A stretch of DNA of 64,000 nucleotides from an uncultured Gammaproteobacteria bacterium (GTDB lineage: Bacteria; Pseudomonadota; Gammaproteobacteria; DRLM01): NCBI GenBank assembly GCA_963729605.1, contig CAVSNY010000002.1, positions 1-64,000 of the forward strand. The letters are read 5' to 3'. A program made the position numbers and the translations under genes. Positions within the stretch are counted from its first letter, which is position 1, and every line of letters starts with the position of its first letter. Shown here piece after piece: positions 1 to 64,000 of the stretch. The notes below the pieces were generated by a model. That model was not told the DNA's origin and searched no databases. It was given only the letters and a program-made list of their open reading frames with translations.

Positions 1-93
1 GGCGCACTCACTTGGGCAACCCCGACAAGTAGTTGAACAAATCCTCGATGCGCTTCACTTGAGGTATTGGCTTTGTATAGCATTTTTTAGAGA

Positions 94-522
94 TCATTGT
101 TTTCTAAACCCCCTTGCGATCCAATTAACAGACCACCCAAGAATGTAAACCGTGCCTACCATAGCAAACCAAATTCCCAGCCAAGTCCCGGTTATTTGGA
201 AATAGCCCAAGATCTTTTTTGTTCTCACATCTTCATACATTCGATGGATTTTATTTTCATCAAGAGTGATTTTCGTCGTATTCGGGATTTTGTTGAGTTC
301 CTCTTCGGTCTCTTTTACCGTCTTACCATTCAGTAGATTCTCAACCGAAAGGACCTCAAATAAATCTAGATCGCCGTTCTTGCGAAGCTGCACTACCAAG
401 CCTTCCATGAGTTCCTTGTTGGTCGGAAGATAGGTGACTGTAAAGAATCCTGTCGGTACAAGTAATAAGCACGAAAACACTACCCAGAGTCGTTGCCAAC
501 CATTCAGTTTCAATGAGGTCAT
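94..522 (-). CDS. Hypothetical membrane protein (two hydrophobic segments), AT-rich
   Basis: 142-aa ORF with N- and C-terminal hydrophobic stretches, in a visibly AT-rich stretch unlike the rest of the window. Confidence 0.65.
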   Translation of the reverse strand: MTSLKLNGWQRLWVVFSCLLLVPTGFFTVTYLPTNKELMEGLVVQLRKNGDLDLFEVLSVENLLNGKTVKETEEELNKIPNTTKITLDENKIHRMYEDVRTKKILGYFQITGTWLGIWFAMVGTVYILGWSVNWIARGFRKQ

Positions 523-1019
523 TGTTGATCTCTAATTTGAAGTAGACATCCTAATTGACGCCTTATAATCCGTAGCTCTGTGTTCTAAATTATTTTCCCA
601 TGACCAAAGTATCTTAATTTCAATAAGCAAATCAATTTTAAAATGTCCTATTTAGCTAGGACTAATAAGCCAGACAGTTCTCTCGCCCGCGTAATGCCCG
701 TATCCGGCGACACTCCATTCAACTGGGCTTGCAGTTTTTTCGTGAAGACGACGCGGACTACAAACCCTGTTCATCACGCATGCGCACGCCGCGCGTTTCA
801 CCTAAACCATCACCGAGAAAATAACCCAAGCCACCAAGCTGTCCGTCGCTCAGGGTTTTTTCCTCTGATTAAAGCCGCTCCCCCTCCCTCCCGATAACCG
901 CTCCATCGGCGCTGGATGCCGATTGATTGGGATGTCTTGAGGAGTGCGGTTCCATGGTGCGGGACGTGAGCATGACTCCGCTACGGCCATGGAGGCCTTT
1001 CCGCCGGGTAGGGGGAAAG

Positions 1020-4000
1020 ATGCGCGGTTACGCCGCCATCGCAGCGGTATTTTCAATATTGATGGCTGGCTGGCCGGGTCTCGCCGAGGTGCGGGCCGCG
1101 TCGTCGGCGGCTGTCGATTCGGGGGTGCGTTCCCTTACTCAAATCGAATACGCCGGACGTAAGCCGACGCCGCTGGCGCGCGGTTTGACGGGCGCGGCCA
1201 ACGATGCCGCCGCGGTGCAATTCGTCCAAGGCGTGGTCCATCTCGATCCCCGTTATCTGCCGGTCTTGCGCGGCGATGAAGGCCATGTGCTGCTGCAATT
1301 CCGGGGGCCGCTCGACGCGGAACAACAACGGCGCCTGACCGAACACGGTGTAGCCCTGCTCGAATACATTCCCCGCAACACTTGGAAGGCGCGGGTGCGC
1401 AGCGCATCGCTGGCGGCCGTGCGCGGTCTGGATTTCGTCCAGGCGGTCGGCTCGATTTATCCGGTCGATAAATTGCCGGCGGCGATCCTCGCCGGGGATT
1501 TTCATCCCCGCTCGCTCAACGCCGACGGCAGTTTGAGTCTCGAAGTGTATTTCCATCCCGGTGTCGATTACGCCCGCGCGGCGGCCTTGCTGGCGGGGAT
1601 CGGCGCCGCGCCGGTCCAGGCCGATTTTTTGAGCGGCCGGCATTTGACGGTGCGCCTGCCGCAGAATCGGGTGATCGACCTGTTGGCCCTCGACAGCGTG
1701 GCGTGGGTGGAGGATCGCGAGGCGCCCAAGGCGAGACAGAACTCGGGCGCGGCGGCGCTCTCTCATGTGGACGTTTTGTGGCGGGCGCCGGCCAACCTCA
1801 GCGGCGCCGGTCTGGCCGTCGGCATGTGGGACGAGGGTCTGGTGGACGTTACTCACCCGGACCTGGCGAGCCATGTGGCCACCGGCGAGCCCGGTAACGT
1901 GGTGGGTCACGCCACGCACGTGGCCGGCACGTTGACCGGTTCGGGCGCCGGCAACAGCAGCGCGCGGGGCATGGCGCCCGCCGCCGCGGTGTGGTCCTAC
2001 GACTACTTCGGCGACCCGGTGGCGGAACACGCCGCCGCCCGCAAGGACCGCGGGATCGCGGTGGCCAATAATTCCTGGGGTTATCTCGCCGGCTGGCAAT
2101 CGAATTATTACAACGACGGGTATTGGGTGTGGTTCGGCGGCGCCGCCAACCAGCGCGACCCGGATTTCGGCGGTTATTCCTCGTTGACCCGCAATTGGGA
2201 CCGGCTGGTGTACGACACCGAACTGGTGGTGGTGAAGTCGGCGGGGAATGACCGCAACGAGCACGGGGCCGCGGGCCGCGCCCATCGCCACTACGGCGAC
2301 AGCACGACGCTGCATTACGATCACCACGATGCGGACGGCGATTATCGCAGCATCGGCCAGATCGCCACGGCCAAGAACGTGATCACGGTGGGCGCGGTGG
2401 ACCATGCCGGCGCCATGACCGCGTACAGCGCCTGGGGTCCCACCAACGACGGCCGGCTCAAGCCGGATGTGGTGGCCAAGGGCCAGGACGTGTATTCCAC
2501 GTATCTCGCGGGCGGTTACACCTCTTTGAACGGCACGTCGATGGCGACGCCGACCGTCAGCGGCGCCATCGCCCTGCTTATGGAGAGATACCGCAAGGTC
2601 ACCGGCAGCGTGGCGCCGCCGCCGGCCCACCTGATCCGCGCCCTGGTGGCCAACACCGCCACCGATCTCGGCACGCCGGGACCGGATTACGCCTATGGCT
2701 GGGGCCTGCTCGACGCGCAGGCCGCCCTCCGGGTGATCGACAGCGACGGTGGGGCCGGCCGCCGTTTTATCATCGACAGTATTCTGCAGGGTGTGGCGCG
2801 TCGCTACGACATCGAGGTCGGCGCCAATGCCGGGCCCCTGAAAATCAGCCTGGCCTGGACCGATCCGCCGGGCTCGCCCGGCGCCGGCGCCGCCTTGGTG
2901 AATGACTTGGACATCCGGCTGATCAGCCCCGCCGGGACGGTGTACCACCCTTACAGCCTGGCTGGATTGCGCGACCCCGCCGCGCCGGCCACCGCCCTCG
3001 GCCCCAATACCGTGGACAATCTCGAGCAGGTGCTGGTCGGGTCGCCGCAGGCCGGGCGGTGGCAGGTGGAGGTCCGCGGGACGCGGGTGCAGGGTTTGCA
3101 GTCCTATTCCCTGGTAAACAACCTCGACATGCCCGCCGACAACCTCCCGCCCGGCGGCGGTTATGTGGTCGTCAATCAAGGCGGCGAATATGCGCTCTCG
3201 GCCAAGGTGATGGTGTTTTTGGCGGGTTATGACAACCAGGGCGTGACCGGCTATTACTTGTCCGAAAATCCGGCGCGGCCGGTGTTGAGTCAATTCACCA
3301 CGGTGGACACCGTCGCGCGTCTCAGCCTCAATGTGCCTCATACGTTCTCCGCCGGTGACGGCGGCAAGACGCTTTATCTCTGGCTGCGCGACGCCTCCGG
3401 CAACATCAGCGAGGCGGTGTCGACCACGGTGAAACTGGACACCCGGCCGCCGGATCCGCCGCGGCTCGCCGTGAAGTCCGGGACCCAGGGCGCGCGGCCT
3501 CACTGGGAGTGGACATCGGGGGGCAATGGGATGGGCACCTTCCGCTACAAGCTCAATGATCCGCGTTTAAACGTGGGTGTCGCTGAAAGTCGGGATGTGG
3601 CCTTTATCCCCGGCGCGCCTTTGAGCCCGGGCACCCATGTCCTATACGTGCAGGAACGCGACGAAGCGGGTCATTGGTCGGCCGCGAGCCAGGCGAGCAT
3701 CACGATCACGGCGGAGGAATGGGACTCGTCGCAAATCGGAGCGAGCGGCGGCACCGTGCCGCTGCCACCCAGCCTGCGGGCCCTGACACCGGTGAACAAT
3801 CCCTTGCCGCGCTGGTTATGGAATTCTATAAACGGCGGCGGTATTTTCCGGCTGCGATTGGACGAGGCCGATCTCAGCGGCGCGGCGGAGACCACCGCGA
3901 CCGCGTTCGTCCCCGCGGCGCCGTTGGCCGACGGTCTGCACACGCTGCATATCCAGGAACGCGGCGCCGGCGGGTTGTGGTCGCCGGTGATCTCTTTCGC

Positions 4001-4418
4001 GGTCATGGTGGACACCGCCGCGCCGGTCACCACCGCCAGCATCACGGCCGCGGCCGCGGCCGCCACCCAGTGGGTGAGTTTGCATTGCGACGACATCGGC
4101 GCCGGCTGCGCGGCCACCTATTACACCTTGGACGGCAGCGTGCCCACGCCCCAGTCGCAGCGGTATAAGGGGATGATTCCGGTGAGCGCCAACACGACCC
4201 TGCGTTTCCTGTCGTTTGATCAGGCGGGCAACGTCGAGCCGGATCGCGTCGAGACTTATCTGGTCGGCGAGCCCGCCCAGGCCGCCAGCGGCGGGGGCGG
4301 CGGTAGTCTGTTCGCGGAATTGCTGCTGATGCTCGGCGCGCTCCCGTTGTTGGCGGCGCGGCGGCGCCGGGTTTTGGCGATCGCCGGTGACGCCCGGTTT
4401 ATTCGGCGCGGGTGCTGA
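1020..4418 (+). CDS. Secreted S8 (subtilisin-like) serine peptidase with beta-sandwich/Fn3-associated C-terminal domains and a GlyGly-CTERM-like tail
   Basis: Catalytic motifs MWDEG (Asp), HATHVAGT (His), GTSMATP (Ser), plus KSAGN and GRLKPDVVA. Signal peptide from ATG 1020 after a G-rich RBS. YYTLDGSVPT domain. Ends SGGGGGS-hydrophobic helix-RRRR. Confidence 0.9.
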   Translation: MRGYAAIAAVFSILMAGWPGLAEVRAASSAAVDSGVRSLTQIEYAGRKPTPLARGLTGAANDAAAVQFVQGVVHLDPRYLPVLRGDEGHVLLQFRGPLDAEQQRRLTEHGVALLEYIPRNTWKARVRSASLAAVRGLDFVQAVGSIYPVDKLPAAILAGDFHPRSLNADGSLSLEVYFHPGVDYARAAALLAGIGAAPVQADFLSGRHLTVRLPQNRVIDLLALDSVAWVEDREAPKARQNSGAAALSHVDVLWRAPANLSGAGLAVGMWDEGLVDVTHPDLASHVATGEPGNVVGHATHVAGTLTGSGAGNSSARGMAPAAAVWSYDYFGDPVAEHAAARKDRGIAVANNSWGYLAGWQSNYYNDGYWVWFGGAANQRDPDFGGYSSLTRNWDRLVYDTELVVVKSAGNDRNEHGAAGRAHRHYGDSTTLHYDHHDADGDYRSIGQIATAKNVITVGAVDHAGAMTAYSAWGPTNDGRLKPDVVAKGQDVYSTYLAGGYTSLNGTSMATPTVSGAIALLMERYRKVTGSVAPPPAHLIRALVANTATDLGTPGPDYAYGWGLLDAQAALRVIDSDGGAGRRFIIDSILQGVARRYDIEVGANAGPLKISLAWTDPPGSPGAGAALVNDLDIRLISPAGTVYHPYSLAGLRDPAAPATALGPNTVDNLEQVLVGSPQAGRWQVEVRGTRVQGLQSYSLVNNLDMPADNLPPGGGYVVVNQGGEYALSAKVMVFLAGYDNQGVTGYYLSENPARPVLSQFTTVDTVARLSLNVPHTFSAGDGGKTLYLWLRDASGNISEAVSTTVKLDTRPPDPPRLAVKSGTQGARPHWEWTSGGNGMGTFRYKLNDPRLNVGVAESRDVAFIPGAPLSPGTHVLYVQERDEAGHWSAASQASITITAEEWDSSQIGASGGTVPLPPSLRALTPVNNPLPRWLWNSINGGGIFRLRLDEADLSGAAETTATAFVPAAPLADGLHTLHIQERGAGGLWSPVISFAVMVDTAAPVTTASITAAAAAATQWVSLHCDDIGAGCAATYYTLDGSVPTPQSQRYKGMIPVSANTTLRFLSFDQAGNVEPDRVETYLVGEPAQAASGGGGGSLFAELLLMLGALPLLAARRRRVLAIAGDARFIRRGC

Positions 4419-4881
4419 TCACCTCGAAGCGCTGGCGCGACTCGCCGCGCATCTGCACGGTGGATTTGAAATAGGCCCGTTCACGGACATCCCGGGCCTG
4501 GCCCGGCGGGATTTTCGGTTTCAGGTTGACCGTGGTTTGATCGACGACCTCGCAGTGCCCGTCACTCATGCAGTCTTCGATGGAGATGCGCAGCACCACT
4601 TCCATGAGGGTGTAGTCCGGCGAGTGATTGCGCAAACGCCCCGACAAATCTTTCACGCCGCGCCCCGCTTCCGTTAAACGCATATCGGCCAATTCCACTT
4701 CGGAGGGCGCGATCCGTTGCTTGGATTGGCCCAGCTCATGGTCTTGATACCAGGCGAAGAAGGCGATGATGCCGACGATCACCACCAGCGCGATGGGCAC
4801 GGCGCGGCGCAGGTCTTTTTTGGTGATGAGAACGGCGAGGAGGATCACCGTGAAAATCAGCCCGAACAATCCCCAGATCAT
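4399..4881 (-). CDS. Hypothetical membrane-anchored protein (two TM helices then a periplasmic beta domain with a Cys pair)
   Basis: ORF 4399..5322 trimmed to ATG 4881 (MIWGLFG...), which follows a CAGGAAAG RBS-like sequence. Confidence 0.75.
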   Translation of the reverse strand: MIWGLFGLIFTVILLAVLITKKDLRRAVPIALVVIVGIIAFFAWYQDHELGQSKQRIAPSEVELADMRLTEAGRGVKDLSGRLRNHSPDYTLMEVVLRISIEDCMSDGHCEVVDQTTVNLKPKIPPGQARDVRERAYFKSTVQMRGESRQRFEVISTRAE

Positions 4882-5142
4882 GCTGTGTCTTTCCTGAAAG
4901 TGGTCGAGGCGTCGCTGAGTATAACAGCCTTGGGATACCCGCCGGTTTATCGGGGGCGAGCATGGCCGCGCGCCACGAGTATGGGCCGGTGCGCCGAGAG
5001 GGCGGAGCATGTTCACCAGGGATGTGAAATAGGGGTGAGCTGCGCCGCTATGCCGCGGCCGGCGGCGGATCGGGTGGGTGTGGCCCTTCGCCATGGAGGG
5101 AACATTTACCGTGCGGTGAAAAATTAAAGCTGTTTTATTATC

Positions 5143-5272
5143 CCGCTCCCCGATCGAGAAGGGACGGCGCGCTGGCGACGGGGTGGTGGTTTCAAAGCAG
5201 GGTGAAACATACCGCCCGGGTGTCTCACCGTGTAGTAACACCTCGCCCCCCTTGATACTAAATACTAGGGGG
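5143..5272. repeat. GC-rich palindromic REP-like element (degenerate)
   Basis: CTCCCCGATCGAGAAGGGACGGCGCGCTGGCGACGGGGTGGT resembles the copy at 28062-28107. Confidence 0.4.
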
Positions 5273-5297
5273 ATGGCTGTTCTGAATGGATGACCCG

Positions 5298-5648
5298 CTA
5301 CGCCAGGACATCCACTCCCCATGCCGATCGGGCCCGACTTGGGTCGGACAGGGCGTCGGCGCCGGATCCGCGCCGCTCGCCGTGCCGCCGTTCGTGGTGG
5401 CCGCGGGTGTCGAGCAGCACCGCGCGGCGCGCCCAGCGGCGTTGATGGCGGCGGCGGTCGTTACGACGGCGATTATTCTTCGACGTTTGTCCCGCTGATC
5501 CGCCCACGAGCGGGACGGGTTCGGCGGGCCGCTCTTCTATGGCGGGAGTGGCGGTGACCGGCGTGACGGTACCGGCCGCACGGGCGGCATTGCTTTCCTG
5601 AAGCCGGTGCAATCCGGCATCGTCGCGGGGGATGGGACCTATGGTCAT
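5298..5648 (-). CDS. Small Arg-rich hypothetical protein (RRxxDRR...LLDTR...ERR motif)
   Basis: ORF from ATG 5648 with repeated (D/E)RR motifs around LLDTRG; start uncertain (TTG 5663 is an alternative). Confidence 0.55.
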   Translation of the reverse strand: MTIGPIPRDDAGLHRLQESNAARAAGTVTPVTATPAIEERPAEPVPLVGGSAGQTSKNNRRRNDRRRHQRRWARRAVLLDTRGHHERRHGERRGSGADALSDPSRARSAWGVDVLA

Positions 5649-6029
5649 GAGATCACTTCGCAAGACGGCTTAAATCTAATTATCAAATAGGCCGGGCGTT
5701 CGTCAACCCGGGGTATCCGGGCCTTTATTGTAATGGCTTGAAATGTAATAAGGCGTAATCACGGACGCGGCTGCCGGGCATGCGGCCTGAAATGGGGAGG
5801 CGCGTTATTGTAGTATTCACGGGCGCGTGAACATATCCCCGCCATTTTGCGCCCGGGTAGCGAGAGATTAACCACAGCGGGATGGGGGCGGAGGCCCGAT
5901 GGATCACCCGTTCGTTCCGGGTCGGTTACAATGTCCTCGCTTTAGCGTAAGCCGATGTAGCCGATAAGGAAATAGGCTTACTCGAACGCTTTTCCGCGTG
6001 CGTGGGGGATAAATTTAAGGAGTGTATGA

Positions 6030-7178
6030 ATGATTCATAACAATATCCCCGGCTGGCGGCGCTGGGCGGGTTTGGCCTGGCTGGTGTTGATATTGAGCGG
6101 CTGCGCGGTGGTGGGAGGGAAAAAAGAGGCGGAGCTGAGCCCGGGCATCAAACTCCATGGGCCGCTGAGCGTGGAAGAAGTGGCGCGACTGCCGCCGGCC
6201 GAGCAAATCCGTTATTTCACCGATAATGTTTATTTGGCCGCGACCAATCGCGGCGGTGCCGGCGAGGCGCGGGCCGAGGCCGCCACGGCCGCCTTGCGTC
6301 ACCTGCAAGATAGTCTGAACAAAGAGGAATTTCTGCGCTTTTGGGTAGGCGTGGACGGCGATTTTTTCGGGCGTGTGAACGCCGCCTTGGAATTTACCGA
6401 CTACACCCGGCCTCAAGCCGCCTTGGATGAGCGGCGGGTGCGCACGGCCTACAACCTCGCCGCACGGCATCTGGAGGTGGTGAAGAATCTCGGCGAGGCG
6501 CGTCAGCGCGCCATGACGTATTTGATCGAACTGGCCAGCAAGGGCGAGAGCGAGGCCTGCTTCGCCTTTCACAAGGCGTATAAAGATTATCCCAATCCGC
6601 TGCACGCCGACACCGAGCTGACCTGGCCGCAAGTGGACGGCAAACCCTTTCGCAAATCGATGTGGGCGGGCTCGGGAGAGGCGACGGTCGGCGGCAAGGT
6701 CGTGCAAATCGCCATTCCCGCCGAAGTGGTGCTGGGCTGCCGCACGATTTTGCATCCGCCCGCTACGGTGACCGCTGGGGTGGTGGAGGATGTCAAACAG
6801 TTTTTTGCCGGCATCAAACTCGGCCGCGACTTTAACCTGGCCGGTTATAACCAGCGCAAAGAGGCCTGGCGGCGCGACATCACCCAGCAGGCGTTGTCGG
6901 CCGCGGAAAAACTGCGTTTGGAGAAGATCCGTATCGTCAACGTGGTGGATGTGTACCAGATTTATCCGCCCGAGCTGGATTATGAATACGAGCTGGCGGC
7001 CGGTAACGGCACCTTATCCGAGCGGGTGGCGGCCGGCATACTCGCCGAGCAGGAGGCCTTCGTGGTGGAGCAGCGTATTCACGAGCGCGCGGTGCTGCTG
7101 ACCGGCGTGGGCATTACGCCGCAAGGCACGCCCATGGCGTTTCTGCAAATGGTCTCGGATCGCGCCGCGAAAAAATAG
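6030..7178 (+). CDS. Hypothetical lipoprotein
   Basis: Strong AAGGAG RBS; lipobox LSGC after a hydrophobic segment; 382 aa; no family recognised. Confidence 0.8.
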   Translation: MIHNNIPGWRRWAGLAWLVLILSGCAVVGGKKEAELSPGIKLHGPLSVEEVARLPPAEQIRYFTDNVYLAATNRGGAGEARAEAATAALRHLQDSLNKEEFLRFWVGVDGDFFGRVNAALEFTDYTRPQAALDERRVRTAYNLAARHLEVVKNLGEARQRAMTYLIELASKGESEACFAFHKAYKDYPNPLHADTELTWPQVDGKPFRKSMWAGSGEATVGGKVVQIAIPAEVVLGCRTILHPPATVTAGVVEDVKQFFAGIKLGRDFNLAGYNQRKEAWRRDITQQALSAAEKLRLEKIRIVNVVDVYQIYPPELDYEYELAAGNGTLSERVAAGILAEQEAFVVEQRIHERAVLLTGVGITPQGTPMAFLQMVSDRAAKK

Positions 7179-7204
7179 GCCGGAAGCGGCTATTGCCCCC
7201 GCGA

Positions 7205-8029
7205 TCAAGTGGTCAGCAGTTGAACGTTGTCCGGCACTTCGATTTCCACCGCGATGGGCAGGTGATCGGAGATGGCGTGATTGAGCACTTGCAGATTGGT
7301 GACCTTCAGCGATGGCGTGGTGAGGATATGGTCGATATTGCGTATCGGCCGCCAGCTCGGGAAGGTGTGCAGGATATGGGTGGGTTCGCAAAGATGAGAG
7401 ACGGCCATTAGGCGCTCCATTTCCCGGCTCTGGGGCGCGCAGTTGAAATCGCCCATCACCACCGCGTGTTCATAATCGCAGACCAGTTCACCCAGAAAAC
7501 CCAATTGCCGTTCGCGGGTGCGTCGTCCCAGGGCGAGGTGGACCAGGATCAGCATGATGGGGTTGTCGGCATGGCCGAAACGCACCGCCATGGCACCGCG
7601 GCCTGGGATGAGGCCCGGCAGTTTGTGCTGTTCGATCATGCTGGGGCGGATGCGGCTGAGCAGGCCGTTGCTGTGCTGCGCGAATTTACCGAGGTCGCGG
7701 TTGGTTTGATGGCACCAGAACGGAAAGTGGCCGCGGCGGGCCAGATACTCCACTTGATTGATGAAATAACTGCGCAAGCTGCCGGCGTCGGCTTCCTGGA
7801 GGGCGACCACGTCATATTGGGAGGCCAGCCGCGCGATGCGGTCCAGGTTGTCGAAGCAGGAATAGTGCGGCAACACGTGTTTCCAACTGCGGGTGAAGTA
7901 GTGATGGGGCCGGGTCGAGGCCACTGCGGTCTGGATATTGTAAGTGAGCAGGCGCAACCGCGACTTGTCGGGTGCGACGCTGCCGGGGTGGGCATGCTCC
8001 TCGATCAGGGCCGGGACGGGTGGGCTCAT
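7205..8029 (-). CDS. Endonuclease/exonuclease/phosphatase (EEP) family protein
   Basis: Motifs LLTYNI, VALQE, VMGDFN, IDHI, SDHLP. Confidence 0.92.
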   Translation of the reverse strand: MSPPVPALIEEHAHPGSVAPDKSRLRLLTYNIQTAVASTRPHHYFTRSWKHVLPHYSCFDNLDRIARLASQYDVVALQEADAGSLRSYFINQVEYLARRGHFPFWCHQTNRDLGKFAQHSNGLLSRIRPSMIEQHKLPGLIPGRGAMAVRFGHADNPIMLILVHLALGRRTRERQLGFLGELVCDYEHAVVMGDFNCAPQSREMERLMAVSHLCEPTHILHTFPSWRPIRNIDHILTTPSLKVTNLQVLNHAISDHLPIAVEIEVPDNVQLLTT

Positions 8030-9657
8030 AGTTGGAAGATCGCCTCGCCGAGTTTGGCAGTCAATTTCAGATTCTCCGTATAATCGACCGGGCAGTCGAT
8101 TATGTTTACGCCGTCGTCGGCCAGCGCACGCCGCAGTATGGGCATCAGCTCCGCGGCGCGGTTCACCCGGTAGCCTTTGGCGCCGAAGGATTCGGCGTAT
8201 TTTACGAAATCCGGGTTATTGAAGTGTACATAGGCCGGCCGGCCGTAGGTACTCATTTGTTTCCATTCGATCAGCCCGTAGCCGCCGTCGTTCCAGATCA
8301 GCACCACCATCGGAATCTTGAGCCGCACCGCGGTTTCGATTTCCTGTGAGTTCATCAAGAAGCCGGCGTCGCCGGTCACCGCCACCACCCGCCGTCCGGG
8401 AAAGGCGAGCTTGGCGCCGACCGCGCCGGGCACGGCGATGCCCATGCTGGCGAAGCCGTTGGAGATGATGCAGGTGTTGGGTTGTTCGCAGCGGAACATC
8501 CGCGCCATCCACATCTTGTGGGCGCCGACGTCGCAGATCACGATATCGTCGAGATCCATCGCGGTGCGGAGATCCCAGATGATTTTCTGCGGCTTGAGCG
8601 GGAAGGCGTCGTCGTCGCGATGTTGATCCATGTCCTCGATCAGCGCCTCGCGCAACGGCCGCAGGGGATGGCCTTGTTGCGGCGTCGCGCGTTCGGCGAT
8701 GCGGCGCAGGCTGTGGCGGAGGTCGCCCACCACGCCCACCGTCACCGAATAGTGGGCATCCACCTCGGCGGGGCTGGCGTCGATGTGGATGATCTGGCGG
8801 TCGCGGGTTGGGTGCCAGAGGCGCGGGTGGTATTCCACCAGATCGTAGCCGACGCAGACGATGACGTCGGCGCGGTTAAAGCCGCTGTTGACGTAATCCT
8901 GCGATTGCAGGCCGACGCTGCCGAGGGCGGTGGGGTGTTTGAAGGGCACCACGCCCTTGGCCATGAAGGTGTTGGCCACCGGAATATTCAGCGCGGCCGC
9001 GAACTCGGCGAGTTCCCGCCAGGCCTGGGCGCGGATCACGCCGTTGCCGGCGAGGATGATGGGGTGGCGCGCCTCGGAGAGGAGGCGGGCGGCGGCCTCC
9101 ACCCGGTCGGCGGCCGGTTCGGGCGTGGTGGGCTGCCGCGCGGGCAAGGGCGCGGCGTCGATCTCCATGTCGGCGAGGTTTTCGGGAAACTCGATGAAGC
9201 AGGCGCCGCTCTTCTCGGTCTGCGCCAATTTAAAGGCCTTGCGCACCACCTCGGGCACGGTGTTGGGCGTCAGCAAACGGGATGAATATTTGGTGACCGG
9301 CGCGAAGATGTTCTTGAGGTCGAGCACCTGATGTGACTCTTTGTGCAGGCGGCTGGTGTCGGCCTGGCCGGCGATGGCGACCAGCGGCGCGTGGTCCATA
9401 TTGGCGTCGGCGACCCCGGTGAGCAGGTTGGTGGCGCCGGGACCGAGGGTGGACAAACAAACCCCGGCCCGCGCGGTGAGGCGGCCGTACACGTCGGCCA
9501 TGAAGGCCGCGCCTTGTTCATGCCGGGTGGTGATGAATTGGATGGGCGAATCCAGCAAGGCGTCCATCAAGGCGAGGTTCTCCTCGCCGGGGATGCCGAA
9601 GATATATTCCACACCTTCGTTTTCGAGACATTTAACGAACAGCTTAGCGGTTTTCAT
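8026..9657 (-). CDS. Acetolactate synthase large subunit-like ThDP enzyme
   Basis: FGIPGEEN, RHEQGAAFMA, GPGATN and the ThDP motif GDAGF...N; no regulatory small subunit adjacent. Confidence 0.9.
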   Translation of the reverse strand: MKTAKLFVKCLENEGVEYIFGIPGEENLALMDALLDSPIQFITTRHEQGAAFMADVYGRLTARAGVCLSTLGPGATNLLTGVADANMDHAPLVAIAGQADTSRLHKESHQVLDLKNIFAPVTKYSSRLLTPNTVPEVVRKAFKLAQTEKSGACFIEFPENLADMEIDAAPLPARQPTTPEPAADRVEAAARLLSEARHPIILAGNGVIRAQAWRELAEFAAALNIPVANTFMAKGVVPFKHPTALGSVGLQSQDYVNSGFNRADVIVCVGYDLVEYHPRLWHPTRDRQIIHIDASPAEVDAHYSVTVGVVGDLRHSLRRIAERATPQQGHPLRPLREALIEDMDQHRDDDAFPLKPQKIIWDLRTAMDLDDIVICDVGAHKMWMARMFRCEQPNTCIISNGFASMGIAVPGAVGAKLAFPGRRVVAVTGDAGFLMNSQEIETAVRLKIPMVVLIWNDGGYGLIEWKQMSTYGRPAYVHFNNPDFVKYAESFGAKGYRVNRAAELMPILRRALADDGVNIIDCPVDYTENLKLTAKLGEAIFQL

Positions 9658-9726
9658 AGGGACTCTGGGCCGGGTCGATCCGCGCGGAAGAGGGCGAGCC
9701 GGCGTGGTGGATTCATACGCCGCCGG

Positions 9727-10356
9727 TCATAGACCTTTGCGTTCCTTGTCGATGAGGAAATCCATGATTTTTACCATCGTGTTGAAGTTGCCATCGACCT
9801 GCCCGCTGTTGAGGAGATATTTGCCATTGATCACCACCGAGGGCGTGGCTTCGGTGGTGTAACGGCGGCTCATTTCCTTGGCGCGCCGCACCTTGGCCTC
9901 CACCGAGAAGGAATTGAACGTCTTTTTGAAGTCGTCGTTGCCGACGCCCTGTTCGGCGAAGAATTCCATCAGGCGTTCTTCGGTATCCAGCCGGCGTTTT
10001 TGCGCGTGGATGGCGTCGAACAGCGGCTTGTGAATTTTGTCGAGCGCCCCCAAGGCCTCGGCGGTGTAGAAGGCGCGGGCGTGGATGACCCAGTGTTCCG
10101 CCAGGGTAGCGGGCATGCGGCGGAATTCCACGTCGGCCGGCAGTTGTTTCGCCCAACGTTCCAGGTAAGGCTGAAAACGATGGCAGTGCGGACAGCCGTA
10201 CCAGAACAGTTCCACCACTTCGATCTTGCCTTTGCTCTCGGTGGGCTGGACGGGGACGATGCGCGTGTAGTCGCGGCCTTCCTGGAATTGGGCCGCCTGG
10301 GTCAGGGCGGGAATCAGCAGCAAGGGCCACAGCCAGCGCAAAGAGATTTTCAACAT
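9727..10356 (-). CDS. dsbA: Thiol:disulfide interchange protein DsbA
   Basis: Signal peptide from ATG 10356, EVVELFWYGCPHC active site, cis-Pro loop ATP, and usual position near engB/polA. Confidence 0.92.
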   Translation of the reverse strand: MLKISLRWLWPLLLIPALTQAAQFQEGRDYTRIVPVQPTESKGKIEVVELFWYGCPHCHRFQPYLERWAKQLPADVEFRRMPATLAEHWVIHARAFYTAEALGALDKIHKPLFDAIHAQKRRLDTEERLMEFFAEQGVGNDDFKKTFNSFSVEAKVRRAKEMSRRYTTEATPSVVINGKYLLNSGQVDGNFNTMVKIMDFLIDKERKGL

Positions 10357-10603
10357 TTCATCACCTGTGTTGTGTCGTGAACGGGAGGTCGGTCGGTGGA
10401 CAGTTTTTAAGGTGCTTGGTTCGGCGCGTGAGCAAACGGCTTGCCGATCCGCGGCGCACACTCGATAATGCCTCGCACTCGGACGGCGCGCAGCGGCCCG
10501 CCGCCTTAATCCGGCCCCTAAGCCTATGCAAGTCGAGGGGGGAGCGCAATACTCTTGCGCCGCCCCGGCAGGGATGGGTCCTACATTCAGCGGAGCATGA
10601 TGC

Positions 10604-11092
10604 ATGGCAGACAAACGAGCCAAACTCACCCAGTTTTTGAACCAGCAATATTTGTGTGAAACCCTCACCGTTAAAGAGGTGGAGACCCTCTTGGATTACA
10701 CCGAGCTGGCCTCTTCTAAAAAAGGCGCGGTGATCGCCGACATCGGCGACGTGGGTGAAGCCTTGTTTTTCGTGATCAAGGGCGAGGCGTCTTTGTTGCA
10801 CGATGACGGCGGCCGCGAGATCGAGGTGGGGCGCATGAAGGAAGGCGACCTGATGGGCGAGATGTCGTTCTTCGACCGCCATCCCCGTTCCTTGCGCATG
10901 CGCGCGCTGAGCGACGATACCCAATTGCTCAAATTGTCGCGGCCCATGTATAAGCGCCTGCGCGTCGAACATCCCTATATCGCGGTGAACCTGCTGGAGC
11001 ACGCGATCATCAGCCTCGATAGGCTGGTGCGCCGGGTGAGCGAGGACGAGGCCACCCTGGCCCGCTATATTTACGGGGCCGGTAAAAAATAA
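10604..11092 (+). CDS. Stand-alone cyclic nucleotide-binding domain protein
   Basis: GDVGEALFFVIKG and the phosphate-binding cassette GEMSFFDRHPRS; no C-terminal HTH. Confidence 0.88.
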   Translation: MADKRAKLTQFLNQQYLCETLTVKEVETLLDYTELASSKKGAVIADIGDVGEALFFVIKGEASLLHDDGGREIEVGRMKEGDLMGEMSFFDRHPRSLRMRALSDDTQLLKLSRPMYKRLRVEHPYIAVNLLEHAIISLDRLVRRVSEDEATLARYIYGAGKK

Positions 11093-11094
11093 TC

Positions 11095-11817
11095 ATGACC
11101 GATAAAAAAGCGGTGTCCCGCGCCGCGCCGCCGCACCGGGACTCGCCGTTCCGCTCGACCAGTTTTATCTTGGGCGCGGCGCGCGCCGCCCAATTTCCCG
11201 CCGACTCGGGTTGGGAAGTGGCGCTGGCGGGCCGTTCCAATGCCGGCAAGTCCAGCGCCCTCAACGTGATCGCCGGTCTGCGCGGTTTGGCGCGCATCAG
11301 CAAGACCCCGGGCCGCACCCGCGAAATCAACTTTTTCATGGTGGACGAGCAGCGCCGCTTGGTCGATCTGCCCGGTTACGGCTACGCTAAAGTGCCGGCG
11401 CCCATGAAGGAGGCCTGGCAGCGCTTGATGGAGGCCTATCTCGGCGGGCGGCGGTCCTTGCGCGGATTGATCGTGGTGATGGACAGCCGCCACCCGCTCA
11501 CCGATTACGATCATCACATGGTGAGTTGGTGCGTGGAGCGGGGTATCGCCGTGCATATTCTGCTCACCAAGGCCGATAAGCTGAGCCGGGGTGCCGCCAG
11601 CGCGACCTTGCACGGCGTGCGCGCGGCCCTGCTGCGGGAATTTGGGGTGGAGGGGCGGATCAGCATTCAATTGTTTTCCGCGCTTAAACGCACCGGTGCG
11701 GAAGAGGCGCAGGATTTACTTTTGAATTGGCTGGAAATAGATAAAAAAAAGGCCCCGGTCAAGAAGAGGGAGGAGGGACCGGGGCCTAAGAGACCCGGCT
11801 TGGGGAAGCCAGGCTAG
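11095..11817 (+). CDS. engB: Ribosome biogenesis GTP-binding protein YihA/YsxC
   Basis: G1 GRSNAGKSS, SKTPGRT, DLPGYG, TKADK; convergent with polA. Confidence 0.96.
   Translation: MTDKKAVSRAAPPHRDSPFRSTSFILGAARAAQFPADSGWEVALAGRSNAGKSSALNVIAGLRGLARISKTPGRTREINFFMVDEQRRLVDLPGYGYAKVPAPMKEAWQRLMEAYLGGRRSLRGLIVVMDSRHPLTDYDHHMVSWCVERGIAVHILLTKADKLSRGAASATLHGVRAALLREFGVEGRISIQLFSALKRTGAEEAQDLLLNWLEIDKKKAPVKKREEGPGPKRPGLGKPG
11743..11786 (-). terminator. Rho-independent terminator
   Basis: Minus strand GGCCCCGGTC-16 nt loop-GACCGGGGCC followed by TTTTTTTT. Confidence 0.8.
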
Positions 11818-11882
11818 AGGGGTTTCCCGCTCAGGGAGGCGAGCGGTAAGAGTACGACCAGAAACCTAGAAACCGTACTCAC
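11743..11882 (-). ncRNA. Candidate small RNA at the Spot42/ErsA locus
   Basis: Four consecutive hairpins ending in a GC stem plus U8, downstream of a sigmaE-like promoter, between polA and engB. Confidence 0.65.
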
Positions 11883-11886
11883 AGAC

Positions 11887-11914
11887 TGAGAGTGCCGGGG
11901 CCCGCCAAAAGTTC
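11887..11914 (-). promoter_or_regulatory. RpoE/AlgU-type promoter
   Basis: Minus strand GAACTT-N17-TCTCA immediately upstream of the hairpin series. Confidence 0.65.
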
Positions 11915-11968
11915 ATTGCAAGTCGCCAGATAATTTAAAAAGAAAAAAATTTCAGCAAATCGAGCGGC

Positions 11969-14707
11969 TTAATGCGCCTGGTCCCAATTGGGACCCACCC
12001 CGAGATCCACCACCAGCGGCACCGCTAAAGACGCCGCCCCCATCATGCAATCCCGTATCGCGTCACTGGCCTGGTCAACGACGTCCCCCGCCACTTCGAA
12101 GACCAGTTCATCATGTACCTGCATTATCATTTTAGCAGTCACCCCGCTTTTCGCTAGCCAGGCGTCGGCGCGGATCATCGCCCGTTTGATGATATCGGCG
12201 GCGGTGCCCTGCATGGGCGCGTTGATGGCGGCGCGTTCGGCGTATTGACGGCGCTGGGCCTGGCGGGCGTTGATGTCGGGCAGATAGAGGCGGCGGCCGG
12301 AGACGGTCTCCACGTAGCCGCGCTCGCGGGCCTCGGCGCGCGTGCGTTCCATGAAGGCCTTGGCGCCGGGATAGCGGGCGAAGTAGAGGTCGATGTAACT
12401 CTGCGCGGCCTCGCGGGTGATGCCGAGCTGGCGGGCGAGGCCGAACGACGACATGCCGTAGATCAGGCCGAAGTTGATGGCCTTGGCGTTGCGGCGGTGT
12501 TCGGCGCTGACCTCGGCCGGCGTCACGCCGAAGATTTCGGCGGCGGTGGCGGTGTGGATGTCGATGCCGGTGCTGAAGGCGTGCAGCAGGCGTTCGTCTC
12601 CCGAAAGGTGCGCCATGATGCGCAGTTCGATCTGCGAATAATCGGCGGCGATGATCACGTGGCCCGGCGGGGCGATGAAGGCCTGGCGGATGCGCCGTCC
12701 CTCGGCGCTGCGGATCGGGATGTTCTGCAGATTGGGGTCGCTGGAGGAGAGCCGGCCGGTCGCCGCCACCGCCTGATGGTACGAGGTGTGGACCCGGCCG
12801 GTGCGGGGATTGATCTGTTCGGGCAGGCGATCGGTATACGTCGATTTGAGTTTGCTCAAGCCACGATAATCCAAAATGAGCTGGGGTAGCGGATGATGTT
12901 CCGCCAGTTCCTGCAAGGCCTCTTCGCCGGTGGAGGGCTGGCCGGTCGGGGTTTTGAACGATACCGGCAGTTGCAGCTTGTCGTAGAGGATTTCCTGGAT
13001 TTGTTTCGGCGAGCCGAGATTGAAAGGCTGCCCCGCCAATTCATGGGCGCGTAGTTCAAACGCCGCCATTTGCATGGCGAGTTCGCCGCTCTGCCGGCGC
13101 AGCATGGCCACGTCCACCAGCACGCCGGTGCGTTCGATGCGCGACAACACCGGCACCAGCGGTATCTCCACTTCCTCGAACAGCGCCTTCACCGCCGGGG
13201 CCTGTTCGAGCTGCGGCCACAAGGCGTGATGCAGGCGCAGGGTGATGTCGGCGTCCTCGGCGGCGTAGGGCGCGGCCTCGTCGAGGGCGATCTGATTGAA
13301 GGTGAGCTGCTTCGCGCCCTTGCCGGCGATGTCCTCGAAACCGATGGTTTCATAGCCGAGGTATTTTTTGGCGAGCGAGTCCATGTCGTGGCGGCTGGCG
13401 GTGCTGTTGTGCAGGTAGGATTCCAGCATGGTGTCGTAGCGGATCCCCCGCAGGGTGATGCCGTGGTTGGCCAGCACGCTCATATCGTATTTGAGGTTGT
13501 GGCCGAGCTTGGCGCGGGCCGGGTCTTCCAGCAGCGGTTTGAGCTTGGCGAGGACCTCGTCGCGCGGCAGTTGTTCCGGTGCGCCCGGATAATCGTGGGC
13601 GAGCGGCACGTAGGCGGCTTCGCCCGGCGTGACGGCGAAGGAGACGCCGACGATCTCGGCCTGCATGTAATCGAGGCTGGTGGTCTCGGTGTCGAAGGCG
13701 AAAAATTCCGCCTCGCTCAGCCGTGCGAGCCAGAGGTCCAGCGCCTCGCTGGTGAGTACCGTATCGTAGTTGGCGGTCTTGGCGGCGGGGACGGCGGGCG
13801 CCGCCGGCGCGGGGTCGGCAGGCTCGCCATTGGCTTGCTCGGCGTCGCCTTCCTGCAATTGTCTGAGCCAGGTTTTGAATTCCAGGCGCTGGTATAAGTC
13901 GCGCAAGGCCGCGCGGTCGGCGGGTGAACGCCGCAGATCGGTGGGACCCGCGTCCAATTTCACATCGCAATGGATGGTGGCCAATTGGCGGGCGAGCGGC
14001 AACTGATCGAGGTGGGCGCGCAGATTGTCGCCGGCGCGGCCGGTGATGTCAGCGGCGTGGGCGACGATGGTGTCGAGGCTGCCGTACTGGGTGAGCCACT
14101 TTACCGCGGTCTTGGGGCCGACCTGCGGGATGCCCGGGATATTGTCGGAGCTGTCGCCGATCAGGGCGAGGTATTCGACGATGCGTTCGGGCGGGACGCC
14201 GAATTTGGCGATCACGCCGTCCCGGTCGAGCAGGGTGTTGGACATGGTGTTGATGCAGGTGACCTGTTCGTTCACCAATTGCGCCATGTCTTTATCGCCG
14301 GTGGAGATCAGCACCGGCAGGCCTTGCGCGGCGGCGCGCAGGGCGAGCGTGCCGATCACGTCGTCGGCTTCCACCCCGTCCACCACCAGACAGGGCAGAC
14401 CGCTCGCGCGCACCGCGGCGTGCAGCGGCTCGACCTGGCTGCGGAGATCGTCGGGCATGGGCGCGCGCTGTGCCTTATACTGTGCGAACAGGTCGTCGCG
14501 AAACGTCTTGCCCTTGGCGTCGAACACCACCGCCACGTAATCCGGGTCGTAATCGGCCAGCAGCTTGCGCAGCATATTGAGCACGCCGTACACCGCGCCG
14601 GTGGGTTCGCCCCGACTGTTGGTGAGCGGCGGCAGCGCGTAAAAGGCGCGATACAGGTAGGATGAACCGTCGACGAGTACGAGCGGCTTGGGTTGTGATG
14701 GGGTCAT
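11969..14707 (-). CDS. polA: DNA polymerase I
   Basis: 5'-3' exonuclease [12 protein letters not shown], 3'-5' exonuclease FDTET, polymerase motifs [28 protein letters not shown]. Confidence 0.99.
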
Positions 14708-14810
14708 GGGCGGTCCGGCCGGCTCTGCTTAATTAATTTTAAGGTAGGGGATTGTACTAAAAATCTCCCTTCGCCACGCCGATAGTAGTTACAAGGAACC
14801 ACTATAAGAG

Positions 14811-15542
14811 ATGAGTATGGACGATAAACACCGAGCGAGTCACCCCAGCATGATGCCCGTCAACGACAGCATGCTGAGTCGGGAATCTTGGAAGATATTC
14901 CAGATCATGGCGGAGTTCGTCGAGGGCTTCGAGCGCCTGGCGCAGATCAAACCCTCCGTCAGCATTTTCGGTTCGGCGCGCACGCCGCCGGATCATCCTT
15001 ATTACAAACTCACCGAGGATATCGCCCGCGCGCTGTCGGACGCCGGATTCAGCGTGGTCAGCGGCGGCGGCCCGGGTTTGATGGAGGCGGCCAACAAAGG
15101 CTGCTTCGCCGGCAAGTCGCCCAGCATCGGCCTCAACATCGTGTTGCCGATGGAGCAGAGCACCAATCAATATCAAGACATCTCCCTCCACTTTCGCCAT
15201 TTCTTCTCGCGCAAGGTGATGTTCGTCAAATACGCCTCGGCCTACGTGGTGCTGCCCGGCGGTTTCGGTACCCTCGACGAACTGGCGGAAATCCTTACCC
15301 TGGTGCAGACCGGCAAGACCCGCCGCATCCCCATCATCCTGGTCCACAAGCCGTTCTGGGAAGGCTTGATTCAGTGGTTCAAAACCACGCTGGTAACGGA
15401 AGGCACCATCGACGAATCCGACCTCAATCTCATCCAGGTGTTGGACAAGCCGGAAGAAGTGGTGGATGCTATCTTTAATCATTATGAAAGCCGCGGCTTC
15501 GAGCCTTCCGCCGAAGAGCAAGAGATGCTGCTGGATTTGTAA
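14811..15542 (+). CDS. LOG family (TIGR00730-like) phosphoribohydrolase
   Basis: SIFGSART, SGGGPGLMEAAN, PGGFGTLDE. Confidence 0.92.
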   Translation: MSMDDKHRASHPSMMPVNDSMLSRESWKIFQIMAEFVEGFERLAQIKPSVSIFGSARTPPDHPYYKLTEDIARALSDAGFSVVSGGGPGLMEAANKGCFAGKSPSIGLNIVLPMEQSTNQYQDISLHFRHFFSRKVMFVKYASAYVVLPGGFGTLDELAEILTLVQTGKTRRIPIILVHKPFWEGLIQWFKTTLVTEGTIDESDLNLIQVLDKPEEVVDAIFNHYESRGFEPSAEEQEMLLDL

Positions 15543-15570
15543 CCACCACCCAAAAAGGACGATTCCCGTG

Positions 15571-15873
15571 ATGTCTGTAATGCGCTGGTTGTTGGTGGCC
15601 GGGCTGTTTTCGACGGCGGCGTCCGCCGTCGAGCCGGACGTCGTGCCCGGCGGTGAAAGCCTTGAGCCCGAGGTGACGATTATTCAGCGAGGTGGCGAGG
15701 CCATCGAGGAGTACCGCATCGCCAACCAGCTTTATATGATCAAGGTGACGCCCGCCCAAGGCGCGCCTTATTACTTGGTCGACACGGACGGTGACGGCAA
15801 CCTTGAAACCCGCCAGCGCGAGCTGGACCCCGATGTCGTGCCCCCGAGCTGGGTCTTGTTCCGGTGGCGTTGA
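15571..15873 (+). CDS. DUF2782-like small exported protein
   Basis: Signal peptide, EPEVTI, EEYR..QLYMIKVTP..PYYLVDTDGDG, C-terminal PxWVLFRW; usual neighbour of polA. Confidence 0.85.
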   Translation: MSVMRWLLVAGLFSTAASAVEPDVVPGGESLEPEVTIIQRGGEAIEEYRIANQLYMIKVTPAQGAPYYLVDTDGDGNLETRQRELDPDVVPPSWVLFRWR

Positions 15874-16019
15874 GGGGGTAAGCGGGCTCCGGTTTTAGAC
15901 ACGCGATTTATTTTGAAACGGCTCGGATCGGCTGTCGGGGGCGCGCCTAAAGAAGGCGCAAGTTAAGAAGAGATGTCATTTGGAGCGATTAATTGCGCGT
16001 CCCCCCTCGTATTTTTGAG

Positions 16020-16228
16020 CTATGCACAATCTCTGTGGATAAGTGTGTGGAAAGAATGCGATCAAATTCCGGAAAGCGCCGCCGCCACTGGGTTTAGGAA
16101 TAATGGCGCAATCTTCAACAATTAGCCGAGCCCTTCAATAACAAAGACTTAGCGTACCCAAGGCCGATTAAGATAAGGTCCCCGGTAAAAATCAGCCGCT
16201 CGGTTTTGAACAACGATACTGTGAATAA
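16020..16228. promoter_or_regulatory. DnaA-box cluster, DARS-like core
   Basis: CTATGCACA-5bp-TGTGGATAA-3bp-TGTGGAAAG (16020-16054), IHF-like TAACAAAGACTTA (16139-16151) and a further box TGTGAATAA (16220-16228). Confidence 0.6.
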
Positions 16229-16520
16229 AGCAAGCCCCACCCTCCCCTGGGAGTGCGATTTGAGTTGAATGAATTTGCATCATGGATGACCCGCGGCCCG
16301 GCCTGAATACGCTGGCCGACCGGTGTTGCCGGCATCCCGCTTTAGATAGGCGACGTGCGGCGTGTTGTAACTTTTATCTTGTAGGCTGGTGCTGTCGGAG
16401 CATGAGCGCCCGATGCGGAGGGTATTCATTAAACTGATTTTTTGTCGATCTAGGGTTGACGGGCGTATTATGAATGTTTTTCTTGGTGGGAAATAAGAAC
16501 CGGTCGAGGGCACAAGCACG

Positions 16521-17441
16521 GTGGCGTTGGATTGGAAACAAAGCATAAGCCTGTTCATGAACGGGGCCGCGGTAAACCGCTTGCCGGTATTGGTGACGGG
16601 GTTGGCGGTCACGTTATTGGCCTATAGCGCCGCCCGCACGACGTGGATGTTGCTGCCGCCGCCGGAAGCGCCGGCCGCGGCGCCGGCGGAGGTGGCGCAA
16701 CCCGCCGTCGCGTCGCGCGTGGTGGATCCGCTGGCCTTGAGCCGTGCCATCGCGGCGCGCCATCTATTGGGCAGCTCGCAGGCCGGGGCGGCCCCGACCG
16801 GTGCGCCCATTCCCGAGACGGCGCTGAATTTGCAATTGCGCGGCGTGGTGGCGTCCAGCGATCCGAAGAGCGCCAGTGCGATTATCGCCGATGCCGCCGG
16901 CAAGGAAGGTTTCTTTCGGGTGGGGGATGAGTTGCCGGGCGGGGCGGTCTTGAGCGAGGTTCATCCTCGGCACATCGTTTTATCGCGCGGCGGCCGTTTT
17001 GAAACCCTGGCGTTACCGCAACCGGATTTGCAAATGGGCGCCGCGTCGTCGCCGCCGCCCGGAATGCAGAATCCGCTGATCATGCCCGACGCGCCGCCGA
17101 TGAATCCGGATATCGCGCCCGACGCGGGCGTGGCGCTCCAGCAATTGCGCGGCGAGTTTTTGCAAGACCCGCAGGCCCTGGCCGCCTTGCTGCAGGGCGA
17201 GCCCTTCCGGCAGGGCGGCCGTTTCGTGGGTTACCGGGTACGGCCCGGCCAGGATGCGAGCCTGTTCGCCAAGTTCGGTTTGCAGAACGGCGATGTGGTC
17301 ACCGCCCTCAACGGGGTGAGCGTGGTGAATCCGCAGGGACGTTTGGAGCTGATGCGTACCATCGGTTCCGCTTCGCAGGTCACCGTCGATTTATTGCGTA
17401 ACGGGGCGCGTCAGTCGATCAGCATTCCCATTGGAGAGTAA
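16521..17441 (+). CDS. gspC: Type II secretion protein C (PDZ-type)
   Basis: TM helix, ETALNLQLRGVVAS HR domain, C-terminal PDZ (GLQNGDVVTALNG); first gene of the operon; start could be 16557. Confidence 0.9.
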   Translation: MALDWKQSISLFMNGAAVNRLPVLVTGLAVTLLAYSAARTTWMLLPPPEAPAAAPAEVAQPAVASRVVDPLALSRAIAARHLLGSSQAGAAPTGAPIPETALNLQLRGVVASSDPKSASAIIADAAGKEGFFRVGDELPGGAVLSEVHPRHIVLSRGGRFETLALPQPDLQMGAASSPPPGMQNPLIMPDAPPMNPDIAPDAGVALQQLRGEFLQDPQALAALLQGEPFRQGGRFVGYRVRPGQDASLFAKFGLQNGDVVTALNGVSVVNPQGRLELMRTIGSASQVTVDLLRNGARQSISIPIGE

Positions 17442-17506
17442 AAGATTTAGCGAGCCGGGACGGACGGGTTTTAAATCGCCGCGCCGGACCGATAGAGTTC
17501 ATTAGG

Positions 17507-19579
17507 ATGGCAAGCGGCCCGCTTGCAGAGGTAATCGACAAGATGGACAGTGGCAGCAATAACAAGAAGGGACTCCGCGGTCTGGGCCGGCACTGGGCAT
17601 GGACCGCGCTGTTGGCGTGGCTGGCGCTGGCGGCGCCGTCGGCGAGCGCCGAGTCGGTCACCCTCAATTTCAAAGACGCCGAACTGGACGCGGTGATCAG
17701 TTGGGTGGCGGAGCAGACCGGCCGCAATTTCGTGGTGGACCCGCGGGTCAAGAGCAAGGTCACCATCGTCTCCGGCAAACCGCTCAACAAAGACGAAATC
17801 TACCAGGTGTTTCTCTCGGTGCTGCAGGTGCACGGCTTTGCCGCGGTGCCCGCCGGCGGGGTGATCAAGATCATGCCCGACGTCAACGCCAAGCAATCGG
17901 GCGTGCCGGTGTCGAGCGGCCGCGACGGTCTGCGCGGCGACGAGATGGTGACCCGGGTGATGATCTTGAGCAATGTGCCGGCCGCCCAACTCGTGCCGAT
18001 ATTGCGGCCGCTGATTCCCCAACAAGGGCATATGGTGGCCTATCCGCCCAGCAATGTGCTCATCGTGTCGGACCGCGCATCTTCCATCGACCGCATCGCC
18101 GAGATCATCGAGCGCATCGACCTGCCCAGCGTGGAGAACGAGATCGAGGTCATTTCGCTGCGTTATGCGGCGGCGAGCGAAGTGGTGCGCATCCTCACCG
18201 CCCTCGAACAACAGAATCAACAAAGCGCCCAGCAACGCCAGGGCGGCGAACTGCCGGACGCGCGCTCGACCTTGATGGCCGACGAGCGCAGCAACAGCAT
18301 TTTATTGAGCGGCGGCAAATCCAACCGCCTGCGCATCCGCGCCATCATTTCCCACCTCGACATCCCGCTGGAGCGCGAGGGCGACATCCACGTGGTGTAT
18401 CTGCGCTACGCCAACGCCAAGGAACTGGTGCCGGTGCTCACCGGCATCGGCCAGAGCGTGCAGCAGGAAGAACAGGCCAAAAAAGGCGCCGCCGCCGCGG
18501 CCGGCCAAGGCGCGGGTTTCACCGTTCAAGCCGACGAGAGCACCAATGCCCTGGTGATCACCGCGCCGCAGGAAGTTTACCGGTCTTTGCAGGCGGTGAT
18601 CCGCCAACTGGATGTGCGACGCGCCCAAGTATTGGTGGAGTCGGTGATCGCGGAGGTCTCGGTGACGCGCGCCGCGCAATTGGGAGTGCAATGGGCGGTG
18701 GACGGCAGTTCGCGCGGCAATAGCCCGGTGGGGGCCACCAATTTCGGCAACGGCACCGGGTCGAGTCTCAGCGACATCACGAGAGGCATTATCGCCGGCA
18801 CGCCGAGCTTGCCCGAAGGTTTGACTTTCGGCCTCGGCCGTCTCAACAGCAGCAACGGTCTCAATTTCGCGGCGATAGTGCGCGCCCTGCAAGGCGACGG
18901 CGCCACCAACGTCTTGTCCACGCCGACCCTGGTGACCCTCGACAACCAGGAGGCGGAGATCGTGGTCGGTCAGACCGTGCCTTTCATCACCGGCTCTTTC
19001 TCCAGTACCGGCACGGGTTCGACGCCGACCACGCCTTTTCAAACCATCAACCGCGAGAACGTCGGCCTTACCCTCAAAGTCAAACCGCAGATCAACGAGG
19101 GCAACACCATCCGTCTGGAAGTGGAGCAGAAGGTCGACAGCCTGGCCGCCAGTACCCAGGGCGCGGCGGACCTGATCACCAATACCCGTTCCATTCGCAC
19201 CACGGTGCTGGTGGACGACGGTGAGGTGGTGGTGCTCGGCGGCTTGATCACCGACGACCTTCGCGAGAGCGTGCAAAAGGTGCCGGGGCTGGGCGACCTG
19301 CCGGTGCTGGGCGCCTTGTTCCGTTACAAATCCACCAGCAAGGACAAGACCAACCTCATGGTGTTTCTGCATCCGGTCATCATGCGCGATGAAAATCTCC
19401 TGGCGCAGGCCTCCGGCAATAAATACAACCTGATGCGCGCCAAACAATTGCAACTCCGCGAGAAGGGGGTGTCCTTGCTGCCGGATGAAGAATCGCCGCT
19501 GATGCCCACCTTGGACGAGCGCATGGAACTGCCGGCGCCCTTCGCGGGAGGCGCGACGGACCCGCGTCCGCCGCGTTGA
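17507..19579 (+). CDS. gspD: Type II secretion secretin D
   Basis: TLNFKDAE N0 domain, N-domain repeats, secretin signature VPGLGDLPVLGALF; start uncertain. Confidence 0.96.
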   Translation: MASGPLAEVIDKMDSGSNNKKGLRGLGRHWAWTALLAWLALAAPSASAESVTLNFKDAELDAVISWVAEQTGRNFVVDPRVKSKVTIVSGKPLNKDEIYQVFLSVLQVHGFAAVPAGGVIKIMPDVNAKQSGVPVSSGRDGLRGDEMVTRVMILSNVPAAQLVPILRPLIPQQGHMVAYPPSNVLIVSDRASSIDRIAEIIERIDLPSVENEIEVISLRYAAASEVVRILTALEQQNQQSAQQRQGGELPDARSTLMADERSNSILLSGGKSNRLRIRAIISHLDIPLEREGDIHVVYLRYANAKELVPVLTGIGQSVQQEEQAKKGAAAAAGQGAGFTVQADESTNALVITAPQEVYRSLQAVIRQLDVRRAQVLVESVIAEVSVTRAAQLGVQWAVDGSSRGNSPVGATNFGNGTGSSLSDITRGIIAGTPSLPEGLTFGLGRLNSSNGLNFAAIVRALQGDGATNVLSTPTLVTLDNQEAEIVVGQTVPFITGSFSSTGTGSTPTTPFQTINRENVGLTLKVKPQINEGNTIRLEVEQKVDSLAASTQGAADLITNTRSIRTTVLVDDGEVVVLGGLITDDLRESVQKVPGLGDLPVLGALFRYKSTSKDKTNLMVFLHPVIMRDENLLAQASGNKYNLMRAKQLQLREKGVSLLPDEESPLMPTLDERMELPAPFAGGATDPRPPR

Positions 19580-19589
19580 GGGATGAACC

Positions 19590-21122
19590 ATGAGCGTGAT
19601 GCCCGACGACATCGCCCCTGACGGCGCGCCCGCCGCCCCGGCGGAACCGCCGGTCCTGCGCCGTTTGCCTTTCGCCTTCGCCAAACGTCACGGTGTGCTG
19701 GTCAATTTATGGGAAAACGGCCGTGCGGTGGTGTGGTGCCGTTCCGACGTCAGCGCCGCCGCCCTCGCCGAAGTGCGCCGTTATCTCGGCGCGCCGGTCA
19801 GCTTGCAGACCTTGGACAGCGACAAGTTCGATTACCTGTTGCGCCAGGCCTACGAGCAAGGCTCGAGCGAAGCCATGGACATCATGGGCGACATGGGCGA
19901 CGACATGGACTTGTATCGCATCGCCCAGCAATTGCCGGAACCGGAAGACCTCCTGGAGAGCGAGGACGACGCGCCGATCATCCGTCTGCTCAACGCCTTG
20001 CTCACCCAGGCGGTGAAAGAAAACGCCTCCGACATCCACATCGAACCCTACGAACACCGGTTGGTGGTGCGTTACCGCGTCGACGGCATCTTGCGTGAAG
20101 TGCTGGAGCCGCGCCGGGTCTTGGCGCCGCTGATCACCTCGCGCATCAAGGTCATGGCCAAACTCGACATCGCCGAGAAGCGCCTGCCGCAAGACGGCCG
20201 CATCAGCCTGCGCATCGCCGGCCGGCCGGTGGACGTACGCGTTTCCACTTTGCCCTCCGGCCACGGCGAGCGGGTGGTGCTGCGTCTGCTCGACAAACAG
20301 GCGGGGCGTCTGGATTTGGAACACCTCGGCATGGCCGCCGACGCCTTGGCGCTGATCGACAAAATCATCCGCCGGCCGCACGGCATCATGCTGGTCACCG
20401 GCCCCACCGGTTCCGGTAAAACCACGACCTTGTACGCCGCGCTGACCCGGCTCAATGACCGCCGGCGCAACATCATGACCGTGGAAGACCCGGTGGAATA
20501 TTATCTCGACGGCGTCAGCCAGACCCACGTCAACACCCGCGTCGAGATGACCTTCGCCCGCGGCCTGCGCGCCATCCTGCGCCAGGATCCGGACGTGGTG
20601 ATGGTGGGCGAAATCCGCGATTTGGAAACCGCCGAGATCGCGGTGCAGGCGAGTCTCACCGGCCACTTGGTGCTTTCTACTTTGCACACCAACAGCGCGG
20701 TGGGCGCGGTGACCCGGCTGCGCGACATGGGCGTCGAACCGTTTCTGTTGTCGTCCAGCCTGATCGGCGTGTTGGCGCAGCGCTTGGTGCGCTTGTTGTG
20801 CGCGCAATGCAAACAGCCGTACACGGCGACGGAGGTGGATTGCGCGCGGCTCGGTTTCGACACCGCCGCGCCACCGACTTTATACAGCCCCGGCGGCTGC
20901 AAGGCCTGCGGCCATTCCGGCTACAGCGGCCGCACCGGCATCTACGAGATGCTGGAAGTGGACGAAAAGATGCGCGGCATGATCCACGACGGCGCCGGCG
21001 AACAGCAACTCGAGGCCTATTCCCACGCCCGCCACCGCAACCTGTTTCAGGACGGCGTGCGGCGGGTGCTGAACGGCGACACCTCCCTCGAAGAAGTGCT
21101 GCGGGTGACGCATGAAGATTAG
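19590..21122 (+). CDS. gspE: Type II secretion ATPase E
   Basis: ASDIHIEP, Walker [25 protein letters not shown], tetracysteine motif. Confidence 0.97.
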
Positions 21123-21218
21123 GGCCGAGCAGCGAATAGCCAGTAGCAAGGGCGCCCGCGGCGGTTCTCTTGCACTCGCTACTTGCCACTTACTACTCGC
21201 CGCCCGGTTTTAAAAAGC

Positions 21219-22437
21219 ATGGGCGCGTTCGAATACACGGCGCTCGACCCCGCCGGCAAGGAACGCAAGGGCGTACTCGAGGCCGACACCCCGCGGCAAA
21301 TCCGCCAGCAATTGCGCGAACAGGGCTGGTCGCCGCTGGCGGTGGTGGAGGTGCGGCAACGCGAGGCGCGCAATCAAGTGCGGCGCGGGATTTTTCAGCG
21401 GCGGATCAGCCCGGTCGATCTCGCCCTGATCACCCGCCAATTCGCCACCCTGGTGCGGTCCGGTCTGCCGGTGGAAGAGGCGCTGCAGGCCTTGTCGCGG
21501 CAGACCGAAAAACCGCGCTTGCGCAGCATGCTGATGGCGGTGCGGGCGCGGGTCATGGAAGGCCATTCTTTGGCGAACGGCCTTCGAGGATTTTCCCCAT
21601 GTGTTTCCCGACCTCTACCGCGCCACGGTGGCGGCGGGCGAACAGTCGGGTTATCTCGACAGCGTGCTGGAGCGTCTCGCCGACTACACCGAGACCCGCC
21701 AGACTCTCCAGCAAAAGACCACCATGGCGCTGATTTATCCGGTGCTGGTGTTGGGGGTCTCGCTGCTGGTGGTGGCTTTTTTAATGGTGTATGTCGTACC
21801 CCAGATCGTGCAGGTGTTCGAAGGCATCGGCCAGCAGTTGCCGTTGCTGACCCGTACCCTGATCGCGGTGAGCGACTTCACCCGCGCCTATGGATTGTGG
21901 GTGCTGATCGCCTTAATCATCGCGCTGACCCTGATCCGCATGTTGTTGCGGCGCGGCGGACCCAAGCGTCGCTACCATCAATTTTTGCTGCGCCTGCCGA
22001 TGATTTCGCGCCTGGTGCGCGGGCTGAACACCGCGCGCTTCGCCCGCACCCTCAGCATCCTCACCGGCAGCGGCGTGCCGGTGCTGGAGGCTTTGCGCAT
22101 TTCGGCCAGCGTGGTGAGCAATATTCCGATGCGCGCGGCGGTGGACGAGGCGGCGCGGCGGGTGCGGGAGGGCGCGGCCTTGCATACCGCCCTGGAACGC
22201 AGCGGTTATTTCCCGCCGATGACCATCCACCTCATCGCCAGCGGCGAAGCCAGCGGCAAGCTGGAGGAGATGCTGGAACGGGCCTCGGACGCGCAGGAGC
22301 GGGAGATGGAGGTGCTGATCACCACCATCACCGAATTGTTCGGACCGCTGCTGATTTTAGTCATGGGCGGTATCGTGCTGGTGATCGTGCTGGCGATCTT
22401 GCTGCCGATCTTCGATCTCAATCAATTGGTGAAATAG
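21219..22437 (+). CDS. gspF: Type II secretion inner-membrane protein F, split by a +1 frameshift near 21583
   Basis: N-half (MGAFEYTALD...EGHSLANGL) and C-half (FPHVFPDLY...GEQSG...ILLPIFDLNQLVK) join if one T is removed from CCTTCGAG. Confidence 0.88.
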
Positions 22438-22522
22438 CGCGGCGGCGGCTTAACACAGGCGTCATTGCCGCCGTGATATGCTGAACGGCGCTCGATAAAG
22501 GCGGAGAGGCAGGTGTGACATC

Positions 22523-22972
22523 ATGAACGAACATACGATCGGCGATAAACATTTTCCCGCGGCGCAGCGCGGCTTCACCTTGATCGAGGTGATGGTGGTG
22601 GTGGTGATCCTCAGCATCCTCGCCGCCATCGTGGTGCCGCGCATCATGGACCGCCCCGACACCGCGCGCATCACCAAGGCCCAGGCCGATATCCGCGCCC
22701 TGGAGAGCGCGCTCAATCTCTACAAGCTGGATAACCACAACTATCCCACCACCGACGCCGGCCTCGAGGCGCTGATACAGAAACCCGCCGATGCCGCGTC
22801 CTGGAAAGAAGGCGGTTACATGGACCGTCTGCCCAAAGACCCTTGGGGCAATCCGTATCAATATCTCAGCCCCGGCGTACACGGCCCGGTCGATATTTTC
22901 AGTCTGGGACGAGATGCCCAGACCGGCGGCGAAGGCATGGATGCCGACATCGGCAACTGGAGCCTGGAATAA
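22523..22972 (+). CDS. gspG: Major pseudopilin G
   Basis: GFTLIE prepilin site, YKLDNHNYPT, LPKDPWGNPYQY. Confidence 0.97.
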   Translation: MNEHTIGDKHFPAAQRGFTLIEVMVVVVILSILAAIVVPRIMDRPDTARITKAQADIRALESALNLYKLDNHNYPTTDAGLEALIQKPADAASWKEGGYMDRLPKDPWGNPYQYLSPGVHGPVDIFSLGRDAQTGGEGMDADIGNWSLE

Positions 22973-22987
22973 CGGCGTGTGTCCGTG

Positions 22988-23527
22988 ATGACCCGCCGCC
23001 TCCCGTCTTCCGCCCCGCCGCGCCGCGCGCGCGGCTTCACCTTACTGGAAGTGCTGGTGGTGATGCTCATCATCGGCGTGCTGATCAGCTTCGCGGTATT
23101 GTCGATCAGCCGCGGCGACACCTCGCTGCGGGATGAAAGCCAGCGCCTCGCCGCCTTGATCCGCCTCGCCGGACAAGAGGCGGTATCACAAGGCCAGGAA
23201 TACGCCGTGGAATTCGAGGAGGACGGTTACGCCTTCGTCACCTTCGACGGCGAGGCGTGGCAGCCGGTGGCCGACGATGAATTATTGCGGCGGCGCGAAC
23301 TGCCGCAAAATCTGGTGATCGACATCGAACTGGAAGGTGAACGCCTCGCTCTCGCCGGTCAGGCGCAGGGAGAAGAGAAAGAAACGCCGCCCCGAATTTT
23401 TCTGCTGTCCAGCGGCGAGATGTCGCCCTTCGACCTCACCCTGCGCAAGAGCGGGGCCGGCGGCGGTTATCACGTCACCGGCACGGCGCGCGGCGACGTG
23501 CGAGTGAATGCGCCCGCCGATGAATAA
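22988..23527 (+). CDS. gspH: Minor pseudopilin H
   Basis: GFTLLE, C-terminal SSGEMSPF; operon position. Confidence 0.92.
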   Translation: MTRRLPSSAPPRRARGFTLLEVLVVMLIIGVLISFAVLSISRGDTSLRDESQRLAALIRLAGQEAVSQGQEYAVEFEEDGYAFVTFDGEAWQPVADDELLRRRELPQNLVIDIELEGERLALAGQAQGEEKETPPRIFLLSSGEMSPFDLTLRKSGAGGGYHVTGTARGDVRVNAPADE

Positions 23528-23912
23528 CTCTCGCGCCGGCGGTTTCACCCTCATCGAAATCCTGGTGGCGCTCGCGGTGATCGCCACCGCGGTGGCGGCG
23601 GTGGTCGCGGCGGTGAGCGCCTTCGTCAATAACGCGGCTTATCTGCGCGACCGCACGCTCGCCCACTGGGTGGTGATGAACAAGGTCGCCGAGCTGCAAG
23701 TGAGCGGCGAATGGCCGAATCCCGGCATCCAACACGGCGAAAGCCTGCTGGCGGATCACGCCTGGTCCTGGGAAGTGAAAGTCTCCAGCACCGACGACCC
23801 GGACGTATTGCGTCTCGACGTGACCGCCTATCCGGACAAACGACGTAAAGGCGCGCTGGCCGACGCGGTGGCGTATCTCGGCAAACCCGCGCAGCCGGCG
23901 CCGCCGCCATGA
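23520..23912 (+). CDS. gspI: Minor pseudopilin I
   Basis: GFTLIE, LRDRTLAHWV; operon position. Confidence 0.92.
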   Translation: MNNSRAGGFTLIEILVALAVIATAVAAVVAAVSAFVNNAAYLRDRTLAHWVVMNKVAELQVSGEWPNPGIQHGESLLADHAWSWEVKVSSTDDPDVLRLDVTAYPDKRRKGALADAVAYLGKPAQPAPPP

Positions 23913-24514
23913 CGATCCGCCGCGCGCAGCACGGTTTCACCTTGCTCGAACTGCTGGTGGCGCTGGCCATCTTCGCCGTGCTGGCCGCCATCGCCTACAG
24001 CGCGCTCAATCAAGTCACCAGCACCCGTGCGCATATGCAGGCCAAGGCCGAGCGGCTCACCGCGTTGCAAATGGTCTTCACGGTGCTGGGACGCGACATC
24101 GAGCAGGGCATCGGCCGCCGGGTGCGCGACGAATTCGGCGACGCCGAACCGGCCATGAAGGGCGGTGTCGTCGTCGGTACCAGCCTGCTCACCTTGACCC
24201 GCGCCGGCTGGCGCAATCCGCTCGGTTTGCCGCGCAGCCATTTGCAGCGGGTGGCTTATGGTTTCGTCGATAATAAACTGCTGCGGCACAGTTGGACGGT
24301 TTTGGATCGCGGCCCCGGGGTAGTGCCCCATGAGGAAGTGTTGCTGGAAGACGTGCGGGCGGTGGAGCTGCGTTTTCTCGATCAGGCCCGCCAGTGGCAG
24401 GGTTTCTGGCCGCCGCCGGGCCAAGATACGGCCATGCCGCGCGCGGTGGAGATCACCATCGACCTCGCCGACTGGGGGCGGGTGACCCGTTTGTTCCGGG
24501 TGCCGGCGCCATGA
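23909..24514 (+). CDS. gspJ: Minor pseudopilin J
   Basis: GFTLLE, TRAGWRNP..PRSHLQRVAY, MPRAVEI. Confidence 0.93.
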   Translation: MTIRRAQHGFTLLELLVALAIFAVLAAIAYSALNQVTSTRAHMQAKAERLTALQMVFTVLGRDIEQGIGRRVRDEFGDAEPAMKGGVVVGTSLLTLTRAGWRNPLGLPRSHLQRVAYGFVDNKLLRHSWTVLDRGPGVVPHEEVLLEDVRAVELRFLDQARQWQGFWPPPGQDTAMPRAVEITIDLADWGRVTRLFRVPAP

Positions 24515-25470
24515 CGGCGCGGCGAAAAATTGTGCGATACTCCGCCGCGATGCCCGCCGCGCAAGGCGGCGTCGCGTTGATCACGGCGGTGCTGATCGCC
24601 GCGGTGATCGCGGTGATCGCGGTGTCGATGGCGGCGCAGCAAAAGCTCGACGTGCGGCGCACCGCCAATGTCATCGAAGGCGAGCGCGCCTACGTGTTCG
24701 CCCTGGGCGTGGAGAGTTGGGTGCAGCAGGTGCTGGCGAAAGACAAACGCGACAACCAGGTCGATCACCTCGGCGAGCCGTGGGCCTTGCGCCTGCCGCC
24801 GATCACCGTGGAAGGCGCGGTGATCGGCGGGCGCATCGAAGACCTGCAAGGCCGTTTCAATCTCAACAATCTGGTGAAGGACGGCAAGGTCAGCCCGCTC
24901 GACATGCAGCGCTTTCAAAATCTGCTCACGGTGCTGAGCGTCGATCCCGGCCTCGCCAACGCGGTGGTGGATTGGATCGATCCGGATGCCGACGTCACCT
25001 TTCCCGGCGGCGCCGAGGACGGCGAATATCTGCGCGCCGCCGTGCCGTACCGCGCCGCCAACGGACCGATGGCCAGCCCCAGCGAATTGCTGTTGGTGCA
25101 AGGCGTCACGGCCGATATCTATCAGAAGCTGGCGCCGCTGGTCAGTGCCTTGCCGGCCCGCACCGACCTCAACGTCAATACCGCGCCGAAGGAAGTGCTG
25201 ATGGCCTTGGCGGCGGAGATCAGCGGCGCGGACGCGGATGCCTTGATCGAGGCCCGCGAGAAGGAAGGCTTCGGCGCGATGCCGGACTTTCTGCAGCAGC
25301 CCGCCTTGGCGGGGCGCGGCGTCGATCCGGCCGGGTTGACCTTGGCCAGCGATTATTTTTTATTGGACGGCGCCACGCAATTCGGCCGGGTTAAGATACG
25401 GCTGTATAGCGTATTGCAGCGCGGCGGCGGCGCCGTGCAGGCGCTGGTGCGAGGACAGGGGACATATTAG
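24511..25470 (+). CDS. gspK: Minor pseudopilin K
   Basis: GVALITAVL, DHLGEPWA, DLQGRFNLNNL, VVDWIDPD, LNVNTA. Confidence 0.93.
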   Translation: MTARRKIVRYSAAMPAAQGGVALITAVLIAAVIAVIAVSMAAQQKLDVRRTANVIEGERAYVFALGVESWVQQVLAKDKRDNQVDHLGEPWALRLPPITVEGAVIGGRIEDLQGRFNLNNLVKDGKVSPLDMQRFQNLLTVLSVDPGLANAVVDWIDPDADVTFPGGAEDGEYLRAAVPYRAANGPMASPSELLLVQGVTADIYQKLAPLVSALPARTDLNVNTAPKEVLMALAAEISGADADALIEAREKEGFGAMPDFLQQPALAGRGVDPAGLTLASDYFLLDGATQFGRVKIRLYSVLQRGGGAVQALVRGQGTY

Positions 25471-26675
25471 TGCGGGAACAGTTTTTCATACGTCTAGGTA
25501 ACGATGCTCACCGCGTCGCTTGGCTGGACGCGAATGCGCAGGTCGTCGAAGGCGCGCCGCACGAGGCGGCGGCCCAGGTCGGCGCGCGGCGGGTGGTGGT
25601 GTTCGTCCCGGCGGCGGACATCACCTTCCGGCAGGTGGCGGTCCCCACCCGCAACCGCGCCCGCTTGGCGGCGGCGGTGCCCTATCTGCTGGAGGATCTG
25701 CTGGCCGACGACGTGGAGGATCTCCACTTCGCGATCGGCGAACGCGCGGCGGACGAGCGGGTGGCGGTGGCCATCATCGCCCGCGCCCGCCTCGACGGCT
25801 GGCTGGCGGTGTTGCACGAGGCCGGCATCCAGCCCGCCGCCCTGGTGCCCGAGGTGCTGGCCCTGCCTTATCAAGCCGGCGCGTGGACCTTGTTCTGCGA
25901 ACCGGGGCAGATCCTGGCGCGCACCGGGGCGCAAAGCGGTTTCGTGCTCGACGCCGACAATCTCGCTTTTATTTTGGAACGGGCGCTCGCCGAGGCCGAG
26001 CCGCGTCCGGAGGGCGTCTGGCTGTACGGCGCCGGCGGCGCGGCCGATGCCGCCGCCGCGGTGGCGACGGATGCCGGCGTGATCGCCCAGCCGCAGGCCG
26101 AAGCCGGCCCGCCGCTCGCGCTGTTCGCCGGCCAATACCACGAGCCGACCAGTCTCAATTTATTGCAAGGCGCTTACAGCCGCCGCGAGCAACTGGGTAA
26201 GTTGTGGCGGCCGTGGCGACCGGCGCTGGCGCTGTTGGCACTGTGGGTGATCGTCCAGTTTGGCGTGAAGATTTATCAGCACGGCGTCTTCAGCGCGGAG
26301 GACGAGCGGTTGCGCGCCGAGGTGAATCAGATTTATTTGAGCAGCTTCCCCGACGCCAAGCGGGTGGTGGACGCCCGCGTGCAGATGGAACAACGGCTGG
26401 CGGCCTTGCGCGGCGGTGCGCAGTCCGGCGGCGGTTTCATGGAGTTGCTGGCGGCCTTGAGCGATCCGCAGGCGATCGCCAGCGGCGTCGAGCTGCGACG
26501 GTTGGGCTATAAGAACGGTGAGTTGAACGTGGCCTTGACCATCGGCGATCTGCAGCGCCTGGAGCAATATAAAAACCAGTTGGTGAGCGGCGGCTTCAGC
26601 GTCGAGATTCAATCCGCCACCGCGCGCAACGACCGGGTCGAGGCCCAGTTGCATATCAAGAGGTCGGCGTCGTGA
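25470..26675 (+). CDS. gspL: Type II secretion protein L
   Basis: VPYLLEDLLADDVEDLHFA, NLLQGAY before the TM helix. Confidence 0.93.
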   Translation: MREQFFIRLGNDAHRVAWLDANAQVVEGAPHEAAAQVGARRVVVFVPAADITFRQVAVPTRNRARLAAAVPYLLEDLLADDVEDLHFAIGERAADERVAVAIIARARLDGWLAVLHEAGIQPAALVPEVLALPYQAGAWTLFCEPGQILARTGAQSGFVLDADNLAFILERALAEAEPRPEGVWLYGAGGAADAAAAVATDAGVIAQPQAEAGPPLALFAGQYHEPTSLNLLQGAYSRREQLGKLWRPWRPALALLALWVIVQFGVKIYQHGVFSAEDERLRAEVNQIYLSSFPDAKRVVDARVQMEQRLAALRGGAQSGGGFMELLAALSDPQAIASGVELRRLGYKNGELNVALTIGDLQRLEQYKNQLVSGGFSVEIQSATARNDRVEAQLHIKRSAS

Positions 26676-27172
26676 AGGCCTGGTTCGCCTCCCTGGCGCC
26701 GCGCGAGCGGGTGATGGTGATCGCCGCCGCGGTGTTGTCGGTTTTGACGCTGGGTTATGTGCTGGCGTGGGAACCCTTGACGCGGGACGTGGCCCGCCTC
26801 GAACAATCGGTGCAGGAACAGCGCGCGCTCAAACAATGGATGGAGCAGGCCGCCGTCGAGGCCGGGCGCTTGCGCGGTGGCCGCGCCGGCGGTAACGGCG
26901 CGGCGCCGGTGGGCGAGGACGCGCCCTCCTTATTGTCGCTGACCGACGAGACGGTGCGCGCCGCCCAGTTGGGGGCGGCGGTCCGGCGCATCGAGCCGGA
27001 GGGCGACAGCATCGTGCGGGTGGTGTTGGAGCAGGCCGCCTTCGACGACGTGATGTTGTGGCTGGGGATGTTGCAGCGCACTCATGGCATCGGCGTCGTC
27101 GATTTCGCGGTGGACCGGCAGGATGAACCCGGGCTGGTGAATGCCCGCCTGACCCTGCAACGGGGGCCGTGA
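26672..27172 (+). CDS. gspM: Type II secretion protein M
   Basis: WFASLAPRER plus TM helix and ferredoxin-like C-terminus. Confidence 0.92.
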   Translation: MKAWFASLAPRERVMVIAAAVLSVLTLGYVLAWEPLTRDVARLEQSVQEQRALKQWMEQAAVEAGRLRGGRAGGNGAAPVGEDAPSLLSLTDETVRAAQLGAAVRRIEPEGDSIVRVVLEQAAFDDVMLWLGMLQRTHGIGVVDFAVDRQDEPGLVNARLTLQRGP

Positions 27173-27945
27173 TGAAGCGCGGTCTGGCTTATTTCGGTCT
27201 CGGGCTGGTGATGTACGCGGTGTTTTTAGTGGCGACTTTGCCCGCGCCCTGGGCCTATCAGTGGACGCAGTCCCGCTTGAGCGGCGTGTCCTTGTCCGGT
27301 TTGACCGGCACGCTGTGGAACGGCCGCGCCTTGACCGCGCAGATGGGCCAGAACCGCGTGGAAAAATTGCATTGGAGCCTGAATCCCTGGGCGTTGTTGC
27401 GCGGCAGGCTCGGCGCCGATCTGGAATTCGATTATCGCGGCGAACCCGCCGCGTTGTCGGTCAGTCGCGGTTTCGGCGAGCGCTGGCATTTCAGCGACGT
27501 GGCGCTGCGCTTGCCCGCGCGTATGCTGGAGTCGTGGCTGCGCCTGCCCTCCGCCGAATTGGGCGGGGTGCTCGACTTGCGTTTGGACAAGCTGGTGCTC
27601 GATCAAGGCCGCATTACCGCCGCGCAAGGGGTGGTGGCGTGGGACCAGGCGGCGGTGGTGCGACCGGTGGCGGCGGACTTGGGCGGTTTCACCGTCACGC
27701 TCGACAACGCGGAAGAGGGCGTCAAAGGCGTGCTCAAGGACCAAGGCGGCGCGGTGCAGGCCGACGGTGTGTTGAGTCTCAAACCGGACGGCAATTACGA
27801 TTTTACCGGCAGCGTGGTCTCCGGCGATCCGCGTCAACCGGCCATCGCCCAGGGCTTGCAGTTGTTCGGTCAGCCGGGCGCCGACGGCCGGGTGAAGCTG
27901 GGCATTCAAGGCACCCTGCCATTGCTGCTGCCCGGCGCGGGTTAA
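27172..27945 (+). CDS. gspN: Type II secretion protein N
   Basis: N-terminal TM, LPA motif, GTLWNG; last gene of the operon. Confidence 0.88.
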   Translation: MKRGLAYFGLGLVMYAVFLVATLPAPWAYQWTQSRLSGVSLSGLTGTLWNGRALTAQMGQNRVEKLHWSLNPWALLRGRLGADLEFDYRGEPAALSVSRGFGERWHFSDVALRLPARMLESWLRLPSAELGGVLDLRLDKLVLDQGRITAAQGVVAWDQAAVVRPVAADLGGFTVTLDNAEEGVKGVLKDQGGAVQADGVLSLKPDGNYDFTGSVVSGDPRQPAIAQGLQLFGQPGADGRVKLGIQGTLPLLLPGAG

Positions 27946-28059
27946 ACCGTGCGATGGCGCGGCGGCGTCCGGCGTATTGTCGACTGAGTCGCCGCTAGTG
28001 TAGTGCTTCGTAATGGATGGATACTCTGGCCGTGCGATGAAAGACCAACCGTTCCATCG

Positions 28060-28203
28060 CACCCCTCCTCAAACGAGGAGGGGTGGCGCGCAAGCGCCGG
28101 GGTGGTTGGATTCAAAGACACGGTATACATACTGCTCAGGCGCACACCATATCAACCACTCCGCCCCTGCGGGACACCCTCTCCTTGATACAAGAAGGGG
28201 GGA
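28060..28203. repeat. Inverted pair of GC-rich REP-like palindromes
   Basis: CACCCCTCCTC-AAAC-GAGGAGGGGTG..GGGGTGGTTG, then inverted CAACCACTCC..CCCTCTCCTTG..CAAGAAGGGGG, between convergent genes. Confidence 0.6.
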
Positions 28204-28381
28204 TTTCCATTTCCCGAATTGATGACGCGCTGCACTGGAATCGGCATTTCTCGCGGCGGGGCTGGACGCGGCGGCGCTGCCGTAGGGGGTTACATCGCCC
28301 GGCCGTGCACAGCGTGCGCGGGGTATTCTTTAATTTTCATTTGAGAGATTTTTCGCGCGGGTATTCGGCGGTTAGCGGGCC

Positions 28382-28963
28382 TCAGTAGATCACCACCTTG
28401 GTGCCGAGGCTGACCCACCGGGCCAGCTGATCCACTTGTTCGTTGGTGAGGGCGATGCAGCCTTCGGTCCAGTTGGCCTGTTCGTGCACGCGGCGATCGC
28501 CGTTGCCGATGCCGTGGATGCCGATGTTGCCGCCCAGCGCGGTGTTTTGCGGGGGTACGTCGCCGCGGTATAAGGCGCGGCGTATCGAGTAATAGGTGTC
28601 GAAGTCGATGAGTTTTTGCCGAAAGGCCTGTTCGGCGTGCTGGTGGTTGGGATAGTCCAAGCCGAAAAACAAATGAAAGCGGCTGTTGGGATTGATCCAC
28701 GCCACGCGGAACACGCCGAGCGGGGTCCGGCCGTCGCCGGCGGTGCGCTGCAAATCGTAGCCGTTACGGCCGTGCGAGATGTTCTGGAATATCTGTTTGA
28801 CTTGGCCGTCCTCCATGACGGTGAGGGTTTGCTGGCCGGTGTCCACCATCAGCCAGGGGCCGTTGTCGGACTGGGCGAAGGCGTGGCCGCCGACGCCGAT
28901 CAGCAGCGCGGCGAGATAGGCGCGGATCCGTTGTAGGCCGAGGATATTGTTAATCAAGCGCAT
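28382..28963 (-). CDS. L,D-transpeptidase (YkuD) family protein
   Basis: GDGRTPLG, LDYPN, IGIHG...NWTEGCIAL catalytic His/Cys; signal peptide. Confidence 0.9.
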   Translation of the reverse strand: MRLINNILGLQRIRAYLAALLIGVGGHAFAQSDNGPWLMVDTGQQTLTVMEDGQVKQIFQNISHGRNGYDLQRTAGDGRTPLGVFRVAWINPNSRFHLFFGLDYPNHQHAEQAFRQKLIDFDTYYSIRRALYRGDVPPQNTALGGNIGIHGIGNGDRRVHEQANWTEGCIALTNEQVDQLARWVSLGTKVVIY

Positions 28964-29215
28964 CGCACTCCAAGACTGTTCTGGCGCCAGTGTCGCCGCG
29001 GGGCGGGGGTGGAATGGCGCACAGCTTACCCATTACTATAAAGGCCTCTCAAGCCTCGCGTCCCGGCCGGAACGTAATTTTTAGCGGCGACGGGCCATAA
29101 TACTTGATACATTAGCGGTCTGGCCGGGTCAGACCCGTCGCGACTTTGAGATGAACTTCACATTGGCGGTATTCGCGGGACTCTGTATTTTCACCACCCT
29201 AAGATTCAAGATTAA

Positions 29216-30472
29216 ATGATGACAATGCGTTTTAGCCAAGCCCCCCTTTTTCCGCGGTACCTCGCCGCGCTTCTGCTATGGACCGGTTTGGCCGGCGGTG
29301 TTCAGGCGGCGGTGTATCCTTTGCCGCCGGAGGGCGAATCCCTGATCGGCAAGATACAAGAAACTCGGGTACAGGCGGGGGAGACTTTATTGGATATCGG
29401 CCGGCGCTACAGCGTCGGCATCAATGAAATGACCAATGCCAATCCCGGCATCGATCCGTGGCTGCCGCCGGTCGGCCATAGCGTGGTGGTGCCCACCCTG
29501 TATGTGCTGCCCAATGCGCCCCGCGAAGGCATCGTGGTGAATCTGCCGGAGCTGCGTCTTTATTATTATCCGCCGGCCAAGGCCGGTGAACGGCGGGTGG
29601 TGATGACCTATCCCCTGGGCATCGGTTCGGAGGGGCGCGCCATTCCTTACGGCAGCACCACGATCATCGAAAAGAGAGTGGACCCGGTGTGGACGGTGCC
29701 GGAGTCGATTCGGGCGGAGCACGCCGCGGAGGGTGAATTTTTACCCAAGTTCGTGCCGCCGGGGCCGGACAATCCCCTGGGTAAATACGCACTGCGTTTG
29801 GGATTCAGCAGCTTTTTGATTCACGGCACCAACCGGCCGTTCAGCGTGGGCATGCGGGTCAGTCACGGCTGCCTGCGCATGTTTCCCGAGAATATCGCCG
29901 AATTTTATCCCCAGGTGACCCTCGGCACGCCGGTGCGGATACTGGATCAGCCTTACAAGGTCGGCTGGTATCAAGGCGCCTTGTATTTCGAGGCCCATCC
30001 GCCCATGGCCGAGGCGGGCCACAGCCCCGAGACCAATCTGACGCCCATGGTGGCCGCGATCACCAGCTCGGTGGAGGCGAGACTGGATGATCGCGCCTGG
30101 CAGTTGGCCACCCAGTTGGCGAGCCAGCGCGCGGGTATTCCCGCCAAGATATTTGTCCCGCCGCCGCAAGCGGTAGTATCGGCCCAGCCGGCGCCGCCGA
30201 AACCGCAAGATCCGTCTTGGATGGTGCAGGTGGGTGTGTTTCGCGATATCGGCAAGGTCAAGCAGGTCACGCAGATGATGCAGCGTATGGAATTGCCGGT
30301 GCTGGCGAACAACCGCGATGAATCCGGTTCGTGCCGGGTATTGGTGGGGCCTTTTCCGTCGCGGGAGGCGGCGGCGATAACCGGCGAGCACATCTACAAG
30401 AATGCCGGTTTGGAAAACCTGTTGGTGCCGGCCGCGCGTTTCGACGCGGACACGGCCTGCGTGCTTAATTAA
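29216..30472 (+). CDS. LysM-YkuD L,D-transpeptidase (ErfK/YbiS/YcfS-like) with a C-terminal SPOR domain
   Basis: ANPGIDPWLP, NLPELRLYYY, PPGPDNPLG, IHGTN..GMRVSHGCLRM; tail WMVQVGVF..RVLVGPFPSREAA. Confidence 0.9.
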   Translation: MMTMRFSQAPLFPRYLAALLLWTGLAGGVQAAVYPLPPEGESLIGKIQETRVQAGETLLDIGRRYSVGINEMTNANPGIDPWLPPVGHSVVVPTLYVLPNAPREGIVVNLPELRLYYYPPAKAGERRVVMTYPLGIGSEGRAIPYGSTTIIEKRVDPVWTVPESIRAEHAAEGEFLPKFVPPGPDNPLGKYALRLGFSSFLIHGTNRPFSVGMRVSHGCLRMFPENIAEFYPQVTLGTPVRILDQPYKVGWYQGALYFEAHPPMAEAGHSPETNLTPMVAAITSSVEARLDDRAWQLATQLASQRAGIPAKIFVPPPQAVVSAQPAPPKPQDPSWMVQVGVFRDIGKVKQVTQMMQRMELPVLANNRDESGSCRVLVGPFPSREAAAITGEHIYKNAGLENLLVPAARFDADTACVLN

Positions 30473-30621
30473 AACGGGCCTGCCCCGCGACCCCGTGTTT
30501 ATTTCCTCTTGCGTGCAAGAGCCGGAGAGTCTTCTCCAGTCTACAGACCTGCCCGCCCGCGGCTAAAACGCCGCGGTGAGGGAGGTCGGGCTTCACACAA
30601 TCCAATCGGCGTAGAGCGGAA

Positions 30622-30954
30622 TTACTTGCTCATGGCCTTCTTGAACATGCGGTCGGCCTTTTCATTGGCGGCATCAGCGGCGGACTTGGCGGCCGCCGCG
30701 TCCTGCTGAGCTTGGCCTGCCATACGTTTGGCTTCGTCGGCGTCGGCTTGCGCCTTGGCGGCGGCGTCATTGGCGCGATCGGCCGAGCCCTTGGCGTCTT
30801 GGGCGATGCGCTTGGCTTCGTCGGCGCTCTTCTGCGCGTCGGTCGCGGTCTTTTGCGCCAGGTCCACTTGTCCCTTAAGCTGGGCGTTGCTTGCGCAGCC
30901 ACCGATCAACAACGCGATTGCTGGCAATGCCACTAAGGCAGTCCGTTTCAACAT
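30622..30954 (-). CDS. Lpp/OprI-family alanine-zipper lipoprotein
   Basis: Lipobox LIGGC, Ala-rich heptads, terminal ANEKADRMFKKAMSK; adjacent to an L,D-transpeptidase. Confidence 0.88.
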   Translation of the reverse strand: MLKRTALVALPAIALLIGGCASNAQLKGQVDLAQKTATDAQKSADEAKRIAQDAKGSADRANDAAAKAQADADEAKRMAGQAQQDAAAAKSAADAANEKADRMFKKAMSK

Positions 30955-31330
30955 GACAGTATTCCCCTTCGGATTGTTTGTTGGTAAGAGTCGAAAATAA
31001 AGGATTAACTTCGCCGGGCACCACGCTTGGTTCCCCCGGTTCCGGATTCCAGATAGTGCGAAAGTGAGTCGTGCGGAGCGTAGTTCCAAGACTCGGCTTA
31101 CGCAGGGCAAATTCTAAGGATTCCCGGTACCGTCGGCAACAGAAGACTGGGATATTTAACAAAGGTTCCGCCGGGGCACCCGGAATCAGGATATTTTTGA
31201 CAAACGACTTGCTTTTGTCGCGCGGTGGCCTATTTTGCCCCGGCGGATCGTCCAGTGACGTTGTCACTGTGCCGACGCGTGAATTTTGGTTTCATGTTTT
31301 GTGTGGATTTAAGTGAAAAGGAGATATGTC

Positions 31331-31462
31331 ATGGACGCCACCTGGTATGAAGTCCTCATTTGGACGTTGGTGCCGACCTTTATCGCGCTGCTGGCCTCGC
31401 AAGTCGATGTGCTCGGCACGATCAAAGATCATTTCCACATCGAGCCGAAGGCCAAAGTCTGA
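31331..31462 (+). CDS. Small (43 aa) membrane protein, absent from the ORF track
   Basis: AAGGAGA RBS; MDATWYEVLIWTLVPTFIALLASQVDVLGTIKDHFHIEPKAKV; GC3-biased codons. Confidence 0.65.
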   Translation: MDATWYEVLIWTLVPTFIALLASQVDVLGTIKDHFHIEPKAKV

Positions 31463-31521
31463 AAGGCCCCGCCGCTTTTGGTCGCGATGGATAGTGTGAT
31501 GAGAGGGAAGGGGGTGAGTTT

Positions 31522-31632
31522 ATGGACAAGGAACGCTTGATATCAAGCAGCGATGCGCCCCTCGTGGTCGGTCTCGCGGTCATCACCATTTTATTGTTTA
31601 TCCTGGGTTCATGGTTGGCGATGACGGCGTAA
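31522..31632 (+). CDS. Small (36 aa) single-TM protein, absent from the ORF track
   Basis: GGGGGTGA RBS; MDKERLISSSDAPLVVGLAVITILLFILGSWLAMTA. Confidence 0.5.
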   Translation: MDKERLISSSDAPLVVGLAVITILLFILGSWLAMTA

Positions 31633-31902
31633 GGTGCCGAGATCATGAAAACGTCGATGTGTATTGGGGTGGATGCGAGGTATCCCGCGCTCAATGGCGG
31701 AAACAAGGTGGGATTCGCGCATTCACCCGTATCGAGGAACGAAGCGTAAGCTCCGCGGCATATGGCCGCCGGCGCAGCGCGTTATTTTTCATATCCGATT
31801 TCGCATCAAATGCCCCGCTGTTTTTAGCAATAAAAAATCTTCGTTGTTACCCTTGCGCCGTCCAGTTTGCCTGAAACGGGTTTTATGCGTTCGAACATCC
31901 GA

Positions 31903-32994
31903 TCAAAACGCCGCTCCGCATGCGCGCGGCGGGGCCGCTGAGGGGTCATGGAGGATCACGGCGGCAACGCCGGGTCGTGCCGGCACTGTGCGTTGAAGTT
32001 GCAACACCCCGCCGCCGGCGCCGATCTCATAAATGGAAATGCTGCTGGCCCGCACATTGGCGCTGTAAAGATAGCGGCCATTGGGATGCACGCTCACCGA
32101 GAAGGGGCCGGTCCCGGAAGCGCTGTTCATGAGATGGCGCAACCCGCCGTCGTCTTGATTCAGCGCGAACACCGCCACATCGTCGCTGCCGAAATTGGCG
32201 CTGTACAAATGGTGTTGGAGCGGCGACAGCGCCAGGGCGTAGGGGTAGAGCGGCGCGGGAAATTCGCCGAGCGGCAGCAAGGCGCCGCTGTCGCGGTCGA
32301 TGCGGAAGCTGAGGATGGTACTGGCGATGCCGTTGGCGATGTAGAGATAACGACCGTGTTTATCCACCGCGATGGCGCTGGGCTGCGCGCTGGTCGCCAC
32401 CGTGGCCAGCGGAGTCAGCGCGCCGCTGTTGGTGTCGATGCCGAACACCTCGGCGGTATCCGACAGATAATTCGCCACATAGGCGTAACGGCCGCCAGGC
32501 CCGATGGTGATGGCGAGCGGGTAGTCGCCGGTGGCGTAGATCCCGATTTCATGCAGTCCGCCATCGCCGGCGACGCGGTAGGCGGAAAGACTGTCGTTAT
32601 AGGCGTTGGCGACATAGAGAAAGCGGCCGTTCGGCGTTATCGCCACGGCCTCGGGTATCGCCTGAGTGGCGGCATCGGGGGGTTGGTGAGTGAGGCCGCC
32701 GGTCGCCGGGTCGATGGCGTAGACCGCCACCGTGTTGTCATGCAGGTGCGTGACATAGAGATAATCGCCGCCGGGGTGTATCGCCAAGGCCCGCGGCCCC
32801 GCGCCCGCCGCTACGCTGCCCAGCGCGATCAATCCGCCGCTGCGGTCGTCGATGAGATAAGTCGAGAGGGTGTTGTCGTAGAGATTCGCGCTGTACAAGA
32901 ACCGCGCGCCGGCTCGAGCCTCGGCGCCGCCCGCCGCAACGTTGAAACTCAGCAAGCACAGGAGGCATAAGCAAATCGTGCAGCGAACGCCCAT
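31903..32994 (-). CDS. Exported lactonase-family (6-phosphogluconolactonase-like) beta-propeller
   Basis: Repeated blades P..(I/V).P.G..LY.AN...(V/L)..(Y/F).ID..G.L; signal-like N-terminus from ATG 32994. Confidence 0.85.
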   Translation of the reverse strand: MGVRCTICLCLLCLLSFNVAAGGAEARAGARFLYSANLYDNTLSTYLIDDRSGGLIALGSVAAGAGPRALAIHPGGDYLYVTHLHDNTVAVYAIDPATGGLTHQPPDAATQAIPEAVAITPNGRFLYVANAYNDSLSAYRVAGDGGLHEIGIYATGDYPLAITIGPGGRYAYVANYLSDTAEVFGIDTNSGALTPLATVATSAQPSAIAVDKHGRYLYIANGIASTILSFRIDRDSGALLPLGEFPAPLYPYALALSPLQHHLYSANFGSDDVAVFALNQDDGGLRHLMNSASGTGPFSVSVHPNGRYLYSANVRASSISIYEIGAGGGVLQLQRTVPARPGVAAVILHDPSAAPPRACGAAF

Positions 32995-33424
32995 CGGGAT
33001 GCCATCCGTTTTGAATGATTGCCGCGGAAAACGCTGAAAATCGCTCCATGAATTTTCGGGGCCGAAAAACAAAAATGTGATTTTTGCCTTCTTCAATTTC
33101 CAGTCATGGCAGCGATTGGCGGGTGACGGCGGATCTTTTGCGCCGCACGGAGGCTCTACTAAATCAGAGGTTCCTTGGGTTAAGTATAGTTCGCGCGCGG
33201 GGCGGCGCGATTTTGTCCGGGCGCTTGATCATCCAAGTTGCTCAAGCAAGCACGGTACGCCTGATTGGATCGTATGCAAAAGCCGACTATAGTTGTTAGA
33301 GCAACCGTGCGTTGCAAATCGTTCCACCCGACCTGCATTCCTTGAATTTCAGGCTGAGATCGTTAATGTCTCTTGCGCCGTGGTTGCCGGCGCGATGACG
33401 GTTATCGTAAAAAGGAGATGAGCC

Positions 33425-33727
33425 ATGGTTAAACTGGGTTTGTTTGTCCGACTGGAAGCCAAACCGGGTAAAGAAGCGGCCGTCGAGGATTTTTTGTGCG
33501 GCGGATTACCGGTGGTCGAGCAGGAGCCGGCGACCACCGCCTGGTTCGCGCTGCGTTTGGGGCCGAGCAGCTTCGGCATTTTCGATGTCTTCCCCAATGA
33601 GGCGGGCCGCCAGGCGCATCTAGCGGGCCGGGTTGCCGCGGCCTTGATGGCCCAGGCCCCCGACCTGTTGGCGCAAGCGCCGGTCATCGAGAAGATCGAG
33701 GTGCTCGCCGCCAAGCTGCCCGGTTAG
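33425..33727 (+). CDS. Antibiotic biosynthesis monooxygenase (ABM) family protein
   Basis: VRLEAKPGKE, EPAT, FGIFDVF..GRQAHL; AAGGAG RBS. Confidence 0.88.
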   Translation: MVKLGLFVRLEAKPGKEAAVEDFLCGGLPVVEQEPATTAWFALRLGPSSFGIFDVFPNEAGRQAHLAGRVAAALMAQAPDLLAQAPVIEKIEVLAAKLPG

Positions 33728-33898
33728 CGCGTTTGCGCATACCGCGCCGTCTGCCGTTGTCGGCGCATGAAGCGGCATGTAAAACTGCCGTGCTGCTACG
33801 GCGCGGCGGTGGCGGGATTGCGCGGCGCCGAGGCCGAAGGCGTTGGGTCTGCGCGTATTGATTGAACCCTGAGTATTCAATGAGTCCTGGAGAAAATA

Positions 33899-34543
33899 AT
33901 GGCGGTTGAACCCCGGCTCCGCATCGATGTGTGGAGCGATTATGTGTGTCCGTTCTGTTACCTGGAGTTGCCGGTGCTTGACCGCTTGCAGGAGACCTTC
34001 GGCGCCGAGTTGCAAATCCATTGGCGGGCGTTTGAACTCAGACCCGAGCCCGTGCCCACCCTCGATCCAGCCGGCAATTATCTGCGCGACATCTGGGCGC
34101 GCGCCGTGTATCCGATGGCGGCGCGGCGCGGCATGACATTGCGCCTGCCGCCGGTGCAGCCGCGCAGCCGGCGGGCCTTGGAGGCCGCGGTGCACGCGCG
34201 CGAACAAGGCGGTTTCGATGTCATGCACCATGCCTTGTTCCGCGGGTTTTTCGAGGACGGCCGCGACATCGGTCAAACCGAAGTCCTGCTGGAAATCGCC
34301 GCATCGGTGGGAATGCAAATCGAGCCTCTGCAACAAGCGCTGGCGGAGGGACGCCACACCGCCGAGGTCTTGCGCGACCAGCGGCTGGCGAACGACCTGG
34401 GCGTGTCCGCCGTCCCGACTCTGCTGTTGCGCACGTCGGGCGCGGAATGGCGCGACGCGCTTCCGCTGAGCGGCGCCCTGTCCTACGAACATGTGTTCGG
34501 GGTGGTGGAGAATCTGCGGCGCGGTGAGGTCGCAGCGCGTTGA
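33899..34543 (+). CDS. DsbA-family (FrnE-like) oxidoreductase
   Basis: IDVWSDYVCPFCY, WRAFELRP, GVSAVPT. Confidence 0.9.
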   Translation: MAVEPRLRIDVWSDYVCPFCYLELPVLDRLQETFGAELQIHWRAFELRPEPVPTLDPAGNYLRDIWARAVYPMAARRGMTLRLPPVQPRSRRALEAAVHAREQGGFDVMHHALFRGFFEDGRDIGQTEVLLEIAASVGMQIEPLQQALAEGRHTAEVLRDQRLANDLGVSAVPTLLLRTSGAEWRDALPLSGALSYEHVFGVVENLRRGEVAAR

Positions 34544-34732
34544 ATGGCGGCCGGCGATGAGCGCCACGTGATCCGCTGCCGACGCATGGCCGGCATGTCT
34601 TTACTTGCGGGCCCTGCGATATGCGGCATGTCGTCACGCAGGGTAGATGGCGCATTGCCTGCGTGAAATGAAATTACAAAGGGCCGGGTGAACAAGCTCG
34701 GCTCGTTAATTGCCGAGGGCGTCGATGACTAT

Positions 34733-34771
34733 CCCCTCTCCCGCGGGCGGGAGAGGGCCAGGGTGAGGGGG
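34733..34771. repeat. GC-rich REP-like palindrome
   Basis: CCCTCTCCCGC-GG-GCGGGAGAGGG followed by CAGGGTGAGGGG, between convergent genes. Confidence 0.6.
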
Positions 34772-34918
34772 TGAAGCAAGAGTGCCGCGCGGGCGCCGCA
34801 ATGCTACACCGATGCGCCCTCACTCCACGGCTACGCCCCCTCGCGCCGTTCTCCACCGCGGGGGTTACATCGGCCATGCCGTCGCCGGCCTACTCGCGGC
34901 TACCGCGCCTCGCCGGGA

Positions 34919-37084
34919 TCAAGACACCGCCTGCAATTTGGCGTAGGCCAACACCAGCCACTTGCTGCCCGCGGCGGCGAAGTTGACCTGCACGCGCGCG
35001 CTGCTGCCCTGGCCTTCGTAATTGGTGACGACACCTTCGCCGAATGTGGCGTGCATCACGTGTTGTCCCAGCCGTAAACCGCCGGGTGGGTTTTCCGCCG
35101 CCGGCGCCGCGTAATTCGTTAAACCGGCCGGCGGTGAGATGCGCGCGTGCGACCGCACCTCGCGTATCAATTCCGCCGGAATCTCGCTCAAAAAACGCGA
35201 AGGACGCGGAAAGGTTTCACTGCCGTGCAGACGGCGGCTCTCGGCGTGGGTGAGATACAACTCGCGCTCGGCGCGGGTGATGCCGACGTAACATAAGCGT
35301 CGCTCTTCTTCGAGCCGGCCCGGTTCCTCGATCGACATCTGATGCGGAAATAAACCTTCTTCCACGCCGCAGATGAACACCAGGGGAAACTCCAGGCCTT
35401 TCGCCGAGTGCAGCGTCATCAACTGCACGCAGTCGTCCCATTGATTGGCTTGGCCTTCGCCCGCCTCCAACGCGGCGTGGGTGAGAAACGCGGAAAGCGG
35501 ATCGAGTTCGCTGTCCTCCGGCGCGGGGAATTGCCGCGCGGCGGTGACCAGCTCTTCCAGGTTTTCCACCCGCGCCTGACCGATCTCGCCCTTTTCCTTG
35601 CGGTAGTGGTCGAGCAGGCCGCTGTGATGAATGACGTGTTCAGTCTTGTCGCCCAGCTCCAATTGCGCGGTGTCGGCGGCGAGGCGTTCGATGAGATCGA
35701 CGAATATTTTTAGCGCCGAACTGGCGCGCCCCGTCAAATCGGTAGTGGCGAGCAGCATGCGGCAAGCACTGAACAGCGGGATCTGTTTTTGCCGCGCGAG
35801 ATCGCGCACCGTCGCCACCGTGCGTTCGCCGATGCCGCGGGTCGGCGTGTTCACCACCCGCTCGAACGAGGCGTCGTCGTCGCGGTTGGCGATGAGGCGG
35901 AGATAGGCGAGGGCGTCCTTGATTTCGGCGCGCTCGAAGAAACGCAGTCCGCCGTAAACGCGATAAGGCATGCCGACCGCCAGCAGCGCCTCTTCCAACA
36001 CCCGCGATTGCGCGTTGGAGCGATAAAGAATCGCCGCCTCGTCGCGGCGGTTGCCTTCCTCCGCCCAGCGCCGCAGACGTTCGACGATGAAACGCGCCTC
36101 GTCGAATTCGTTGAAGGCCGCGTAGAGCAGGATGGGCTCACCTTGTTCGCCGCGGGTCCACAGCTCCTTGCCGAGGCGGCCGCTGTTGTGACCGATCAGC
36201 GCGTTGGCCGCCTCGAGTATGGTGCGTGTCGAACGGTAATTTTCCTCGAGGCGCAACACCCGCGTGCCGGGAAAATCCTTGCTGAAACGCTGAATGTTTT
36301 CGATGCGCGCGCCGCGCCAGCCATAAATCGATTGATCGTCGTCGCCCACCGCGAACAGATAACGCGATCGCCCGCCAGCAATCGCAGCCAGGCGTATTGC
36401 AAGGTGTTGGTGTCCTGAAACTCATCGACCAGAATGTGCTGAAAGCGCTGGCGGTAGTGGGCGAGCAGCGCGGTGTTGTCGCGTAATAACTCGTGCGCGC
36501 GCAGCAGCAACTCGGCGAAATCCACCAGTCCGGCACGCCGGCAATTGTCCTCGTAAGCCTGATAAATGCGCAGCATCTGGGTCGTGAAGAGGTCGCCGCG
36601 GGCGTCGACGTGCTGCGGGCGCAGGCCCTCCTCCTTGCGGCCGTTGATGAACCACTGCGCCTGTTTGGGCGGCCACTGGGCCTCGTCGATCTCCAAGCTC
36701 TTCAGCAGGCGGCGGATCAACGCGGTATTGATCGTCGGAATCGAGGATTTGAAAGGTCTGCGGCAGATGGGCCTCGCGCCAGTGCGCGCGCAACAAACGG
36801 TGCGCGAGGCTGTGGAAGGTGCCCACCCACATGCCGCCCACCGGGATACCCAGCAGTTGTTCGGTGCGGCCGCGCATCTCGGCGGCGGCCTTGTTGGTGA
36901 AGGTCACCGCCAGCATGCCGTAGGGCGAGGCGCCCTCGACGCGGATCAGCCAGGCGATGCGGTGCACCAGCACGCGGGTCTTGCCGCTGCCGGCACCGGC
37001 GATCACCAGCACCGGCCCGGCCGGGCTGGTCACCGCGTCGCGCTGGGCATCGTTAAGGGGGTCGAGCAGATCGGAAACATCCAT
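34919..37084 (-). CDS. uvrD: DNA helicase II, interrupted by two frameshifts (near 36721 and 36362)
   Basis: AGAGSGKTR, AVTFTNKAA, VDEFQDTN, GDDDQSIYGWRGA, TLHSAKGLEF and EEERRL spread over three consecutive overlapping ORFs. Confidence 0.92.
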
Positions 37085-37177
37085 GGCGGGCATTTTAACA
37101 GATGCGGCGGGGGTGCCGGGGATGCGTTGAGTGTGAGGAGGAGAGGGTTGTTGGGCATTATCCCGCTTCAATCTTTT

Positions 37178-37250
37178 GAGTGGCAGGCCCGCATGCTGGG
37201 GGGGTGTGGGGGAGTGACGGAGCGATGCAGAAGCTTGCCCGATACCCAAT
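37178..37250 (+). other. Degenerate group II intron 3' end (D5/D6-like remnant)
   Basis: GGCCCGCATGCTGG..TGTGGGGGAG...TACCCAAT ending exactly at the stop codon of the opposite-strand gene. Confidence 0.4.
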
Positions 37251-37921
37251 TAAAGCGCGTTCTGCAATAGGCTTTTTGCGACACTCTCGACGAGGCTGAC
37301 CTTGCCGTAAATTAGCTCACTATGTGCGCTGTCAGTCCTGTCGAGCATTAGGTAGGGTATCCCGAGATAGTCACAGTAGAGTTTTAATTGAGGCTTGTCC
37401 GGTTCGCCCGCATGAGCGACTAGGTGGCGAACTAATTTGCACTCGGTTCTCGGATTTGGGGGAAGGCTCGCGTCTTTATATTCTGGGTAGTCGCTAGACT
37501 CCGGAAAAGATAACTCGATAATTTGAAATAGAAGCATGATCTTTGTCATCGGGTCTTCTGCGGCTGCCGCAAGTGCCCAAAGTCGTAGTTGGATTGGAAG
37601 GATGTAGTTCCACTTCTGCGGTCCAGTTCCAGCCGGGATTGCTCCATGGATGGCCCAACTTAGCCGAAGATCGGCAGTGACACTTTTGGTCAACATTTGC
37701 GCATTCAAGCGAACGCAGGTTAGGAAGAAGAGCCGATCAAGTTCTCGATCAATCAAGTACTGTGCCGTCTTGTCCTCCTCTTGCGGTGTAGTAATTGCGA
37801 TGTATGTGCCGTCGTCTAGCGTATCGACGGTCATCGACTCCGGTAGTATCGAGCGCAATGACCGCAGATCGACGTCGAGTTTCTCACCCTTATGTATGAG
37901 ACGGAAGCGTGTTACTGGCAT
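37250..37921 (-). CDS. Hypothetical protein with a C-terminal HEPN-like motif
   Basis: LLFQIIE followed by RHLVAH (R-x4-H) in a helical C-terminal half. Confidence 0.65.
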   Translation of the reverse strand: MPVTRFRLIHKGEKLDVDLRSLRSILPESMTVDTLDDGTYIAITTPQEEDKTAQYLIDRELDRLFFLTCVRLNAQMLTKSVTADLRLSWAIHGAIPAGTGPQKWNYILPIQLRLWALAAAAEDPMTKIMLLFQIIELSFPESSDYPEYKDASLPPNPRTECKLVRHLVAHAGEPDKPQLKLYCDYLGIPYLMLDRTDSAHSELIYGKVSLVESVAKSLLQNAL

Positions 37922-38074
37922 TGAAAAAATACCGCATCAATTTTGGCTCGCGGGCTGCATTTTTGTAGATATCAACGAGCCGTGCTCAACGTTCGAGGAT
38001 GCTCTTCAAAGCGGCCGTTCAAATGCATCGCCCGCACGTGATCACCTATGCTGTGCCGTATGCACTTGCTAATC

Positions 38075-40452
38075 TCACGGCACATTGGTCACCTGCACGA
38101 CGGCATTAGCCATAGTTATGTACAGCGTGGTGCCGGCTATCGAAACGCCAATTGGCAAATTCAATACGCCGGGTAACGCGCCTGGTACAAACCCTCTTGC
38201 GCCGGCTGTGCCTACAACAGTCGAGACGATCCCTGTTGGGGTGATCTTGCGGATGATGTGGTTGCCGGTATCCGCGACATATACATTACCAGCAGCATCG
38301 GTCGCGATGCCTTTTGGTCCGTTAAAGCTTGCTGCGCCTCCGATACCATCAACGTGCCCTACTACATGAGACGTGCCGGCCAGTGTCGTGACAACCCCTT
38401 CCGAGGTGATCTTACGGATGATGTGGTTGCCAGTGTCTGCAACATAAATATTCCCGTTAGCGTCGGTCGCGATGCCTACAGGAGAGACAAAACTTGCTGC
38501 CGATCCTGTTCCGTCCGCACCGTCACCCACGCAGGACAAATTAGGTCGCCAAGTAAAACCAGCCAAGGTGGTAACATTCCCAGCCGGAGTAATTTTGCGG
38601 ATGGTGCAATTGTAGGTATCCGCTACATAGATGTTGCGGTTAGGGTCTGCAGCAACACCCATGGGTGAGGAAAAACGTGCACTCGGGCCACTGCCATCGG
38701 CACTGCCTGGCCATGGCGGTGAAAAACCGGCAAGCGTCGTAACGTCCCCCGATGGGCTGATCTTGCGAATTGTGCTGTTTCCAGTGTCCGCGATATACAC
38801 ATAACCTGCATTGTCGGTCGTGACCCCACGGGGGGAAGAAAACAGTGCACCTGAAGCAGGGCCGTCGCTATTGCCATTTACCCCTGCCGCACCAGCCAGA
38901 GTTGTAACCGCGCCAGCCGGTGTGATCTTGCGGATCGTATGATTCCCGGTGTCCGCCACATAGATGTTACTGAGGCTATCGGTAGCAATGCCCGCAGGGC
39001 CCGTAAAACGCGCGGTCTCGCCTACACCGTCAGTAGTGCCAGACAAATCGGGGGCACCGGCTAGCGTAGTCGTCACACCAGCCGGCGTAATCTTGCGGAT
39101 AACATGACTGCCTCCATCCGCCACATAGACATTTCCATCGATATCAACTGCAACACCATACGGGCCTCTAAAACTCGCTGTTGCACCAACACCATCAGCG
39201 TAGCCAGCGACGCCGGCGGTACCTGCTAATGTCGTTACGATACCCTCTGAGGTTATTTTGCGAATAGTGTTGTTTCCAGTGTCCGCTACAAAGGCATTGC
39301 CATCGCGATCAATTGCAATACCTGTTGGATTTAGAAACCTCGCCGCTGCCCCAGTGCCATCGACATTTCCTCCGCCTATAGCTCCAGCCAGCGTGGTGAC
39401 AACCCCGGCCTGAGTAATTTTACGGATTTCGTTGTGGTAGACATCCGTGACATAAACATTACCAGCTGCGTCGGTAGCAACAGCGGACGGGATAAAAAAA
39501 GAAGCCGGTGAATGAAGATCGATGTAAGTGGTCCCCGCCAGTGTCGTGACTACTCCCTCTGGCGTGATTTTGCGGATATTATGGTTGCCGTAATCCGCGA
39601 CGTAAATGTTTCCATGAATGTCGGTAGCAATGTCTACTGGCGAATGAAAACTAGCGGCTGCGCCGATGCCATTAGCGCTACCAGTTATACCTGCGGTCCC
39701 CGCCAATGTGGTAACTACACCGAGTGAGGTGATCTTGCGAATGGTGTGGTTGCCCTGATCTGCCACATAGATGTTTCCGCTAGTGTCAGTCGCAATCCCC
39801 GCAGGAATTTCAAAACGCGCGGCGCCGCCAATTCCATCAGCACTACCCATCGCTCCTGCGGAGCCAGCCAATGTCGTGACGACCCCCGTCGGCGTAATCT
39901 TGCGGATAACATGATTTCCTCCATCCGCCACATAAATATTTCCATTTCCATCCGTGGCAACAGCGTGCGGAAGGTCAAATCGCGCTGCTGTGCCATTACC
40001 ATTGGTATTGCCTGCGCCACCCGGATTTCCCGCTAGCAGCGATAGCACTGGAAGCGTTACACAGGTCACGACTATATTTGTGACGTTCGCATCAGCTATG
40101 GCACCGGAGCCATTTGTTATGGTGCAGTTTTGACCCGTCGGCGATATACCAATGGCTACGCCGTATGCGGAGCCGGAACTCAAAGTCGTCGCAAATTGAA
40201 AAGGTCCATCGGCGTTTAGATTGAGCTCATCGTAGCCATTGTTGCGAAACGCGACCGTGCCCTCTAACCCGATATGGTACCGCCTACGGTATAGCTGGAA
40301 TTAGAACCAGCACCGCCGCCGCACGCCGCAAGCCCGAACAACGCAATCAGGATGAGAACTAAGAAACAGCAACTCGTGCGCTGTGACGCTCGCGCACGAG
40401 AGCCGCTGGCTCGGTAGAGAGCCTCGTCCAAGCACACGGGAATTGCATGCAT
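38075..40452 (-). CDS. NHL-repeat beta-propeller lipoprotein, frameshifted near 40266
   Basis: About 11 repeats of F..P.GIA.D..GNIYVADT.N..IRKIT..G.VTTLAG; lipobox LAAC-GGG in the upstream ORF joins if one base is added at TCGGGTTAGAG. Confidence 0.85.
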
Positions 40453-40509
40453 GTCAGAAATAATCGTATTATTTTCATTGTGATATTTTAAGGAAATATA
40501 CCGCGGATG

Positions 40510-40620
40510 ATCGTGATCTCGCAAGGGCAACCCCTTCGCGACGGCGGTGAATTACCGGTCGTTTGCCGCGAGCTGCGGTTCGATCATCCGCTTCGCGCGG
40601 CCTTAACTCCAACGTTGAGC
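40510..40620 (+). other. Degenerate attC-like site
   Basis: Ends GCGGCCTTAACTCCAACGTTGAGC (GTTRRRY core); the left RYYYAAC box is not recognisable. Confidence 0.35.
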
Positions 40621-40659
40621 CTGTAGAAAACCCATTTTCGCATCTATACTGCTCGCTCA

Positions 40660-41111
40660 ACTGTCAGAAGAGCTTGAGCAGAAAGATGCTGGATCGGCAG
40701 ATCAAAAATCAGTGAGCTCAAGATGAGCGCATCAGACGCTGATGGCGCTCGAAGGTGTCGGCCCCATCAGCGCCAGCGCGCTAGTCTCAGCCATCGGTGA
40801 TGCTCGCCAGTTCAAGAGTGGCCGGGATCTCGCCGCCTGGTTGGGGCTGGTTCCCAGTCAACACTCCAGTGGTGGCAAGGAGCGATTGGGGGCGATCTCA
40901 AAGCGCGGCGACACATACCTGCGCACCTTGTTGATTCATGGAGCACGCGGTGATCAGCAGCTGCGAAAAGAAAGAGGATCTTAAGAGCCAATGGTTCAAA
41001 GGAATCATGGCGAGGCGCAACAAGAATATCGCCACGGTAGCGCTTGCCAATAAAAACGCCCGTGTTATCTGGGCGGTTCTCAGTCGCGGTGAAAATTATC
41101 AGCCGGCCTGA
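40660..41111 (+). pseudogene. IS110-family (IS1111 group) transposase, C-terminal fragment with a frameshift
   Basis: EGVGPISA, FKSGRDLAAWLGLVPSQHSSGGK, SKRGDTYLRTLLIHGAR, then shifted VALANKNARVIWA; RuvC-like DEDD domain absent. Confidence 0.9.
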
Positions 41112-41159
41112 GAGGGTGGGCGCATTGTAAGAAATAGGTTTTGCAGGAGAAGGAGCGTT

Positions 41160-41345
41160 CCACCACGATTGCAGAGTGAATTGTATTGATGACAACCGGT
41201 CGAACCGGCACGTGTGAAACCTGACTATTGCGTGGGCCCTCTGGAAACAAGGCCGCTAGGGCGATCAGCTACACGTGAGTGGATATTCATTATGGCTCTG
41301 GGTATAAGCACCCTATACAGAAGCCGGATATACGGAAGCAGTCGT
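41160..41345 (+). ncRNA. IS1111-type bridge RNA/seekRNA region
   Basis: Long downstream non-coding end with nested stems and internal loops matching the flanking target and the IS end; boundaries approximate. Confidence 0.7.
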
Positions 41346-41381
41346 ACTTGGGTTGTCAGAAAAACAGTTTGTTTGCAAAAC

Positions 41382-41399
41382 GGGAGGAGTCCATATACA
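41382..41399 (+). mobile_element. IS1111-group right end with sub-terminal inverted repeat
   Basis: GGGAGGAGTCCATATACA. Confidence 0.75.
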
Positions 41400-41513
41400 C
41401 AATAATCAAAGGGCATTGCGCCCTACGCGCTTAGAGTAACAAACAGAGAACAAGGCGCGGAATAGTGAGGGCATACGCCACGACTTACCTTTTATGTGTT
41501 CCCTAAGTGAGGG

Positions 41514-42623
41514 TTAGGCGATTGAAGTCAGCGCATAGCTGGTGCTTCGACCGCCTCCCGGTTCGCGCACGAGAATACCCCTACTGATGAGGTCGTTGAT
41601 GTCGCGCAAAGCGGTATCGGGCGAAGACTTTGTAAGCTGCGCCCATTTGGAAGACGTCATCTTGCCTTCAAATCCATCCAGCAGTCGATTGACAATTTTG
41701 CGCTGACGCTCATTAAGCGGATGATCTTTGAACGTCTCCCAAAACCGCGCCTTTTGAATGACGCCCGCAAGCGTCTGCTCCGCTCCTTCGATTGCGCGGT
41801 CAAGGCATTCCAAGAACCATTCCAGCCACGCGGTGATATCGAGAGCGCCCTTCTGCGTGGCTTCCAGAACGTCGTAATAGGCTTTGCGCTCAAGCCGGAT
41901 TTGCGCCGACATGCTGTAGAAGCGCTGCGGGCTTTGCTCGGACCGCGCCAACGCCATATCTGCAATGGCGCGCGCAATCCGCCCGTTTCCATCGTCAAAC
42001 GGGTGGATGGTGACAAACCATAAATGCGCTAGGGCGGCCTTGAGCACTGGATCGTGCGAGGTGTCTTCGCCGAACCATTTTAGGAAGGCCGCCACTTCTG
42101 ATTCAAGGCGAGACGCTTTTGGCGCTTCGTAATGCACACGCTCGCGCCCGATTGAGCCGGAGACGACCTGCATCGGACCTGAGCTATCGTCGCGCCACGC
42201 CCCGACGATGATTTTGGTCATGCCGCTGCGCCCGGTCGGGAACAGGGCGGCGTGCCATGCAAAGAGCCGTTCGTCCGTCAGCGGCGCTTGAAATTTCTGG
42301 GTGGCGTCAAGCATCATTTCCACGACGCCTTCGACGTTCCGGTCAGCTGGAGCAAGTGCGCCGATATCCATCCCGAGCCGTCGCGCGATGGACGACCGGA
42401 CTTGTTCCTTATCGAGTATCTCGCCTTCGATCTCGCTGGACTTGAGAACATCCTCCGTGAGGGTGGCGAGGACGGCCTCCGCGCGCAAATCGAATCCCAG
42501 TGCTTCCATTCGCCCAATCAGCCGCCCCTGCCGATGGCGAACTGGTGCAAGGCGCTGAGCCAGCGCCCCTTCGTCCCATCGGAAATTCGGCCAATCTTGC
42601 AATTCGTGGATATACGTCGGCAT
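41514..42623 (-). CDS. Fic family protein with an N-terminal DUF4172-like region and C-terminal winged helix
   Basis: HPFDDGNGRIAR, inhibitory-like SSEIEGE, YIHELQDWPNFRW start, GGGRSTSY end. Confidence 0.92.
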   Translation of the reverse strand: MPTYIHELQDWPNFRWDEGALAQRLAPVRHRQGRLIGRMEALGFDLRAEAVLATLTEDVLKSSEIEGEILDKEQVRSSIARRLGMDIGALAPADRNVEGVVEMMLDATQKFQAPLTDERLFAWHAALFPTGRSGMTKIIVGAWRDDSSGPMQVVSGSIGRERVHYEAPKASRLESEVAAFLKWFGEDTSHDPVLKAALAHLWFVTIHPFDDGNGRIARAIADMALARSEQSPQRFYSMSAQIRLERKAYYDVLEATQKGALDITAWLEWFLECLDRAIEGAEQTLAGVIQKARFWETFKDHPLNERQRKIVNRLLDGFEGKMTSSKWAQLTKSSPDTALRDINDLISRGILVREPGGGRSTSYALTSIA

Positions 42624-42721
42624 TCTCCGCACCTCTTGCGGAGATTATGGCTGATATTCACCGCAAGCCGCAAGGTTAATCTCCGCAAAATATGCGGAGA
42701 TTATGGCCAATATTCGCCGCA
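42624..42721. repeat. Two palindromic operator-like repeats with a 56-bp period
   Basis: TCTCCGCA-N5-TGCGGAGATTATGGC-N2-ATATTC(A/G)CCGCA at 42624 and 42680. Confidence 0.75.
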
Positions 42722-42989
42722 GAGGTAAGGTTTTTGGGTATTTGCGGGTCCACGGGCAAAACTGGCGACAGGCACTCCTACTTATCTTTGCCCCAAGAAA
42801 GGCTGCGCCAGCTATCGCAAATCCAGTCGCCGCACCGATCTCGAAGGGGCTTCGACGCTCTTATTGCGGGGATGCAGCGCTATAGTTCCACGCTGCCATA
42901 GCTCATCCTCGGATGATGTATCCTTCGAATTTAATAGAATTAACTGCAAGAACTTTTGCATTAACATCCGATCCGCATGTAAATGAAGG

Positions 42990-43976
42990 ATGAAAAAATT
43001 GACCGATAAAACTGGCGATGGACTGCTAGAGTCGGCCCCTCTTAGTGATGGGCCACCATTGGCGATAGTGCTGAATTTAAAAGGGGGGCACGACGATGGC
43101 GAGGAGCGTATCGCCCTCATTAGCCACCTGCTCGAAGAAGCAGGACGGCCACATCAGTTATTCACGCCAGACGATCCGACCCAATTGCCCGATAAAATCC
43201 GGCAAGCCGTGGCGTGGGCGTAACAACGCAAGGGTGCCTTGGTGGCTGCCGGCGGTGATGGCACCATTAACTCCGTGGCACATGCCGCGGTGCCCAACGG
43301 CTGTCCTCTAGGCGTTTTGCCGCAAGGTACGTTCAATTATTTTGGTCGGGCACACGGCATCCCGACCGATATCGAGCAAGCCATGCAAATTCTGTTGAAG
43401 GCGAGGCCGCGTCCCATACAAGTGGGTTTGCTGAACGATCGGATATTTTTGGTCAACGCGAGCTTAGGTTTATATCCGAAGCTGCTCGAGGACCGCGAGG
43501 AGTTCAAAAAACACTTGGGGCGCAGCCAATTTGCTGCGATGGTCGCGGCGTTTTGGACGATATTACGCTCGCCTAATGACTGGTTGATTGAATTGGAATC
43601 GGAAGGCAAGGCGGTGATCGCGCATACCCGCACGTTATTCGTTGGCAACAACCAACTGCAGTTGGAGCAAATCGGCATTCCTGAAGCCAGCGAGGTGAAC
43701 CGCGGCAAGCTGGCCGCGGTGATGGTAAAGCCGGCGGGGCGACTTGCGATGTTGGGGCTTACGCTGCGCGGCGCGCTTGGCCGGTTGGGCGACGCGGATC
43801 AAGTGCGGCATTTCGCCTTCACCAAACTCATCGTAAGACCGCGCATAGGTTCTCGAGTACGGCATATCCAAGTCGCTACCGACGGCGAGCTGCTACGGCT
43901 TACGACACCGTTGGTTTTTTCCGTGAGCCCTATCCCGCTGCAGTTGCTTGCGCCACCGGACTCAGGCTCGGCATGA
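42990..43976 (+). pseudogene. Diacylglycerol/lipid kinase (YegS-like) with an in-frame TAA at 43221
   Basis: IVLN..G, AAGGDGT, PQGTFNYF, FLVNASLG, VATDGE; both ORFs are in the same frame. Confidence 0.85.
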
Positions 43977-44770
43977 CAGTACTGTTGCAAATATCGGATC
44001 CGCACTTCGGGACCGAGCTGCCCGAAGTGCTGGCGGCCTTGAACCGCTGGGTAACCGAACAGCGTCCGGACGTTATGCTCTGGTCCGGAGACATCACCCA
44101 GCGAGCGCGCCGAGAGCAATTCGCCGCGGCCCGGCGTTTTGCCAATGCACTGGCGGTGCCGCACTTATTGGCGATTCCCGGCAATCACGACATACCCCTC
44201 TACAATATGGCGGCGCGTCTATTCCGGCCGTACCATAATTACATGCACAGTTTCGGAGAAGTATTGGAGCCCGAGTTCAATAGCGAAGAACTGCTGATCA
44301 TCGGGGTCAAGACCACGCGCCGTTGGCGGCACAAACACGGCGAAGTATCGCATGAGCAAATCGACCGCGTTGCGCAGCGCCTGCAACGCGCGCAGTTGCG
44401 GCAACTGCGGGTAGTGATGACGCACCAGCCCTTGCATGTGCTTACGGAACGAGAGATCAACAATCGTTTGCGCGGTGCGGACGCGGCGATAACCGCATGG
44501 GCCGAGGCGGGCGCCGACTTGGTGCTGGGGGGCCACATACACTTGCCTTACTGCCGCAAACTCGATATTGCTGCCCGGCCGCTATGGATCGTACAAGCCG
44601 GTACCGCTCTGTCTTCACGCGTGCGGAGCGGCATCCCCAATTCGGTTAACCTCATCCGCTACGAGCCTGCAATGACGCCTTTGCAATGCAATATTGAGCG
44701 CTGGGACTTCGATGCTACGGGGCAATGCTTCAGTCTCATTGAGCGCACCCAGGCCATGCTCGAACGTTAA
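43973..44770 (+). CDS. Metallophosphoesterase (CpdA/Icc-like)
   Basis: SDPHFG, SGDIT, PGNHD, THQP, GGHIH; ATGA overlap with the kinase gene. Confidence 0.92.
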   Translation: MTVLLQISDPHFGTELPEVLAALNRWVTEQRPDVMLWSGDITQRARREQFAAARRFANALAVPHLLAIPGNHDIPLYNMAARLFRPYHNYMHSFGEVLEPEFNSEELLIIGVKTTRRWRHKHGEVSHEQIDRVAQRLQRAQLRQLRVVMTHQPLHVLTEREINNRLRGADAAITAWAEAGADLVLGGHIHLPYCRKLDIAARPLWIVQAGTALSSRVRSGIPNSVNLIRYEPAMTPLQCNIERWDFDATGQCFSLIERTQAMLER

Positions 44771-44972
44771 CCCGGCATCTGCCAAGAAACCCCGCGATTA
44801 TCTTGGCGTGGCCTTTTGAGTGACGCTATGAGGCCTTACTTGGAATGGCGCACATAGGGGGAGTTTGTTCAAGCCAGATTTTGGCCGACTGGTGCATGAT
44901 TGTGAGAGACTTGCGCTCTGAAAATTAAAAAGTCCATTTCCCCGAAAGCCCGGCTCGAAGAGCGTGCCAAAA

Positions 44973-46610
44973 TTACAGAATGACGACGTTGGTGGGTTTT
45001 ATGCCATAAACAGACTCAAAAGAGCGCTCGGCGAAGGCCTGAATCTCGTCATCTGTCCCTTTTTGCGAAAGCCAGCGATAGGCATATTTGAACGGACCCG
45101 GCTGCGTGATCCACTGGCGCGTGAGATCAAAAATTACGTTATGCGCATAGAAATCATCGAACGCCTCTTTGATATCGCTCTCGCTGTGCCCGCTATGGAG
45201 CCTTGGATACACGCCGTCATCGTCTTCCTTATCGACGAACAATGCGCCGTGACGGTCAAAAAGCGTCGCGGCATCCTGTGAAACGCGCTGCCCGGCCATC
45301 CAGGCGCCCGGCCAGCAGAAGAACTCCGGGCGAGCAAACTTGTCGCGCATGAACGCAAGAAAATGGGCAAAAATGATTCTGACCGCTACATTGCGCTTCT
45401 CGAACCGGAATGCCGCGTGCTCGGACATCAGCGGGGAAAATTCCGGTAACTCGACCCAGCGAGAAAACTCTCCCGCGACTTCCAGCGGGGAGTGCTCGAT
45501 CATCGCACCACATAGTTTCCGGCTGACCGCGTCATATTCTTCGCGCGAGTATTCCCGGATGGCGTCCATGACTTCAGGGTGTTTGAAGCGGGCCAACCTG
45601 CATAGCCAAACAAAGCGCGCCCCCGGCTCGATATCCGTTATGAAGCTTGGATAATGCACGAGCGGAAATGGAAAACCCGATCCCGGATTAAGCGCCACAT
45701 CGCAGATCAGCAAAAACAGCCCGATGGTGGGGTGATCTATGGAAGGCGGTCGTTCAAGTTCCGTAAAGTGAAGAAAAACAGCAAACGCTTTTCCATAGAC
45801 GCCGTCGAACATCCCCATTTGCTCGGCGGTCTCCATGCCGAGCAAGCCGCCCGTTGCGAAATGAAGATATTGAAGCTGAGCCATGCGGGCCTGACCTTCG
45901 AATATTTCATACGCGCCGATCGGATAAAGCGAGATCGGTGAGCCGTAATAGTACCCTTCCTCTTCCGCCTCGCGGAGCTTGCGAAACGGCTCGCTCCACT
46001 CTTTGGGATGGGGAATGATGCTGAACGCACGGTCCGAGACCGAGGCGATCAGACTGCTGATGTTGCTATACGCAATGCTGTAGGCGTGGCCGAGATTTTC
46101 GAATTGCGGATTCTGCACGATATCGTTTGCCGAAAGCGGGTTAACAGTCAGGCCTCGAAATGCCTCCATGTCGAAATGATTGTTGATTATGATATTGACT
46201 AGGCCGCCCGGTGTTCCATAGCCGCCGCCCGGCAAAACGTCGGCCAGATTGCGGATAGACTTCTTGAACCCGACGCTGACGATAAGGTTCTTGAGATGAT
46301 CGTAATTGGCGTGCGCCTGCGCCGGATAGGTCATGCTTAGCATGAGGCCGTAGGTCGACCCGACATGCTGCCACCAATGAACCGTCTCGTGCAGAAACGT
46401 CGAGAACGCCTGAACGCCTTCGAGATCAATCATCCCGGAATTGACTATGCCGCTGGGCATAGACGTGAGCTTTCGGTGGACAGCTGGCGAGAGCCGCAGA
46501 ACAAACTGAAAGGTGTTGTAGAGCCCATGCCCTTTCAGCGTCGCGGCAAAGAGTCCCTGACTGGCAAGCGGGCTATAATCGTTGAGTAGCTCAGGTTGGG
46601 GAATCTGCAT
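44973..46610 (-). CDS. Hypothetical protein, putative HEXXH zinc metallopeptidase
   Basis: FLHETVHWWQH plus downstream IFEGQA (candidate third ligand); ATG 46610 after AGGGGA; no signal peptide. Confidence 0.75.
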   Translation of the reverse strand: MQIPQPELLNDYSPLASQGLFAATLKGHGLYNTFQFVLRLSPAVHRKLTSMPSGIVNSGMIDLEGVQAFSTFLHETVHWWQHVGSTYGLMLSMTYPAQAHANYDHLKNLIVSVGFKKSIRNLADVLPGGGYGTPGGLVNIIINNHFDMEAFRGLTVNPLSANDIVQNPQFENLGHAYSIAYSNISSLIASVSDRAFSIIPHPKEWSEPFRKLREAEEEGYYYGSPISLYPIGAYEIFEGQARMAQLQYLHFATGGLLGMETAEQMGMFDGVYGKAFAVFLHFTELERPPSIDHPTIGLFLLICDVALNPGSGFPFPLVHYPSFITDIEPGARFVWLCRLARFKHPEVMDAIREYSREEYDAVSRKLCGAMIEHSPLEVAGEFSRWVELPEFSPLMSEHAAFRFEKRNVAVRIIFAHFLAFMRDKFARPEFFCWPGAWMAGQRVSQDAATLFDRHGALFVDKEDDDGVYPRLHSGHSESDIKEAFDDFYAHNVIFDLTRQWITQPGPFKYAYRWLSQKGTDDEIQAFAERSFESVYGIKPTNVVIL

Positions 46611-47283
46611 CGGTCTTCCCCTGCTTGGTTTTCGCCGCGCTCGCTTTTGGAAACGGGAGAAAGGAATGGCGAACATGAATGGTGTTGCCGCTGCCAGGCC
46701 GTACATGGTCGGTCGAAAAACGTTCGATTGTACTGACCGTCGCGCCGGGAGATGGCGATCCTACCATGCCGACATCAACTTTGTTGGCTTCGATAGCTGC
46801 TTTGACTCGCGACAATGCGAAGTCCGTATCCCCGTCAAGGACATAACCAAGCATGCAACCGACTGGCAGGCCGTCTGCGTATTGCTCAGTGATAAATCGC
46901 TTTAGGCCCTGGTTGACATAGGGCGTGGCGAGGCTTTGCCGTGCCCCATTGTAGGGGACATTTAGGCGTTTGCACTCATAGGCGAGATAGCGCGTGCAGC
47001 CCTGATCGAGAAGAACCGCCAGATCGATTTGCCCCTTGCTGAACGCGAGTCCCTCGGGTGTAAAGCCCTCCGGCTCAAACTGATATGCAAGATGGTGGAA
47101 TATCTGTCTCGCCTCGGAATCTTTGACCAACACGCTTCTGAGGTTGAACGTAATGGCGTCCTCTTCCGGGCTTGGGGGTAGTACGGCGAGACATTCCGGC
47201 CACAACGCGTATATACGCGCCAGTAGTCGGTCATCGATCGAAATGAAGTGCTCTGCCCAATGGCTCGGATCCCCAACCACCAT
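46591..47283 (-). CDS. Hypothetical protein, putative PD-(D/E)xK nuclease
   Basis: EDAIT...GQIDL...AYECKRL; TAATG overlap with the methyltransferase stop. Confidence 0.72.
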   Translation of the reverse strand: MVVGDPSHWAEHFISIDDRLLARIYALWPECLAVLPPSPEEDAITFNLRSVLVKDSEARQIFHHLAYQFEPEGFTPEGLAFSKGQIDLAVLLDQGCTRYLAYECKRLNVPYNGARQSLATPYVNQGLKRFITEQYADGLPVGCMLGYVLDGDTDFALSRVKAAIEANKVDVGMVGSPSPGATVSTIERFSTDHVRPGSGNTIHVRHSFLPFPKASAAKTKQGKTDADSPT

Positions 47284-50200
47284 TACTGAGCGCTGCCCCG
47301 CTTCTTGGGTGAGCCCAAATAATCCTGAAGGTCGAGCGCGATAGCGTGCGCGTCTGCAAGCGCCGATGAGCGTAGCCAAAACCGCTTTTGCATTGGTTTG
47401 ACGATATAAAGATCATCACCCTCAAAAATCCTGAAGTCCGGCATGACCTGGAAGTTTCCAGGCAGCGGCTGGTGAATGCTCTCAAACAACTTCGCCAGCA
47501 CGTCGCGAACGGCCGAGTTATTGACCTCTCGATAAGCAGTGATCGCTTTTTTCTTTCGAAGCGACAACCGGACCACTGCAAGATCAGCGTTATGCGCTTC
47601 CAAACTCACGTCGATGGCGCGCTCCTCGCGCAGCCATCCGGTCAATGCGTGTACCAAGGCATCGGCATACGCTATCCGCTCTGTCGCAGAAGATGTTTTC
47701 CAGATCGCGGGCAAGCTGCCCTGATGTGGCTGAACGGCAGGAAGAATAAACTCGACCTCGTCTTCGATGAGCGTAACTTCATCCGGAGAAAGACAGAAAT
47801 ACTCGTAAGCGCACGCATCAACCTTGGCGAAAACCTCGGAGCCACCGCCTTGAAGAGCGAACTCACTTTGCGCGGCGTTTAGCGCTAAGTCGACAATGCC
47901 CACCAAAGCCTTTGCTGCTTTGCGTGCTCGCTCAGGTTCTGGAAGATCGGATGGCTCCGGAAATGGCAGCCGCATCAACTCGGCTTGCTGGACCTCTGGA
48001 CGATCCGAACCGAGCGAAGCCGTGCCATGAAACGCAAACCAGATCGCTACCTTGCTGTTAAGCAGTGCAGCCAAAATCTTTGCTCGGCGCTCGCATCCCT
48101 GCGGAACCACGATTGCCTGAATAATGTGCTGGAAGGTAAGCGGCTGCTCGACATAGCTGGCACGCAATCGCTTCGACACGACGCTCACGCCGCGAGGTAC
48201 AAGAACTCGCGGACCTTTTTCAAACCCTCTTTCGAAGCCTTTTCTCCGTACGCGGGAGGAATGCCAGGGAGTGAGTCCGGCGACACCTTGAGCCAACGGC
48301 TGAAACTGCGCGATCGGAAGATCGGGCTGCTTAGATACGTAGTCGCTCATGTGATACGAGCTGCCACTGGACGCATTGTATGGCTGGTAACCTTGCCCGA
48401 TCATCCAGCCATCAGCAGCATCTGTCGCCCTGCGGCTCTGGCTTCCGAAGTCGGTGATCAGATCGCCGAGTGTCGGCAGCCGTGACAGGTATGCGAAGAG
48501 CTTCGCGTCGGGCTCTGACATCCACAGGCGGCGCTTGAATATCAAAGGGTCCGATAGCGCCGCCTTGGAGGTAATGAAGCTCTTGTCTGCGCTGCTGAGT
48601 GTAATCAGCCGCTTCACCTTTAGGTTCAGATCAGCTTTTGGCGCCCAATATTCGAAGCGGTACAACGCCTGCCCCGGCGCTGCGTTCCCGAAAATTATCA
48701 ATGTTGCGGGCCGGATTGCGCCGTCGAAGAGCTGAAAACGCAAGTCGGCAAAATTGATGACCCGGCGAATCCGGGCTTTCTCAATCAGCCTGTTCCGCGC
48801 GTCAACGGACGTGTCTGCATGATTATGCAGAAAGCCCATTGCCGGAAGAAGGAAGGCGACCACACCGTCCACGCTAAGATGTTCGATCGATTTCCATGTA
48901 AACGCCCAAGCGTCTTCTTTTCCTGGCATCGGGAGATGGCGCTGCGCGCACCATTGCATCGATGAGCGATTAGGGCCTCGGCGGCTCGTCCAGGGCGGAT
49001 TGCCTATCACCACGTCAAAACGCGTCCTATCCGGCTCGACACTGAAGAAGTCCTGACACCGCAGGGTCTTGCCCCATAACTCAGGCAGGACTTTTCCGCG
49101 CTTTATGAGCTGGCGGATATCGGGCGGACTGACCTGTTCGAGCAAAGCGATGTAAAGAGAGAAGACAGCAACCCGCACGGCGCTGCCATTCAAATCCCAT
49201 CCGTTCAGGCGGGCCAGAATATTCTTGAGGCTGTCCCAACGGATGGTGCGCGCTTTGTGCGTTTCGCGCCAGTGTTCACAAAGGCGCTGAAACGAACGAA
49301 CGAGAAAAACACCGGAGCCACACGCCGGGTCTAGAAACTCTCCCTTGTCTCTGACGCCACCGGGTAGCGTTTCCCAAACTTGAGAGACGACGGTATCCGC
49401 CAAAAACATTGGCGTGTAGTACGCTCCAGTCTCTCTTCTTTCGGCCTCTCGTTCACCGAGGAACCGATCATACACGGCACTGATGAGCTCGATGGGGATA
49501 TGCTTGAAATTGTAGCCCCAAAACCGGAGCTGGCCAGCAGCCATTTCCTCTTGTCCTAGCCGGAAGCGCTCTAAAACGGCCAGGTGCTCGCGGGAAACGC
49601 GCGGCGGATGTGCATTCGGTTCAAACGAGCACGGCGCAACGAAGAGGTCGCCATTGAAATCCTGCCTCAAGGCATCGAAAAGTCGCTTGAGCGCGGATAC
49701 GCTTCCGGAGAGAAGCAATGCTGAAAAGCTTTCGACGCCTACGCCAGCCGCGTCTTTGAAGTATTCTTTGCCGATGATCTCCCGGTCTTCCAGATAGGCA
49801 ATGAACATCGCTTGTATAAGCAATGCCTGCGCGGCATCTGATGAAAGCTTAGCCTCGCACAAGAGGCCATGAGCGCTGGTCAGATTTTCAAGGAGAACTT
49901 GATCGACGCGCTCCTTGGGTTTGAAAAACTCGGCATGCTCTTCCCAGAACCTGCCGGATTCAGCACCATAGATCATGTTCTTGAGCGCCAAGGCGTCGGC
50001 GGTCGCGCTCAGCGTCTTCACAAGGCAGCGCCGTTCAAACTCGTCTCCGGGATTTGAATAGGGCGTGCAAGAAAGAGAGAATGCGCGAACGGTGTCGCTC
50101 GTGATAACGAGTAGCAGGCTGGCGAGACCCTGATTCCAAAGTGCGGCATGCAGACTGATAATCTGATTCCGGTCGTACTGCTCAAGATTTGCGATGACGA

Positions 50201-50390
50201 TCGTGGGCACGCCTTGGACGCAGAAGACGGCTGATGCGCCCAGCCCCTCCAGTGTCGCGCGGATCGCGCCTGCGTGTGGGCTGTTTCGAACCGTCTCCAC
50301 GTTTTCATAAAGTTCCGGCGCGTCCCGGTCAGTGAGATCGAGGCGCTTCTTCCAGATGTCTTCTAGTCTGCGTGAGCGAATGGTGGTCAT
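47283..50390 (-). CDS. Large N6-adenine DNA methyltransferase (gamma class, Type IIG/HsdM-like) with a fused C-terminal specificity region
   Basis: ISAVYDRFL, GAYYTP, motif I FLDPACGSGVFL, motif IV VIGNPPW, later ALLNSK. Confidence 0.92.
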   Translation of the reverse strand: MTTIRSRRLEDIWKKRLDLTDRDAPELYENVETVRNSPHAGAIRATLEGLGASAVFCVQGVPTIVIANLEQYDRNQIISLHAALWNQGLASLLLVITSDTVRAFSLSCTPYSNPGDEFERRCLVKTLSATADALALKNMIYGAESGRFWEEHAEFFKPKERVDQVLLENLTSAHGLLCEAKLSSDAAQALLIQAMFIAYLEDREIIGKEYFKDAAGVGVESFSALLLSGSVSALKRLFDALRQDFNGDLFVAPCSFEPNAHPPRVSREHLAVLERFRLGQEEMAAGQLRFWGYNFKHIPIELISAVYDRFLGEREAERRETGAYYTPMFLADTVVSQVWETLPGGVRDKGEFLDPACGSGVFLVRSFQRLCEHWRETHKARTIRWDSLKNILARLNGWDLNGSAVRVAVFSLYIALLEQVSPPDIRQLIKRGKVLPELWGKTLRCQDFFSVEPDRTRFDVVIGNPPWTSRRGPNRSSMQWCAQRHLPMPGKEDAWAFTWKSIEHLSVDGVVAFLLPAMGFLHNHADTSVDARNRLIEKARIRRVINFADLRFQLFDGAIRPATLIIFGNAAPGQALYRFEYWAPKADLNLKVKRLITLSSADKSFITSKAALSDPLIFKRRLWMSEPDAKLFAYLSRLPTLGDLITDFGSQSRRATDAADGWMIGQGYQPYNASSGSSYHMSDYVSKQPDLPIAQFQPLAQGVAGLTPWHSSRVRRKGFERGFEKGPRVLVPRGVSVVSKRLRASYVEQPLTFQHIIQAIVVPQGCERRAKILAALLNSKVAIWFAFHGTASLGSDRPEVQQAELMRLPFPEPSDLPEPERARKAAKALVGIVDLALNAAQSEFALQGGGSEVFAKVDACAYEYFCLSPDEVTLIEDEVEFILPAVQPHQGSLPAIWKTSSATERIAYADALVHALTGWLREERAIDVSLEAHNADLAVVRLSLRKKKAITAYREVNNSAVRDVLAKLFESIHQPLPGNFQVMPDFRIFEGDDLYIVKPMQKRFWLRSSALADAHAIALDLQDYLGSPKKRGSAQ

Positions 50391-50851
50391 CGTCCACCCC
50401 TCTTGAGCGAACGCGCGCTGCGCTGACGGGGCGGCGTGGTCCTAAGAGGCACATTCGCCTGTCCATTGAGGAGATCAGATTGAAGCAACTGGATGAGCGG
50501 CTCCAGCGCACACACGACGATCAGATCAGCGTCCGGCAACCGGGAATCGCATACAGCCACGCAGGAAGCTTGTTGCAGGTCGATGACGAAATGTTTGCCG
50601 CGAAGCCCTTTCCAATCGGAGCTATTGCAGACCTGAAAAATCGCCGGAGCTATATTAGAAAGGTGTCCGATTCGGACCCCGATTGTATCAGTAAGTCTTC
50701 TCAGAGCCGCTGAGGCGAGAACGTCACCCGGCGAAAAACTCGGCGCGTGGCCACGTCCGTTTGCAAATGCGGGAACCACCCGCTTCCAATGGCGAAATGC
50801 CTCTTTGGAAAGCCCCACTGTGTCCCGTAACTGACCTGGCGTGTAAAACAA
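50387..50851 (-). CDS. Small protein with an N-terminal MerR-like HTH
   Basis: YTPGQLRDTVGLSKEAFRHWKR; ATGA overlap with the methyltransferase; TTG start. Confidence 0.7.
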   Translation of the reverse strand: MFYTPGQLRDTVGLSKEAFRHWKRVVPAFANGRGHAPSFSPGDVLASAALRRLTDTIGVRIGHLSNIAPAIFQVCNSSDWKGLRGKHFVIDLQQASCVAVCDSRLPDADLIVVCALEPLIQLLQSDLLNGQANVPLRTTPPRQRSARSLKRGGR

Positions 50852-50959
50852 GTTGCCTGCACCTTGTTTGAGTGTTGTTGACCCCCAACTATGAATCAGG
50901 GGCGGTTAACAGGTCAATCACAAGCTCTTTTTTGTTCAGGGGCGCGGGATAAGTAGGGT

Positions 50960-51341
50960 TCCAAAGGGCGCAACGAGATCGAGACACAAATCGAAACCCT
51001 TCTGGATTGCATCATGGAGGGCTAGAGCGAAACCCTTTTCGCCAGCTATGAGTGGCGGATCGAAAAGCGTGAACGCGAAAAGCTGCTTCTGAATGAAAAA
51101 CTCAGCGCTCATGCCAAGCCACGCCCAAGACCATCGCAAGAGTTCGAACCCGCGCTGGGATCACTCAAAAACCCAATGAGTCTGTGGCGTTCGCACGATC
51201 TCGCTCGCAAGCAAGCGGTGGTGAAGATGCCGTTGCCGAGCGTCCGGCGTACAAAAACAAAATCGGTGTTCGAACCCCAATTTATGCCAGTCCTGTCAAT
51301 GCACTAGCTGCAATCTTAGACGGGAAAAAGCAAAATGGCGC
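50960..51341 (+). pseudogene. Large serine recombinase C-terminal remnant
   Basis: Degenerate AYEWRIEKREREKLLLNEKL..FEPAL..LKNP..LW....KQAVVKM..ERPAY...GVRTP, resembling the tail of tRNA-targeting recombinases (recognised from memory). Confidence 0.6.
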
Positions 51342-51412
51342 GCCCGGCGGGATTCGAACCCACGACCTTTGGCTTCGGAGGCCAACACTCTATCCAGCTG
51401 AGCTACGGGCGC
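51336..51412 (-). tRNA. tRNA-Arg(CCG)
   Basis: 77-nt cloverleaf GCGCCCGTAGCTCAGCTGGATAGAG...CTCCGAA...GGTTCGAATCC...GCGCCA. Confidence 0.98.
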
Positions 51413-51685
51413 GTTATTTGACATGGAACGGGGGCCGTTCCCCCGCAGCGGGGTTGCCTTGGCGGCCTCGCGCCATGAGGCGGTGCGGCGCGCGAGTCGA
51501 GCAGGGGCTGCGGGCCGCTAAGGATACCCGCTGGGTCCTTTGCCGTCTACAGCGTGAGGGGCGGGCGAGGCCGATGTTCACTGAATGCGGCCGTCGCAAG
51601 CCGTTAGCGGAGATATTGAACAGATGGGCCGTGGTTGCCGCGTCGCGCCATCCTCCGGCGTAACGGCCAATCAAGTAGCGCGCCG

Positions 51686-52888
51686 TCAACTCGCGCTTAT
51701 ATAAACCTGTTTTTCCCAGGCGTGGGCGAGGGCCGCGCGCAGTTGCGCCGGGCCTACTTCGCGCAGGCGCGCCAGACGCTCCTCCAGGCTGGGGTGGTTT
51801 TGCAGGTAGATGCCTTCGCGGGCCAGGCGTTCCATGCTGGCCTCCGGGTCGTCGTCTTCGATGAGCAGGCCGGCCTCGACATAACGGCGGGTCATTTCCA
51901 GTTCATCGTGGCTCACGTCCTTCGCCAGCAATTCCGCCACGGTGTCTTCCACGCCTTGCCGGCACAGGTCGGCCTTTTGCGGGTCGCACGCGGTTTGGAT
52001 CAGCCACAGGCCGGTGTCGGAGTAAGGCTCGAGACGGGAGTGGATGCCGTAGACCAGGCCGCTGTTTTCACGCAGGGCTTGAAACAGGCGCGACGAGCCG
52101 CCGCCGCCCAGCAGGTGATTGGCCATCACCGCCGCGTAGTAATCGGGCGCAGTGGGCGTGGGGCAGGGCAGTAGCCACAATAACGGAGTTTGTTCGCCGC
52201 CGCCTTCCTCGACATAACGGCCGGGATGGAAGACCGGCGGCCGGGTCTCGGCCGGCGCGGCGGCGGGCAGGTCGGCCAGCTCTTGAGCGGCCGCCACCAG
52301 CGCGGCGTGATCGACTTCGCCCACCGCCACGATGTACAACCGTTCGCCGCTCAAGATGCCATTCAAATAACCGCGTATCCCGGCGGCGTCGGCCGCGGCC
52401 AGTTGTTCGCGTTCGCCCAGCACCGGCCGGCCCATGGGATGGTCGCGCCAGGCGCGGGCGATGCCGAGTTCCTCCAGCGCCTCTTCCGGGCTGTCCTCCA
52501 CCATGGCCATTTCCTGGAACACCACCTGTTTTTCCACGGCGAGGTCGGCGTCGGTGAAACGCGGCCGGCGCAGCATGGCGATGAATAAACGCAACAGCTC
52601 GGGCACATCGCCGGCGGGCACCAAGCCGTGATAGGCGGTGAGCTCGCGGCCGGTGAAGGCGTTGACCTGGCCGCCCATGGCGTCGAAGCGGCGGGCCAGG
52701 GCGGCGGCGTCGAGTTCGGCCGTGCCTTTGAACAGCAGGTGTTCCAAGAGGTGGGCGTAGCCGGATTCGTGGTCGGCCTCGTGGCGGGTGCCGTTGCGCA
52801 GCCACACGCCGAGGGCGGCGCTGTGGCGCTGGGGCAATTGACGGGTGATGACGCGGACGCCGTTGGGTAATTGGGTGCTTGCTATCAT
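51686..52888 (-). CDS. M16 (pitrilysin/MPP-like) peptidase
   Basis: LPNGVRV, GYAHLLEHLLFKGT (HxxEH), NAFT, SSRLFQALRE. Confidence 0.93.
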   Translation of the reverse strand: MIASTQLPNGVRVITRQLPQRHSAALGVWLRNGTRHEADHESGYAHLLEHLLFKGTAELDAAALARRFDAMGGQVNAFTGRELTAYHGLVPAGDVPELLRLFIAMLRRPRFTDADLAVEKQVVFQEMAMVEDSPEEALEELGIARAWRDHPMGRPVLGEREQLAAADAAGIRGYLNGILSGERLYIVAVGEVDHAALVAAAQELADLPAAAPAETRPPVFHPGRYVEEGGGEQTPLLWLLPCPTPTAPDYYAAVMANHLLGGGGSSRLFQALRENSGLVYGIHSRLEPYSDTGLWLIQTACDPQKADLCRQGVEDTVAELLAKDVSHDELEMTRRYVEAGLLIEDDDPEASMERLAREGIYLQNHPSLEERLARLREVGPAQLRAALAHAWEKQVYISAS

Positions 52889-53028
52889 GGACTGCTCGTT
52901 GCGGCGGGTTGAGTACGGCTGAAGCGGGTGTGAAGGTATTGTAGCGTGACGGAGGCCGCGCGCCACAGCGCGCGGCAGGTCTTTCTTGCTTATTCTCGAC
53001 AACGGATGATTTGACGAGGGATCGAACA

Positions 53029-53112
53029 GCTCCTTCCCTCTTGCAGGGGGGGCCCGGGATGGGGGTCGAGGTGGCGGAAATCGAGACCTTTGGCCCCCAC
53101 CCCGACCCACTC
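53029..53112. repeat. Degenerate inverted pair of GC-rich REP-like palindromes
   Basis: CTCCTTCCCTCTTGCAGGGGGGG..GGGATGGGGGT then CCCCCACCCCGACCC. Confidence 0.45.
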
Positions 53113-53244
53113 TTTGGAAGGATCGGCGTGTTCACCATGGCCAGCGAGTCCACCATCTCGATGACCGGTTTAATACGAGGAACCATGTCTCTCCGCCAAT
53201 CTCGATGGGACTTGGCATCATCGCGTTCGTGGAAAATTTCGTCC

Positions 53245-54048
53245 TCAACAGGACTTGACCGCCAATTTCGCGCGGAAGTCCTCGGTCGCGGCCCGCGCGG
53301 CGATGATCGCCGCCAGGTTTTGCACACAACCCTTGCCGAGCGGGATGTCGTAGGTGATGGTGGCGCCGTAGGCGTCCGGCGCCTGCAAGTCGCGGCGCAC
53401 CTTGTCGAAGGTCAACACCCGGGTGCCGAGTTCGAAGGCCTCTTTTATATCGTGGGTGACCATGAAGATCATCATCTGATTTTCCCGCCACAGATTCAAA
53501 ATCAGCTCGTGCATGTCGGCGCGGATGCCGGGGTCGAGGGCGCCGAAAGGTTCGTCGAGTAATAGAATCTTGGGTTCTTTCACCAGGGCCTGGGCGATGG
53601 AAAGGCGCTGCTGCATGCCGCCCGACAGCATGGCGGGATATTTGTGGCGCGCCTCGAACAGGCCGACCGCTTGCAGCGAGGCCTCCGCTTGGGCGATGGC
53701 GCGGCGCCGCGCGGCGCCGAACAAACGGCCGAGCAGCGGCGAGGCTTGCAGTTCCAGGCCGAGCAGCACATTGCCCAGCACGGTTAAATGCGGGAACACC
53801 GAATAACGCTGGAAGACGATGCCGCGATCGGGGCCCGGTTCCGCGGGCAGCGGTTTGCCGTTGAGCAGCAGTTCGCCGCGCGAGGGGGCTTCTTGCCCCA
53901 GCAATAAACGCAGAAAGGTGCTCTTGCCGCAACCGGAGGCGCCGACGATGGTGCAGAATTCCGGGCCGCTGACCTTGAGGTTGACCCGTTCGAGTATCGT
54001 CTGGCCTTGATATTCCTTCCAGAGATTTTTGATATGCAGCGTGTTCAT
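53245..54048 (-). CDS. ABC transporter ATP-binding protein (NitT/TauT family, guanidine uptake)
   Basis: GASGCGKST, LSGGMQQR, LLLDEPFGALD. Confidence 0.93.
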   Translation of the reverse strand: MNTLHIKNLWKEYQGQTILERVNLKVSGPEFCTIVGASGCGKSTFLRLLLGQEAPSRGELLLNGKPLPAEPGPDRGIVFQRYSVFPHLTVLGNVLLGLELQASPLLGRLFGAARRRAIAQAEASLQAVGLFEARHKYPAMLSGGMQQRLSIAQALVKEPKILLLDEPFGALDPGIRADMHELILNLWRENQMMIFMVTHDIKEAFELGTRVLTFDKVRRDLQAPDAYGATITYDIPLGKGCVQNLAAIIAARAATEDFRAKLAVKSC

Positions 54049-54050
54049 GC

Positions 54051-54863
54051 TCAGGTTTTCGGCGCCCACGGAAACAACCGGCGCGACAATACCCGCAGCA
54101 GATAATCCGACAAAAAGGCCAGCAGGGTGATCCACGCCACATAGGGCAGGATGGTGTCCATGGCCAGATACCGGCGCAACAAAAAGATCCGGTAACCGAG
54201 GCCGCTTTCGGCGGCGATGGCCTCGGCGGCGATCAGGAACAGCCAGGCCGAGCCCAGCGTTAAACGTACCGCGTTGAGCAAACGGGGCAGGATTTGCGGC
54301 AACACCACCCGCCAAATCACCTGCCAGGTGGAGGCGCCGAGCGTCTGCGCCTTGATGATTTGCTCGTGCGGTATATCGCCGACCCGCAGGTGCAGCTCAC
54401 GCATGATGCAGGGCGCCACGCCGAGCACGATCAGCATGATCTTCGATAATTCGCCCAAGCCGAAGATGATGAACAGGATCGGCAGGATGGCCAGCGGCGG
54501 GATCATCGACAACACCGCGATCAACGGCGACAGGCCGGCGTTGAAATAAGGAATCACGCCGGTGGCGATGCCGAACATCAGACCAAGCAGGGCGCTGATC
54601 GCCACCGCCAGCAGCAGGCGCTGCAAACTGGCGGCGGTGTCGGACCACAATTGAATTTCGCCGGTGCGGCGGTTGGGCTCAAACGCCGCTTGCACTATCG
54701 CTTCCTTGAGGCTGCCCAACGACGGCAGTAACTTGTCGTTGGGATTCTCCGCGAGACGCAGATCGGACGCGATGAGATACACGATGACGATGAGCAGGAA
54801 AGGCAGCGCGCTGAGGGACAGCGCGCTGAAACGTCCCGGTTGCTGATTGAGCAAACGCCGCAT
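54051..54863 (-). CDS. ABC transporter permease
   Basis: Multiple TM helices, KAQTLGAS loop, AAEAIAAESGLGYRI. Confidence 0.93.
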   Translation of the reverse strand: MRRLLNQQPGRFSALSLSALPFLLIVIVYLIASDLRLAENPNDKLLPSLGSLKEAIVQAAFEPNRRTGEIQLWSDTAASLQRLLLAVAISALLGLMFGIATGVIPYFNAGLSPLIAVLSMIPPLAILPILFIIFGLGELSKIMLIVLGVAPCIMRELHLRVGDIPHEQIIKAQTLGASTWQVIWRVVLPQILPRLLNAVRLTLGSAWLFLIAAEAIAAESGLGYRIFLLRRYLAMDTILPYVAWITLLAFLSDYLLRVLSRRLFPWAPKT

Positions 54864-54866
54864 GGT

Positions 54867-55946
54867 TTACAACTTGCCTTGCGCGGCCATGTCCATGTAA
54901 TCGGCGGTGAAGCGCAGCGTGGTGTTTTTGGTGTTGCCGAGCGTCTTGCCGCCGGGGAAACTCATGCCGACGTGATCGACACTGCGCGCGCCTTCGCCGA
55001 GGATGCCGTGCTCGAAGGAAAAGCGCCGCACTTGATCCATGGTCTTGATGAGCGCGGGGCTTTTAGCGAAGGTCACCGCGTCGGCCGGCGCGTAAAACAT
55101 CTTGGTGGTCGCCAATTGTTTTTCATAACCGGCGAGGTCGGTTCCCGACGCGACCCCCATGGCGGTGCGAGCCGCTTTGCCTTTGGCGTCGTTGCGCGAC
55201 ATGAGGGCCATGGTCTCGTACCACGCGCCGGCCAGCGCCTTGCCGAGCGCGGGGTTGGCGTTAAGCGTCTTGGTATTGACCACCAGCAGATCGATGATCT
55301 CGCCGGGAATATTGCTGGAGTCGAAGACTTTTACCGCGCCGGGCATGGCGGTCACTTCACTCAGTTGCGGATTCCAGGTCACCACCGCCTTGGTATCGGA
55401 CGCGGCGAACGCGGCGACGATGTCGGCATCCGAGGTGTTGATCACTTTGATGTCGCGTTCACTCAGCTTCACGCTTTCCAAGGCCCGCGCCAGCAGATAA
55501 TGCGAGACCGAGAGTTCCACTAGATTGACCGGCCGGCCTTTGATATCGGCCAGTCCCTTGGCCTTTTTCAAGACGATCCCGTCGTTGCCGTTGGAAAAAT
55601 CGCCGACGATGAGCGCGGTGGAATCGACGCCGCCCGCGGCGGGTATGGTCAGCATGTCCATATTGGTCATCACGCAGGCGTCGAAGGCGCCGGCGGTGTA
55701 TTGATTGATGGATTCGATATAGTCGTTGATCTGCACGACTTCGATCTCGATGCCGTATTTGTCCGCCCACTTTTTCACGATGCCCTGTTTCGCGGCGTAA
55801 TCCCACGGCATCCAGCCGACGTAAATCGACCAGGCGACGCGGTATTTATGCGCCGGAGCGGCTTGGGCGGTGGAACACACCACGGCCGCGCTCAAGGCGA
55901 GACTAAAAATAAAAAATTTGCTGAAGGTTTTGCTGAACGTTCGCAT
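54867..55946 (-). CDS. ABC substrate-binding protein ('putative urea' family, likely guanidine)
   Basis: Signal peptide, AWSIYVGWMPW, NDYIESINQY, DFSNGNDG; downstream of a guanidine-I riboswitch. Confidence 0.9.
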   Translation of the reverse strand: MRTFSKTFSKFFIFSLALSAAVVCSTAQAAPAHKYRVAWSIYVGWMPWDYAAKQGIVKKWADKYGIEIEVVQINDYIESINQYTAGAFDACVMTNMDMLTIPAAGGVDSTALIVGDFSNGNDGIVLKKAKGLADIKGRPVNLVELSVSHYLLARALESVKLSERDIKVINTSDADIVAAFAASDTKAVVTWNPQLSEVTAMPGAVKVFDSSNIPGEIIDLLVVNTKTLNANPALGKALAGAWYETMALMSRNDAKGKAARTAMGVASGTDLAGYEKQLATTKMFYAPADAVTFAKSPALIKTMDQVRRFSFEHGILGEGARSVDHVGMSFPGGKTLGNTKNTTLRFTADYMDMAAQGKL

Positions 55947-56062
55947 GGCACACCTCTATTATGTTATCGCTAGGGTCGCAGAGTTTGTGTGCCGGGGCGG
56001 GCGCGGTGCACGGACCTGTACGAGGCGGCCCGGCGGCTGCATTGAACGCAACACCGCGGCAC

Positions 56063-56168
56063 TCCTCCCGGGCTTTTGTCCCGCCGTGTATCCGGCCCTG
56101 TCAGGAGGCGGACTGCATCCCTCGGACCAGCCGCCCCGCCTTCGCGGGGCCGGAACCCTAGATGCTGG
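56063..56168 (-). ncRNA. Guanidine-I (ykkC-yxkD) riboswitch
   Basis: CTAGGGTTCCG...CTGGTCCGAG...ACACGGCGGGACAAAAGCCCGGGAG. Confidence 0.95.
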
Positions 56169-56177
56169 TTTGCACGG

Positions 56178-56193
56178 TGCAAGCGGTGTGCCG
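56178..56193 (-). promoter_or_regulatory. Sigma54 promoter of the ABC operon
   Basis: CGGCAC-ACCGC-TTGCA, about 12 nt before the riboswitch. Confidence 0.75.
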
Positions 56194-56357
56194 GTTCCAG
56201 CGCAATGCGGTCCGCGCAAAAACGGGGCGGGTGCCAAAAGGTGAAAAAGCGATCAGCCTATCGCGACTTGCGCGCAACGGGGTGGGCGCGGCGCTCGCGA
56301 TCATACGAAGCGGCGCGCCGTCTTGGCCCGCGGTCGCGGTGCGTGTTAGTGGTTTTA

Positions 56358-56405
56358 TGCGACAATATGGGGCGTTCACATCGTCTCATGATCCTTAATG
56401 GGGCA
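56358..56405. promoter_or_regulatory. Tandem NtrC-like enhancer sites
   Basis: TGCGACAATATGGGGCG and TGATCCTTAATGGGGCA, 31 bp apart, compared with consensus TGCACCA-N3-TGGTGCA. Confidence 0.5.
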
Positions 56406-56547
56406 ATTTTACAACCGTTCATTCGGAAGCCATTCCGGACGCGGCTGTTGGACGCGAGTGTCCGCGCCGCGCAAATCGTTTTGCGCATAACGTGTTTCAA
56501 CAAGCGGCTTTCGTGGACGGTGATAGTGCGGCCGGTTTCACTTGCAC

Positions 56548-56563
56548 TGGCATATCGCTTGCT
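56548..56563 (+). promoter_or_regulatory. Sigma54 promoter of the guanidine hydrolase gene
   Basis: TGGCAT-ATCGC-TTGCT. Confidence 0.8.
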
Positions 56564-56618
56564 CTATGTTTGGCGAGTCCGAGGGTCGCGGCCGTGTTGA
56601 AGCGGCGGCGCCTCGTTA

Positions 56619-56712
56619 TGACAACTAGGGTTCCGGTTCGGTGACGAATGCTGGTCCGAGGGTTGTCGGCCTCTATGGAGAGGTTACACGGCGGGATAAA
56701 AGCCCGGGAGAT
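56619..56712 (+). ncRNA. Guanidine-I (ykkC-yxkD) riboswitch
   Basis: CTAGGGTTCCG...CTGGTCCGAG...ACACGGCGGGATAAAAGCCCGGGAG. Confidence 0.95.
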
Positions 56713-56768
56713 TCGTCGGTCTCTCACGACTCTTATTCACGCGTTTAACCGAACGATGGAGGATCATC

Positions 56769-57959
56769 ATGTTTATCCAATCCCGTAAACACAGCGCTTT
56801 TAATGCCGGCGGCGCAAAACGCCGCCACCATCCCAGCTTCGATAAGACCCAGCTGCAAGGCTGGAAGATGATGCACAAGGAGGCCGAACTGCCGCACGCC
56901 GGCTGGGACGCCGAAGAAAAACGCTGCCTCGAACTCGGCCTGCAAGGCGCCGACAGTATTCAAGACAAATCCATCCCGACCTTCGCGCGCGGCGAGCTGC
57001 CGCATTTCGCCGGCATCAATACCTTCATGAAGGCGCCGTATATCGAAGACGTGAAGGATGTGGGCAAGTTCGACGTGGCGGTGATGGGCGTGCCCTTCGA
57101 CGGCGGCACGACGTATCGTCCCGGCACGCGCTTCGGACCCCAGGGCATACGCCGCATCTCGGCCCTGTACACGCCGTACAATTATGAAATCGGCGTGGAT
57201 CTCCGCGAGCAGATGTCGATGTGCGACATCGGCGACGTGTTCACCATCCCCGCCAATATCGAAAAGACCTTCGACCAAATATCGAAGGCGACCGCGCACG
57301 TCTTCGCCAGCGGCGCCATGCCGATCATTTTGGGCGGTGACCATTCGATCGGCTTCCCGACGGTGCGCGGCATCGCGAGCCAGACCGACAAGAAGATCGG
57401 CATCATTCATTTCGACCGGCACGCGGACATCCAAGAGAAAGACCTCGACGAGCGCATGCACACCACGCCGTGGTTCCATGCGACCAATCTGCCCAACGTG
57501 CCGGCGACCAATCTGGTGCAGATCGGCATCGGCGGCTGGCAGGTGCCGCGTCAGGCCGTCAAAGAGGCGCGCAAGCGCGACACCACCATCATCACGATGA
57601 ACGACGTCGAGAAGCTCGGCCTCGACAAGGTCGCCGAGATCGCGCTCGAGATGGCGTGGAAGGATTGCGACGCGGTGTATCTGAGTTTCGACATCGACTG
57701 CGTCGACGCCGGCTTCGTGCCCGGCACCGGCTGGCCCGAGCCGGGCGGATTTTTGCCGCGCGAAATTTTATATCTGCTCGGCCTGGTGGCGAAGGAAGGC
57801 ATCTGCGGCATGGAGGTCGTCGAGGTCTCGCCGCCCTACGACATCTCCGACATCACCTCGCTGATGGCGATGCGCGCCATTGTCGACGTGCTCGGCACGG
57901 TGGTGGCCCACGGCAAGATGGGTTCGCACCGCCACATCATCCGCGGCTGGGGCGCCTGA
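56769..57959 (+). CDS. gdmH: Guanidine hydrolase (arginase/agmatinase fold)
   Basis: GGDHS, DRHAD, SFDIDCVD, PGTGWPEPGG, and N-terminal IPTFARGELPHFAGINTF typical of GdmH; riboswitch upstream. Confidence 0.9.
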   Translation: MFIQSRKHSAFNAGGAKRRHHPSFDKTQLQGWKMMHKEAELPHAGWDAEEKRCLELGLQGADSIQDKSIPTFARGELPHFAGINTFMKAPYIEDVKDVGKFDVAVMGVPFDGGTTYRPGTRFGPQGIRRISALYTPYNYEIGVDLREQMSMCDIGDVFTIPANIEKTFDQISKATAHVFASGAMPIILGGDHSIGFPTVRGIASQTDKKIGIIHFDRHADIQEKDLDERMHTTPWFHATNLPNVPATNLVQIGIGGWQVPRQAVKEARKRDTTIITMNDVEKLGLDKVAEIALEMAWKDCDAVYLSFDIDCVDAGFVPGTGWPEPGGFLPREILYLLGLVAKEGICGMEVVEVSPPYDISDITSLMAMRAIVDVLGTVVAHGKMGSHRHIIRGWGA

Positions 57960-58415
57960 ACCGGAGGGCGGCGGCCGGCTTTCGGGCGCCGCCCTTTCCG
58001 TCTCTCCTTTCGCGGGCGGCCACGGTCGCGGGCGGGGCCGTATCATTCGGAGCCGCCGGTACCCTTCGGTATCATCCCGGCTGCGTCCCGCCGCTATCGT
58101 GACCTGTCTTTGATTTTAATAGGCTTTTGCAACAAACCGACTTCCCCTCTCATTCCTCCCGGACGACGGGCCTGGCCGGCCAAGCGCCTCCGTTCGGCGG
58201 CAAGGTCAACTTCGTCACGGTAACGTCCGTTACATTAAGGCGACGATATTCGCTGTTTACCGTAGATTTTGCCATCGGCGATCGCCGGCCCCGCCGCGAA
58301 TTTTTTGTTGAGCACCACAGGCAAAAAACCCAATATAACGGAGATAGGTTTAAAGGAATGCCGCCTATTCAGGGTGCCAGGTTGCTGGGCCGCGTGTTTT
58401 CGTGAAGGAGAAGGT

Positions 58416-61214
58416 TTGGACATCATTTTTCAGTTTTACGGGTTGTGGTTTTTATTGCCCGGTTTGCTGATTCTTGTTTGGCCCAAACACGAGAGCGAAT
58501 ACGGCCTTGCGAAGATTTTTTGGCTGCTCGGCGCCTTCGGCGTCACCCAGGGATTGATTGAATGGATGCAGGCGTGGCGTCAGGCGCAGGTCACCGCGCC
58601 CCTGTTGGATATCATCGAACCGTGGTTATTGTTGGCGTCCTGCCTCTTCCTGTTTGAGTTCGGCCGGCGTCTGCTGCGTTCTTGCCTGACCGCGGAGTCG
58701 CTGGCCGGGCTGCCGGGCCGGATTTTTTCTCCCTGGGTCTACGTGTTCTTATTGGGCGGCATCGCTTACGCCGGCCAGGCCGCGGACCGGAATCCCCACG
58801 AAACCTTATTGTGGGCGTACCGGCTTGCCGGATGGATCGGCGCGGTGTTGACCGGCAGCGGCTTCTTTTTGTATTGGCATCGCCGCCTAAAATTACCGGC
58901 CGACGATCCGGACTATCACCGCGTCAAAGCGGCCTTCCACATGCTCGCCGCCGCCTTTGTCGGCTATGGTGTGTGGGGCGGGCTCGCCGGAAGCGCCGGG
59001 TCAAGCCTCGCCGCCGCCGAGTTGGCCGGGCCGGCATTGTTCGAGGTGCTGCCCTTGTCGGCGCAGATCGCCATGGCTCTGGTCGCGGTTCTGTCCGCGG
59101 TGTCCATCGTTTATATCCTGCGGCTCTTCGACCATGAATCCCGCAAGCGCTTCCAGGTGCTGCGCGCCAGTTCGGAGCAACACGAGAAATCCCTGAGCCA
59201 CACCAGCCGCCATTATGAAGTCTTGCTCCACACCGCCAGCGACGGCATCCATGTGCTGAATCTCGACGGCGATATCGTCGAGGTCAACGAGGCCTTTTGC
59301 CGCATGCTCGGCTACACCCGCGAGCAAATGCTGGGCATGAACGTCGTCGATTGGGATACCCATTTTTCCCCAGCCGAACTCAAGGTGCGGATTCCGATGC
59401 TGATCGACAAACGCACGGTGTTCGAAACCAGCAACCGCCGCAGCGACGGCCGGATCATCGACGTCGAGATCAGCACGGTCGGCGTCACCATCGACGGCCA
59501 GACCTTGCTGTATTGTTCGTCGCGCGACATCACCGACCGCAAACATGTCGAAGAGCAGCTGCGATTGGTGGCGCGGGTGTTCGACCGCGCCGCGGAAGGG
59601 GTAATGATCACCGATGAAAACCAAACGATATTGACGGTGAACGACGCCTTCACCACGGTGACCGGTTATACGCGCGAAGAAGTGATAGGCCAGACCCCGG
59701 CCATCCTCCAGTCCGGTAAACAGGCGCCGGACTTTTACAAAAACATGTGGACGGACCTGCGGGCCAACGGCTGGTGGCAGGGTGAAATCTGGAACCGCCG
59801 CAAAAACGGCGAGCTGTATCTGGAGTGGCTGTCGATCAATTCCGTGGTCGATGAGGCGGGTCAGGTCATCAATTACATCGGCATGTTCAGCGACATCACC
59901 CTCATCAAGGAATCGCGGCAGCGCATGGAGTTTCTCGCCACCCACGACGAGTTGACCGATCTGCCCAATCGCACCCTCTTCAAAGATCATCTGCGCCTCG
60001 CCTTGGCGCGCGCGGCGCGCGCCGGCGGCCGCCTGGCGCTGTTGTTCGTCGATCTGGATAATTTCAAGATGATCAACGACACCCTCGGCCATCAAGAGGG
60101 CGATGCCTTGCTCAAACAGGTGGCGGTCCGTCTCAAGGGATGTATCCGCGAGGTGGACACGGTGGCCCGTTTGGGCGGCGACGAGTTCGTGGTCTTGCTG
60201 GAGATCGAACACCGCAACGACGCCGCCATCATGGCCAAACGGATACTCGAGGCCTTCTCCGCCAGTTTTATCCTGCAAGAGCAGGAATGCTACATCTCGC
60301 CCAGCATCGGCATCAGCCTGTTTCCCGAGGACGGACCCGATCCGCTGGTGCTGATGCGCCACGCCGATACCGCGATGTACCGCGCCAAGGAGCGCGGCAA
60401 GAATACCTTCATGTTCTTCACCGCCGACATGGCCGAACAGATCAGCCGCCGCATGACCATCGAAAACGCCCTGCGGCAGGGTTTGGCCAACCAGGAATTT
60501 TTTCTGGAATATCAGCCCCAGATCCGTTTGCGGGACAACGGCATGGCCGGCGTCGAGGCGCTGTTGCGCTGGCGTCATCACGGTGAGGTCCGATTGCCGC
60601 GGGAGTTTATCCAGATCGCCGAAGAGTCCGGACTGATCGTCGATATCGACGAATGGGTGCTCGACGAGGTGTGCCGGCAAATGCGGGTGTGGGACGAGTC
60701 GGGGCTGCCGCCGTTCTGGGTCAGCATCAATCTCTCGGCGCGCCACTTTCGCCGGCCGGATATCGTGGTCCGCCTCACCGGCATCGTCGCGGCCAGCCGC
60801 GTCTCGCCCGAACGCCTGTGCCTGGAAATCACCGAAGGCGTGTTGATGGACGTGGACAGTGCCAGCCACATGCTCAACAAACTCAACGAGGCGGGTTTTC
60901 GCATCAGCGTCGATGATTTCGGCACCGGCTTCTCCTCGCTGTCCTATCTCAAACGCCTGCCCATCCACGAGGTGAAGGTCGATCGCGGCTTCGTGGACGG
61001 CATCGCCAGCGACCCGGACGACCGCGCCATCACCACCGCCATCATCGCCATGGCCCGCGGCCTGGGCCTGCGCACCGTCGCCGAAGGCGTCGAAACCGAG
61101 GTGCAGGAGGCCGAACTGAAAAAGCTGCGCTGCGATATCGGTCAGGGTTATCTTTATTCCAGACCCTTGTCGGCGGCGATGTTGAAGGAATGGGTGCTGG
61201 AGCGCAGAAAATAA
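58416..61214 (+). CDS. Membrane sensor-PAS-PAS-GGDEF-EAL c-di-GMP enzyme
   Basis: About 6-7 TM helices, two PAS/PAC domains, HDELTDLPNR, RLGGDEF, EALLRW, DDFGTGFSSL; probable TTG start after AAGGAG. Confidence 0.92.
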   Translation: MDIIFQFYGLWFLLPGLLILVWPKHESEYGLAKIFWLLGAFGVTQGLIEWMQAWRQAQVTAPLLDIIEPWLLLASCLFLFEFGRRLLRSCLTAESLAGLPGRIFSPWVYVFLLGGIAYAGQAADRNPHETLLWAYRLAGWIGAVLTGSGFFLYWHRRLKLPADDPDYHRVKAAFHMLAAAFVGYGVWGGLAGSAGSSLAAAELAGPALFEVLPLSAQIAMALVAVLSAVSIVYILRLFDHESRKRFQVLRASSEQHEKSLSHTSRHYEVLLHTASDGIHVLNLDGDIVEVNEAFCRMLGYTREQMLGMNVVDWDTHFSPAELKVRIPMLIDKRTVFETSNRRSDGRIIDVEISTVGVTIDGQTLLYCSSRDITDRKHVEEQLRLVARVFDRAAEGVMITDENQTILTVNDAFTTVTGYTREEVIGQTPAILQSGKQAPDFYKNMWTDLRANGWWQGEIWNRRKNGELYLEWLSINSVVDEAGQVINYIGMFSDITLIKESRQRMEFLATHDELTDLPNRTLFKDHLRLALARAARAGGRLALLFVDLDNFKMINDTLGHQEGDALLKQVAVRLKGCIREVDTVARLGGDEFVVLLEIEHRNDAAIMAKRILEAFSASFILQEQECYISPSIGISLFPEDGPDPLVLMRHADTAMYRAKERGKNTFMFFTADMAEQISRRMTIENALRQGLANQEFFLEYQPQIRLRDNGMAGVEALLRWRHHGEVRLPREFIQIAEESGLIVDIDEWVLDEVCRQMRVWDESGLPPFWVSINLSARHFRRPDIVVRLTGIVAASRVSPERLCLEITEGVLMDVDSASHMLNKLNEAGFRISVDDFGTGFSSLSYLKRLPIHEVKVDRGFVDGIASDPDDRAITTAIIAMARGLGLRTVAEGVETEVQEAELKKLRCDIGQGYLYSRPLSAAMLKEWVLERRK

Positions 61215-61336
61215 TCGGGTCAGCCGCAGATGCGTGCGCCGGCTTTAAAAAACTTGCCGCTGCCACGGCGCCGCTGGCCCGCATCTTATAAACTCTCTCC
61301 GCATATCCATCGCCGCCCGACCTAAATGGCGATCAC

Positions 61337-61383
61337 CGCACCGTCGAAGTGCGGCCATTTTGCATACGCGCAATAATGAGGCG
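61337..61383. promoter_or_regulatory. Tandem NtrC-like enhancer sites upstream of ureD
   Basis: CGCACCGTCGAAGTGCG and CGCGCAATAATGAGGCG, 30 bp apart. Confidence 0.5.
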
Positions 61384-61501
61384 TAAGCTACGGTTCGTTT
61401 CGGATCGGGACGGCATGGAGATCGCGGGACACGGTGGAAAAAACCAGCGGGCATAAGTCGATTCCACGTGAGGGTGAGACGTTGGCGCGAGCGGATTTCA
61501 T

Positions 61502-61517
61502 TGGCATACGCCTTGCT
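61502..61517 (+). promoter_or_regulatory. Sigma54 promoter of the urease operon
   Basis: TGGCAT-ACGCC-TTGCT. Confidence 0.8.
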
Positions 61518-61694
61518 CGACACTTTTGAAAATCGGGGATGAAATGAATCTGAAAAAAGCGGTTGACCGCGGGCTTCACGGCGATCACGAAGGAGAATCA
61601 GCGTCTGCGCGTCCCGGTCGAAGCCGGCCGGCCAGTGAGTTCGTTCCGCACCCGCTCATGCTCCGCGTCTTTTGTGACCCCCGCGGTTGTTAAG

Positions 61695-62540
61695 ATGATG
61701 CAGCCGCAAATACACGGGCGGAGCGGCGATGCCTGGCGCGCGCGCCTGGACTTGAATTTCGAGGCGCGCGGCGGCCGTACCTTGCTGGCGGCGCGCGCCC
61801 ATCACGGACCGCTGCGGGTGCAGCGGCCGTTTTATCCCGAAGGCGAACGGGTCTGTCACGTTTATATATTGCATCCGCCCGGCGGCATGGTGGGCGGCGA
61901 CGAAGTGGCGATCGACGTCGCGGTGGGCGCGGGCGCCTCGGTCTTGCTCACCACCCCCGCGGCGGGTAAGTTTTATCGCAGCAGCGGCGCCGTGGTGCGG
62001 CAAAGCCACCATCTTCGCGTGGCGCAAGGGGCGATGCTGGAATGGTTGCCGCAGGAGGGCATCGTCTTCGACGGCGCTCATGCCGAGTTGTCCACGCGGG
62101 TGGAGCTGGCCGAGGGCGCGGGCTTCATCGGTTGGGAGATCCTGTGTCTAGGCCGGCCCGGCGCCGGCGAACGGTTTACCCATGGCGCGCTGCGGCAGCG
62201 CGTCGAGCTGTGGCGGGAAGGTGTGCCTTTATATATCGAGCGCGCCCGCTATGAGGAGGGTGCGGCCGCGCTCACCGCGCCGTGGGGTTTGGCGGGTTGC
62301 GCGGTGAGCGGCAGTTTATGGTGCGTCTGCGACGGCGAAGAGTTGCTGGCGCGGGTGCGCGAGGCCGTGGCGCCGGCGGCGGGGCTGTTCAGCGCGACCC
62401 GGCTGGACGGTGTGCTGCTGTGCCGCTACCTTGGCGACCACGCCGACGAAGCGCGCTGCTGTTTCGAGACCGTTTGGCAGGTATTGCGGCCGGCGCTGCT
62501 GCAACGTTCGGCCTGCGCGCCGCGGATTTGGGCGACGTGA
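61695..62540 (+). CDS. ureD: Urease accessory protein D
   Basis: GPLRVQRPFYPEG, LHPPGGMVGGD, TTPAAGKFYRS, PRIWAT. Confidence 0.96.
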   Translation: MMQPQIHGRSGDAWRARLDLNFEARGGRTLLAARAHHGPLRVQRPFYPEGERVCHVYILHPPGGMVGGDEVAIDVAVGAGASVLLTTPAAGKFYRSSGAVVRQSHHLRVAQGAMLEWLPQEGIVFDGAHAELSTRVELAEGAGFIGWEILCLGRPGAGERFTHGALRQRVELWREGVPLYIERARYEEGAAALTAPWGLAGCAVSGSLWCVCDGEELLARVREAVAPAAGLFSATRLDGVLLCRYLGDHADEARCCFETVWQVLRPALLQRSACAPRIWAT

Positions 62541-62740
62541 TCGCTGATCGTCGCGGTGGAGAAAGCGAGCATGGCCTGCTTTAATCAAGGGCGATGACAG
62601 AAGGAAGCTCTGAATGATTCCATGCTGGAATTTCTCGGAATACGGGCCTTGGAGCCGGGTGGGAACCGCTGAATCATTGCGGGTTCCTGAGGTGGATTTT
62701 ATTTGGCGTCTTGACGGCGCATAGATTTTAAGGAGCAGGC

Positions 62741-63043
62741 ATGGAGCTGACCCCGCGGGAAAAAGACAAGCTGCTGTTGTTCACCGCCGCGCTGCTCGCC
62801 GAACGGCGCAAGGCGCGCGGTTTGAAATTGAATTATCCCGAGGCGGTGGCCTATATCTCCGCCGCGATTTTGGAAGGCGCCCGCGACGGCAAGACCGTGG
62901 CGGAGATGATGAGTTACGGCGCGACCTTGCTCAGCCGCGACGAGGTGATGGAGGGTGTGGCGGAGATGATCGCCGAGGTGCAGGTGGAGGCGACCTTCCC
63001 CGACGGCACCAAGCTGGTGACGGTGCACAATCCCATAGTGTGA
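62741..63043 (+). CDS. ureA: Urease gamma subunit
   Basis: [12 protein letters not shown]...[17 protein letters not shown]. Confidence 0.99.
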
Positions 63044-63182
63044 AAAACCCGACGCGGAGGCGCAAAGATCGAAACCGTGAAAAAGACGGCTGAAGCGACG
63101 GGCGGAGTCGGAGCGCGCAGCCGGACGGAGCAGAAAAAGACGTTCTGCACTTTTGCGTCGAATGTTAACGGAGGAGAACCGC

Positions 63183-63496
63183 ATGATCCCAGGCGAAATG
63201 GAGACGATGGACGGCGAGATCGAATTGAACGCGGGCCGCGCTATGGTGCGCGTCGTCGTCACCAACAGCGGCGACCGGCCCATACAAGTCGGTTCGCATT
63301 ACCACTTTTTCGAAACCAACCGCGCCTTGCAGTTCGAACGTGAGCGGGCCTGGGGCAAGCGCCTCAACATCGCCGCCGGTACCGCGGTGCGTTTCGAGCC
63401 GGGCCAGCGCCGCGAGGTGGAGCTGGTGGACTACGCGGGCGAACGCCGCGTCTATGGATTTCAGGCCAAGGTGATGGGCGCGCTGGAGAAACAGGC

Positions 63497-63500
<4 letters not shown>
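63183..63500 (+). CDS. ureB: Urease beta subunit
   Basis: MIPGE...[15 protein letters not shown]...GTAVRFEPG. Confidence 0.98.

Positions 63501-64000
<500 letters not shown>

What the first reader, a model, noticed from the sequence alone, without database searches (positions are those of the whole stretch)
41160..41426. IS1111 bridge/seekRNA with readable guides that match the adjacent REP-like target
Seen: nested stems CACGTGT/ACACGTG, CTGA/TCAG and GGCC/GGCC enclose an internal loop with TATTGCG (41226-41232) and TAGGGCG (41257-41263). Together these spell the target TAGGG-CG-CAATA. The IS right end is followed directly by CAATA, then by ATTGCGCCCTAC (41415-41426), the other arm of a GTAGGGCGCAAT palindrome. 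A second loop holds ATATACG (41328-41334), matching the IS end ATATACA, and CATTATG (41288-41294), predicting a left end that begins TAATG. Known: IS110/IS1111 recombinases use a non-coding RNA with target- and donor-binding loops. Inference: a natural guide specificity for GTAG-type REPs that persists although the transposase is dead, and possibly usable in trans.
Basis: partly seen in the sequence, partly recalled or inferred. Interest (0 to 1): 0.75.

Follow-up and report, generated by a model that had tools for sequence, protein, structure and literature searches.

The report
Relic IS1111 guide RNA aimed at REPs
This is the leftover right-hand part of a jumping gene of the IS1111 type, still carrying the small guide-RNA gene that once steered it into a repeated palindrome (REP) of the host genome; it is a clear but ordinary example of a mechanism described in 2024.

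Summary
In detail: every motif sits at the stated coordinates. Window 40648-41397 is a 5'-truncated, indel-ridden copy of an IS1111-group insertion sequence lying in a GTAG-type REP. Its 3' non-coding region encodes a seekRNA/bridge-RNA-like structure. Across 53 distinct relatives the stems are kept by compensatory changes: 97% of cells pair, covariation score 0.53 against 0.17 in shuffles. The loop strands co-vary with each element's own flanks and ends; 0 of 2000-5000 permutations reach the observed match. The target loop (UAUUGCG / UAGGGCG) spells TAGGG-CG-CAATA, the host REP. The joined flanks of the only other copy match 7 uninterrupted REPs at 2-4 substitutions in 44 nt. The left end starts CAATGAA, not TAATG. 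The left-end guide is AUUCAU (41285-41290), not CAUUAUG. Use in trans has no support: the assembly holds no intact transposase, and the RNA region is no better conserved than the dead gene. RNA-guided REP targeting by IS1111 elements is already in print (ISPa11, ISPpu10). Verdict: new, decayed member of a known kind.

The parts
40648..41111 (+). Remnant of the transposase gene (about residues 148-338 of a 338-aa protein). It is broken by 14-bp, 1-bp and 2-bp deletions; the N-terminal DEDD domain, left end and promoter are missing.
   Evidence: Alignment to the other copy; Pfam PF02371 only; tblastn with stops inside.
41112..41397 (+). 3' non-coding region of the IS up to its right end; 286 nt, as in the relatives (right repeat begins 239-319 nt after the stop codon).
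41187..41192 (+). Conserved UGAUGR box, complementary to the 5' strand of the donor loop (possible closing helix).
   Evidence: 47-50 of 50 sequences pair at each of 6 positions, with compensatory changes at two.
41196..41208 (+). Small hairpin CCGG-UCGAA-CCGG in front of the target stem-loop.
   Evidence: Read directly; conserved in alignment A3. Its pairs were not in the structure counted.
41209..41277 (+). Target-binding stem-loop. Helices: P1 41209-41215/41271-41277, P2 41221-41224/41265-41268, P3 41235-41238/41251-41254.
   Evidence: 12 of these 14 pairs show changes on both sides; 94-96% of cells pair.
41226..41232 (+). 5' strand of the target loop, UAUUGCG: complement of the top strand CGCAATA (right half of the target).
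41257..41263 (+). 3' strand of the target loop, UAGGGCG: same sense as the top strand TAGGG+CG, so it pairs with the bottom strand of the left half of the target.
   Evidence: in 38 of 49 relatives the longest exact match is 6 nt, in 2 it is 7 nt.
41278..41345 (+). Donor-binding part. Helix P5 41294-41297/41322-41325 with inner hairpin 41300-41303/41310-41313, flanked by the two donor strands.
   Evidence: helix 5: 3 pairs with changes on both sides, 99.5% of cells pair. The inner hairpin is from the single-sequence fold only.
41285..41290 (+). 5' strand of the donor loop, AUUCAU: complement of ATGAAx in the left end CAATGAAAT.
41328..41334 (+). 3' strand of the donor loop, AUAUACG: same sense as the right end ...ATATA plus the next two bases.
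41382..41394 (+). Right sub-terminal inverted repeat GGGAGGAGTCCAT. Its left partner ATGGACTCCTCCC is lost in the window and present in L002.
41395..41397 (+). 3-bp right terminal extension ATA; the IS ends at 41397 by the published convention of a 7-bp left and a 3-bp right extension.
   Evidence: PMC11187229, Introduction passage.
41398..41426 (+). Right part of the interrupted REP: CACAATA-ATCAAAGGGC-ATTGCGCC-CTAC. The typical REP of this genome reads CGCAATA-ACCGAAGGGC-ATTGCGCC.

Best explanation
Window 40648-41397 is a dead, 5'-truncated copy of an IS1111-group (IS110-family) insertion sequence that entered a GTAG-type REP of the host.

Its 3' non-coding region is the gene for the element's guide RNA (seekRNA / bridge RNA). 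In the active ancestor this RNA would have had two parts.

- Target stem-loop (41209-41277). Its internal loop pairs with both strands of the REP. UAUUGCG pairs with the top strand CGCAATA. UAGGGCG pairs with the bottom strand of TAGGGCG. The two overlap on CG.
- Donor part (41278-41345). AUUCAU pairs with the left end (ATGAA...). AUAUACG has the sense of the right end (...ATATA+CG).

Bound to the DEDD transposase, the RNA would bring the joined ends of the excised circle to the REP, and the element would insert without duplication at GTAGGG^CGCAATA.

Shown here: the anatomy, the conserved structure, the co-variation of loop letters with flanks and ends, and the duplication-free insertion site. 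Inferred from published work on relatives: that the RNA is made, binds the transposase and guides recombination.

In this genome the system is most likely inert. The window copy lacks the catalytic domain, the left end and the promoter. The only other copy lacks 31 residues, 12 of them nearly invariant in the family.
For: Family:
- The transposase remnant is PF02371. The sister copy L002 has PF01548 + PF02371.
- A 90%-identical 338-aa relative scores 368.6 bits on NCBIfam NF033542, 'IS110 family RNA-guided transposase'.

Anatomy:
- A 13-bp sub-terminal repeat, a 7-bp left extension and a 3-bp right extension are seen in L002. Repeats of 11-14 bp were found in 53 of the 81 loci examined.

Structure:
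- 23 pairs counted on 53 distinct sequences: 97.0% of cells pair against 78.5% in shuffles.
- 225 cells changed on both sides against 62.8 in shuffles.
- Covariation score 0.530 against 0.172 (0 of 500 shuffles reach it); slid controls give at most 0.102.

Guide and target:
- Summed longest exact match between the 5' loop strand and the element's own right flank is 275, against a permuted mean of 148 and maximum of 178 (0 of 2000; n = 47).
- For the 3' loop strand and the own left flank it is 277, against 148.5 and 178 (0 of 2000; n = 49).

Guide and donor:
- Left end: 269 against a mean of 223 and maximum of 238 (0 of 5000; n = 51).
- Right end: 328 against 309 and 319 (0 of 5000; n = 49).

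Target:
- TAGGGCGCAATA occurs 12 times exactly in the genome, as part of the REP GCGTAGGGCGCAATA-ACCGAAGGGC-ATTGCGCC.
- The joined flanks of L002 (44 nt) match 7 uninterrupted genome sites with 2-4 substitutions.
- The congener's relic lies at ...ATA^CGCAATAACCGAAGGGCATTGCG.
- The closest relative, L006, lies at GTAGGG^TGCAATA.

Order of the strands:
- It is as published for IS1111 seekRNAs (PMC11187229, section read).
Against: - No RNA data: no listed sequencing run is RNA, and no plus-strand sigma-70-like site was found at 40300-41600. Transcription of this copy is therefore not shown.
- Rfam 15 has no match to the region even at E <= 10.
- The window's own junction is imperfect. The flank reads CACAATA, not CGCAATA (6 of 7 with the guide). 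L002's guide reads UAUUGCA.
- The left flank of the window copy is lost, so its left half-site cannot be read.
- The fit of guides to flanks across the family is not perfect. For the right flank, 13 of 47 loci share only 3-4 nt; some are probably rearranged or mis-assembled.
- The related sequences are not independent, so the permutation counts overstate significance.
- The 3' half of the left-end guide (AUYA) pairs as well or better with an upstream UGAUGR box of the RNA itself. Its role as a DNA guide is uncertain.
Confidence: 0.9

Rival explanations
1. The relic RNA is still made and used in trans: a working transposase elsewhere in the cell loads it and can still recombine at REPs.
For: The target loop of the window copy is intact and identical to the congener's (0 mismatches in 87 nt). 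12 exact target sites remain in the genome. The seekRNA paper reports that a seekRNA is not strictly tied to a closely related transposase (PMC11187229, section 9, read).
Against: The assembly holds one DEDD domain and two PF02371 matches, all from the two decayed copies. The one full-length-like gene lacks 31 residues, including 12 positions conserved in at least 90% of 14 relatives. The window copy has lost its left end and left repeat, so it cannot itself be moved. No promoter-like site was found on the plus strand. The RNA region is not better conserved than the dead gene.
Confidence: 0.04
2. The relic has been taken over by the host as a small RNA that pairs with REP-containing transcripts, through its UAUUGCG and UAGGGCG strands.
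For: Only the general point that REPs are often transcribed and that four relics in two congeners all keep the RNA region.
Against: There is no excess conservation and no expression data. The flanking region is absent from the three congeners searched, so this locus is not a conserved host feature.
Confidence: 0.03
3. There is no guide RNA: the region is an ordinary 3' untranslated tail and the matches to the flank are coincidence.
For: The single-sequence fold is not unusually stable (z = -0.95). There is no Rfam match.
Against: The stems are kept by compensatory changes in 53 sequences. The loop letters follow the flanks in all four comparisons. The paired motif is unique in the window; 0 of 100 shuffles gave a match.
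Confidence: 0.02
4. A variant of the main reading. The donor part is not a simple internal loop. The 5' strand YCAUYA pairs with the upstream UGAUGR box (41187-41192) to close a multi-branch structure, and only its first 3-4 letters, or none, read the left end.
For:: each of the 6 positions pairs in 47-50 of 50 sequences. Column 45/168 shows GC 31, GU 14, AU 5, and the C/U there follows the RNA partner, not the left-end DNA, which is A in nearly all. Durrant et al. (PMC11208160, passage read) note that many IS1111 bridge RNAs carry donor-binding letters in a multi-loop.
Against: Further 5' in the guide strand, the letters follow the left-end DNA (AA, GA, GG, GT, AC classes) and not the upstream box. 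A third partner (GAU at 41327-41329) is equally compatible.
Confidence: 0.3

Closest known systems
ISPa11 (IS1111 group) and its seekRNA
   Same: It is an IS1111-type element that inserts into REPs. Its seekRNA is encoded downstream of the transposase gene, with the top-strand complement placed 5' of the bottom-strand complement. It was shown to co-purify with the transposase (PMC11187229; Introduction passage and sections 8-9 read).
   Different: The host and the REP sequence differ (Pseudomonas aeruginosa). I hold no ISPa11 sequence, so identity could not be measured. The copy here is truncated and inert.
ISPpu10 / ISPa11 predicted bridge RNAs (Durrant et al. 2024)
   Same: Bridge RNAs were predicted in the right end of 93% of IS1111 elements, with loops complementary to target, donor and core. 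ISPpu10 and ISPa11 are among the six inspected by hand (PMC11208160; section 'Diverse IS110s encode bridge RNAs' and the legend of Extended Data Fig. 10 read).
   Different: The figures and supplementary tables could not be seen, so I cannot say whether the loop geometry found here (both donor strands flanking one helix, plus an upstream complementary box) matches theirs.
IS621 bridge RNA (IS110 group)
   Same: The logic is the same: one RNA with a target loop and a donor loop, each reading one strand of each half-site, with the guides overlapping on a central dinucleotide.
   Different: The IS621 RNA lies in the left end, upstream of the gene, and the strand order is reversed. IS621 has only 2-3-bp sub-terminal repeats. 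Its core is CT on both junctions (recalled). Here the left junction reads CA and the right junction CG in most loci.
ISPpu9 and orphan ssr9 modules (Pseudomonas putida)
   Same: It is a REP-targeting IS110-family element with a small-RNA gene downstream of the transposase gene, and RNA-only copies occur elsewhere in the genome (PMC12288879; abstract and section 14 read). This is comparable to the transposase-less right end at G000:C3:8911-9089.
   Different: Ssr9 was reported as not required for transposition, and its modules have their own boundary boxes. The relics here have ragged truncation points inside the gene and no left repeat, so they look like deletions, not modules.

Membership tests
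IS1111 group of the IS110 family | Transposase with an N-terminal DEDD/RuvC-like domain (PF01548) and a C-terminal PF02371 domain, 330-350 aa. | tested here: inconclusive
   The window copy has PF02371 only (truncated). The sister copy L002 has both domains but is 307 aa, with a 31-aa gap. Relatives of 90% identity and below are 337-338 aa. The feature is met for the element type and not for this copy.
IS1111 group of the IS110 family | Sub-terminal inverted repeats of about 11-13 bp with asymmetric terminal extensions (7 bp left, 3 bp right). | tested here: met
   L002 has ATGGACTCCTCCC / GGGAGGAGTCCAT with CAATGAA on the left and ATA on the right. The same layout is seen in 53 of 81 loci examined. 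The window keeps the right repeat and ATA only.
IS1111 group of the IS110 family | The long non-coding region lies downstream of the transposase gene. | tested here: met
   286 nt from the stop codon (41111) to the end (41397); about 81 nt upstream in L002.
IS1111 group of the IS110 family | Site-specific insertion without target duplication. | tested here: met
   The joined flanks of L002 match 7 uninterrupted REPs at 2-4 substitutions in 44 nt. One base (C) is ambiguous between the IS and the target.
seekRNA / bridge RNA | A conserved stem-loop whose internal loop carries one strand complementary to the top and one to the bottom strand of the target, overlapping at the crossover. | tested here: met
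   Structure. Loop against flanks: (0 of 2000 permutations for each side). Both strands cover CG.
seekRNA / bridge RNA | A second set of guide letters matching the two ends of the element (donor). | tested here: met
   (0 of 5000 permutations for each end). The 3' half of the left-end strand is ambiguous.
seekRNA / bridge RNA | The RNA is transcribed, binds the transposase and is needed for transposition. | not testable with these tools
   No RNA run is listed. This rests on published work with ISEc11, ISPa11 and ISKpn4 (PMC11187229).
Rfam RNA families | A match to a curated covariance model. | tested here: not met
   There was no relevant match at E <= 10 in 40300-41700; the only row was a chance microRNA hit inside the gene remnant.

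The most novel reading that the evidence does not exclude
Right ends that carry the guide-RNA gene outlive the rest of IS1111 elements more often than chance allows. All four relics seen in two congeners keep the right end and the RNA region: the window copy; the internally deleted copy; a transposase-less right end of another lineage at G000:C3:8911-9089; and the congener's stump. Such orphan guide modules would then be kept or spread because the RNA does something on its own, for example pairing with REP transcripts, or recruiting an incoming transposase to REPs.
Probability: 0.06. Interest if true: 0.6.

Novelty: new member of a known kind. Interest (0 to 1): 0.27.

Why it matters
The finding adds one more natural case in which the guide letters of an IS1111-type RNA can be read straight against a host REP. 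It comes with a family-wide table of 53 non-coding regions in which the four loop strands follow their DNA partners. This is useful as an annotation rule: the insertion site and the element ends can be predicted from the loop letters. It also gives a small natural catalogue of guide and target pairs. It does not change the picture drawn by the 2024 seekRNA and bridge-RNA papers, and the copy in this window is a dead relic.

Tried and rejected
- Rfam scan of 40300-41700 at E <= 10: only a chance microRNA row.
- Exact 18-mer of the 5' target strand (one position degenerate) scanned in metagenome contigs: 5 hits, none of which is an IS; no repeat, no RNA-like context. This gave no further elements with the same guide.
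- Empty-site search in three congeners with the left flank (39900-40647) and the right flank (41398-42100): no orthologous locus, only the REP itself. The uninterrupted target had to be taken from paralogous REPs.
- Sequencing runs: 'no RNA holder listed'; no reads were laid.
- Promoter scan: no plus-strand site at the tool's threshold. This is weak either way.
- Unanchored MAFFT alignment of whole 352-nt downstream regions: too gappy to read. It was replaced by anchoring on the right repeat.
- Fixed-register comparison of the 5' target strand: it under-counts, because the strand sits 1-2 nt differently in some lineages. It was replaced by the longest exact match with the same rule for permuted pairs.
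- Sequence left of the truncation point (40380-40660): unique in the genome. Its origin was not explained.
- Earlier notes of this scan: none for this place.
- A 2-nt 'core' exchanged as heteroduplex was considered as an explanation for the window's CA where the guide says CG. However, the left junction reads CA or TA in 48 of the 51 loci whose left end could be read (the exceptions are CG, TG and AA), so random resolution is not supported. A later G-to-A change is as likely. Left open.

Full report
**What is there.** The window between 40648 and 41397 (+) aligns to a second locus of the same genome, L002 = G000:C3, at 96-98% identity. Homology starts abruptly at 40648, in the middle of a transposase gene. 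In the window that gene is further broken by deletions of 14, 1 and 2 bp. The remnant matches Pfam PF02371 only. The L002 gene has PF01548 (DEDD) plus PF02371. Relatives in the protein collection are 337-338 aa; the closest intact one, P0002, is 90% identical. The L002 protein is 307 aa because 31 residues are missing in frame, among them 12 positions conserved in at least 90% of 14 aligned relatives. P0002 scores 368.6 bits on NCBIfam NF033542, 'IS110 family RNA-guided transposase'. Searches of the whole assembly (94.5% complete) with the protein and with both Pfam families find nothing beyond these two loci.

**Ends and target.** L002 shows the full anatomy: left flank ...GCGTAGGG, then CAATGAA, then ATGGACTCCTCCC; at the right GGGAGGAGTCCAT, then ATA, then CGCAATAACCGCAGGGCATTGCGCC. 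A 13-bp sub-terminal inverted repeat with a 7-bp left and a 3-bp right extension is the layout described for the IS1111 family (PMC11187229, Introduction passage seen). The host genome carries a REP, GCGTAGGGCGCAATA-ACCGAAGGGC-ATTGCGCC-GGATG; TAGGGCGCAATA occurs 12 times exactly. The two flanks of L002, joined, match 7 uninterrupted sites of the genome with 2-4 substitutions in 44 nt. Insertion therefore made no duplication and lies at GTAGGG^CGCAATA; the C could belong to either side. In the window the right repeat is at 41382-41394 and ATA at 41395-41397. The flank reads CACAATA-ATCAAAGGGC-ATTGCGCC-CTAC. This is the same REP with three transitions, followed by the CTAC that makes the far arm read GTAGGGCGCAAT on the minus strand. 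That 12-mer is the only one in the 64-kb window.

**The observation.** The single-sequence fold draws the same nested stems, but its energy is unremarkable (z = -0.95). The two target strands 24 nt apart occur once in the window; 0 of 100 shuffles gave a match.

**Family evidence for an RNA structure.**
- I collected 80 loci encoding relatives of 53-78% identity from genome contigs.
- I anchored each on its right repeat. A repeat of 11-14 bp was found in 53 of the 81 loci examined. The rest are cut by contig ends or gave only spurious 8-mers.
- I aligned 53 distinct sequences of the region, the window and L002 included.
- Counted against controls, 97.0% of 1217 cells pair (shuffled 78.5%), and 225 cells are changed on both sides (shuffled 62.8).
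- The covariation score is 0.530 against 0.172 (0 of 500 shuffles reach it). Sliding the 3' partners by 1-3 columns gives at most 0.102.
- Helix 4 (2 pairs) never varies and says nothing.

**Family evidence for guides.** For each element I compared the loop strands with its own flanks and ends, and with those of the other elements.
- The 3' strand of the first loop repeats the last five bases of the left flank plus the next one or two. The longest exact match is 6 nt in 38 of 49 loci and 7 nt in 2. The sum is 277 against a permuted mean of 148.5 and maximum of 178 (0 of 2000).
- The reverse complement of the 5' strand matches the right flank. The sum is 275 against 148 and 178 (0 of 2000; n = 47). 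29 of 47 loci share 6-9 nt, and 13 of 47 share only 3-4 nt.
- Examples make the point better than the sums: TAGCCC / UAGCCCG, TGACCT / UGACCUG with TGCCCCC on the right, and CAAAGC / CAAAGCA with CAGACGTT on the right.
- The order is the published one for IS1111 seekRNAs and the reverse of IS110 types: the top-strand complement first, the bottom-strand complement second, the two overlapping in the target (PMC11187229, section 9 and Introduction passage).
- In the second part, the strand 5' of helix P5 is the complement of positions 3-8 of the left end. Own matches are 4/5/6 of 6 in 5/27/19 loci. The sum is 269 against 223 and a maximum of 238 (0 of 5000).
- The classes AA, GA, GG, GT and AC change in step.
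- The strand 3' of P5 repeats the right end plus the next two bases. 35 of 49 loci match 7 of 7. The sum is 328 against 309 and 319 (0 of 5000).
- The sequences are related, so these counts overstate independence. The number of separate changes is nearer five to ten per strand.

- The left end starts CAATGAAAT in L002 and in the nearest relative L006, not TAATG. TAATG occurs only in distant lineages.
- The left-end guide is AUUCAU at 41285-41290.
It also includes 41291 T, a change private to the window.
- That constant part can pair with a conserved UGAUGR box upstream (41187-41192). Each of the six positions pairs in 47-50 of 50 sequences, and the C/U variation follows the RNA partner rather than the left-end DNA. 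It can also pair with GAU just 3' of P5.
- Durrant et al. remark that many IS1111 bridge RNAs hold their donor letters in a multi-loop (PMC11208160, passage seen). The box may be the closing helix of such a multi-loop. I leave this open at about 0.3.

**Is the relic still doing anything?** Nothing says so.
- Between the window and L002 there are 8 mismatches in 464 aligned nt of dead gene, and 9 in 286 nt of non-coding region (1 in the hairpin plus target stem-loop, 3 in the donor part). The RNA gene has not been kept any better than the wreck around it; the copies are simply young.
- Each copy now has one flaw at the junction. The window's flank has A where its guide expects G, and L002's guide has A where the window and the congener have G.
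- The window copy has no left repeat and no plus-strand promoter-like site.
- No RNA run was listed.
- The flanks are absent from the three congeners searched.

**Other relics.** A covariance model built from the alignment finds the two copies (137.6 and 133.4 bits). It also finds a third stretch at G000:C3:8911-9089 (-), at 75.5 bits, followed by GGGGGGAATCCAT, with no transposase remnant beside it (19, 68). This is the orphan right end of another lineage. Congener G001 has a shorter stump of the window's element in a REP at another locus, and one further family member. All four relics keep the right end. With four cases this is only a note.

**Comparison with what is known.**
- RNA-guided target choice by IS1111 elements was shown in 2024. 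The seekRNA of the REP-targeting ISPa11 co-purifies with its transposase (PMC11187229, sections 8-9 read).
- Bridge RNAs were predicted in the right end of 93% of IS1111 elements, with ISPpu10 and ISPa11 inspected by hand (PMC11208160; section read, figure not seen).
- REPs as IS targets go back to Tobes and Pareja 2006, which I saw only as a reference entry.
- The present element meets the family's tested features (see the membership table). It differs only in host, REP sequence and state of decay.
- I could not consult ISfinder or the supplements, so it may even bear a name.
- Verdict: a confirmed, well-read but ordinary and inert example; a new member of a known kind.

Noticed in passing
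G000:C3:8911-9089 (-) = L096:1501-1679 (-): A third seekRNA-like stretch in the same genome (75.5 bits, E about 1e-20 with model R1). It is followed by a right-repeat-like GGGGGGAATCCAT, with no transposase remnant beside it: an orphan right end of a different IS1111 lineage. Its loop strands do not match its right flank.
   Followed up: partly
L088 (G001:C44, minus strand, about locus 1500-1990): A congener carries a shorter stump of the same element (the last ~170 nt of the gene, the non-coding region and the right end), 96% identical. It lies in a REP at an unrelated locus; its right flank is CGCAATAACCGAAGGGCATTGCGTCCTACGCG. The same genome has another family member (L093, 124 bits).
   Followed up: partly
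window 41187-41192 with 41288-41293: A conserved UGAUGR box is complementary to the YCAUYA part of the donor strand in 47-50 of 50 relatives per position, with compensatory changes at two positions. It may be a closing helix of a multi-loop, or a mimic of the left end.
   Followed up: partly
L002:577-1500: The only full-length-like transposase gene of the genome has a clean in-frame loss of 31 codons (residues 135-165 of the 338-aa relatives) in the conserved LVNEIRGLL.EFG stretch.
   Followed up: yes
window 38075-40530 (-): A 702-aa NHL-repeat protein (PF01436, 240 bits). Its lipoprotein-like N-terminus (88-aa frame, 40264-40530) lies in a different frame, so the gene is probably frameshifted.
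   Followed up: no
window 41514-42632 (-): The right neighbour of the REP is a DUF4172 + Fic/DOC family protein (PF13776 119 bits, PF02661 59.6 bits).
   Followed up: no
window 40380-40647: The sequence left of the truncation point is unique in the genome and absent from three congeners. What replaced the left half of the IS was not identified.
   Followed up: partly
loci L028, L035, L049 (genome contigs): L028 and L049 share an identical 22-nt left flank but have different right flanks, and L028/L035 guides do not match their right flanks. This suggests recombination between copies, or chimeric assembly.
   Followed up: no

What the first reader, a model, noticed from the sequence alone, without database searches (positions are those of the whole stretch)
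44973..50851. Candidate undescribed defence operon: HTH + m6A methyltransferase + small PD-(D/E)xK nuclease + HEXXH metallopeptidase
Seen: four same-strand genes joined by ATGA, TAATG and 20-nt overlaps, forming essentially the whole cargo of a tRNA-integrated unit. The 1035-aa methyltransferase has motifs I and IV but no obvious N-terminal nuclease motif. The 230-aa partner has ID...ECK, and the 545-aa cytoplasmic protein has HETVH plus EGQA. No HsdR helicase or HsdS gene is present. Known: Type IIG enzymes fuse nuclease and methyltransferase; the HEXXH peptidase Lit causes abortive infection; PrrC guards a Type I RM system. Inference: a split IIG-like RM module with a controller and a protease 'guard' effector. 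I do not recognise this architecture as a named system.
Basis: partly seen in the sequence, partly recalled or inferred. Interest (0 to 1): 0.85.

Follow-up and report, generated by a model that had tools for sequence, protein, structure and literature searches.

The report
Split restriction enzyme with swappable specificity
This is a mobile, unnamed anti-phage-type cassette in which a large DNA methyltransferase appears to choose the target sequence for a separate small nuclease, while the fourth gene, a putative zinc peptidase, rides along in only one branch of the family.

Summary
The four genes, overlaps and motifs are real. The system, however, is three genes: a MerR-like regulator (A), an MmeI/BpuSI-like adenine methyltransferase whose N-terminal nuclease-like domain lacks the catalytic acid (B; 0 of 119 homologues), and a PD-(D/E)xK nuclease (C) that follows B in 79 of 80 loci. 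Two residue pairs in B's target-recognition domain flip together repeatedly while C stays up to 98.6% identical. This is the MmeI specificity-switch pattern and implies that B steers C. The promoter carries a conserved palindrome (26 of 39) and an alphaproteobacterial LexA box (18 of 39; controls 2 and 6 of 417). The HEXXH gene (D) is mostly a stand-alone defence-island gene (adjacent in 4 of 84 C loci), but one lineage captured it once and co-inherited it, so a guard role is neither supported nor excluded. The cassette sits inside a serine-recombinase relic at tRNA-Arg and is not the whole cargo. The scan noted this cassette before on other DNA (e1-5211935, e1-1357880, e1-3916031); the switch pairs, promoter motifs and D lineage were not in those notes as shown. 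No activity was tested.

The parts
50387..50851 (-). Gene A: MerR-like winged HTH plus a small alpha/beta domain; probable autoregulator; optional
   Evidence: 4 of 20 aligned homologues hit Pfam MerR_1 (best E 4.9e-5); profile hits PDB 7xn2 at E 2.6e-4 and, more weakly, MerR regulators; annotated MerR family in 2 of 8 distant plasmid loci; intact in 52 of 76 loci, partial in 8, not found in 16
47283..50390 (-). Gene B: gamma-class N6-adenine methyltransferase: degenerate nuclease-like N-domain (about 40-130), helical connector (160-300), MTase (300-570), TaqI-like target-recognition domain (about 650-810), extra conserved C-domain (about 895-1025)
   Evidence: PADLOC PDLC03623 full length, E 4.6e-80; AF2 pLDDT 80.4; VIA Z 25.4 to MmeI, 22.4 to DrdV, 20.2 to BpuSI; TRD aligns to M.BseCI; switch pairs 669/715 and 755/801
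46591..47283 (-). Gene C: stand-alone PD-(D/E)xK-type nuclease (E41, D87, E103, K105), translationally coupled to B
   Evidence: Motif residues invariant (E41 at least 90% in the wider set); nearest named Atlas clusters are MunI- and XhoI-type endonucleases at 0.76 and 0.75, a lead only; no Pfam, PADLOC or PDB sequence match; fold not modelled
44973..46610 (-). Gene D: HExxH...E putative gluzincin-like metalloprotein of no named family; defence-island gene bound to the cassette in this lineage only
   Evidence: H74, E75, H78, E238 invariant; AF2 pLDDT 88.6, helical; best fold matches Z 4.6-3.7 include M1, M49, M30 and M4 peptidases over residues 22-350, tied with unrelated helical proteins; 1144 homologues; trees
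50874..50937 (-). Cassette promoter: degenerate alphaproteobacterial LexA-type box (50937-50924), -35 TTGACC (50917-50912), -10 CATAGT (50893-50888), half-degenerate GGGG-N4-CCCC palindrome (50886-50874)
   Evidence: Promoter scan (chance level by itself, 3 found vs 2.9 expected); conserved in homologous loci; enrichment against control upstream regions; host lexA has a CTGT-N8-ACAG box instead
50965..51335 (+). 3' relic of a large serine recombinase gene running into the tRNA 3' end
   Evidence: 87% DNA identity to the recombinase 3' part and tRNA flank in congener G001; stops and frameshifts in the window
42743..42873 (+). Internal relic (zinc-ribbon part) of the same serine recombinase; left boundary of the 8.1-kb insertion
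   Evidence: 89% identity to G001 C40:2996-3126
51336..51412 (-). tRNA-Arg(CCG), the integration hotspot
   Evidence: ARAGORN; different cargo between uvrD and this tRNA in congeners G001 and G002
42990..44770 (+). Other cargo of the same insertion: DAGK-like gene with an in-frame stop, and a metallophosphoesterase; convergent with the cassette and not part of it
   Evidence: Pfam; in-frame stop; not among recurrent neighbours in homologous loci

Best explanation
A-B-C is a mobile two-protein version of a Type IIG/IIL restriction-modification enzyme. B binds a short site through its TaqI-like target-recognition domain and methylates an adenine, marking host DNA (fold and motifs shown; activity inferred). 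Its own nuclease-like domain is catalytically dead (shown by sequence). C, made in step with B by translational coupling, supplies cutting and has little or no sequence specificity of its own. It is recruited to or licensed by B on unmethylated sites, so changing one residue pair in B retargets methylation and cleavage together (covariation shown; recruitment inferred). A represses the shared promoter through the GGGG-N4-CCCC palindrome, and in alphaproteobacterial hosts LexA adds DNA-damage control (motif conservation shown; binding inferred). In this host the LexA box is foreign and probably unread. D is an independent single-gene defence candidate that was captured once behind C in the lineage to which this window belongs and has been co-inherited since, with losses on both sides; it is co-expressed but not required.
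For: B directly precedes C in 79 of 80 C-anchored genome loci, and the 80th is cut by the contig end. A C-like gene follows B in 8 of 8 plasmid loci at 22-45% identity and in 6 of 7 B loci from a 400-genome phylum sample. No E or D at the predicted ExK column in 119 of 119 diverse B proteins. Whole-chain fold match to MmeI, DrdV and BpuSI. In 60 distinct intact B+C loci, 669/715 is QR (49) or KH (11) with no other pair, and 755/801 is HQ (28), DK (23) or other (9). Positions 755 and 801 are the two most homoplasic of 233 biallelic columns (18 and 13 changes, median 4), and independent-pair tests give 8:0 for each pair, p 0.008. The best C column tracks the 755/801 switch at phi 0.47, and C proteins 96-98.6% identical serve different B states. 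Paired TRD residues set specificity in the MmeI family (PMC6007267, passages). Promoter motifs: LexA-type box 18 of 39 vs 6 of 417 control regions; palindrome 26 of 39 vs 2 of 417; GTTC-N7-GTTC is the alphaproteobacterial LexA motif (PMC8565304, passage). Gabija lies within the fetched flanks of 20 of 80 C loci and conjugation genes of 15 of 80. D: adjacent in 4 of 84 C loci; clade-limited in both trees; C-D distances correlate (rho 0.78, n 14).
Against: No methylation, cleavage, binding or phage data. C's fold was not modelled, and it matches no nuclease family by sequence. B's N-domain is assigned as nuclease-like from secondary-structure order and one loose superposition (BpuSI, rmsd 9.5); profile comparison with C found nothing. 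The switch pairs could be compensating structural contacts or recombined blocks, not base-reading residues; no target sites are known. One C column reaches phi 0.65 with the 669 switch. One distant B locus (L193) has no C. DNA-damage induction is unexpected for a classical restriction enzyme. The LexA box was not found in 7 distant loci checked.
Confidence: 0.6

Rival explanations
1. B is a methylation-reading sensor, as PglX is in BREX, and C is a non-specific nuclease released to kill or arrest the cell (abortive infection or DNA-damage-linked suicide) instead of cutting next to the site.
For: B also matches PglX in fold (Z 21.1); PglX homologues were formerly listed as Type IIG in REBASE (PMC12707154, passage), so the PADLOC label is not proof of IIG chemistry; a LexA-type box fits a damage-triggered response; C lacks signs of its own specificity.
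Against: No ATPase, PglZ or other signalling gene recurs near the cassette; strict 1:1 translational coupling of B and C suits a stoichiometric enzyme.
Confidence: 0.17
2. In this lineage the operon is a true four-gene system: D is a zinc peptidase that guards or backs up the RM module (PrrC/Lit logic) or processes one of its proteins.
For: D-bearing C genes form one clade (SH-aLRT 99; 15 with D, 2 without; 0 of the other 73 scored rows have D), cassette-bound D genes form one clade (97; 14 bound, 5 elsewhere, 1 unknown), distances correlate, and C-D junctions overlap or abut. D often sits directly behind other defence genes (13 of 32 loci scanned).
Against: Losses on both sides inside that clade (L002, L003 lack D; L081, L086-L089 have D with other neighbours); 60 of 87 D loci have no C upstream; D found in only 1 of 20 genomes carrying A-B-C alone; no likeness to Lit; co-inheritance is expected of any linked passenger.
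Confidence: 0.12
3. The cassette is mainly an addiction or exclusion module of conjugative elements and plasmids (post-segregational killing, protection of the element after SOS-triggered excision), with phage defence secondary.
For: Conjugation genes near 15 of 80 loci; 26 plasmid records hold a B homologue, 14 predicted conjugative; LexA-type box; insertion in a recombinase relic here.
Against: Frequent Gabija and other defence neighbours; repeated specificity switching is what an arms race with phage would give (inference). Not exclusive of the best explanation.
Confidence: 0.08
4. An ordinary Type IIP pair: B is just a long methyltransferase and C an independent sequence-specific endonuclease.
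For: Separate genes; B's core resembles stand-alone gamma-class MTases CamA and M.BseCI; nearest named Atlas clusters for C are Type II endonucleases (weak).
Against: B switches putative base-reading pairs while C differs by 3 to 6 residues that are not shared between comparisons, which would leave an independent endonuclease unprotected; B keeps IIG-type N- and C-terminal domains conserved down to about 27% identity.
Confidence: 0.05

Closest known systems
Type IIG/IIL RM enzymes (MmeI 5hr4, DrdV 7lo5, BpuSI 3s1s; PADLOC REase_MTase_IIG model PDLC03623)
   Same: N-domain, helical connector, gamma-class MTase and TRD in one chain; paired TRD residues that vary among close homologues; full-length PADLOC match
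   Different: Catalytic acid absent from the N-domain in 119 of 119; separate coupled nuclease gene; extra conserved C-terminal domain; MerR-like regulator and LexA-type box
PglX/BrxX of BREX
   Same: Large MmeI-like MTase with no nuclease activity of its own that sets specificity for partners (PMC11341690, passages; Z 21.1)
   Different: No BrxC ATPase, PglZ or BrxL nearby; partner is one small nuclease; PglX has a helical N-terminal bundle where B has an alpha/beta domain
Type IIP pairs with TaqI-like MTases (M.BseCI, M.TaqI; orphan CamA) and C-protein control
   Same: Separate MTase and nuclease genes, TaqI-like TRD, small regulator first in the operon
   Different: MTase about twice as long; nuclease does not co-vary with the TRD; regulator is MerR-like, whereas C proteins are XRE-type (recalled)
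Lit (peptidase U49) and PrrC as RM-linked back-up effectors
   Same: D has HExxH and lies in defence islands; PrrC sits inside a Type IC locus (PMC12707154, passage)
   Different: D shows no detectable likeness to Lit (hhalign probability 0.9%), is 545 aa against 297, and is usually not RM-linked

Membership tests
Type IIG/IIL RM | Gamma-class N6-MTase motifs I and IV followed by a TRD in one chain | tested here: met
Type IIG/IIL RM | Active PD-(D/E)xK nuclease in the same polypeptide | tested here: not met
   0 of 119 with E/D at the ExK column; D53 and K67 kept in 38 of 119 each
Type IIG/IIL RM | Specificity set by co-varying residue pairs in the TRD | tested here: inconclusive
   Two coupled, homoplasic pairs found; no target sites known to tie them to bases
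Type IIG/IIL RM | Cleavage at a fixed distance from an asymmetric site; one-strand methylation | not testable with these tools
   needs biochemistry or methylome data
Type IIP RM | Endonuclease with its own specificity matched to the MTase | tested here: not met
   Indirect: no C column tracks the 755/801 switch (best phi 0.47), and near-identical C proteins pair with different B states
Type I RM | HsdR helicase-nuclease and separate HsdS in the operon | tested here: not met
   None in the window region; no recurrent neighbour of that kind in 80 loci
BREX / BREX-related | BrxC-type ATPase and PglZ next to the MTase | tested here: not met
   B far below NCBIfam PglX cut-offs
PD-(D/E)xK nuclease (gene C) | Conserved E...D...(E/D)xK catalytic residues | tested here: met
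PD-(D/E)xK nuclease (gene C) | Restriction-endonuclease-like fold | not tested
Gluzincin metallopeptidases (gene D) | HExxH helix plus a distal conserved Glu on a second helix | tested here: met
   H74/E75/H78 on helix 63-83, E238 on helix 233-252; HExxH in 86 of 86 locus copies; ligand geometry not measured
Gluzincin metallopeptidases (gene D) | Zincin fold | tested here: inconclusive
   Foldseek no match; VIA best Z 4.6, rmsd 4.5, 138 aligned, to an M1 peptidase, tied with GPCRs
Lit / peptidase U49 | Sequence homology to Lit | tested here: not met
   no Pfam U49 hit in 48 members
RM guard (PrrC-like) | Effector consistently encoded within the RM locus | tested here: not met
   4 of 84 C loci overall; bound only in one clade
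Named defence systems (PADLOC 2.0.0) | All core genes match the models of one system | tested here: not met
   Only B matches; A, C, D do not. DefenseFinder and REBASE were not available

The most novel reading that the evidence does not exclude
A widespread, unnamed class of restriction system in which a nuclease-dead IIG-like methyltransferase acts as a reprogrammable guide for a separate small nuclease, with a readable two-pair specificity code, under MerR-type autoregulation and, in Alphaproteobacteria, SOS control; in the window's lineage a new zinc-peptidase family has been grafted on as a back-up effector.
Probability: 0.3. Interest if true: 0.78.

Novelty: new variant of a known kind. 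Interest (0 to 1): 0.55.

Why it matters
B-family genes occur in about 2% of a 400-genome phylum sample (7 of 400) and on plasmids from Alphaproteobacteria to Bacillota, yet the nuclease matches no Pfam or PADLOC model, so PADLOC's label of a complete Type IIG enzyme probably misdescribes them. If B steers C, this is a natural two-part programmable nuclease whose specificity code can be tested at once with existing allele pairs that differ in B but hardly in C. It would also be an evolutionary link between fused IIG/IIL enzymes and PglX-type systems, where the methyltransferase only sets specificity. LexA control of such a cassette would be unusual. D defines a large unannotated HExxH family in defence islands that merits its own phage test.

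Tried and rejected
Complex prediction of C with two ranges of B: verdict 'no answer'; not used for or against binding. Search for longer, fused forms of D: none, weak evidence. Pfam, NCBIfam, PADLOC and PDB sequence scans for A, C and D as single proteins: no family. Foldseek of the D model: no match. Profile comparisons among B's N-domain, B's C-domain and C: nothing, so a duplication origin of the C-domain is unsupported. Direct-repeat att site or tyrosine integrase at the tRNA: not found. D vs Lit: no likeness; the PF10463 genome search rang in no control and is uninformative. D in the 400-genome phylum sample: 0 of 400 besides this genome. Prophage link: 5 viral contigs with D at 36-39% and 2 with C; none of the 5 has C upstream. 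Sequencing runs: no RNA holder listed. A REBASE enzyme name recalled from memory gave no paper. Literature searches for this architecture found no description; these cover only the held open library, and no supplementary tables were searched. Partial correlations of C distance with B domains did not single out one domain and ignore shared ancestry. The reading 'D is a random hitchhiker' was dropped after the trees.
Full report
Observation. The four ORFs, their junctions (ATGA, TAATG, 20-nt overlap) and the quoted motifs are as described. I call them A (154 aa), B (1035 aa), C (230 aa) and D (545 aa). As single proteins only B is named by any library: Pfam N6_Mtase and Eco57I and PADLOC REase_MTase_IIG model PDLC03623 over residues 12-1027, E 4.6e-80. 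A, C and D match nothing in Pfam, PADLOC or NCBIfam.

Setting. The genes end a low-GC island of about 37.1-51.3 kb between uvrD and tRNA-Arg(CCG). No att repeat or tyrosine integrase is present. Congener G001 carries a frameshifted large serine-recombinase gene running into this tRNA. The window keeps two relics of it (42743-42873 and 50965 to about 51335), with 8.1 kb between them: a DAGK-like gene with an in-frame stop, a metallophosphoesterase, and D-C-B-A. Congener G003 has A and the start of B at the same site (93%, contig ends in B); G002 has other cargo. Contigs from three other studies cover most of the cassette in several pieces; one spans 44080-50410. So the tRNA link is real, but the four genes are not the whole cargo.

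What travels together. I fetched the best 80 of 138 C loci from genomes and the best 80 of 290 D loci from metagenomes. B directly precedes C in 79 of 80, the last being cut by the contig end. In 72 loci with intact B, C's estimated start lay on the last base of B's stop in 64 and within 17 nt in the rest. I fetched 8 of 26 plasmid hits (22-45% identity); all 8 have a C-like gene next. In 400 genomes of the phylum, 7 have B, 6 of those have C next, and none has D. A is MerR-like and is intact in 52 of 76 loci, partial in 8 and not found in 16. Gabija lies in the flanks of 20 of 80 C loci and conjugation genes in 15.

Gene D. D follows C in 4 of 84 C loci (75 no, 5 too short), and C precedes D in 4 of 87 D loci (60 no, 23 too short). 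Of 20 chosen genomes with A-B-C and no adjacent D, 1 has D elsewhere; the positive control was found. For 32 D loci I scanned upstream genes, picked from 71 candidates by dropping short ones and duplicates. Thirteen have a clear PADLOC hit (pAgo, Type I, Type ISP, Gabija, Ppl, CapP, MADS8-like and others), and I discount 2 domain-level hits; no background rate was measured. Yet the bound form is a lineage. C and D distances correlate (rho 0.78, p 1e-4, n 14). The D tree used 43 rows at 50% identity or more; broken and distant copies were left out. The inferred pairs are biased towards the query. D has invariant HExxH and E238, a confident helical model, only weak peptidase fold matches and no likeness to Lit. 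Peptidase activity is inferred.

Gene B. The model (pLDDT 80.4) matches MmeI (Z 25.4, rmsd 6.1, 584 aligned), DrdV (22.4), PglX (21.1) and BpuSI (20.2, rmsd 9.5, from model residue 55 and chain residue 14). The N-domain has the helix-strand-strand-helix-strand-strand order of IIG nuclease domains (order recalled). In 119 full-length diverse proteins (118 plus B) the predicted ExK column never holds E or D, while D53 and K67 survive in 38 each. A C-terminal domain with a conserved KP-R-W motif follows the TRD; its fold was not tested separately.

The specificity signal. In 60 distinct intact B+C loci (65 before removing duplicates), positions 669/715 are QR (49) or KH (11) and nothing else; 755/801 are HQ (28), DK (23) or other (9). 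On a tree built without the TRD, 755 and 801 change 18 and 13 times, ranks 1 and 2 of 233 biallelic columns (median 4). The two pairs are the strongest of 3003 column pairs, and independent-pair tests give 8 to 0 for each (p 0.008). The window has QR and HQ. Three of the four positions lie in the stretch that aligns to the M.BseCI TRD; that these loops contact DNA is recalled. In the MmeI family, such residue pairs specify single base pairs (PMC6007267, passages). C does not follow: best phi 0.47 for 755/801 and 0.65 for 669, and loci whose C proteins differ at 3 to 6 positions carry different B states. I infer that C takes its target from B. This is indirect; compensation or block recombination could also couple the columns.

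Regulation. Upstream of A, 39 distinct regions (from 52) share a sigma-70-like promoter, a GGGG-N4-CCCC palindrome (26 exact, 34 with one mismatch; control 2 and 17 of 417) and GAAC-N7-G(A/T)AC (18 exact, 31 with one mismatch; control 6 and 57 of 417). GTTC-N7-GTTC is the alphaproteobacterial LexA motif (PMC8565304, one passage); the GTAC variant is recalled. The box was absent from 7 distant loci checked. This host's lexA has CTGT-N8-ACAG, and the window's box is degenerate (N6, one mismatch; N7 in G003). The one-base difference may be an assembly slip, since uvrD in the same window also shows single-base indels against congeners. The pattern suggests an alphaproteobacterial origin with SOS control lost on transfer (inference).

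Mechanism. Shown: gene coupling, fold, loss of the catalytic acid, conserved nuclease residues in C, TRD switches uncoupled from C, promoter motifs, lineage-limited D. Inferred: methylation by B, B-directed cutting by C, repression by A, LexA control, defence function, any role of D. I put the B-steered two-protein RM reading at 0.6; the rivals are listed separately.

Comparison with the known. It works like a Type IIG/IIL enzyme but fails the defining test of a fused active nuclease. It resembles PglX in setting specificity for a partner (PMC11341690, passages) but lacks BREX genes. PglX was itself once listed as IIG (PMC12707154, passages). Passages of PMC12839542 on inactive REase domains concern helicases, not this cassette. 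Seven searches of the held library found no description (other papers seen as listings only). Supplementary tables of large defence screens, REBASE and DefenseFinder were not checked and may list it. Earlier notes of this scan give the same split-RM reading on other genomes; I had stated mine before seeing them, and they are not independent evidence.

Verdict. New variant of a known kind; interest 0.55. The four-gene guard system is not the general unit. The three-gene core, with a testable specificity code and probable SOS control, is the stronger lead.

Noticed in passing
window 34919-37249 (-): uvrD is split over several frames; single-base indels against congeners G001 and G002 near 37088, 36721 and 36363: assembly errors or decay.
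   Followed up: partly
window 41514-42721: SoFic-type Fic gene (DUF4172-Fic-HTH, PADLOC SoFic E 5.5e-44) with two copies of a TCTCCGCA-N5-TGCGGAGA-like palindrome just upstream (42624-42721): probable autoregulatory operators.
   Followed up: no
window 40648-41422: Transposase-like remnant with a 95% copy at C3:368507-369298; family (IS110-like) judged by eye from the translation only.
   Followed up: no
window 38075-40183 (-): 702-aa NHL-repeat protein with 165-nt repeat spacing in the low-GC island.
   Followed up: no
L087:9635-10762, also L083, L091, L004: A DUF3800 / PADLOC PDC-S51 gene follows D in one sub-branch, with or without the A-B-C cassette.
   Followed up: partly
L020, L027, L035, L040, L041, L045, L050: Gabija follows C directly on the same strand in several alphaproteobacterial loci, occupying the slot that D takes in the window.
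   Followed up: partly
L005-L017, L032, L044, L062-L066, L075: Gene A is decayed or missing in many of these metagenome-assembled genomes while B and C mostly stay intact.
   Followed up: partly
L129:7902-11350: D lies convergent to a distant B/C pair and downstream of a TrwC relaxase: an independent meeting of the two modules.
   Followed up: no
L193:3713-5035: A distant B homologue is followed by a 440-aa unrelated ORF instead of C; not scanned against families.
   Followed up: no
L161:6509-7219: A C homologue is annotated in RefSeq as 'Fis family transcriptional regulator', probably a mis-annotation; a sul2 gene and an IS lie next to the cassette on that plasmid.
   Followed up: no
L179:2060-3684 (G001): Serine-recombinase reading frame runs antisense through the tRNA-Arg 3' end.
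   Followed up: partly
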